A stretch of DNA of 24,000 nucleotides from Anaerovoracaceae bacterium (lineage in GTDB: Bacteria; Bacillota; Clostridia; Peptostreptococcales; Anaerovoracaceae). The notes below the pieces were generated by a model, which was given only the letters and a program-made list of their open reading frames with translations, ran no database searches and had not been told where the DNA came from. Numbering within the stretch: the first letter of the stretch is position 1; every line of letters starts with the position of its first letter. Shown here piece after piece: positions 1-24,000 of the stretch. Location of the stretch: the NCBI GenBank assembly GCA_045600065.1, contig JAZRXE010000055.1, forward strand, positions 26,873 to 50,872, given 5' to 3'. A program made the translations under genes and the position numbers.

Positions 1-4
1 CCTT

Positions 5-1150
5 TCACCGGCTGTCTTTGCCGTCATCTTCAGATGAATGTCTGCTGATATTCATTACCACGCCCAGCTCGTAGAGCATCAGTATGGTGGCATTGCCCCC
101 CTGACTTATCAGCGGCAGGGTGACGCCAGTTGGGAAAAATGTGGCCGAGACTACAGCTACGTTCAGCACCACCTGCAGTGCCAGATGAATGGTCACTCCG
201 GATGCCAGCAGGGTCCCGTAAAGATCTCCGCAGTTCAGCGCTGCCTTGCAGCATCTCCAGATCAGAGCGGCATATACCAGCATGAGTGCCAGCACGCCTA
301 CAAAGCCCAGCTCCTCGCCTATTATGGCAAGAATATAGTCGTTCTGAGGCTCGGGCAGGTAAAGGGTCTTCTGGACGCTTCGCCCGAGTCCCACGCCGAA
401 CACACCGCCTGAGCCCAGGGCAAGCAGAGCCTGCACCACCTGATATCCGCCGGTTTGAGCCACCAGAAACGGATCGAGTATAGTCTTGACTCTGGTGAGC
501 ATATAGCTGCCCTTCGGAGAAAATATGATCCCCACAAAGCCGGTTACGGCAGCGATGCAGCATATGCCGAGATATTTCCAGTCCAGACCTGCCACGAACA
601 TTATTCCTATGCCTATCATAAGCACTATTCCCGCGGTGGAAAGATTCGGCTGAAGCATTATCAGGCCTGAGCAGGCAAACAGAAGCCCGAGGCAGGGCAG
701 TATGCCATCCTTCATCCTTTTGATGCGGCCCGGATCCTCGGATAAAAACCATGCCAGAAACAGTATCAGGCAGGGCTTTATGACCTCGCCGGGCATTATG
801 GTAAACAGATTGGCCACATTCAGCCAGCGAGTGGCGTTGTTCCTTGTAACTCCCAGACCGGGCACCTTCACCAGAGGCAGCAGAAAAATGCCTCCGGCTA
901 TGGCGGGGATTGAAAGAAGCTTCCAGTACCTGTAGTCGATATATGAAGCGGCGATAAACAGTATCCAGCCAAGCAGCTTCCACATTATATCCTCTTTAAG
1001 GAAGGAATATGGATCACCGTCCTTGCTTATTGCCTGATAATAGCTGGCACTGAATACCATTATCGAACCGAACAGAGACAAAGCCAGTGTCAGCACGACT
1101 ATGACAAAATCCCCTTCTTTTCTGTTTTTAAGCCTGTTTTTCTCGTTCAT
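5..1150 (-). CDS. ftsW: SEDS-family cell-division protein FtsW/SpoVE
   Basis: 381-aa polytopic membrane ORF with a SEDS-type C-terminal signature (TLPLISQGGNATIL). It lies directly downstream of murD in the dcw cluster. Its ATG overlaps the murD stop (TAATG at 1148-1152). Confidence 0.9.
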   Translation of the reverse strand: MNEKNRLKNRKEGDFVIVVLTLALSLFGSIMVFSASYYQAISKDGDPYSFLKEDIMWKLLGWILFIAASYIDYRYWKLLSIPAIAGGIFLLPLVKVPGLGVTRNNATRWLNVANLFTIMPGEVIKPCLILFLAWFLSEDPGRIKRMKDGILPCLGLLFACSGLIMLQPNLSTAGIVLMIGIGIMFVAGLDWKYLGICCIAAVTGFVGIIFSPKGSYMLTRVKTILDPFLVAQTGGYQVVQALLALGSGGVFGVGLGRSVQKTLYLPEPQNDYILAIIGEELGFVGVLALMLVYAALIWRCCKAALNCGDLYGTLLASGVTIHLALQVVLNVAVVSATFFPTGVTLPLISQGGNATILMLYELGVVMNISRHSSEDDGKDSR

Positions 1151-2526
1151 TAAAGCTTATTTACCAGGGACTTGAAGTGATCTCCCCTGTGTTCGTAACT
1201 CTTGTACATATCCCAGCTTGCACATGCCGGAGAAAGCAGCACAGTGTCTCCGGGCTCAGAAAGCCTGGCTCCCCTGGCGACACATTCCTCCATATCCTTG
1301 CAGAATACTATACGCTCAGGGGGGAAGCCCCACCTTTCCGCGGTTTCGGCTATCTTTACCGCAGTCTTTCCAAGCAGCAGCAGATATTTAACCTTGCCCT
1401 CAAACACCTTGAACAAATCGTCAAACTCAGAGCCCTTGTCGTATCCTCCGGCTATGAGCAGTACAGGCGTTGCGGTGGCCTGTATAGCCTTTTGGGCAGC
1501 GTCGGTATTTGTGCCCTTGGAATCGTTTACATAACGGACCCCGTTGACCTCTCTGACGAATTCGATGCGATGCTCAACTCCGGGGAAGCTCAGCAAGGCA
1601 CTTGTGACTGCCTTGGCGTCGATCCCTCCGAAATAGGCGCAGGCAGACGCAGCCAGAGCGTTCTCCAGATTGTGGATGCCGGGGATCTTTATATCCGCAG
1701 CCCGGCAGAGCCTGAGCAGCCTGCCGCAGTGGCAGATGCATATATATTCATCCTTGACAAAGGCATAGCAGCCGCTGCCCCGGGAAAGCCTTGACAGCTC
1801 ATCCTCCCCCAGCTCGTGGCTGAAGGGCACGCATTTCGCCCTTATATTCATATCCAGACAGGCGCGGGCAAGATCCCTGTCGTCTGCGTTAAAAACAAAA
1901 TAGCCGCTTTCATCCTGATTTGCATGGATCAGGTGCTTTACCCTGGCATATTCCTCCATGCTGTGATGTCTGTCCTGATGATCCGGAGTTATGTTGAGTA
2001 TAGCGCTTACAGCAGGCTTGAAGCTGACTGTGGTTTCCAGCTGGAAGCTGGATACCTCGGTGACCATCACCGTATTCTCCCCCGCAGCCGCGGCGCAGTC
2101 TGCCACCGGAAGGCCAATGTTTCCGACAACGCTCACATCTCTGCCTGCGGCCCTGACCATCTCCCCGGTCAGAGCTGTGGTAGTAGTCTTGCCGTTGGTC
2201 CCGGTAATGGCGATGAAGCTTCCCCTGCAATGCCTGTAGGCTACCTCCAGCTCTCCGGTGATGCGGGCTCCGGCAGCCTTGCAGGCCTGTACCGGGGCTA
2301 TCTCCGGTGATACGCCGGGACTGAGCACCAGCTCGTCCCAGCCCTCGCAGGAAGGAAAATCTTCAAAGAGCAGCTTTACGCCCCTTGCTCTGAGGTCGGA
2401 AAGAAGCCCTGCTTCGAAGCCTTCTTCGGGCTTGGAATCCCATACGCTTACATCTGCTTCAGAGCTCAGCAGCCTTGCTGCCGCAGACCCTGAAACTCCC
2501 AGACCTATAATAAGGATCTTTTCCAT
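1150..2526 (-). CDS. murD: UDP-N-acetylmuramoylalanine--D-glutamate ligase
   Basis: 458 aa. N-terminal Rossmann motif IIGLGVSGSAAARLL, Mur-ligase P-loop ITGTNGKTTTT, and C-terminal DSKGTN. Position between mraY and ftsW is canonical. Confidence 0.95.
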   Translation of the reverse strand: MEKILIIGLGVSGSAAARLLSSEADVSVWDSKPEEGFEAGLLSDLRARGVKLLFEDFPSCEGWDELVLSPGVSPEIAPVQACKAAGARITGELEVAYRHCRGSFIAITGTNGKTTTTALTGEMVRAAGRDVSVVGNIGLPVADCAAAAGENTVMVTEVSSFQLETTVSFKPAVSAILNITPDHQDRHHSMEEYARVKHLIHANQDESGYFVFNADDRDLARACLDMNIRAKCVPFSHELGEDELSRLSRGSGCYAFVKDEYICICHCGRLLRLCRAADIKIPGIHNLENALAASACAYFGGIDAKAVTSALLSFPGVEHRIEFVREVNGVRYVNDSKGTNTDAAQKAIQATATPVLLIAGGYDKGSEFDDLFKVFEGKVKYLLLLGKTAVKIAETAERWGFPPERIVFCKDMEECVARGARLSEPGDTVLLSPACASWDMYKSYEHRGDHFKSLVNKL

Positions 2527-2536
2527 AAGAGCACCT

Positions 2537-3523
2537 CTAAATCATCACCGATGCAGCAAGACAGAAGACTCCTGTGGCAAGCACGAACATCCTTACTACC
2601 TTGACCTCGGACCAGCCGCCCAGCTCAAAGTGATGATGGATGGGAGCCATCCTGAAAAATCTTCTGCCGTTTTGAGTCTTGAAAACATATACCTGTATTA
2701 TAACCGATAAGGCCTCGGCAACGTATACAAATCCGGCTATGGGAAGCAGCAGCTCGCAGCCTCCGGTGATGCCTATGGCAGCCAGGCAGCCGCCTATGGC
2801 CAAGGAGCCCGTATCGCCCATAAAGACCTTGGCAGGGTGACGGTTGTAGCACAGGAAGGCCAGACATCCCCCCATCAGCGCGGCAGCAAGATAAGAGGGT
2901 ATATCGAAGTCTGTCATATAGCTGTGGGATGCCGCAAAGCCGCCCAGCCACACAAAGAAAAGCGACACAGCCGAGCTGACGCTGCTGCAGAGCCCGTCGA
3001 GACCGTCATTGAGATTGACGGCGTTTGTCATTGCCAGCAGCACAAAGATCAGGAAGGGCACCGTGAATATGCCCAGATCCACATATATCCTGAACAGAGG
3101 CACGAACATCATATGTCCCCTGCTGTATTCATATACGGCAAGAACTGCAGCCACAATCAGCTGCAGTATTATCTTCTGTCTGGGGTTCAGACCCTCGTTC
3201 TGATGCTTTACCACCTTCAGGTAATCATCGGCAAAGCCCACCGCCCCGTAGGCAAGAGTCACGAAAACTATAATCGGCACGGTGTCGGGGCGTCCGCAGC
3301 GCATGTAGATCACAAAGCCTGAAATGCATACTGCTGCTATGATAGCCAGTCCCCCCATGGTCGGAGTTCCGGCTTTGGCAAGATGGGCCTGAGGTCCGTC
3401 CTCTCTTATGCTCTGTCCTGCCTTGAGCCTTCTCAAAAGAGGGAGCAGCATGCCTTCCAGCAGTACTCCCGATGCGAAGGCTGCGGCAAAGCTTACGAGG
3501 ATATTCTGTAGGGATCCGTTCAT
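2537..3523 (-). CDS. mraY: phospho-N-acetylmuramoyl-pentapeptide transferase
   Basis: 328-aa polytopic membrane protein with MraY hallmarks (GTPTMGG, ADDYLKV, NAVNLNDGLDGL, PIHHHFE). ATG at 3523 lies 3 nt after the murF stop. Confidence 0.95.
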   Translation of the reverse strand: MNGSLQNILVSFAAAFASGVLLEGMLLPLLRRLKAGQSIREDGPQAHLAKAGTPTMGGLAIIAAVCISGFVIYMRCGRPDTVPIIVFVTLAYGAVGFADDYLKVVKHQNEGLNPRQKIILQLIVAAVLAVYEYSRGHMMFVPLFRIYVDLGIFTVPFLIFVLLAMTNAVNLNDGLDGLCSSVSSAVSLFFVWLGGFAASHSYMTDFDIPSYLAAALMGGCLAFLCYNRHPAKVFMGDTGSLAIGGCLAAIGITGGCELLLPIAGFVYVAEALSVIIQVYVFKTQNGRRFFRMAPIHHHFELGGWSEVKVVRMFVLATGVFCLAASVMI

Positions 3524-3526
3524 TTT

Positions 3527-4933
3527 TTACTTAAACCTGTCTTTTACGATCTGAGCAAGCCTGTCGATGTATGTATAATGAGACCCCTTTATGAGCAGGG
3601 CGTCGCCGTCCTGCAGAAAATTCAGTACAAAATCCGTTGCAGAATCCGTATCCGGGAAGCATATCAGGGGCAGCGCTCTTGACGACTCTCTGGCTCCCAT
3701 CGCGAATTGTTCGCGGTTTTCCCCTATGAGCACCAGAAAATCGATACCGCAGTCCGCCGCGTACCGCCCCACTTCCCTGTGGCTCTGCTCGCTGGCATCT
3801 CCAAGCTCTCTCATATCGGAGATGACGGCTATTTTTCTTTTGGCATCCACGCCGGCAAGGGTCCCCAGCCCCGCCTTCATGGAATCCGGATTGGCGTTAT
3901 ATGTATCATCAAGGAAGAGCACCCCGTTGCTGAGCCTTACAAGCTCCAGGCGCTTCTCCTCGGGCACGGCTTTTTTCAGACCACCCGCGCATTCCTCCAG
4001 GCTCATGCCGCAGAACATTCCCACAGCCGCAGCCAGAGCCGCGTTGTGGGCGTTGTGCTCTCCGAGGACAGGCAGCTCCACCCTGCAGCTTTCTCCGCCT
4101 GCGGAAAGCACGAAGGCAATGCCATCAAGCCCCCTGTTTTCTATGCCGCTGAGCCTGATCTCCGCTTCCTCTCCCAGGCCTACGGGTATCATTACGAAAT
4201 CCCCGCCGGTATGGGCCTTTATATATTCCCTGCTCAAAAACGGAGTATCGCAATTGTATATCAGAGGCTGACCGGGCTGAAGGCTACTGCTGATCTGCAG
4301 CTTTTCCAGCGCTATGCCCTCCGGGCTGCCTATGTATTCCATATGCACCAGACCTATGCTGGTAATAACCGCGATCTGGGGCTTTAGCCAGCGGCAGTAG
4401 CCAAGCAGCTCGTTGTGCCTGTCCATGCCCATCTCGAATACCACTGCCTGAGTGTTTTCTTCTGCAAGAAAAGCAGTAAGACATATCCCCAGATGGGTAT
4501 TCAGATTTTTTCTGCTGGATACGGTATTGAATCTTTCCGCAAGCACTGCCTGTGTAAAGGTTCTGGTTGAGGTCTTTCCGGTGCTGCCTGTTATGCCTAT
4601 GCGCATAACATCGAACTGCCCGAGATAGGCCATCGCCATATCCTTAAGGGAATCAGAGGTATCGGAGCAAAGCACAAAACCGCAGTCGGGATGCTTTTCA
4701 AGCATGGCCTCGCCGAGACTTCTCTCCGATATCAGAAACGCCCTGCAGCCAAGCTCATAAGCGGATTGCAGATACTTGTGCCCGTCGGTGTTGGACCCCT
4801 TTACCGCCACGAACATATCTCCGGGAACGCATTCTCTGGAGTCGATCTTTACATCGCATATATCTATGTGCTCATTGCCCAGTATGGGACAGCCGCAGCC
4901 TGCGGCAAGAAATTGCAAGGATGTTTTTCTCAT
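3527..4933 (-). CDS. murF: UDP-N-acetylmuramoyl-tripeptide--D-alanyl-D-alanine ligase
   Basis: 468 aa. N-terminal DSREC-PGDMFVAVKGSNTDGHKYL, P-loop GITGSTGKTSTR, and the MurF-specific DDTYNANPDSM (MurE has a DYAHTPD-type motif instead). Confidence 0.9.
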   Translation of the reverse strand: MRKTSLQFLAAGCGCPILGNEHIDICDVKIDSRECVPGDMFVAVKGSNTDGHKYLQSAYELGCRAFLISERSLGEAMLEKHPDCGFVLCSDTSDSLKDMAMAYLGQFDVMRIGITGSTGKTSTRTFTQAVLAERFNTVSSRKNLNTHLGICLTAFLAEENTQAVVFEMGMDRHNELLGYCRWLKPQIAVITSIGLVHMEYIGSPEGIALEKLQISSSLQPGQPLIYNCDTPFLSREYIKAHTGGDFVMIPVGLGEEAEIRLSGIENRGLDGIAFVLSAGGESCRVELPVLGEHNAHNAALAAAVGMFCGMSLEECAGGLKKAVPEEKRLELVRLSNGVLFLDDTYNANPDSMKAGLGTLAGVDAKRKIAVISDMRELGDASEQSHREVGRYAADCGIDFLVLIGENREQFAMGARESSRALPLICFPDTDSATDFVLNFLQDGDALLIKGSHYTYIDRLAQIVKDRFK

Positions 4934-4935
4934 AA

Positions 4936-6945
4936 TTATTTATAGTATAGTGTTATTGTTGTATTTTTATTCACCGTTTCCCCGCCCTTGGGATACTGAT
5001 CCACAACACTCAGGTCTGAATAGCTGTCCACCTCGGGCGCTATAACATACTTAAGATTTCTTCCTGCAAGCTTGCCTATGGCATCCTCCATGGCAAGACC
5101 GGTCACATTGGGGACCGTGGTCTGCTTGCTTTGAATAGCCGCAAGCTCTGCCTTGGTATAATTGGGCTGAATATCCATATACATAAGGATCTCCTGCATT
5201 ATTTCCTTGGCGATGGGAGCGGCGGTGCTGCTTCCGTATTTTCCGTTTCGGGGCGTATCCACCAGCACCAGAATGGCGAACTTGGGATCTTCGATGGGCG
5301 CAACGCCCAGGAAGGAGGCAATTACATCGGTCTTTGAATAGCTGCCGGCCTCGGGCTTATTGGCCGTGCCTGTCTTTCCGCCAATGTGATATCCGGGGAT
5401 TTTTGCGCTTCCTCCGCCGCCCTCGTTGACGACGGATTCCATGATCCCCAGCATCTCAGACGCAGTCTGGGCGGATACAGTTATGCTTTTGACCTCAGGC
5501 TCTGTCTCCTCTATGACATTCCCCTCAGGATCCAGCAGAGCCTTCATAAAATGCGGCTGCATCAGATAGCCTCCGTTTGCTATGGAGCATACTGCTGTAA
5601 GCATGCTCACCGGAGTGACGGCTATGCCCTGTCCGTAGGACATGGTTGCCAGCTCTACAGGGCCGGAGGAATAGATATCCTGAATGATATTGCTGCTTTC
5701 ACCCGGGTAATCTATGCCTGTCTTCTGAGTAAAACCGAAGGAATCGATGCCTGCAAAATAGTTTGTGAGACCCATGCGCTGCGACAGTGTTATCATAGTA
5801 ACATTGCAGGAGTTCTGAATTGCCTGGGCCAGGGTCTGGGTCCCGTGTGCCGAAGGATAGTTCCAGCAGTGCAGTGTCCAGTCTGCAACATCCATATAGC
5901 CCGGGCAGTAGAAGGTCTCATCCTTGTAGGTGACACCCAGATCAAGGGCTATGGAGGTAGTTATGAGCTTAAAGGTCGAGCCGGGCTCGTAGGTATCGGA
6001 AACGCAGAAGCATCTCCACATTCTGTTCCAGTAATCCACCTGCTGTGAGCTGCTCATCAGAGCGAAGGCCTCCGCATCCTCGGGCATGGGCTCTCTCGGG
6101 TTATTGGGGTCGAATTCGTTGGTCTGCGCCATGGCAAGGATCTCTGCGGTTTTGGGATCCATAACAAGGCATACCACTCTGTTGGATTCGTATTTTTCAC
6201 GGCCCTCGGCTATCTTCTGCTCCACAACATACTGTATGTTTTCGTCTATTGTAAGCTGAACCGTGCAGCCGTCCTCAGCGGAATAGTATTTGTTGGTTCC
6301 GAAGGAAAGACTGTTGGAGCGTATATCCTTGCTCATTATCCAGCGGCCGTTGGTACCGGAAAGATAACGGTTGTAGAAAAGCTCTATGCCCGTAAGGCCC
6401 ACATTATCGTCCGTGGTGGTGCCAAGCAGCTGAGACGCAAAGGATTTAAGAGGGTAATACCTCTTGGCGTCCTCCACTATTTCTATACCCGTAAGCCTTG
6501 CCGCCCTCAGCGCATCGGCTGTTTCGTAATCAACGTTTTTAGCAAGCTTTGTCAGCTTTTTATCCGACGTGATGGTGGTGAACACGCTGTTGTATTCCAT
6601 GCCCAAGATAGCCGAAAGGCTGGTCGCCTCTGCATATATGTTGTACGCCTGCTCATCGGCATTCTTGCCGTTGTTTTTCACATCGTCGGGGCGTACCCAG
6701 ACCGTATTTGTGGTCGCGCTTATGGCAAGCTGACTGCCGTTGCGGTCCACTATGGAGCCTCTGACTGCGGTCACGACCTTGTCTGATGTCTGCTGCTTTA
6801 CCGCCTTCTGGGAATAGCTTTCAGCCATTATTACCTGGTGATAGCCCATTCTCATGGCAAGCCCGGCAAACAGAAAGCAGATCATAAGAAAGGCTATCAG
6901 TATCCTTTTTTTATTCAGATTTGTGGTCTTGCTGTTTCTGCTCAT
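4936..6945 (-). CDS. class B penicillin-binding protein (FtsI/PBP2B/SpoVD-like transpeptidase) with one C-terminal PASTA domain
   Basis: N-terminal TM anchor; transpeptidase motifs STFK (GSTFKLIT), SxN (NSCN) and KTGT; C-terminal PASTA-like segment (VPNVTGL...ITLYYK). The ORF is open to a TTG at 6969. The ATG at 6945 (MSRNSK...) is chosen as the likelier start, so the start is uncertain. Confidence 0.88.
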   Translation of the reverse strand: MSRNSKTTNLNKKRILIAFLMICFLFAGLAMRMGYHQVIMAESYSQKAVKQQTSDKVVTAVRGSIVDRNGSQLAISATTNTVWVRPDDVKNNGKNADEQAYNIYAEATSLSAILGMEYNSVFTTITSDKKLTKLAKNVDYETADALRAARLTGIEIVEDAKRYYPLKSFASQLLGTTTDDNVGLTGIELFYNRYLSGTNGRWIMSKDIRSNSLSFGTNKYYSAEDGCTVQLTIDENIQYVVEQKIAEGREKYESNRVVCLVMDPKTAEILAMAQTNEFDPNNPREPMPEDAEAFALMSSSQQVDYWNRMWRCFCVSDTYEPGSTFKLITTSIALDLGVTYKDETFYCPGYMDVADWTLHCWNYPSAHGTQTLAQAIQNSCNVTMITLSQRMGLTNYFAGIDSFGFTQKTGIDYPGESSNIIQDIYSSGPVELATMSYGQGIAVTPVSMLTAVCSIANGGYLMQPHFMKALLDPEGNVIEETEPEVKSITVSAQTASEMLGIMESVVNEGGGGSAKIPGYHIGGKTGTANKPEAGSYSKTDVIASFLGVAPIEDPKFAILVLVDTPRNGKYGSSTAAPIAKEIMQEILMYMDIQPNYTKAELAAIQSKQTTVPNVTGLAMEDAIGKLAGRNLKYVIAPEVDSYSDLSVVDQYPKGGETVNKNTTITLYYK

Positions 6946-6984
6946 AAATAAAAACGGCGCTCTTGTCAAAGGCGCCGCCGCGAT

Positions 6985-7326
6985 CTACTGATTGTAAACT
7001 GTCTCCTTGAGGGCCAGCGCAAACTCCTGTATCGAGTTTTCATCATTTTGAATGTAGATGATCTCGTCGAACCCCGGATATACAAGACCGAGCTCGAACG
7101 CCCTCTGTTCCAGGTTGTTTATATTGGTGGCGGATTTTATCTTGACCTGAAGGTTCAGGATTTCTCTCTGCCTTTCCTGTATCTGGCCGTTGATGGTATT
7201 TATCTGATACTGAAGTTTTGCACTGTAGGCGTTTATAAAAATTACAACGATGAATACCATAGCAAGAGCCAGAAGCAGTGCTATGATCCTTGTCTTATCC
7301 TTTTGTGATGCTGTCATTGTGTACAT
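6985..7326 (-). CDS. ftsL: FtsL-like small bitopic cell-division protein
   Basis: About 113 aa from the ATG at 7326, 2 nt after the rsmH stop. Single TM (IIALLLALAMVFIVVIFI), then a coiled-coil, then a LEQRAFELGL motif typical of Firmicute FtsL. Position between rsmH and the PBP is canonical. The upstream 43 codons of the 156-aa ORF overlap rsmH and are rejected. Confidence 0.65.
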   Translation of the reverse strand: MYTMTASQKDKTRIIALLLALAMVFIVVIFINAYSAKLQYQINTINGQIQERQREILNLQVKIKSATNINNLEQRAFELGLVYPGFDEIIYIQNDENSIQEFALALKETVYNQ

Positions 7327-7328
7327 TT

Positions 7329-8264
7329 TTACAACTTCTCTATTACTCTGAGCTTGGCGCTTCTGGATCTTGGGTTGATATTCAGCTCCCGGGCCCCTGC
7401 TGTTATGGGTTTTCTGCTTACATTTCTGATGTCTGCCACCCTGCCGCAGGTGCATACCGGAAATTCCGGCGGGCAGATGCAGGGATTCAGACGCTGCCTG
7501 AAATATTCCTTTACAATGCGATCCTCCAGAGAATGAAAGCTTATTACAGCCAGCCTTCCGCCCGGGGCGAGCACATCGGTAAAATCTTCAACAGCCTTGC
7601 GAAGGTGGCCCAGTTCATCGTTGACCTCTATCCTTATTGCCTGAAAGGTACGCTTTGCCGGATGAGGGCCTTCTCTTCTGGCGCTGGCAGGCATGGCCTT
7701 TTTGATCACCTCTACCAACCCGAAGGTGCTTGTTATCGGGGCTCTGGATCTCTCTTTTACTATGAATTCGGCTATTCTGGAAGCCCAGCGTTCCTCGCCG
7801 TAATCCCTGATGATTCGGGTGAGTTCGTCCTTGCTGTAGCCGTTCACCACATCCTCCGCGCTGAAGCTGTCCTGAGTATTCATGCGCATGTCCAAAGGAG
7901 CGTCCTGCATATAAGAGAAACCTCTCTGCGGATTGTCCAGCTGAAAGGAGGATACTCCCAGATCCAGCAGAGCTCCGTCCAGGGCCTCTATGCCAAGTTC
8001 ATCCAAAACCAGCTTTATATCCGAATAATTGCTCTGGACCAGATGCTTTTCTATGGGGAAGCCCTCCAGCCTTGCCGAAGCTGCCTTAAGGGCATCGGCG
8101 TCCTTGTCTATGCCTATGAGCACACCATTTCCTGCGAGCCTTTGCGCAATGCCCGAGGAATGACCGGCTCCGCCCAGGGTGCCGTCTGCGTAAACGCATC
8201 CGGGCCTTATATTCAGAGCTTCCATGACCTCATCGAAGAGGGCGGGTATATGAGAGAATTCCAT
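7329..8264 (-). CDS. rsmH: 16S rRNA (cytosine1402-N4)-methyltransferase
   Basis: MEFSHIPALFDEV... start at 8264, 2 nt after the mraZ stop. SAM motif DGTLGGAGHS, DLGVSSFQLD, SFHSLEDRIVK. The longer 342-aa ORF overlaps mraZ and is rejected. Confidence 0.93.
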   Translation of the reverse strand: MEFSHIPALFDEVMEALNIRPGCVYADGTLGGAGHSSGIAQRLAGNGVLIGIDKDADALKAASARLEGFPIEKHLVQSNYSDIKLVLDELGIEALDGALLDLGVSSFQLDNPQRGFSYMQDAPLDMRMNTQDSFSAEDVVNGYSKDELTRIIRDYGEERWASRIAEFIVKERSRAPITSTFGLVEVIKKAMPASARREGPHPAKRTFQAIRIEVNDELGHLRKAVEDFTDVLAPGGRLAVISFHSLEDRIVKEYFRQRLNPCICPPEFPVCTCGRVADIRNVSRKPITAGARELNINPRSRSAKLRVIEKL

Positions 8265-8266
8265 GG

Positions 8267-8698
8267 CTAAATCTGATATTTCCTGGAGAAGTCGCTGAAC
8301 TGCTCTGCGCTGAGCTGTCCGCCGCTGCTGTCGGATTCGTAGACCTCTCTGGCCCATATTTCAATGCGGTCCAGCATGCCTATGGTAACCAGATCCTTCT
8401 GTATTCCGACCATGTCCCTCCAGGTCTGCGGGATCACCGTTCTGCCCTGTTTGTCTATTTCGCAGTCTGTGGAGTTTTTAAGTATGTAACGGGTGAAGGC
8501 TCTGGCGTCCGGATCGGAGGTGGGCAGCTGCGCCAGCTTGGCCTGCAGCTCCTGCCAGGCGTCCATGGTATATATCACAAGGCACTCGTCCAAGCCCTTG
8601 CCCAGAACGCACTTATAGCCCAGCTCATCCCTGAATTTGGAAGGGATGATCAGACGGTTTTTGGCGTCTATTGAGTTTTGATATATTCCCATCAACAT
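8267..8698 (-). CDS. mraZ: transcriptional regulator MraZ
   Basis: 143 aa with two SpoVT/AbrB-like repeats, each carrying the DxxxR motif (IDAKNRLIIP, IDKQGRTVIP). It is the first gene of the dcw cluster. Confidence 0.93.
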   Translation of the reverse strand: MLMGIYQNSIDAKNRLIIPSKFRDELGYKCVLGKGLDECLVIYTMDAWQELQAKLAQLPTSDPDARAFTRYILKNSTDCEIDKQGRTVIPQTWRDMVGIQKDLVTIGMLDRIEIWAREVYESDSSGGQLSAEQFSDFSRKYQI

Positions 8699-8726
8699 AA
8701 AAAAGAGAGTCCTCCCGCATTGTCCT

Positions 8727-8752
8727 CTCCACTATACCCCACTTTGCTCCAC
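8727..8752 (-). promoter_or_regulatory. three direct MraZ-box repeats (GTGGAG-N4-GTGGGG-N4-GTGGAG, 10-bp phasing) in the mraZ leader
   Basis: Plus strand reads ctccac(8727-8732) tata ccccac(8737-8742) tttg ctccac(8747-8752). On the gene strand these are GTGGRG hexamers at exact 10-bp spacing, 29-54 nt upstream of the mraZ start. Extra isolated ctccac copies sit at 8789-8794 and 8851-8856. Confidence 0.7.
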
Positions 8753-8804
8753 GAATCAAGTTTTTTTTGAGCATAAATGGGATTTTAACTCCACTTTTTT
8801 CTTA

Positions 8805-8832
8805 ATTATAATACTTCGCCGGAAAAAGGCAA
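8805..8832 (-). promoter_or_regulatory. candidate sigma-A promoter of the dcw cluster (TTGCCT-16 nt-TATAAT)
   Basis: Minus strand reads TTGCCT (8832-8827), a 16-nt spacer, then a perfect TATAAT (8810-8805). The predicted 5' UTR of about 100 nt contains the MraZ boxes. Confidence 0.55.
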
Positions 8833-8940
8833 TAAAAAAGCGTCTTTCCGCTCCACCTGAGTGAAAAACGCTGATCAAAAGTGAAAAAAGGGTATTCTTT
8901 GGGCTCCGTCACCCTGAAACGGGAACGCCTGCCCTGCCCA

Positions 8941-10005
8941 TCAGTCCGACTGCTTCAGATAATGGAAGATCAGAAGATCGGCCACCGCCCCGTAGGACTG
9001 CACGCCGTCTGATTCTGTATAGACCTTGAGATACATATCGTTAAGGCTTTGGGACGCGTCCTGGACCCCACCCTCGAACTGATCGTAGTGCAGGCTGTTG
9101 GCACGGGAATCCGCCCTTACCTGATCGGATGTAAAGGAGGCTGCCAGAGACGCGAGCACCGGATCCACCCTGTTAAGGGCATTTATGCAGTATACATAGG
9201 CTCCGAATGCACCGGAATACCTCAGCACGGGATCCTCAGAGGCCATGCAGGCCAGATAAGCGCTGTAATTGGCGTCAGCCTCGTTGGCTATGCCCTTGCT
9301 GTGAGCGATCTCATGACACATGGTAAAAGGCACCCAGACCTTATAGGTATCGGTATTTATACAGGGCTCACCGGTAAAGCAGACAAAAATGCCCGTGGTT
9401 CCCATGTAGCTGAAAAGTCTGGATGAGCTGAGGCATTTGACCACTCCCGTGTAGCCGCCGTATATAGGATACTGCTCCGCCAGAACGCCGTAGGCCCGGG
9501 CGATGGCATCGTTATACGAATAAGGATCTGCCGCAGCAGCAGTCCCGTCTGCATCTCTGGGAACCGCCCCGGCAGTACTGTTTGCCTCAAGGGCATAATA
9601 AACCACAGCGTCAAAGAGTTGCTGTCTGGTATACAGGCCGCAATCCAGGCCCAGCTTTTCGGATAGCCTTGCGTCAGTATGGCAGACTCCCCAGAAGGAG
9701 GTGAATACAAAAATGCATAAGCAGAACATGGCAAGGGCAGCGGAAAGCCATTTCAAAAAGCCGCAGCGTGTTCTGATGCACCTGATAAGATAATACAAAT
9801 AGACCAGCACCACAGCTGCCAGCAGCAGCTCCCAGAGGGAATACCGGCAGAAGGAAAAAGCGCTGTTGAGCATTCTGAAAATACCCAGGCAAATGGGTGT
9901 ATAAGCTTCGAAAAATCCCGGACCAAGGGCCGAGGCCGCCTGCATCAGCAGCACCGAGGCTAAAATAAAAAATGCGGAAAGCATAAGTAAATTAATCTTT
10001 TTCAT
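8941..10005 (-). CDS. DUF3810-like membrane protein with HExxH zinc-metalloprotease motif
   Basis: N-terminal multi-TM region followed by a soluble domain containing FTMCHEIAHSKGIANEADANYSAY (HExxH). This resembles the DUF3810 family from memory. The ORF is open to a TTG at 10041; the ATG at 10005 (MKKINLL...) is preferred. Confidence 0.6.
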   Translation of the reverse strand: MKKINLLMLSAFFILASVLLMQAASALGPGFFEAYTPICLGIFRMLNSAFSFCRYSLWELLLAAVVLVYLYYLIRCIRTRCGFLKWLSAALAMFCLCIFVFTSFWGVCHTDARLSEKLGLDCGLYTRQQLFDAVVYYALEANSTAGAVPRDADGTAAAADPYSYNDAIARAYGVLAEQYPIYGGYTGVVKCLSSSRLFSYMGTTGIFVCFTGEPCINTDTYKVWVPFTMCHEIAHSKGIANEADANYSAYLACMASEDPVLRYSGAFGAYVYCINALNRVDPVLASLAASFTSDQVRADSRANSLHYDQFEGGVQDASQSLNDMYLKVYTESDGVQSYGAVADLLIFHYLKQSD

Positions 10006-10062
10006 ATTTGATATGTTATACTTAACACGCAGCAAAAACAACAGTCTTTATCGAGGCAGAAA

Positions 10063-10347
10063 ATGAACAAAAAAGCAAAAATCGAAGCAGCCCTGCTTGC
10101 CGTTCTGCTCATAGCCTCCACCATGATCACCGTCAGCAATCACAGGCGAGTATCCCTGGCAAGATTGGCCGCCTCAGACGCAGACGAAAGGCTCAGAGCC
10201 GCAGAGCTTCTGCAGCAGCAGTACGAAACTCAGGACGATGAGCTGGTCAGGCAGATAGACGAGATCAAGGCAGGCAAACAGGATAAATTCGACACCTTCA
10301 AATTATGGGAAAAGTACACACAAAACATTATTCAGCTAACAGAATAA
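10063..10347 (+). CDS. small membrane-anchored coiled-coil protein, unknown function
   Basis: 94 aa with a GAGG Shine-Dalgarno about 8 nt upstream. N-terminal TM (AALLAVLLIASTMITV) then a charged helical region. Its 3' end overlaps the next ORF by 43 nt. Confidence 0.5.
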   Translation: MNKKAKIEAALLAVLLIASTMITVSNHRRVSLARLAASDADERLRAAELLQQQYETQDDELVRQIDEIKAGKQDKFDTFKLWEKYTQNIIQLTE

Positions 10348-11231
10348 ACTCCGTGCTGTGCATACTCATAGCCCTCTGCCTGATATACATGCCCGCATCC
10401 TGTTTCTTCTCTGAATTGGCGGTAAGAAAATACGAGGCAAAGGCCGAAAGCTCTGCCCTTCTGGAGCCTCAGGTAAGTGCCCAGGCAGAACAGACAGCAG
10501 CCATGATTGAGCAGCACCGCAGAGATCTGGAAAAGCTCGGAGATCTGGACGGAGCCATCGCTGAAGAAAAGGCCCTGTTTTTCCAAAAGGCATCAGAGCT
10601 GGAGCATATGGTAGACGCGGGCAGCACAGAGCTTAAGATCGCCTATCTGAGCTTTGATGACGGCCCCTATGCCAACACCGCGGACATTATGAACGTTCTC
10701 AGGGAGAACAGCGTTCAGGCCACGTTTTTCACCATAGGCCGAACAAGCAGCATCTACGATGAGATCTGGCCCAGATACGAGGCTGAATGCCACACGCTGG
10801 GCAATCACACCTACAGCCACAGCATCAAGACCGTATACGCAAGCGCAGATGTTTTCATCGCGGACATACTCAGGCAGCAGGAATTCCTCGAAGGCAAAAC
10901 CGGACACAAGACCGATCTGTGCAGATTCCCCGGCGGCAGCAGCCAGGCAAAGTCAAAAAAAAGCGCCTGCGTGGAAGCTCTCAGGGAATATGACTACGCC
11001 TATGTGGACTGGAACAACCTTACAGGCGATGCCGAGGGCGGAACGATCACCGAAGAAGGCTGTATAAGCAGAGTATTGGACAACACAAAGAACAGAAAAT
11101 TCCTGGTGGTGCTGATGCACGATTTCAGCAAGCAGTCCATGGAGGCCCTTCCGGAGATAATCCAGGGGCTCAGAGACCAGGGTTACGTATTTCTGCCCAT
11201 GTTCCACGACAGCATGGCAGTAAAAAGATAA
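10305..11231 (+). CDS. membrane-anchored polysaccharide deacetylase (NodB/CE4 domain)
   Basis: N-terminal TM, a coiled-coil, then NodB motifs (LSFDDGPY, ATFF, LGNHTYSH, RFPGG). The frame has a stop at 10284-10286, so the ATG at 10305 is the first possible start. No clear SD is visible. Confidence 0.85.
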   Translation: MGKVHTKHYSANRINSVLCILIALCLIYMPASCFFSELAVRKYEAKAESSALLEPQVSAQAEQTAAMIEQHRRDLEKLGDLDGAIAEEKALFFQKASELEHMVDAGSTELKIAYLSFDDGPYANTADIMNVLRENSVQATFFTIGRTSSIYDEIWPRYEAECHTLGNHTYSHSIKTVYASADVFIADILRQQEFLEGKTGHKTDLCRFPGGSSQAKSKKSACVEALREYDYAYVDWNNLTGDAEGGTITEEGCISRVLDNTKNRKFLVVLMHDFSKQSMEALPEIIQGLRDQGYVFLPMFHDSMAVKR

Positions 11232-11240
11232 GGAGGCAGC

Positions 11241-12167
11241 ATGCCCGCAGACAAAAGATTCGCAGTACTGATAGACGCAGACAATATTTCCGACAGATAT
11301 ATTAAAATAATCCTCGATGAGACCAGCAGCGAGGGAGAAGCTACCTACAAGCGCATTTACGGAGACTGGACAAAGCCCGCCCTGGGCCCCTGGAAAAAGG
11401 TGCTGCTGGAAAACTCCATCACCCCCATTCAGCAGTTCAATAACACCACAGGAAAGAACTCCACGGACTCGGCAATGATCATCGACGCTATGGACATACT
11501 TTATTCCGGCAGGGTCGACGGCTTCTGCCTGTGTTCCTCCGATTCGGATTTTACAAGGCTTGCCAGCAGGCTCAGGGAATCCGGCATGGCCGTCATAGGC
11601 ATGGGAGAGCAGAAGACCCCCAAGGCCTTTATCTCTGCCTGCAACAAGTTCAAGTATCTTGACATTCTGGCAGGCAACAGCAAGAAGGCTCAAAAGGATG
11701 CCCGGGCGGAAAGCAAAAGGGCAGCAAAGAAGAATTCCAGGGCAGCCGAAGCCGTGAAGGCAAAGGGTGCAGCCGAGGCAGCAAAGCTCGCCGCGGACGC
11801 CAGAGCCGCCGAAGCTTCGGCAGCCTCCGAGAAGATCAAGGCGGCACAGACAGCTGCACGGGCAGAGGAATACGAAGAAGACGAAGAAGATACCGGCGAG
11901 ATCACCAGTCTGGAAGACATCAGGCTGGCCCTGATAGCCATACTCAACGAAGAATCCGACGAGGACGGCTGGGTATCCACCTCCGATCTGGGCAACAGGC
12001 TGCTGAAGCGTTTCTCGGATTTCGACGTGCGCAACTACGGATTTTCCAAGCTGACCCCCTTCCTCAAGTCCATCAAGGGCTTCGAGATGAAGTCCGTGCG
12101 CTTCGAAAACTCCAGCACCCGCCAGGTCTTCCTGCGGGAATACATCCCCGACAGAGACCAGCAGTAG
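11241..12167 (+). CDS. NYN (LabA/DUF88-like) ribonuclease-fold domain protein with C-terminal OST-HTH/LOTUS domain
   Basis: Strong SD (AAGGAGG) 6 nt upstream. NYN acidic motifs are present (VLIDADN, DSAMIIDAMD, CLCSSDSDF). An Ala/Lys/Glu low-complexity linker follows. The C-terminal segment ...WVSTSDLGNRLLKRFSDFDVRNYGFSKLTPFLKSI is typical of OST-HTH. Confidence 0.8.
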   Translation: MPADKRFAVLIDADNISDRYIKIILDETSSEGEATYKRIYGDWTKPALGPWKKVLLENSITPIQQFNNTTGKNSTDSAMIIDAMDILYSGRVDGFCLCSSDSDFTRLASRLRESGMAVIGMGEQKTPKAFISACNKFKYLDILAGNSKKAQKDARAESKRAAKKNSRAAEAVKAKGAAEAAKLAADARAAEASAASEKIKAAQTAARAEEYEEDEEDTGEITSLEDIRLALIAILNEESDEDGWVSTSDLGNRLLKRFSDFDVRNYGFSKLTPFLKSIKGFEMKSVRFENSSTRQVFLREYIPDRDQQ

Positions 12168-12211
12168 CATGCGGGCAGCTGAAGAAAGCCGCCCCCCTCT
12201 GAGTTATTAAA

Positions 12212-12838
12212 TTGACCAAAGCAGAAAGACTTGAAAAACAGCAGCTGCGCCTTCAGCAGATGCTCACATACGAGAAAAGCCTTTGGGCAGAAGGCAAAAA
12301 GCTGGTAGCAGGCGTAGACGAGGTGGGCCGCGGCCCTCTTGCAGGCCCTGTGATAGCAGCTGCGGTGATACTGCCCGAGGGGTTTTCCCTGCTTGGGGTA
12401 GACGATTCCAAAAAGCTCTCTCCAAAGCAAAGAGACAGGCTTTACGACCAGATCCTTGAAGCCTGTATTTCTTATTCCACAGGCCGTCGGGAGCCTGCGG
12501 ACATAGACCGCATCAACATCCTGAACGCCACCAGGGAAGCCATGCTGGATGCAGTTTTGAGCCTTTCCCAAAAGCCTGATCACGTGCTGATAGACGCAGT
12601 AAAGCTGGATGCTTTGAGCATACCCTACACGGCAATAATCAAGGGAGACGCAAAAAGCGTGTCCATAGCCGCCGCATCCATAGTTGCCAAGGTGACAAGA
12701 GACCGAGAAATGGAGCGCATGGCCGTGGTCTATCCGGGCTATGCCTTTGAATCAAATAAGGGCTACGGCACCAAAGCCCATTACGAGGGACTGGCCAAGC
12801 TGGGCCCCTGCCCAATACACAGGAAAACTTTTCTTTAG
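12212..12838 (+). CDS. rnhB: ribonuclease HII
   Basis: 208 aa with a TTG start. RNase HII motifs VAGVDEVGRGPLAGPV, DDSKKLS, ASIVAKVTRD and GYG. Confidence 0.92.
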   Translation: MTKAERLEKQQLRLQQMLTYEKSLWAEGKKLVAGVDEVGRGPLAGPVIAAAVILPEGFSLLGVDDSKKLSPKQRDRLYDQILEACISYSTGRREPADIDRINILNATREAMLDAVLSLSQKPDHVLIDAVKLDALSIPYTAIIKGDAKSVSIAAASIVAKVTRDREMERMAVVYPGYAFESNKGYGTKAHYEGLAKLGPCPIHRKTFL

Positions 12839-12840
12839 AC

Positions 12841-12929
12841 GACGAGCCGGGCACCCGAAAAAAAGACGACATCCCGGGTACCCGAAAAAAGACGACATCC
12901 CGGGTACCCGAAAAAAGAGACGACGGGCC
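12841..12929. repeat. tandem 26-bp repeat (about 3.3 copies), each unit containing the 10-bp palindrome CGGGTACCCG followed by an A6-7 tract
   Basis: 12865-12890 and 12891-12916 are identical (gacgacatcccgggtacccgaaaaaa). 12841-12864 is a diverged 24-bp copy (gacgagccgggcacccgaaaaaaa). 12917-12929 is a partial copy. The repeat starts 3 nt after the rnhB stop. Confidence 0.9.
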
Positions 12930-13006
12930 TGACACTCACATATAAGCTGATCTGCCTGCCGCAGCGCCCGATCGCTCGTTTACATTTTTCATCAGGGAGA
13001 CATGCC

Positions 13007-13834
13007 ATGATAGATACTTCATTGCTTTTTAAGGATCCTGAACCCGGCACTTACGAGGCCGGCATGCAGTTCGACGGTTTTACCATCAAGGCCTGCGACG
13101 GCAGCACCCTGCTTGCCAGAATGCTCAGCGCCGGAAGAAAAAAGGACGAGCTCTGCCCCGCAGTGCTTCTGCTTCACGGATTCCCGGGCAACGAGCAGAA
13201 CATGGACATGGCACAGAGCCTGCGCAGAGCGGGCTTTACCGTGTTCACGCTTCACTACCGGGGCAACTGGGGCAGCGGCGGAGAGTACCGCCTGGCCCAC
13301 CTGCCCGAAGACGCGGAGAGCATGCTGAAATATATGAAGGCCGGGCACCAAGCCCTGGGCATAGACCCTGAGCGCATCTTCCTGCTGGGCCACAGCATGG
13401 GCGGCTTTACCGCCTTCGAGCTGCTGAGCCGCCGGGTGTCCATTGCCGGCGCAGTGCTGATGGCGCCCTGCGATATCGAATACATGTACACGGAAGACCG
13501 CGCCGCCTTCAGCGCCCTGGTGGATAATACCGAAGACTATTTCCGCCTGGATTCCAGCCGGATCTTCTACGAAGAATGCGCCGCCCACACAGACGACTGG
13601 CGCTTCACCGCTTTTGCGCAGAAGGCAGACCCCTCCGTTCCCCTGCTCTTTGTTGGCGGCACGGAGGATGTCACCTGCGATCCGGAGCATCACATAGCCC
13701 CTGCCCGGGACATACTGCTGCAGCGCGGCGCCGATGCCGAATGCTTGATTCTGGAAGACGGTCACTGCTTCGACAGCCATCGCTGCCGGCTGATCACCGC
13801 CATAGCGGAGTGGCTGGCAAAGAAAGTACAGTAG
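13007..13834 (+). CDS. alpha/beta-fold hydrolase (serine hydrolase, unknown substrate)
   Basis: 275 aa with SD AGGGAGA upstream. Oxyanion region LLLHGFPG and nucleophile elbow GHSMGG. Candidate Asp (GGTEDVTCD) and His (EDGHCF) could complete a triad. Confidence 0.8.
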   Translation: MIDTSLLFKDPEPGTYEAGMQFDGFTIKACDGSTLLARMLSAGRKKDELCPAVLLLHGFPGNEQNMDMAQSLRRAGFTVFTLHYRGNWGSGGEYRLAHLPEDAESMLKYMKAGHQALGIDPERIFLLGHSMGGFTAFELLSRRVSIAGAVLMAPCDIEYMYTEDRAAFSALVDNTEDYFRLDSSRIFYEECAAHTDDWRFTAFAQKADPSVPLLFVGGTEDVTCDPEHHIAPARDILLQRGADAECLILEDGHCFDSHRCRLITAIAEWLAKKVQ

Positions 13835-13850
13835 ACAATTTTACAACCCC

Positions 13851-13889
13851 AAAAAGCAGACCCGGAGCACAGGCTTCGGGTCTTTGTGT
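13851..13889. terminator. bidirectional intrinsic terminator (hydrolase / hsdR convergent)
   Basis: 9-bp stem agacccgga (13858-13866) / ttcgggtct (13875-13883), with one G-U pair and an 8-nt loop. It is flanked by aaaaa (13851-13855), which reads as a U-tract for the minus-strand hsdR transcript. On the plus side it is followed by ttgtgt, a weaker tract. Confidence 0.7.
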
Positions 13890-13942
13890 ATCAGATATAA
13901 TTCGGAAATATATCCTTTTGTCATTTCTATTTTCTCCTACAA

Positions 13943-16900
13943 TCACGCCGCAACGGCATTTGCGTTAACACGGTCGATAGCTTTCCGGATACCCATCCAG
14001 ACAGACAGATCCGTAAAGATCTCAACAATGCTGCCCATATCCGTAAACGGCGATTCCTGAAGCACCGAAAGATCTTTCATAAGACCGTTATGGACTATGT
14101 ATTCGACAATCTGGTTCACAAAATAGATCTGCCTGCTGTCGAGGGATACATCGTTCAGATACTCCGCGAATGCCTCTTTAGCCGCCGTCATGTCAAGACC
14201 AACGATCTCCCGGACAAATTCACCAAGCGGTTTTTGTCCGTATTCAGCCTCGTAGTCCTGCTTTGTACCGACTTCGCTCCACAGGATCTCTTCAAGAACC
14301 TTAATATCTTCTGCCGTCAGCGGGATATTACTTCTCAGTTTCGCAATGACCTCATTATCAAGGTGCTGGCGAACATAGAACTCCGCCTTTGCCTTGTAAT
14401 TCTTCAAATCATCGTTTTCAAGCTCTGAGTCATTCCAGTCCATCGAAAGGATCTCATCATCGAAATCCGTGTCATAGCGTAGTTTCTTAACTGGAATATA
14501 CTTGATCAGATCGCGCAGATTCACGCGGATATATTCAAAATCGCTGATGCCCGCAGTATCAACATAATCGGTATGCAGGATCCTGTTGATCAAATCTGCC
14601 TGGGCCATGATCTCTGGAATGTTGGCGACAGAAGCAATGCCGGAAACTTTTTTGAACAGATCAGACCGTGCGCGGCTATACTTTTTGCCTGCAAGGAAAG
14701 CCAGTTCGATTCCGTACATAAGGGCGTCAAAGCGCAGAGCCTTTGCGTCATCGTCTTCCGGAAGGATCAGCGGTGCCAGCTCCTGCCCCATCAGCAAAGT
14801 ATCTTCATAGGTGAGCGCTGTATAGTTATCCGGATTGGAATACAAGTCGACATATTTCAAATGCTGCCGCACGGCAAAGTTCTCTTTGTTCAGTTCCCGC
14901 ACCTTCCCGACCATTTCTTCCACAAGCGATTTTCGGAACGCAATCAGGTCGTTCGTCTGATAAGAAATATCCTGCAGCTTGTATGCGATCTGGGCCTTGA
15001 GCTGAAATATGGCACCCTGCAGAGCGATCATATTCGCAGTAGCCTTGCCTTTGTTCATTCGGAAAAATTCGAAGTTTCCGCAGAAATCAAAGATATAGAA
15101 TTTCTCTTTGTCTTTGCCGTCGAGCAGGCCGGGGCAGAGGCGCGTTCCGCGGCCGATCATCTGCCAAAACTTGGCCTTGCTCATGACTTTCTTAAAGAAG
15201 ACGAGATTCAGCACTTCCGGCACATCGATACCGGTATCCAGCATATCAACGGAGATCGCGATCTGCGGCAGTTTCCCCGGATCGGAGAACTCATCGATGG
15301 CGCTCTGTGCATAAGTCATATAATTGTCGATCACTTTTGCAAAGCCGGGCAGATGCGGGTATTCCTTGTTGAAGATCTCCAGGATCTTCTCCGCATGGGC
15401 ATGGTTCTTTGCAAAGATAATAGTCTTGCCGATCTTGTTTCCGTAATCGATCTTGATACCTTCGGTCATCAGGATATTCAGGACCTGTCGGATAGTATCC
15501 TCGTTAAAGATCCACTCGTTAAGAGCCGACGAAGCGATACTCTCCGGAAGCTCGCCGTTTTCATCCTCAAAAGTATCCTCGTAGATCTGCTTGTCTTCCT
15601 CGGAGAGATCATCATATACAATGCCCTGCTGGATGAACTTCAAAACCGTTTCCACAGAGACGAAGTCCACCAGATAACCGTCCTTGACAGCCTGATCAAG
15701 CTCGTATCCGTAAGTCGGGACACCGTTTTCGAGCTCAAAGATCTCGTAGGTATTCTTGTCGATCTCATCTTTCGGGGTCGCGGTAAGTCCGACAAGCGGC
15801 GCATCGAAGTAATTGAAGATATCCTGGTATTTGTTATAGATGGAGCGATGCGCTTCATCGCAAATCACAAGGACAAAATGTCCGCTGGTAAAAAGTTTCC
15901 CTTCATCGTCATGAACAGAGTCAATGACATTGAACATGGTCTGATATGTGGAAAAAACGCAGTGCGCCGTATAATTGTCTTTTTCCTCACAGAGATTGGT
16001 GACAGACAGATCAGGCAGCAGATTCACAAAGTTCCGCTTGGCCTGAGTAACAAGACTGTTGCGATCAGCCAGGAACAGAATATTTTTCACCCAGCCGTGC
16101 TGAAGGAGTACATCGCAGAGCGCAATGACCGTTCTGGTCTTGCCGGAACCGGTAGCCATGACCAGGAGCGCTTTCCGGCGATTCCGGCGGTCGAATGCAT
16201 CGCAGACCGCCTTGATCGCTGCCTCCTGATAGTATCGCCCGACTATGTTTTTGTTTATACTGACATTCTTCAGATTCGTTCTCAGAGTCTGAAGGTTAAA
16301 CTTTTTTTCGAGATCCCGCTTGGAGTAAATATTCGCACATTTTCTCTCGGGATACTGATTATCGATGATACGTGTTTCGAATCCGTTCGTCAGGAAAATG
16401 ACCGGCCTTCTATGCATATATTTTTCTAACAGATCCGCATAAAGCTTTGCCTGCTGACGCCCTTTTGCAACATCCACGCAAGTGCGCTTCGCTTCGATCA
16501 CGGCAAGCGGACGATGATCATCCCCGTAGAGGACATAATCTGCATAGCCCACGCCGGATGCATTGGGCATTCCGTTCAGTTCGACTTCGTTAAACCAGTT
16601 TACGCCTTCCTTCCAACCGGCATCGGCAAGCATGGTATCGATATAGATCTTGCGGGTCTTGTATTCCGACAGATCCAGCGGCTTGGGCACGTAGGTCTGC
16701 TGCTGCTCCGCACGGCGCTTCGTAAGCTCTTCCTTGAGCGCCGCATTCTCTTCCATCAGCTTTTTCAGGTCTACCTCAGTCTGGGCGAAAACGGCTGCAG
16801 CTGGCTCTTTATGCTGCTTCAGAAGCTCGCGATCGAAGCTTCCTTCGGCATAACTGCTGCCATAGCAGTAGGCAACAAAATCCAGGAATACATACAGGTT

Positions 16901-17236
16901 TTCCAGGCAAAGCTCTGCCTGTTCTTCCGTGATTTTCTTTCCGCCATGCGCAGCATTATTGCCTACCTTGCGAATAAAATCCATTCGCCGCCAGATATCC
17001 GTACCGATGATATCGCGAAAATCCTCGTCGTTCATCAGGCTGACAAGGGTATCCTGATAAGGCATGACAAGAGAGCTGTCCACAGAATACATCCATTTGA
17101 CAGCGAACTCCATGGCCCTGCGGCAGTTCATAACGGAGGAATCCACATCCATATGCAGAATGTTTTCTGCCGCTATAGCCACATCGGCAAACGATGCAAA
17201 CCGCGCATCTGATTTCAGGAAATCAAAGTTGGTCAT
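13943..17236 (-). CDS. hsdR: Type I restriction enzyme R subunit with N-terminal DUF4145-like domain and EcoEI-R-C-like C-terminal domain
   Basis: PD-(D/E)xK nuclease (GYADYVLY...AVIEAKR). SF2 helicase motifs I MATGSGKT, II DEAH, III GLTATP and VI QMIGRGTR. The ORF track starts at a TTG (17251). The ATG at 17236 (MTNFDFLK...) with GAGGAG 8 nt upstream is preferred. Confidence 0.93.
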   Translation of the reverse strand: MTNFDFLKSDARFASFADVAIAAENILHMDVDSSVMNCRRAMEFAVKWMYSVDSSLVMPYQDTLVSLMNDEDFRDIIGTDIWRRMDFIRKVGNNAAHGGKKITEEQAELCLENLYVFLDFVAYCYGSSYAEGSFDRELLKQHKEPAAAVFAQTEVDLKKLMEENAALKEELTKRRAEQQQTYVPKPLDLSEYKTRKIYIDTMLADAGWKEGVNWFNEVELNGMPNASGVGYADYVLYGDDHRPLAVIEAKRTCVDVAKGRQQAKLYADLLEKYMHRRPVIFLTNGFETRIIDNQYPERKCANIYSKRDLEKKFNLQTLRTNLKNVSINKNIVGRYYQEAAIKAVCDAFDRRNRRKALLVMATGSGKTRTVIALCDVLLQHGWVKNILFLADRNSLVTQAKRNFVNLLPDLSVTNLCEEKDNYTAHCVFSTYQTMFNVIDSVHDDEGKLFTSGHFVLVICDEAHRSIYNKYQDIFNYFDAPLVGLTATPKDEIDKNTYEIFELENGVPTYGYELDQAVKDGYLVDFVSVETVLKFIQQGIVYDDLSEEDKQIYEDTFEDENGELPESIASSALNEWIFNEDTIRQVLNILMTEGIKIDYGNKIGKTIIFAKNHAHAEKILEIFNKEYPHLPGFAKVIDNYMTYAQSAIDEFSDPGKLPQIAISVDMLDTGIDVPEVLNLVFFKKVMSKAKFWQMIGRGTRLCPGLLDGKDKEKFYIFDFCGNFEFFRMNKGKATANMIALQGAIFQLKAQIAYKLQDISYQTNDLIAFRKSLVEEMVGKVRELNKENFAVRQHLKYVDLYSNPDNYTALTYEDTLLMGQELAPLILPEDDDAKALRFDALMYGIELAFLAGKKYSRARSDLFKKVSGIASVANIPEIMAQADLINRILHTDYVDTAGISDFEYIRVNLRDLIKYIPVKKLRYDTDFDDEILSMDWNDSELENDDLKNYKAKAEFYVRQHLDNEVIAKLRSNIPLTAEDIKVLEEILWSEVGTKQDYEAEYGQKPLGEFVREIVGLDMTAAKEAFAEYLNDVSLDSRQIYFVNQIVEYIVHNGLMKDLSVLQESPFTDMGSIVEIFTDLSVWMGIRKAIDRVNANAVAA

Positions 17237-17265
17237 ATTGCCACTCCTCAATCTTGATTACTTAA

Positions 17266-18345
17266 CTATATGTGTGAAATTTCGGGTGTATTTTTCCAAA
17301 ACATTATTACATATTTTGATTTGTCGAGTTGCTTAACAAAATCGGCAAATTGGTTCTGCAATTCGATTGGCGGTATATAAATAGGCATTTCTGCAATTTG
17401 CCCAGACGATACTCGCGCTCTTGTTTGTCCATGAATCATACTCGAAGCTAAGAGTAGCGTTGTTGGACAATTTATATACTGGCAGACAAAGATATTATCC
17501 AAAATATCAGGATTAGGAATGTAGTGGACGCAGTCCGCCTTATTAACAGCTATTCCAACATATTCCGGAATAATGCAAGCCCTGAGATTAGGTTCTCCAA
17601 GTGTTCCAATAACAATTTCGCCGGATTTGCAAGTGTATTTCTTTAACCGTTCATAGTGTTCGGCTGGTATAAATGATTTGTCATTATCAATAAATTGCCC
17701 AACCCCGATATTGCCAAGACGGATAACTCTTATACCTTCATCTGAATAATGTTCTGATTTTAGGTTTGAACCAAACGGGCCATCACTCAATCGAATCGAA
17801 GCCTCTTTGAACGTCTTGGTTTTCCACCCATTAGGATTGGAAAATGTGTCACCAAACATCTCGACAAATCGGGCTTTGATGAGATCGTCCAGTTTTTGGA
17901 GTTCCTGTTGGCGGGCACTAATAATACTCTCGACTTTTCCAAGGATGGTGACGATCTCTTGTTGTTTTTCGAGCAAGTCCAAATTGAACGTCTCATTCTG
18001 ATAATCCTTGAAATAAATATGTGGAATCGTCGCACCCGTAAAATATTTTTCCAAGTGCATATATCGAACAACATAACAAAGATACTCTGGCAGAACATTC
18101 TCTTTTGGTAAAAGATACTGCATGGTGCCGATTACAGAGGATTTTGCAGGATGTAGCGTTGTTCTGCCAATACCTGCACCGTCCTTTACAACTGCCACGT
18201 AAGGCTTATCTTGATGATAAAAATCAACATTACCAATATAACCTGCAGCCCCATAAATTGGGTAATTTCCATTTTTGTCTGCAACATCAGATTGCTTTAG
18301 GCTCGACGAGCCTTTTTCACAAACATCTCCAAGTTTAACTTTCAT
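17266..18345 (-). CDS. hsdS: Type I restriction-modification specificity subunit
   Basis: 359 aa with two variable target-recognition regions. They are separated by a central conserved helix (LLEKQQEIVTILGKVESIISARQQELQKLDDLIKARFVEMFG). A second conserved element, PPIELQNQFADFVKQLDKSK, lies near the C-terminus. The gene is located between hsdM and hsdR. Confidence 0.88.
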   Translation of the reverse strand: MKVKLGDVCEKGSSSLKQSDVADKNGNYPIYGAAGYIGNVDFYHQDKPYVAVVKDGAGIGRTTLHPAKSSVIGTMQYLLPKENVLPEYLCYVVRYMHLEKYFTGATIPHIYFKDYQNETFNLDLLEKQQEIVTILGKVESIISARQQELQKLDDLIKARFVEMFGDTFSNPNGWKTKTFKEASIRLSDGPFGSNLKSEHYSDEGIRVIRLGNIGVGQFIDNDKSFIPAEHYERLKKYTCKSGEIVIGTLGEPNLRACIIPEYVGIAVNKADCVHYIPNPDILDNIFVCQYINCPTTLLLASSMIHGQTRARVSSGQIAEMPIYIPPIELQNQFADFVKQLDKSKYVIMFWKNTPEISHI

Positions 18346-18370
18346 CTATGTCATCCCTACAAATCCGAAT

Positions 18371-19873
18371 TTATACCCCAAGCATATTACGCAGCGCTTC
18401 CATTTCTTCGCAGATCTGCATTTCAAGCTCGTCAAGCTCCGCCATGATCTCTGTCGAACTCGGGTACTCGACAGGTACGTATTCAGTCTTTTTATATTTG
18501 TTGATGGAAAGATCGTAATCATTGGCTGCGATCTCCTCCTTGGGAACAAGGAACGATTTTTCCGTGCGCTTGCGATCCTTCTCGGCTTCAAGGTCTCTGA
18601 AACGGACGATGATGTCAGGGATATCATTCTCCGCAACAGGAGTCCGTTTATCGTCCAGAGACAGGCCGTCCGCCTGCATATCGTAAAACCACACATTATC
18701 CGTGCCGCCATGTCCGGTTTTCGTAAAGATCAGAACGGCTGTGGAAACACCGGCATACGGCTTGAATACGCCAGAGGGCATGGAGATCCCCGCCTCCAGA
18801 CGGTTGCCGTCAATGATCTCTTTGCGTATCGCTTTATGAGCCGCCGAAGATCCGAACAGCACGCCATCCGGAACGATGCAGGCACATCGGCCGCCGACGC
18901 GCAGCATGCGCAGGAAGAGTGCAAGGAACAAAAGCTCCGTCTTTTTTGTCTTGCAGACCTTGAGCAGATCCGCCGAGACCGTATCGGCATCCAGGCTGCC
19001 TTTGAAGGGTGGATTAGCGAGGATCAGACTATATTTGTCCTTGTCCGGATTCTGATCGGAAAGGCTGTCGCGGTATTCGATATAAGGGTTGTCCACACCG
19101 TGGGTCATCATGTTCATGGCACCGATACGAAGCATGGTTCGGTCCATATCGTAGCCGAAGAACATGTGGTTCATATAATGATCCTTCTTCTGCTTGTTGA
19201 AGAAGATCTCTTCTTTGTGTTTTTCCTTCAGATATTCTCCGGCAGCGACCAGGAATCCGGATGTGCCGCAGGCTGGATCGCAGATCACTTCGTCCGCTTT
19301 GGGATCCATCAGTTCGACCATCATCCGGATAATGTGACGAGGTGTGCGGAACTGTCCGTTTACTCCGGCAGAAGCGATTTTTGCAAGAAGGTATTCGTAA
19401 ACATCTCCGCGTACATCCGCCGACTGATTTCCTGTCATCATCTGATAGATCTCATCCAGAGAGTCGACGACTTTTGAAAGCATCAGCGGCGTAGGCAGCT
19501 TAAAGATCGCATCGTCCATATACTTAGAGTAAGCGCTGTTCTTATCGACGTGCAGATTTTTGATAAAGGGGAATACCCATTCCTGCACCACAGTGTACAT
19601 CTTGCCCGCGGGAAAATCATGAAATACGCTCCACTTGAGTTGCTGTCCGTCGATCTTTCGATCTCCGATCTGCACTTCATCGGCAAAAACGCTCGTATAG
19701 GACAGGCCCAGCATGGCGGCCTCCTTTGCACGGACGTTATCGGAATCGTCCAGATCGCGGATGAACATCAAATAGGTGATCTGCTCGATCACATCCAATG
19801 GATTCGTGAGCCCGCCGGTCCAGAATATTTCCCAAAGACTGTCGATTTTGTTTTTCAATTCGCCTGTGATCAT
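18371..19873 (-). CDS. hsdM: Type I restriction-modification N6-adenine DNA methyltransferase subunit
   Basis: 500 aa. HsdM N-terminal domain (LWEIFWTGGLTNPLDVIEQITYLMFIR), SAM motif I (ICDPACGTSGFL) and catalytic motif IV (LANPPFKGS). ATG lies 2 nt after the fic stop, with a GGAG SD inside the fic 3' end. Confidence 0.95.
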   Translation of the reverse strand: MITGELKNKIDSLWEIFWTGGLTNPLDVIEQITYLMFIRDLDDSDNVRAKEAAMLGLSYTSVFADEVQIGDRKIDGQQLKWSVFHDFPAGKMYTVVQEWVFPFIKNLHVDKNSAYSKYMDDAIFKLPTPLMLSKVVDSLDEIYQMMTGNQSADVRGDVYEYLLAKIASAGVNGQFRTPRHIIRMMVELMDPKADEVICDPACGTSGFLVAAGEYLKEKHKEEIFFNKQKKDHYMNHMFFGYDMDRTMLRIGAMNMMTHGVDNPYIEYRDSLSDQNPDKDKYSLILANPPFKGSLDADTVSADLLKVCKTKKTELLFLALFLRMLRVGGRCACIVPDGVLFGSSAAHKAIRKEIIDGNRLEAGISMPSGVFKPYAGVSTAVLIFTKTGHGGTDNVWFYDMQADGLSLDDKRTPVAENDIPDIIVRFRDLEAEKDRKRTEKSFLVPKEEIAANDYDLSINKYKKTEYVPVEYPSSTEIMAELDELEMQICEEMEALRNMLGV

Positions 19874-19875
19874 GA

Positions 19876-20931
19876 TTATTTATCTCCATTCCATACGTAA
19901 GAAGTATAGCGTCCGCCGCCGATCTTCAGAATATCTTCGCTCTTCAGCAGATCTGCCAGAGCTCGCTGCACGGTCACCTGGCTGATATCCGGACACTGCC
20001 CCATGACCTCCGCCCTGGTGATCTTGCCCAGGTGCCCTTTGATGATCTCTCGTACCCGATCCGGCTTTGATACGCCTTTGGCTGCCAGCAGTATTGCTCT
20101 GTCCTCGAAATCGCGATACGCTGCCAGGATCACACCGAGCATGTACGTGACAAAAGAACTGTAATCGTTTGTGCCCTCATGCCATCCGTCCGAGCTGTCC
20201 AGCAGAGCCTCGTAATAGGAAGCCTTCGTGTCGGAGATCAGTTTTTCGATACTGATATACTTACCGACGTAATACCCGTTTCTGTACAGCAGAAGCAGCG
20301 TTAGCAGACGGCTCATTCTGCCGTTGCCGTCGTTGAAGGGATGAATACACAGAAAATCCAGGATGAACATCGGGATCAGGATCAGGGGATCCATTTCAAG
20401 AGTATTGACAGCCTCGCTGAAAGCGTCGCAGAGACAGTTCATCGTTTCCGGCGTTTCCCATGCTGGCACGGGATTAAAGCGTACCGTTTTCGTTCCGTCG
20501 GCATGCTCTTCGGCGATAACGTTATCTGAATTCTTATAATTTCCGCCGATGGCTTTTCCGGTGAATTTATAGAGATCTCTGTGCAGCTGCAGGATGTGGT
20601 TCGGACGCGGGAGGATATATTCGTAGTTTTCGTGAACAGTGGTCAGCACGTCACGATAACCTGCTATCTCTTTTTCTCCGCGGTTTTTCGGAATCGTTTT
20701 TTCCCGAACGATCTTTTTGAGACGATCATCGGTGGTAATGATGCCTTCGATCCTGTTGGAGGCGTCCGTGCTCTGGATCTTCGCAATCTCCAGCAATTCG
20801 GCCAGGGCATCTTCTTTCGCCTCGATCAACGGATTTTGCCGTCCTTTGTATTCGTGGATCTGAGTCAGATAGTTCACAACGTCCGGAGTAAGGAGCTTGC
20901 TGTACTCAGTTTTGAAGTCGAATGTTCTCAT
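19876..20931 (-). CDS. class II Fic-domain protein (putative AMPylase) with Fic_N inhibitory helix and C-terminal winged-helix domain
   Basis: Complete Fic active-site motif HPFNDGNGRMSR, matching HxFx(D/E)GNGRxxR (20308-20343). The N-terminal intramolecular inhibitory motif SNRIEG matches (S/T)xxxE(G/N) (20743-20760). A C-terminal wHTH-like segment is present (ITRAEVMGQCPDISQVTVQRALADLLKSEDILKIGGGRYTSY). Confidence 0.9.
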   Translation of the reverse strand: MRTFDFKTEYSKLLTPDVVNYLTQIHEYKGRQNPLIEAKEDALAELLEIAKIQSTDASNRIEGIITTDDRLKKIVREKTIPKNRGEKEIAGYRDVLTTVHENYEYILPRPNHILQLHRDLYKFTGKAIGGNYKNSDNVIAEEHADGTKTVRFNPVPAWETPETMNCLCDAFSEAVNTLEMDPLILIPMFILDFLCIHPFNDGNGRMSRLLTLLLLYRNGYYVGKYISIEKLISDTKASYYEALLDSSDGWHEGTNDYSSFVTYMLGVILAAYRDFEDRAILLAAKGVSKPDRVREIIKGHLGKITRAEVMGQCPDISQVTVQRALADLLKSEDILKIGGGRYTSYVWNGDK

Positions 20932-20978
20932 TAATTTATACTCATTTGATTTTTAATTTGATCATTATTGTATTTTTG

Positions 20979-20990
20979 ATGCAATTGCAT
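20979..20990. promoter_or_regulatory. perfect 12-bp palindrome ATGCAATTGCAT overlapping the -10/+1 of the fic-hsd promoter (candidate operator)
   Basis: atgcaattgcat at 20979-20990 is its own reverse complement. Its last two bases are the last two bases of the -10 hexamer on the gene strand. Confidence 0.5.
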
Positions 20991-21017
20991 ATTAACACCA
21001 ATGTAGTCACAAATCAA
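20989..21017 (-). promoter_or_regulatory. candidate sigma-A promoter of the fic-hsdMSR operon (TTGATT-17 nt-TAATAT with TGn extended -10)
   Basis: Minus strand reads TTGATT (21017-21012), the 17-nt spacer tgtgactacattggtgt, then TAATAT (20994-20989). The spacer ends in TGT, giving an extended -10. The predicted leader to the fic ATG (20931) is about 50 nt. Confidence 0.6.
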
Positions 21018-21138
21018 GATAATTTAGTCATTTTGTGCCGCAATGATCAAATTAAAGTTTCGCATTGCTTTATTGATCGAATCCCTACACTGCTGCAATA
21101 CGATTTCTCGCCCATGCCGGCACCACTGAAATACGAAT

Positions 21139-21194
21139 AAACGCCTGAACTCGCTCCGAAACATAACAGTTCGGCATCGGTCTCAGGCGTTTTT
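21139..21194. terminator. bidirectional hairpin terminator after the polymerase/YolD-like operon
   Basis: Perfect 10-bp outer stem aaacgcctga (21139-21148) / tcaggcgttt (21183-21192), plus an inner 5-bp stem ccgaa (21156-21160) / ttcgg (21170-21174). On the plus strand it is followed by ttttt (21190-21194). On the minus strand it is followed by TTTATTCGTATTT. It starts immediately after the TGA of the 100-aa ORF. Confidence 0.7.
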
Positions 21195-21496
21195 CATTGT
21201 ACTTCAGGATAAGGTTCTCCATACCCTTCATCCAGGTAACTCTGTTCGGTCTCCTTGCCGGCGGTGTCGATGGCATCGCCGTAGCCGGAGAGCGCGGCAA
21301 AGGGAGAAAACTGGCCGGCGCGGTCGTGCATGCTCATGTGGGAGCGCTTAGCCGAAACATGGTGGGGCAGATCGACGATGTCTTCGTACGGGAACACCGA
21401 GGCTGCGGCTTGCCCGGTGTCCCGAGCCTCCAAAGCCGTCTGTCCGGAGTTTTTCCGATCTTTGTTTTCTGTTGGCATTTCAAGTTTTTCCGTCAT
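21194..21496 (-). CDS. short YolD-like protein (putative accessory factor of the upstream Y-family polymerase)
   Basis: 100 aa. Its ATG overlaps the polymerase stop (ATGA at 21493-21496). The central motif MSMHDRAGQFSPFAALSGYGDAI resembles, from memory, the conserved core of small ORFs that follow UmuC/UvrX-like polymerases in Firmicutes (YolD-like family). Confidence 0.55.
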   Translation of the reverse strand: MTEKLEMPTENKDRKNSGQTALEARDTGQAAASVFPYEDIVDLPHHVSAKRSHMSMHDRAGQFSPFAALSGYGDAIDTAGKETEQSYLDEGYGEPYPEVQ

Positions 21497-23028
21497 TTTC
21501 TGTGTCCGCCTATTGTGCCGTTGCGCTGTATTGCGGTAGCGCCCTCCTGCAGATCCATGCCCATGACAATGGCATTCTTGCCAAAGCGCTTGCGTATCTC
21601 CAGTATGGTCTGCTGCTGTCTGCGCTCTGCCTCGGTGTCGGCCTTCTGCGCTTCTTCTTTCTGTTTCTGCTGATCGGCAGCTGCCTGCAGAGAGAAGATA
21701 TCCAGCTGCTCTTCGATCTCTTCCGCAGGGATGTCCTCCTCCGCAATCACATGGCTGGCAATCACATACATGCGGCGTACCAGCAGCGAGGGATCAACTA
21801 TGCGGTCGAAAAGCTCCATGGTCTTTTCGGTTATGAGCTTTGTAGAGGACGTATATTTACCCAGATTTATGCTGCCGTGGGCCATCTTGGGCATGCGCCT
21901 GCCGTAGGCATCCACGCTGACCGGGCCCTTGTATTTAGCCGCCCGTGCAGGATCCGTCAGATTCAGGGTATCGTAGCCGATGTCAAGCACCATCTGATCC
22001 GACACCAGGCCCTTGTCCACCAGCTCCAGCACAAGAGCATCCGTCATCTCGCGAACCACCAGCTTGGCAAGATCGAATCCATAAGGATCCTGAAGCACCT
22101 GACCGGAGCTGATACTGTTGCTTTCGGGCTTGTATGCCTTGATATCGGCAATGGTGCAGGGCTCCCAGCCCCAGGCGTGGTCTATCAGAAGCTCAGCGTT
22201 TATGCCGAACAGGCTGTAAAGCAGATCCTCGTTGAGAAAATCTCCGGGACCGCCGAGAGAACATCTGGCAACATCCCCCATGGTATACATGCCGTGAGCC
22301 TCCAGCTTTCTGGCATAACCCCTGCCTATGCGCCAGAAGTCGGTAAGAGGCCTGTGATCCCATAGCTTGCGGCGGTAGCTCATCTCGTCAAGAACAGCTA
22401 TGCGCACGCCGTTTTCATCTGCGGGGATATGCTTTGCCTCCACATCCATTGCTATCTTGGCAAGATACATATTGGGGCCCACGCCTGCGGTAGCGGTAAT
22501 GCCCGTGCGGCTCAGAACCTCAAGGATAAGCTTTCTTGCAAACTGCTCGGCACTCAGCCCGTAGGTCCGCAGATAATCCGTGGCGTCTATGAAGACCTCG
22601 TCTATGGAATAGACATGAACATCCTCTGCAGACACATACTGCAGATAGGTCTGATAGATGCGAGTGCTGACCTCCATATACCTGGCCATGCGCGGCGCGG
22701 CAACCAGATAATCTACTGCCAGCGAGGGGTCTGCTTCAAGCTCCGGATACTTCCAGGACTTGCCGCTGAGCCTGCCTGAAGGGGAATCCAATGCCCTTCG
22801 GGCGTTCACCTCCCTGAGCTTTTGGATAACCTCAAAAAGCCTGGCGCGTCCCGGTATCCCAAAGGATTTCAGGGACGGAGACACAGCCAGGCATATGGTC
22901 TTCTCCGTGCGGCTCAGATCTGCCACCACCAGATTCGTGGTCAGCGGATCCAGGCCCCGGTCAGAACACTCCACCGAAGCGTAGAATGATTTAAGGTCTA
23001 TGGCGATATAGCTTCTTTCCTGAGGCAA
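21493..23028 (-). CDS. Y-family (UmuC/UvrX/DinB-like) translesion DNA polymerase
   Basis: 511 aa with a TTG start and AAAGGAA SD. Catalytic motifs YIAIDLKSFYASVEC and YSIDEVFIDAT are present. After an acidic/Gln-Lys-rich linker comes a C-terminal tail, ...IRKRFGKNAIVMGMDLQEGATAIQRNGTIGGHRK, typical of the Firmicute branch. Confidence 0.88.
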   Translation of the reverse strand: MPQERSYIAIDLKSFYASVECSDRGLDPLTTNLVVADLSRTEKTICLAVSPSLKSFGIPGRARLFEVIQKLREVNARRALDSPSGRLSGKSWKYPELEADPSLAVDYLVAAPRMARYMEVSTRIYQTYLQYVSAEDVHVYSIDEVFIDATDYLRTYGLSAEQFARKLILEVLSRTGITATAGVGPNMYLAKIAMDVEAKHIPADENGVRIAVLDEMSYRRKLWDHRPLTDFWRIGRGYARKLEAHGMYTMGDVARCSLGGPGDFLNEDLLYSLFGINAELLIDHAWGWEPCTIADIKAYKPESNSISSGQVLQDPYGFDLAKLVVREMTDALVLELVDKGLVSDQMVLDIGYDTLNLTDPARAAKYKGPVSVDAYGRRMPKMAHGSINLGKYTSSTKLITEKTMELFDRIVDPSLLVRRMYVIASHVIAEEDIPAEEIEEQLDIFSLQAAADQQKQKEEAQKADTEAERRQQQTILEIRKRFGKNAIVMGMDLQEGATAIQRNGTIGGHRK

Positions 23029-23040
23029 TATATTTCCTTT

Positions 23041-24000
23041 CTACTGTATTTCTCTGGAATAAAGGCCGGAGGTGCGGCGGAATCCGGGTGTTATGCCATC
23101 CTTGAACATGGCCGCGATATTTCTGCACTGATCCTTGGATTCGATGGTGAAGTACAGCGTTTTGAAGCTGACCTCGGGCATGGGTTTGTCCCCAAGATAC
23201 AGGGGCAGGCAGTTGTGCAGCTCGCTGTACTGCCGTTCGCGGCACAGCAGCGGGAACTGCTCGCCGGTGCGGTCCGTAAGGTAGTTCAGCCCGCTGCAGC
23301 CCTTGCAGCCGTCCTTTCCGGCTGCCACAGGACAGGCTCTGAACTTCATAAGAGGCAGTCTTCCGTAGGCGATAAAGCCGACAGGAAGGCAGGGCTTGAG
23401 CTTTCTCATATTTGCGAAGCTCATCTCCATGGAAAGGCAGGCATCGGCCAGTCCGAAAGCGGCGTGCTCCCGCAGAGAGATGCTGTTGAGTATGTTGAGT
23501 CCGTAGCCTCCGTGTATGCAAAGGCCCAGCTCAGAGGCGATCTGAACCGCGCCGTCGTTGTCTGCGGTCACGTGCTTCAGGCCCTTAGCCTGAAGGGCAG
23601 CCAGACGCTTCTTCATGGCAGCTCCGCTGCCGGGCCAGAGCATGAAGGGCATCTCCGCATAGAGCCGGTCGGCATATGCTTCCAGCAGCTCCGGGTGGAG
23701 CTCGATCTGGGTCACGGGCAGGATCAGGGCTTCAGTGCCGTCCGTATCGAATATCTGATCTGCGGTCTCGAAGCGGTAGCGGAAGGGATGCTCCACAGCT
23801 TCGCCCATGGGCACGGCAGTCTGCAGACGGCTGATCTCGTCTTCAGCCGCGGCGGCAGACCCGCCCCTTCCCTCTCTTTCCGCTGCTTCAAAATCGTAGG
23901 GCTTAGCGCCCTTGATATCATCCAGCTGCTCCAGGGCGCTGCGCCTTAAGGCATTCAGAGATGATGCGGGCAGCATCAGACCCGGATCAGCGGAAAGCTC
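23041..24000 (-). CDS. C-terminal part of a U32-like (collagenase-like peptidase family) protein; 5' end lies outside the window
   Basis: The reading frame stays open to the window edge: codons upstream of the listed Met read ELSADPGL. The segment LGLCIHGGYGLNILNSISLREHAAFGLADACLSMEMSF...GRLPLMKFRACP resembles the U32 TIM-barrel module. This is a family call from memory only. Confidence 0.5.
   Translation of the reverse strand, partial: ELSADPGLMLPASSLNALRRSALEQLDDIKGAKPYDFEAAEREGRGGSAAAAEDEISRLQTAVPMGEAVEHPFRYRFETADQIFDTDGTEALILPVTQIELHPELLEAYADRLYAEMPFMLWPGSGAAMKKRLAALQAKGLKHVTADNDGAVQIASELGLCIHGGYGLNILNSISLREHAAFGLADACLSMEMSFANMRKLKPCLPVGFIAYGRLPLMKFRACPVAAGKDGCKGCSGLNYLTDRTGEQFPLLCRERQYSELHNCLPLYLGDKPMPEVSFKTLYFTIESKDQCRNIAAMFKDGITPGFRRTSGLYSREIQ

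Follow-up and report, generated by a model that had tools for sequence, protein, structure and literature searches.

A Fic protein with a winged-helix domain, a candidate regulator-toxin at the head of a Type I restriction-modification operon

In a 24,000-nucleotide stretch of DNA from an Anaerovoracaceae bacterium (contig JAZRXE010000055.1; "the window" denotes this whole stretch), a gene for a Fic protein with a C-terminal winged-helix (wHTH) domain stands directly ahead of the genes of a Type I restriction-modification (R-M) system. What does such a gene do there? Defence catalogues would score the locus as two systems, SoFic and Type I R-M, whereas the evidence presented here points to one regulated operon. 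A preliminary description of the locus had suggested that the Fic protein is a toxin guarding the R-M enzyme. Annotations already record Fic genes within hsd loci (mloA, H. somni), and the present locus offers a tractable model for asking whether such "M-linked ORFs" serve as regulators, as back-up toxins or as both.

The Fic protein and the operon it heads

The genes and the structures that delimit them are the following.

19876..20931, minus strand: fic, a 351-aa class II Fic-wHTH ORF (PDB 8UQU, E 1.6e-82)
19871..19887, minus strand: fic/hsdM junction, with GGAG in fic (19887-19884), TAA 19878-19876, a 2-nt gap "TC" and the hsdM ATG 19873-19871
18371..19873, minus strand: hsdM, Type I m6A methyltransferase, 500 aa, NPPF at residue 287 (PADLOC MTase_I, 5e-182)
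17266..18345, minus strand: hsdS, specificity subunit, 359 aa, two Methylase_S stretches (target recognition)
13943..17236, minus strand: hsdR, 1097 aa from ATG 17236, with DUF4145 (N-terminal), HSDR_N, ResIII/helicase and EcoEI_R_C
13858..13883, both strands: bidirectional terminator-like hairpin just past the hsdR stop; on the plus strand an 11-bp stem with 7 GC pairs, with a minus counterpart
21124..21184, minus strand: hairpin with a T-rich tail, -26.6 kcal/mol, z = -1.97 (modest)

The coordinates of the Fic ORF and the intactness of its two motifs, as first described, were checked and hold. The catalytic motif HPFNDGNGRMSR (20343-20308, residues 197-208, with H197) fits HxFx(D/E)GNGRxxR, and the inhibitory motif SNRIEG (20760-20743, residues 58-63, with E62) fits (S/T)xxxE(G/N) and precedes the Fic core within one polypeptide. 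The Pfam Fic family (PF02661) matches with 57.6 bits at a cutoff of 24 and is, apart from a sub-threshold match to PF22168, the only Pfam family found in the protein; Fic_N (PF13784) and SoFic-like_C (PF21248) gave no match in the Pfam search, which corrects the earlier wording that placed the inhibitory motif in a Fic_N region. Each motif is unchanged in 80-81 of the 81 homologues, with E62 kept in 80 of them, and because they are so strictly conserved the AMPylase could be functional while latent. The C-terminal domain had been recognized correctly: it spans about residues 289-347 (about 20067-19891), where the AF2 model has helices at 289-299, 306-312 and 318-330 and a hairpin at 334-347 (pLDDT 73-87 for the block), the recognition helix being residues 318-330. 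The model derives from a shallow alignment (75-90% identity), has a mean pLDDT of 64 and is usable only for the wHTH and the overall Fic fold; its Foldseek matches again point to Fic relatives. To judge from its sequence, this class II Fic is intact and auto-inhibited and bears a wHTH.

Among solved structures, the alignment to PDB 8UQU covers residues 22-343, and a low similarity (E 4.7e-5) was found to PDB 7XUX, a 380-aa Fic-domain protein that we take, from its size and release date, to be CccR. The kinship with SoFic suggested in the preliminary description stood in part: the broad SoFic model of PADLOC matches the protein over its full length (1.3e-34), whereas the SoFic structure 9TC4 is matched with 37 bits and the NCBIfam SoFic equivalog with 56 bits against a cutoff of 550, which makes the protein, on these scores, only a distant relative of SoFic proper.

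The operon was re-read in the same way. The fic stop does lie 2 nt before the hsdM ATG, with the Shine-Dalgarno sequence GGAG inside fic and 10 nt ahead of that ATG, and re-measurement returned the same gaps as before, 25 nt between hsdM and hsdS and 29 nt between hsdS and hsdR (from ATG 17236, which has GAGGAG 8 nt 5' of it). HsdM, HsdS and HsdR are each matched by both Pfam and PADLOC, and the Type I motifs are intact, including GSGKT, DEAH and the D...EAK nuclease motif of HsdR. The statement that no internal terminator is visible also stands, the terminator-like hairpins within the operon being weak and at chance level (11 vs 6.8 +/- 2.9 in shuffles). The hairpin at 13858..13883 marks the operon end, and that at 21124..21184 probably ends transcription of the upstream gene, shielding the fic promoter from it. 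As read from this layout, fic is the first and tightly coupled cistron of a four-gene fic-hsdM-hsdS-hsdR operon, in which an hsdM promoter inside fic could conceivably provide an extra start.

Conservation of the fic-hsd linkage

The Fic family has more than 8,000 strong protein matches, and about 150 related loci from genomes and metagenomes, among the matches listed, were compared. In the neighbourhood test that the preliminary description had proposed, fic proved decisively enriched next to hsd genes: among the matches listed, 63 of the 73 genome loci that are informative have hsdM directly 3' of fic, and 65 of the 72 close HsdM relatives from metagenomes have fic ahead of them, a co-occurrence of 86-90% in both directions. 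These fic-hsdM loci span Clostridia, Erysipelotrichaceae, Spirochaetia and Alloscardovia, and in 47 of 58 full-length homologous loci the junction measures between -4 and +6 nt. The relatives are gut and rumen Clostridia, and the fic-hsd operon is common in gut and rumen Firmicutes. Among the seven HsdM loci that lack this Fic, five carry a non-homologous short Fic together with a separate 90-aa MarR-type wHTH gene in the same position, pointing to selection in those loci for the function and not for the gene alone. Distances among the Fic proteins correlate with those among the HsdM proteins (Mantel r = 0.57, p = 0.001); the co-divergence of the two (Spearman 0.32) is weaker than that of HsdM and HsdR (0.75), so partners appear to have been exchanged at times. 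These comparisons indicate that the fic-hsd linkage is not due to chance.

The linkage is also not obligatory, unlike that of a PrrC-type toxin. Clade members without hsd genes make up 10 of 73 loci (about 14%), some of them amid other defence genes (HipA-like/AAA_21/RloB in L032, SLFN helicase/AbiH in L059), and all four annotated plasmid homologues examined (40-49% identity) lack hsd genes. Such solo copies would be expected if fic were a SoFic-type gene for defence or toxicity in its own right, placed in the same defence island as hsdMSR and transcribed with it by chance, any interplay between them being co-expression only. More distant homologues are solo as well, and SoFic is treated as standalone in defensome surveys (PMC10924106). 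The SoFic-proper relatives, which carry Fic_N, Fic and SoFic-like_C, all three, are loosely or not at all linked to hsd genes: in a search seeded with the PDB-alignment fragment, which did not return SO_4266 itself, one of the three inspected was hsd-linked, and that one was convergent. We nevertheless consider an independent neighbour quite unlikely, given the co-occurrence in both directions, the conservation of the junction spacing and of the Shine-Dalgarno sequence inside fic, the lack of a promoter-like gap ahead of hsdM, and the recruitment of a different Fic and wHTH pair to the same position where this Fic is absent.

The promoter palindrome and the recognition helix

Upstream of fic, three further elements were identified, which the preliminary description had missed together with the covariation described below, the basis of the best-supported function.

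21021..21053, minus strand: predicted operator O1, palindrome AATTTGATCA-N13-TGACTAAATT, ending 3 nt 5' of the -35 hexamer
20989..21017, minus strand: predicted sigma-70-type promoter, -35 TTGATT (21017-21012), 17-nt spacer, -10 TAATAT (20994-20989)
20955..20986, minus strand: predicted operator O2, AATTGCATCA-N12-TGATCAAATT, beginning 2 nt past the -10 hexamer, over the expected transcription start

The consensus palindrome AATTnnnTCA-N12/13-TGAnnnAATT occurs in 68 of 72 regions upstream of fic homologues, with 82 matches in 14.4 kb of upstream regions vs 7 in 899 kb of the rest of the loci (about 730-fold enriched), and across loci it sits 3-6 nt from a TTGACA-N17-TATAAT promoter. In the 64 loci in which the promoter was aligned, the -35 hexamer agrees with TTGACA in at least 5 of 6 positions in 61, the spacer is 17 nt long in 55 and the -10 hexamer reaches at least 5 of 6 in 46; O2 is present in 21-35 of the 64, depending on stringency. 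The lone match of a promoter scan, TTAATA-N17-TACAAT, was dropped for the -35/-10 pair that aligns with this consensus. The location of O1 upstream of the -35 hexamer is one that activators use too. The comparison of loci shows an operon conserved as one unit, with a tightly coupled fic/hsdM junction, and a palindrome set against a near-consensus promoter, of which a second copy covers the expected transcription start in the window. The half-site core resembles the footprint of CccR (ATCAT/ATGAT), and the palindrome is retained with fic in loci without hsdM.

The two arms of the palindrome vary jointly between loci, and its variable bases co-vary with residues 318, 319 and 322, where the recognition helix of the Fic wHTH begins, in several independent lineages. 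Half-site G7 pairs with T319 in at least four separate lineages and half-site C6 with E322 in at least three, the lineages being taken from one NJ tree of Fic residues 1-290 only and counted by eye. Explicit tables and independent lineages were used here since high-entropy columns dominate the raw mutual information of operator bases with protein columns. In a metagenome replicate, G7 in both arms goes with T or K319 in 8 of 8 cases, vs T319 in 1 of 29 without G7; the locus L025, which combines G7 with V319, is the one clear exception. The covariation is partly confounded by shared ancestry. If such a recognition code is true, V319T would move the half-site preference from AATTTAATCA to AATTTAGTCA (TAA to TAG). 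Because the promoter palindrome co-varies with its recognition helix, the Fic protein is likely to be the transcriptional controller of the operon.

The same observations bear on the guard proposed earlier, in which HsdM, HsdS and HsdR would hold Fic inactive, as with PrrC and Ronin, until an attack by a phage anti-restriction protein (Ocr, ArdA or Stp-like) frees it as an abortive-infection toxin. PrrC and Ronin, toxins tied to Type I systems and set off by anti-restriction proteins (bioRxiv 10.1101/2023.04.06.535777), are precedents for such a guard; Fic relatives are growth-arresting toxins (PMC12249575), with EF-Tu as a target, the fic-hsdM linkage is conserved, tight and reciprocal, and a guard would be compatible with autoregulation. 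This model is weakened, however, because the Fic protein is self-inhibited by its own conserved intramolecular motif, has its own predicted operator and also occurs alone, in the 10 of 73 clade loci and 4 of 4 inspected plasmid homologues noted above, where the palindrome is still there; prrC, by contrast, is reported to be always hsd-linked (PMC3458546). The fic gene is, moreover, the promoter-proximal one of its operon rather than one lying between hsdS and hsdR. On balance, a guard of this kind appears unlikely.

Regulation, growth arrest and comparison with known systems

The explanation we favour, and hold to be probable though far from certain, is that of a CccR/SoFic-like regulator-toxin at the head of the operon, whose own autoregulated promoter would drive the whole Type I R-M operon. 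A Fic dimer would bind O1 and O2 and, as suggested by the homology with CccR and the near-consensus promoter, repress transcription, thereby setting how strongly it and the whole Type I system are expressed. More tentatively, and by analogy with SoFic and EF-Tu or CccR and FtsZ, the de-inhibited AMPylase might arrest growth, which might give the operon a toxin arm of an abortive-infection or addiction-like kind. That the Fic proteins of this clade bind DNA and act as repressors, that their genes share a transcript with the hsd genes, and that they are active and toxic enzymes, is inferred.

Type I systems need restriction alleviation, and its mechanism is known only for some families. Fic might be a post-translational regulator that reversibly AMPylates HsdR, HsdM or HsdS and so switches restriction off and on, alleviating it while the system becomes established in a new host or once DNA has been damaged. 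Such a role would suit the stoichiometric, translationally coupled expression with HsdM that the junction predicts, and relatives of the wHTH-Fic type can add AMP and take it off again, with DNA binding or dimerisation as the switch (bioRxiv 10.64898/2026.07.09.737422, PMC10628234). It is very unlikely all the same, as the known targets of the relatives, EF-Tu, FtsZ and histone H3, include no R-M subunit, and the solo copies imply a target that is present without HsdMSR. A broader scheme, which we regard as quite improbable, would make the Fic-wHTH protein an integrated controller: its operators would throttle the operon, and its DNA-bound or dimeric state would gate a reversible AMPylase that either halts translation or division or has one of the Hsd subunits as its substrate. 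When the operators fall empty or R-M comes under attack, as in a new host or from phage DNA mimics, the cell would then pass from restriction into growth arrest. If true, Type I systems would have their first "C-protein" that is both toxin and regulator, and R-M control would be tied mechanistically to abortive infection.

The favoured regulator-toxin would suggest a control route for Type I systems outside the ClpXP paradigm, and would give a concrete, testable operator and recognition-helix code for a Fic-wHTH family. Operon control by Fic was not found described in the literature searched, and thus appears undescribed.

The nearest functional parallel is CccR of Yersinia pseudotuberculosis, which represses its own promoter via AGATAATCAT-N26-ATGATAATCT near the -35/-10 boxes (PMC9755527). 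Both proteins have a class II inhibitory motif (SARIEG in CccR, SNRIEG here) and a Fic core followed by a C-terminal DNA-binding domain, and the dimer-dependent inverted-repeat binding of CccR at its own -35/-10, with negative autoregulation, has its predicted counterpart in the palindrome at the fic promoter. CccR differs in being a T6SS-secreted effector with no R-M genes reported, whereas fic here heads a Type I operon and its palindrome-bearing promoter would also drive hsdMSR; the half-site spacing is 26 bp in CccR vs 12-13 bp here. The activity of Coxiella Fic2 is likewise switched by DNA binding (PMC10628234).

SoFic, as a dimer, binds the 100 bp that precede its own start codon, and it AMPylates EF-Tu (bioRxiv 10.64898/2026.07.09.737422). 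SoFic/MloA (Shewanella oneidensis SO_4266) shares with the present protein the N-terminal helix, Fic core, wHTH and class II auto-inhibition; the protein here, however, has about 37 bits of similarity to it, fails the NCBIfam equivalog and is without Fic_N and SoFic-like_C. SoFic is catalogued as a single-gene system, whereas fic here is the first of four cistrons. The name mloA recalls the "M-linked ORF" class of hsd-locus genes, and, to judge from this name, SO_4266 probably lies between hsd genes. EcSofic has a 47-aa downstream antitoxin, AS1, whereas here hsdM comes next, 2 nt away; as this junction leaves no space, an AS1-like antitoxin between fic and hsdM was ruled out. The closest solved relative, PDB 8UQU, a Fic family protein of Bordetella bronchiseptica with the same motifs, is a structural-genomics entry for which no functional paper was found.

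PrrC-EcoprrI and Ronin resemble the locus in tying a toxin gene to hsdM/hsdS, and a layered defence is plausible in each, but PrrC is an anticodon nuclease and Ronin a 61-aa membrane peptide, neither related to Fic, and both are silenced by HsdMS, whereas the Fic protein is self-inhibited, has its own predicted operator and is also found alone. In position, the gene resembles those of the C proteins of Type II R-M systems, DNA-binding proteins encoded by a first, coupled cistron with palindromic boxes at the promoter. The C proteins are small, of the Xre HTH type, and encoded ahead of the R gene; they activate, then repress, a weak promoter, whereas here the wHTH forms part of an enzyme that is encoded ahead of hsdM and faces a near-consensus promoter.

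The fic-hsdMSR operon and its surroundings

The operon headed by fic, with its flanking genes, comprises the following features in the window.

21493-23028, minus: DinB/ImpB-family polymerase, flanking gene
21184-21124, minus: hairpin upstream of the fic promoter, long stem and T-rich tail (-26.6 kcal/mol, z = -1.97)
19876-20931, minus: fic, 351-aa ORF
20760-20743, minus: class II inhibitory motif SNRIEG, containing E62
20343-20308, minus: Fic catalytic motif HPFNDGNGRMSR, containing H197
19887-19884, minus: GGAG inside fic, upstream of the hsdM ATG
19878-19876, minus: fic stop TAA, followed by 'TC' and the hsdM ATG at 19873
18371-19873, minus: hsdM, carrying NPPF
17266-18345, minus: hsdS, two Methylase_S stretches
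17236, minus: start ATG of hsdR, GAGGAG 8 nt upstream
13858-13883, both strands: bidirectional terminator-like hairpin after hsdR, common to the convergent alpha/beta-hydrolase gene
13007-13834, plus: alpha/beta hydrolase, flanking gene
12212-12838, plus: RNase HII, flanking gene

The preliminary description of an intact Fic motif and an inhibitory motif is borne out, and the catalytic and inhibitory residues are unchanged in 80-81 of 81 Fic homologues. Its placing of SNRIEG in a Fic_N region has to be given up, as the Pfam domain search detected no Fic_N match in the protein; Pfam Fic itself is matched at 57.6 bits (cutoff 24). The proposed likeness to SoFic holds for the broad PADLOC model, which matches full-length (1.3e-34), but not for the NCBIfam SoFic equivalog, where the protein reaches 56 of the 550 bits required; the match to SoFic in PDB 9TC4 reaches 37 bits, and the window Fic is apparently no close relative of SoFic. 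Among solved structures the nearest is that of a Fic family protein from Bordetella bronchiseptica, 8UQU (E 1.6e-82). The AF2 model is poor overall, its confident part being the C-terminal winged-helix (wHTH) domain, with the recognition helix at residues 318-330.

The 2-nt fic/hsdM junction with a Shine-Dalgarno sequence inside fic, and the gaps of 25 nt (hsdM-hsdS) and 29 nt (hsdS-hsdR), agree with what had been described, as does the lack of a visible internal terminator: hairpins within the operon are weak, and their number does not exceed that in shuffled sequence. The hairpins at 21124-21184 and 13858-13883 bracket the operon. HsdR carries GSGKT, DEAH, a D...EAK nuclease motif and EcoEI_R_C; its residues 28-118 (16883-17155, minus strand) form an N-terminal DUF4145 (Pfam 1.3e-14) preceding the usual HSDR_N/ResIII/EcoEI_R_C modules, and it also matches the N-terminus of the PADLOC candidate PDC-M16A. 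The flanking genes are of housekeeping type. Since homologous operons elsewhere have unrelated flanks and similarity between loci begins at the operator, about 125 nt upstream of fic, the block from operator to hsdR looks like a transferable unit.

Linkage of fic and hsdM across genomes

The neighbourhood survey proposed in the preliminary description, taking one genome per species, covered 80 fic loci among the matches listed (62-89% identity), mostly from Clostridia, with some from Erysipelotrichaceae, Spirochaetia and the actinobacterium Alloscardovia. Of these listed loci, 73 have sufficient downstream DNA, and 63 of them have a co-directional hsdM immediately 3' of fic; the junction measures -4 to +6 nt in 47 of 58 full-length cases, with the Shine-Dalgarno sequence within the last fic codons. 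Reciprocally, a window-type fic is directly upstream of hsdM in 65 of 72 listed metagenome loci that encode a close relative of HsdM (79-87% identity). Five of the seven others have a non-homologous 204-aa Fic in the same position, followed by a 90-aa MarR-type wHTH gene (2 nt away in metagenome locus L098, separated by an insertion in L093) and, 51 nt further downstream, hsdM. Pure co-location of fic and the hsd genes is thus unlikely, because linkage is 86-90% in both directions, the junction is conserved and an analogous split Fic and wHTH pair takes the same place. Distances among the Fic proteins correlate with those among the HsdM proteins (Mantel r = 0.57, p = 0.001), though less strongly than HsdM distances do with those of HsdR. 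The fic-hsd feature is real and robust, and comparison among loci shows fic-hsdMSR to have, as far as sequence can tell, the architecture of a single unit.

The alternative head of this hsdMSR family (L098 1622-3001; also L092, L093, L105, L123 and L133) runs NTase_sub_bind (HEPN-type) gene, 204-aa Fic, 90-aa MarR-type wHTH, hsdM, and its Fic has the catalytic motif as sole common feature with the window Fic. In three loci (L030 1982-3118; L036 5368-6231; L041 6226-7356) the main fic is preceded, at a distance of a few kb, by another Fic ORF that is only distantly related to it (E 1e-9 to 1e-10). Two HsdS-like ORFs each occur in the hsdS regions (about 10.6-15.6 kb) of L003, L036, L046, L067 and L077, and hsdS-hsdR gaps of 1-1.7 kb in many loci, which suggests extra inserted genes or phase-variable hsdS cassettes.

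A predicted promoter operator and its probable recognition helix

The predicted control region in the window consists of four elements.

21053-21021, minus: O1, predicted operator, palindrome conserved across loci
21017-21012, minus: predicted -35, TTGATT
20994-20989, minus: predicted -10, TAATAT
20986-20955, minus: O2, predicted operator, second palindrome after the -10

The palindrome AATTnnnTCA-N12/13-TGAnnnAATT is found upstream of fic in 68 of 72 loci, with 82 occurrences in 14.4 kb of upstream DNA versus 7 in the remaining 899 kb of these loci. A -35 hexamer follows the right arm after 3-6 nt and, in 61 of 64 loci, matches TTGACA at no fewer than five of six positions. Of the same 64 loci, 55 have a 17-nt spacer, 46 have a -10 that matches TATAAT at five or more of six positions, and 21-35 have a second palindrome beginning 2 nt past the -10. 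Locus L067 also has a perfect AATTATATCA-N12-TGATATAATT palindrome at about 2999-3030, 5 kb upstream of fic.

Loci differ in the middle bases of the half-site (TAA, TTA, TAG, GCA, ACA, ATA), both arms changing together, and these bases co-vary with residues 318, 319 and 322 of the Fic recognition helix. On a tree built from Fic residues 1-290 only, G at half-site position 7 pairs with T319 in four or more separate lineages and C at position 6 with E322 in three or more, L025 being one exception. In an independent metagenome set, G7 in both arms goes with T/K319 in 8/8 loci, and loci lacking G7 have T319 in 1/29. Comparison among loci thus shows an operator-to-helix correspondence, and the winged helix probably reads the conserved promoter operator.

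The operator still accompanies fic where hsdM is missing. Only a 25-aa HsdM N-terminal remnant follows fic in L069 (6087-6161), and in L008 (3476-5757) the hsdM start codon context is kept directly after fic, followed by two inserted ORFs and, 2.3 kb downstream, a different Type I system whose HsdM is 43% identical; both remnants are decay scars. The remaining such loci are solo fic genes, some adjoining other defence genes: a HipA-like kinase, AAA_21 ATPase and RloB in L032 (9079-12803), a Schlafen-group-3 helicase and AbiH in L059 (2457-6610). Four solo plasmid homologues at 40-49% identity include two with ATCA-N12-TGAT palindromes (L081, L082); L083 showed none, and the repeat in L084 is of another kind. 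These loci bear on the earlier proposal of a PrrC-like guard, in which Fic is released when the R-M complex is attacked. Such a role, for which PrrC and Ronin are precedents (bioRxiv 10.1101/2023.04.06.535777), is rather unlikely. The window Fic is self-inhibited and has its own predicted operator, and hsd genes are missing beside it in about 14% of the loci of its clade, as they are beside more distant homologues; these facts argue that HsdMSR is unnecessary for keeping it silent. prrC, by contrast, is reported to be always hsd-linked (PMC3458546).

Regulator-toxins and Type I loci

Fic genes within Type I loci are already on record, without functional comment: the 'mlo' genes are M-linked ORFs of Campylobacter hsd loci (PMC5183652), the gene order in Histophilus somni 2336 is hsdR-abi-hsdS-fic-hsdM (PMC3339403), and PMC9881135 lists a Fic/DOC CDS flanked by core hsd genes. 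SoFic, whose gene is named mloA (bioRxiv 10.64898/2026.07.09.737422), is an accepted single-gene defence system (PMC10924106, PMC12249575). The association itself will not surprise specialists. In the incomplete literature searched, no description was found of a Fic-wHTH protein that is promoter-proximal, binds an operator and controls a Type I operon. Two things are new relative to that literature, and directly testable: the operator code, and the implication that a toxin-regulator controls transcription of a Type I system.

The operator half-site resembles the DNase footprint of CccR, AGATAATCAT-N26-ATGATAATCT; CccR belongs to the class II Fic-HTH proteins, acts as a dimer to repress its own promoter, and has FtsZ as its AMPylation target (PMC9755527). 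The SoFic dimer binds the 100-bp stretch that precedes its start codon, and it AMPylates switch I of EF-Tu (bioRxiv 10.64898/2026.07.09.737422); in Coxiella Fic2 DNA binding toggles between AMPylation and deAMPylation (PMC10628234). Because of these likenesses we read the window Fic as a probable regulator-toxin of the CccR/SoFic kind, whose autoregulated promoter would have been extended to drive hsdM, hsdS and hsdR. The near-consensus promoter, the position of O2 and the likeness to CccR suggest that predicted operator binding would repress rather than activate; more tentatively, Fic may be a growth-arresting AMPylase that is normally latent. That it modifies Hsd subunits seems to us quite improbable. 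The locus is a Type I R-M system with an accessory gene, probably a Fic regulator-toxin of the CccR/SoFic type.

Follow-up and report, generated by a model that had tools for sequence, protein, structure and literature searches.

Control of Type I restriction-modification (R-M) systems is usually described as post-translational. In Type II R-M systems, C proteins are encoded by the cassette itself and bind to C-boxes in the promoter which drives the R-M system. Dedicated transcriptional regulators of Type I R-M systems have only recently been reported, among them RptR, a repressor of Type I R-M islands, which recognises TAGCTA in three direct repeats (PMC12255303).

The Fic protein CccR of Yersinia pseudotuberculosis, which carries a helix-turn-helix (HTH), represses its own promoter, where two 10-bp inverted repeats, separated by a 26-bp spacer, are located near the -35 and -10 elements; this repression requires the dimer and the C-terminal HTH, and the HTH helices are 70.2 Å apart (PMC9755527). 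The dimer of SoFic from Shewanella oneidensis binds the 100-bp stretch that precedes its own gene (bioRxiv 10.64898/2026.07.09.737422), and CbFic2 binds DNA via the same domain, its catalytic activity being stimulated by DNA binding (PMC10628234). In the literature that we searched, the coverage of which was incomplete, no description of a Fic protein with a winged HTH (wHTH) acting as a regulator of R-M operons was found.

The locus reported here is located in a window of 24,000 nucleotides (the whole stretch of DNA that was analysed), and comprises an operon with fic as its first gene, followed by the genes of a Type I R-M system. Its promoter is surrounded by four half-sites, and we consider it likely that these represent an operator array for a SoFic/CccR-like Fic-wHTH, which would exert negative autoregulation and control of hsdM-hsdS-hsdR.

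The window Fic resembles CccR in that both are class II proteins with the (S/T)xxxE(G/N) motif and a C-terminal HTH (predicted in the window Fic), although their identity is 19% (Foldseek, 7xux). The two loci likewise share widely spaced inverted half-sites at their own -35 and -10 elements, together with the half-site end ...ATCAT / ATGAT.... However, CccR is a T6SS effector that is encoded alone and has one palindrome, measuring 36 bp from centre to centre, whereas the window fic heads a Type I R-M operon and is preceded by two palindromes, of 22-23 bp, which flank the promoter. The spacing in the window (~75 Å) fits the helix separation of CccR better than does CccR's own 36 bp, and since the half-site spacings of the two loci differ, the dimer geometry is assumed here.

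SoFic and the window Fic share the order of N-terminal helix, Fic domain and (putative) wHTH, although the PDB phmmer match between them is weak and covers residues 48-246 only (E ~1e-8). SoFic has been described as a stand-alone, single-gene anti-phage defence, in contrast to the window fic, which leads an R-M operon; furthermore, the operator sequence and the regulatory effect of SoFic are undefined, whereas four predicted half-sites can be located in the window. With the C proteins and RptR, the window locus would have in common a DNA-binding protein of the cassette (putative in this case), encoded by the first gene, repeated sites in the promoter, and portable self-regulation. Those proteins are small dedicated regulators, while the candidate in the window, at 351 aa, is an enzyme whose Fic domain is toxin-like, and its half-sites are two helical turns apart.

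The fic-hsdM-hsdS-hsdR operon and the Fic protein

The operon is encoded on the minus strand with intergenic gaps of -4 to 25 nt. It starts with fic (19876..20931), which encodes a class II Fic/SoFic-like protein of 351 aa, and continues with hsdM (18371-19873), hsdS (17266-18345) and hsdR (13943-17251), all three on the minus strand and identified through Pfam and PADLOC matches. The translation of fic contains the inhibitory motif S58-N-R-I-E62-G63 and the catalytic motif H197-PFNDGNGRMSR, in agreement with the class II signatures (S/T)xxxE(G/N) and HxFx(D/E)GNGRxxR (Pfam Fic, 2.3e-15). As judged by sequence, the protein matches the protein model of the SoFic anti-phage system (PADLOC PDLC03963; residues 24-343, 1.3e-34). 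In the PDB, it matches 8UQU (1.6e-82), a structural-genomics entry that covers the N-terminal domain of a Fic protein from Bordetella and on which no literature was found, and a remoter likeness to SoFic, CbFic2 and CccR (7XUX) is seen in both sequence and fold.

In the AF2 model (mean pLDDT 64.6; 60-75 in the C-terminal domain), helices are placed at residues 289-298, 306-312 and 318-330, and strands at residues 334-338 and 344-347. With moderate confidence, residues 289-347 can be read as three helices followed by a two-strand wing, that is, as a putative winged helix-turn-helix, the third helix of which starts at residue 318. This C-terminal domain is encoded at 19891..20067 (minus strand), and its assignment draws on the AF2 model, on the PADLOC SoFic model, which reaches to residue 343, on a weak Pfam match to the wHTH family DIP2311-like_C (residues 301-345; 17.5 bits, below the cut-off of 27), and on the covariation with the operators that is presented below. 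The putative recognition helix of the AF2 model, residues 318-330, corresponds to positions 19942-19980 of the minus strand.

The fic promoter and its insulation

A minus-strand sigma-A promoter, bracketed by an inverted repeat, had been noted in the preliminary description of this DNA, and it is indeed present. Its -35 hexamer, TTGATT (21012..21017, minus strand), was read from the sequence and aligns with TTGAC(A/T) in relatives, while its -10 hexamer, TAATAT (20989..20994, minus strand), lies 17 nt past the -35 and aligns with TATAAT-like hexamers in relatives. The window copy matches the consensus at 8/12 positions, and its position is homologous to that of the near-consensus TTGACA-17-TATAAT promoter of the relatives; among 80 loci, the promoter score is higher toward fic at 67 and higher in the reverse direction at one. 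The expected transcription start is near 20982.

A generic promoter scanner made no call for this promoter and instead called a different, overlapping site (9/12); no terminator was called at 21139-21192. Homology was more informative than such a generic scan at the fic promoter. A Bacteroidetes-type promoter (TAnnTTTG / TTTG, sought by eye) was rejected: the relatives are Firmicutes with classical -35/-10 hexamers.

The inverted repeat at 21139..21192 (both strands) constitutes a bidirectional hairpin terminator (-26.5 and -23.7 kcal/mol; z -3.6 and -3.9). This hairpin had been reported as a plus-strand terminator; the structure is real, but it does not belong to the plus strand alone, as it folds equally well on both strands. 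The stop codon (21194) of the minus-strand ORF upstream immediately precedes it, and the hairpin is therefore primarily the terminator of the upstream operon. It insulates the fic promoter from that minus-strand operon, and because the upstream operon is terminated here, the fic operon needs a promoter of its own.

Four half-sites and two candidate operators

Sequence checks reproduced the exact 15/15 inverted repeat: positions 20952-20966 read TTTAATTTGATCATT, positions 21042-21056 are the exact reverse complement of this arm, and 75 nt separate the two. These arms surround the promoter TTGATT-17-TAATAT, and the repeat thus flanks a promoter segment in the manner of an inverton. The earlier remark that chance is an improbable source, despite the AT-rich DNA, is borne out by 2000 dinucleotide-preserving shuffles of the 262-bp spacer, in which no perfect inverted repeat exceeded 13 nt and 15 nt was never reached (0/2000); for the AT-rich 149-bp core, a 15-nt perfect inverted repeat was produced by 1/2000 shuffles. 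Beyond the two arms, the 15-mer has no further copy in the 24-kb window, even with up to two mismatches.

The half-site motif AAATGAnnAAATT occurs in four copies of ~13 bp each around the window's fic promoter. A PWM built from 80 species-level relatives (consensus AAATGATTAAATTAAA) detected 295 sites in 83 homologous upstream regions, as against 5-11 in shuffles, and puts the window's four sites at positions -125, -102, -58 and -36, counted from the fic ATG. O1 (CAATGATCAAATTAAA on the plus strand, 21041..21056; PWM score 16.9) is inverted relative to fic and includes the right arm of the repeat (21042-21056). O2 (AAATGACTAAATTATC, 21018..21033, minus strand; PWM score 14.4), a direct site that was absent from the preliminary description, adjoins the -35, its start being 23 bp away from that of O1. 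O3 (TTTTGATGCAATTGCA on the plus strand, 20974..20989; PWM score 12.5) is again inverted and extends from the last base of the -10 over the expected start. Finally, O4 (TAATGATCAAATTAAA, 20952..20967, minus strand; PWM score 17.1) is a direct site in the 5' UTR, 22 bp from O3, and includes the left arm (20952-20966). The 15-bp inverted repeat is O1 plus O4, the outermost two of the four half-sites.

The four half-sites compose two palindromes, which are the candidate operators: O1/O2 runs right up to the -35, and the stretch from the -10 through the expected start into the 5' UTR is taken up by O3/O4. The starts of facing half-sites are separated by 22-23 bp in 102/109 pairs and in 84/87 additional, held-out pairs (186/196 in total, from 145 distinct loci), a spacing of approximately two helical turns or ~75 Å. 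The O2-to-O3 distance is 44-45 bp in 42/49 loci, as would be expected from the position of the promoter between the two operators, and 20/80 relatives possess the O1/O2 pair alone. Across the 49 relatives with both operators, the number of identical positions between O1 and O4 varies from 8 to 15 out of 15 and is mostly 10-11, and the window tops this range; hence, its 15/15 match represents the upper tail of half-site similarity and not a conserved trait. The conserved unit is the facing 22-23-bp pair, and not the 90-bp O1-O4 pair. The preliminary description had offered paired operators for the wHTH of Fic as one option, and this comes close to the evidence, except that the pairing is O1 with O2 and O3 with O4 (22-23 bp) instead of O1 with O4 (90 bp).

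O3 deviates from the other three sites (TGATGCAATT versus TGAT(C/T)AAATT) in the window as well as in the closest relatives, in which the CAATTGCATCAAAA block of O3 is kept, and this deviation is unexplained by a simple one-protein recognition code. An RNA hairpin formed by O3/O4 in the 5' UTR was also considered, and its predicted fold is -1.5 kcal/mol (z = +0.7); as the 5' UTR is without a stable RNA fold, O3/O4 is not an RNA hairpin.

The promoter-operator module moves with fic

Among close Fic relatives (85-90% identity), ~130 bp upstream of fic are homologous, beginning exactly at O1, the distal arm of the repeat. No element of the cassette is conserved beyond O1: the homology of the closest relatives begins at this site, with none upstream of it. 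Fic homologues number in the thousands, with at least 8000 candidates, all at E ≤ 1e-20. The genes further upstream vary between relatives, one fic being located behind GMP synthase and another behind an unrelated 175-aa ORF, and the cassette with its sites is present in hosts labelled as Clostridia, Spirochaetia, Dehalococcoidales and Alloscardovia. As the sites move with the fic cassette across unrelated contexts, the protein that reads them is most simply one that the cassette encodes. The hsdM gene directly follows fic in 65 of the 79 relatives with enough downstream DNA, while in the remainder fic is stand-alone or precedes other genes. The occurrence of fic without hsdM in some relatives indicates that the promoter-operator module belongs to fic.

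Covariation of the half-site core with the putative Fic recognition helix

The half-site core (positions 7-9) is more alike within than between loci (0/2000 permutations), in covariation tests which do not fully correct for phylogeny and in which many held-out loci share clades with the training loci. Rare cores are often common to both halves of one palindrome, e.g. CGAGA/CGAGA or TGCAG/TGCAG. When 199 variable Fic columns were ranked for their association with the core, residues 322, 319 and 318 came out as the top three, and the chance of the top three columns all falling within helix 318-330 is ~9e-5. According to the AF2 model, these residues open this helix, the third of the helix-helix-helix-strand-strand domain. 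A partial Mantel test with a sliding 7-residue window, which controls for divergence in the remaining protein, peaks at windows starting at residues 316-318, with r = 0.46 compared with a median of ~0 for the 344 windows (0/2000 permutations).

A recognition rule was derived from 70 loci. T319 is associated with the half-site core TGACTAAATT, K319 in combination with E322 with TGACTAT(A/G)TT, R318-I319-E322 with TGATGCA(A/G)TT, and Q318-V/I319-Q322, which is the type found in the window, where residue 319 is V, with TGAT(T/A/C)AAATT. In a held-out set of 65 metagenome loci, 62 of which could be scored, the rule was correct in 60, with clades partly shared between this set and the training set. 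T or K at residue 319 was accompanied by C after TGA in 13/14 held-out loci, and V or I by a base other than C in 47/48 (Fisher 2e-11, kinship ignored). A further candidate association, of R318 or K318 with G at core position 8, was weak in the held-out set (4/5 versus 20/57, p = 0.07) and was not retained.

Proposed mechanism and alternative explanations

The probable reader of the half-sites is the first product of the operon itself, Fic, which would contact them via its C-terminal DNA-binding domain. The aligned loci show the half-sites, how these are arranged and conserved, and how they covary with the putative recognition helix of Fic; physical binding, dimerisation and the sign of the regulation are inferred. 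A Fic dimer would occupy O1/O2 or O3/O4, and either operator, once occupied, would exclude or block RNA polymerase, so that Fic would lower its own level and the levels of the Type I R-M enzyme by negative autoregulation. A negative sign is suggested by the precedent of CccR and by where the sites lie with respect to the promoter hexamers (-35 and -10) and the start site. The near-consensus promoter of the relatives also fits a strong promoter that is held by a repressor better than one that depends on an activator.

The main variant of Fic autoregulation is an activate-then-repress scheme comparable to that of C proteins, in which Fic at O1/O2 would activate a weak promoter and, at higher concentration, would repress it from O3/O4. 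The distance of 0-3 nt between the end of O2 and the -35 is typical of a class II activator, the window promoter is weak (8/12), the PWM score of O3 is the lowest of the four (12.5), consistent with a lower affinity, and the O1/O2 pair stands alone in 20/80 relatives. However, the near-consensus hexamers of most relatives need no activator, and CccR, the sole characterised homologue, is a plain repressor, and we therefore regard biphasic control as unlikely.

It seems more doubtful still that a host regulator, and not Fic, binds the half-sites, or that two dimers bridge O1/O2 and O3/O4, with O1 and O4 acting via a DNA loop. The two operators are ~66 bp apart from centre to centre, which is near a whole number of helical turns, and the perfect identity of O1 and O4 in the window tops the family distribution. 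This inter-operator distance is, however, merely set by the intervening promoter, and a single operator is present in 20/80 loci; moreover, the cassette and its sites are found in several phyla (by host label) next to unrelated flanking genes, and the cores of the sites track the recognition-helix residues of Fic.

In invertons, such as the cwpV and flagellar switches of C. difficile and the capsule promoters of Bacteroides, the promoter ahead of a surface or defence operon lies between the arms of an inverted repeat, as it also does in the window. It had been proposed that 20967-21041, the segment between the 15-bp repeats, is inverted by a recombinase encoded in trans, and that the operon is thereby turned ON or OFF. 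The promoter does lie within a perfect 15-bp inverted repeat, and a terminator is present on the far side. Nevertheless, the arms are two of four motif copies whose conserved pairing is that of 22-23 bp and not 90 bp, they match at just 8-15 of 15 positions in relatives and hence are not a conserved matched pair, and the 75-bp core is short. No recombinase domain was found among those large ORFs of the 24-kb window that were scanned, in line with what had been remarked earlier.

The orientation of the promoter was examined at 145 distinct loci, where a direct half-site followed by a -35/-10 pair was required: the canonical orientation (toward fic) was obtained at 121 loci, both orientations at one and the reverse orientation alone at none, with 23 undecided. 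A paired-arm pattern that would fit either orientation, TTTAATTTGATCATT-N60-90-AATGATCAAATTAAA, had 0 matches in metagenome contigs, and 20 independent metagenome assemblies of one 77%-identical relative contained no flipped segment, which is a weak test owing to the poor O1/O4 match in that relative. Unlike invertons, the window thus combines a four-copy array and a 75-bp core with no nearby recombinase and no second orientation seen, and although inversion in the source isolate is unsupported rather than disproved, we consider an invertible promoter very improbable. As a note of caution, where a promoter lies within a perfect inverted repeat, the repeat can represent the outer half-sites of tandem operators and not a phase-variation switch.

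Finally, we reject the idea, which had also been suggested, that the repeat forms the ends of a 105-bp MITE-like element, and we give almost no probability to the sites being recognition sequences of the Type I enzyme itself. Terminal inverted repeats with an AT-rich interior do look MITE-like, and the sites are located upstream of an R-M operon. However, the 15-mer is present in the window only as the two arms, metagenome contigs did not yield the arms as a pair, and the segment is always linked to fic, upstream of it and with the same internal promoter. The half-sites are not targets of the R-M enzyme either: locus L027 shares 80% identity with the first target-recognition domain of the window's HsdS, but its operator core differs (TGACGAGATT), and loci that share the window's operator core are without such an HsdS match.

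Implications of the proposed Fic autoregulation

The value of this locus resides in a family-wide operator grammar, a recognition-helix code, and a link to the control of Type I R-M systems. If Fic does regulate its own operon, then a toxin-like Fic protein doubles as the repressor of widespread fic-hsdMSR cassettes, in hosts labelled as several phyla, and this would explain how such cassettes are safely established after horizontal transfer. The family would also represent a natural series of operator/recognition-helix pairs, and thereby a testable DNA-recognition code for Fic-wHTH proteins. Only tentatively would we extend this to a role of Fic-wHTH as portable master regulator behind Type I R-M operons of a very large class in gut anaerobes, a functional analogue of the C proteins that is fused to a toxin-like AMPylase. 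In that case, a simple and evolvable code, relating residues 318, 319 and 322 to half-site positions 7-9, would keep co-resident cassettes from cross-regulating.

As catalysis by CbFic2, a related Fic-wHTH enzyme, is stimulated by DNA binding (PMC10628234), occupancy of the operators could also gate the activity of the window Fic. If this is so, R-M expression would be coupled to an abortive-infection response.

The rest of the window is chromosomal, and contains mraZ-rsmH-PBP-murE-mraY-murD-ftsW, RNase HII and other housekeeping genes. A Clostridia-like Firmicute is suggested by the dcw cluster in the window, which has a PASTA-domain PBP and ~52% GC.

The operator-promoter module and the genes behind fic

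Homologous fic loci with enough downstream DNA to be assessed lack hsdM directly behind fic in 14 of 79 relatives (approximately one in six). The operator-promoter module is retained in all six of these that were inspected (L034, L061, L008, L010, L057, and L081). In some relatives without an adjacent hsdM, fic stands alone; in L034 it is followed by a 382-aa ORF and an ATPase-like ORF, and in L061 by a 631-aa ORF.

Among the held-out relatives, metagenome loci that did not enter the derivation of the rule, no site was found by the weight matrix in L173, L175, and L178. These loci may employ an operator of another sequence. Their recognition helices are divergent (S-A-T-T-I-E-R, S-Q-T-T-V-E-K).

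Variation within the half-sites

Both arms of the 15-bp inverted repeat, which correspond to the outer half-sites O1 and O4, were read as containing one TGATCA each (window 20959-20964 and 21044-21049), and each therefore has a GATC site. The presence of GATC in both outer half-sites would make them targets of Dam-type methylation. In the closest relatives, TGATTA occupies the position of the window's TGATCA. The C common to both arms is probably neutral, since this position is the least informative of the motif, at 0.08 bits in the weight matrix.

The promoter-proximal inverted half-site, O3 (window 20974-20989), possesses the core TGATGCAATT, as against TGAT(T/C)AAATT at the other three sites. 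The window shares this deviant core with its closest relatives, and it is found at the same site in L001, L002, L003, and L005. In other clades this core accompanies an R318/E322 helix (residues at the start of the putative recognition helix of the Fic C-terminal wHTH). The difference between O3 and the other half-sites is not accounted for by one recognition code.

The weight matrix picks out a fifth half-site, in direct orientation, at the ribosome-binding region of many relatives, AAATGAGGAAATTGA-ATG (13.9-15.4 bits; at -16 relative to the ATG in L028 and L081, for example), and the Shine-Dalgarno GAGG is contained in this operator-like motif. This overlap could reflect a chance resemblance or an additional layer of control. 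In the window, the corresponding region (20932-20951) reads AAATGAGTATAAATTA, where a 2-nt insertion disrupts the match.

The hsdS and hsdR genes and other genes of the window

The G+C content across hsdS (window 17101-18300) is 0.38-0.43, compared to roughly 0.45-0.56 in its neighbours, and the first target-recognition domain of HsdS shares 80% identity between the window and L027, against 68% for Fic of the same pair. These features are consistent with recognition-domain shuffling between cassettes. The domain search places an N-terminal DUF4145 (residues 28-118) in HsdR (gene at window 13943-17251), followed by the usual HSDR_N/ResIII/helicase/EcoEI_R_C architecture.

The upstream operon (window 21194-23976, minus strand) ends at the bidirectional terminator. 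It codes for a 311-aa protein that matches no Pfam family and gives weak U32-peptidase/UbiV-like NCBIfam hits, and for a 511-aa Y-family polymerase (ImpB/MucB/SamB, DinB-like). An ORF of 100 aa also belongs to this operon; its start overlaps the stop of the polymerase gene by 4 nt. Elsewhere on the window, a plus-strand gene (11241-12167) for a 308-aa protein with an NYN ribonuclease domain and an OST-HTH/LOTUS domain adjoins polysaccharide deacetylase and RNase HII genes.
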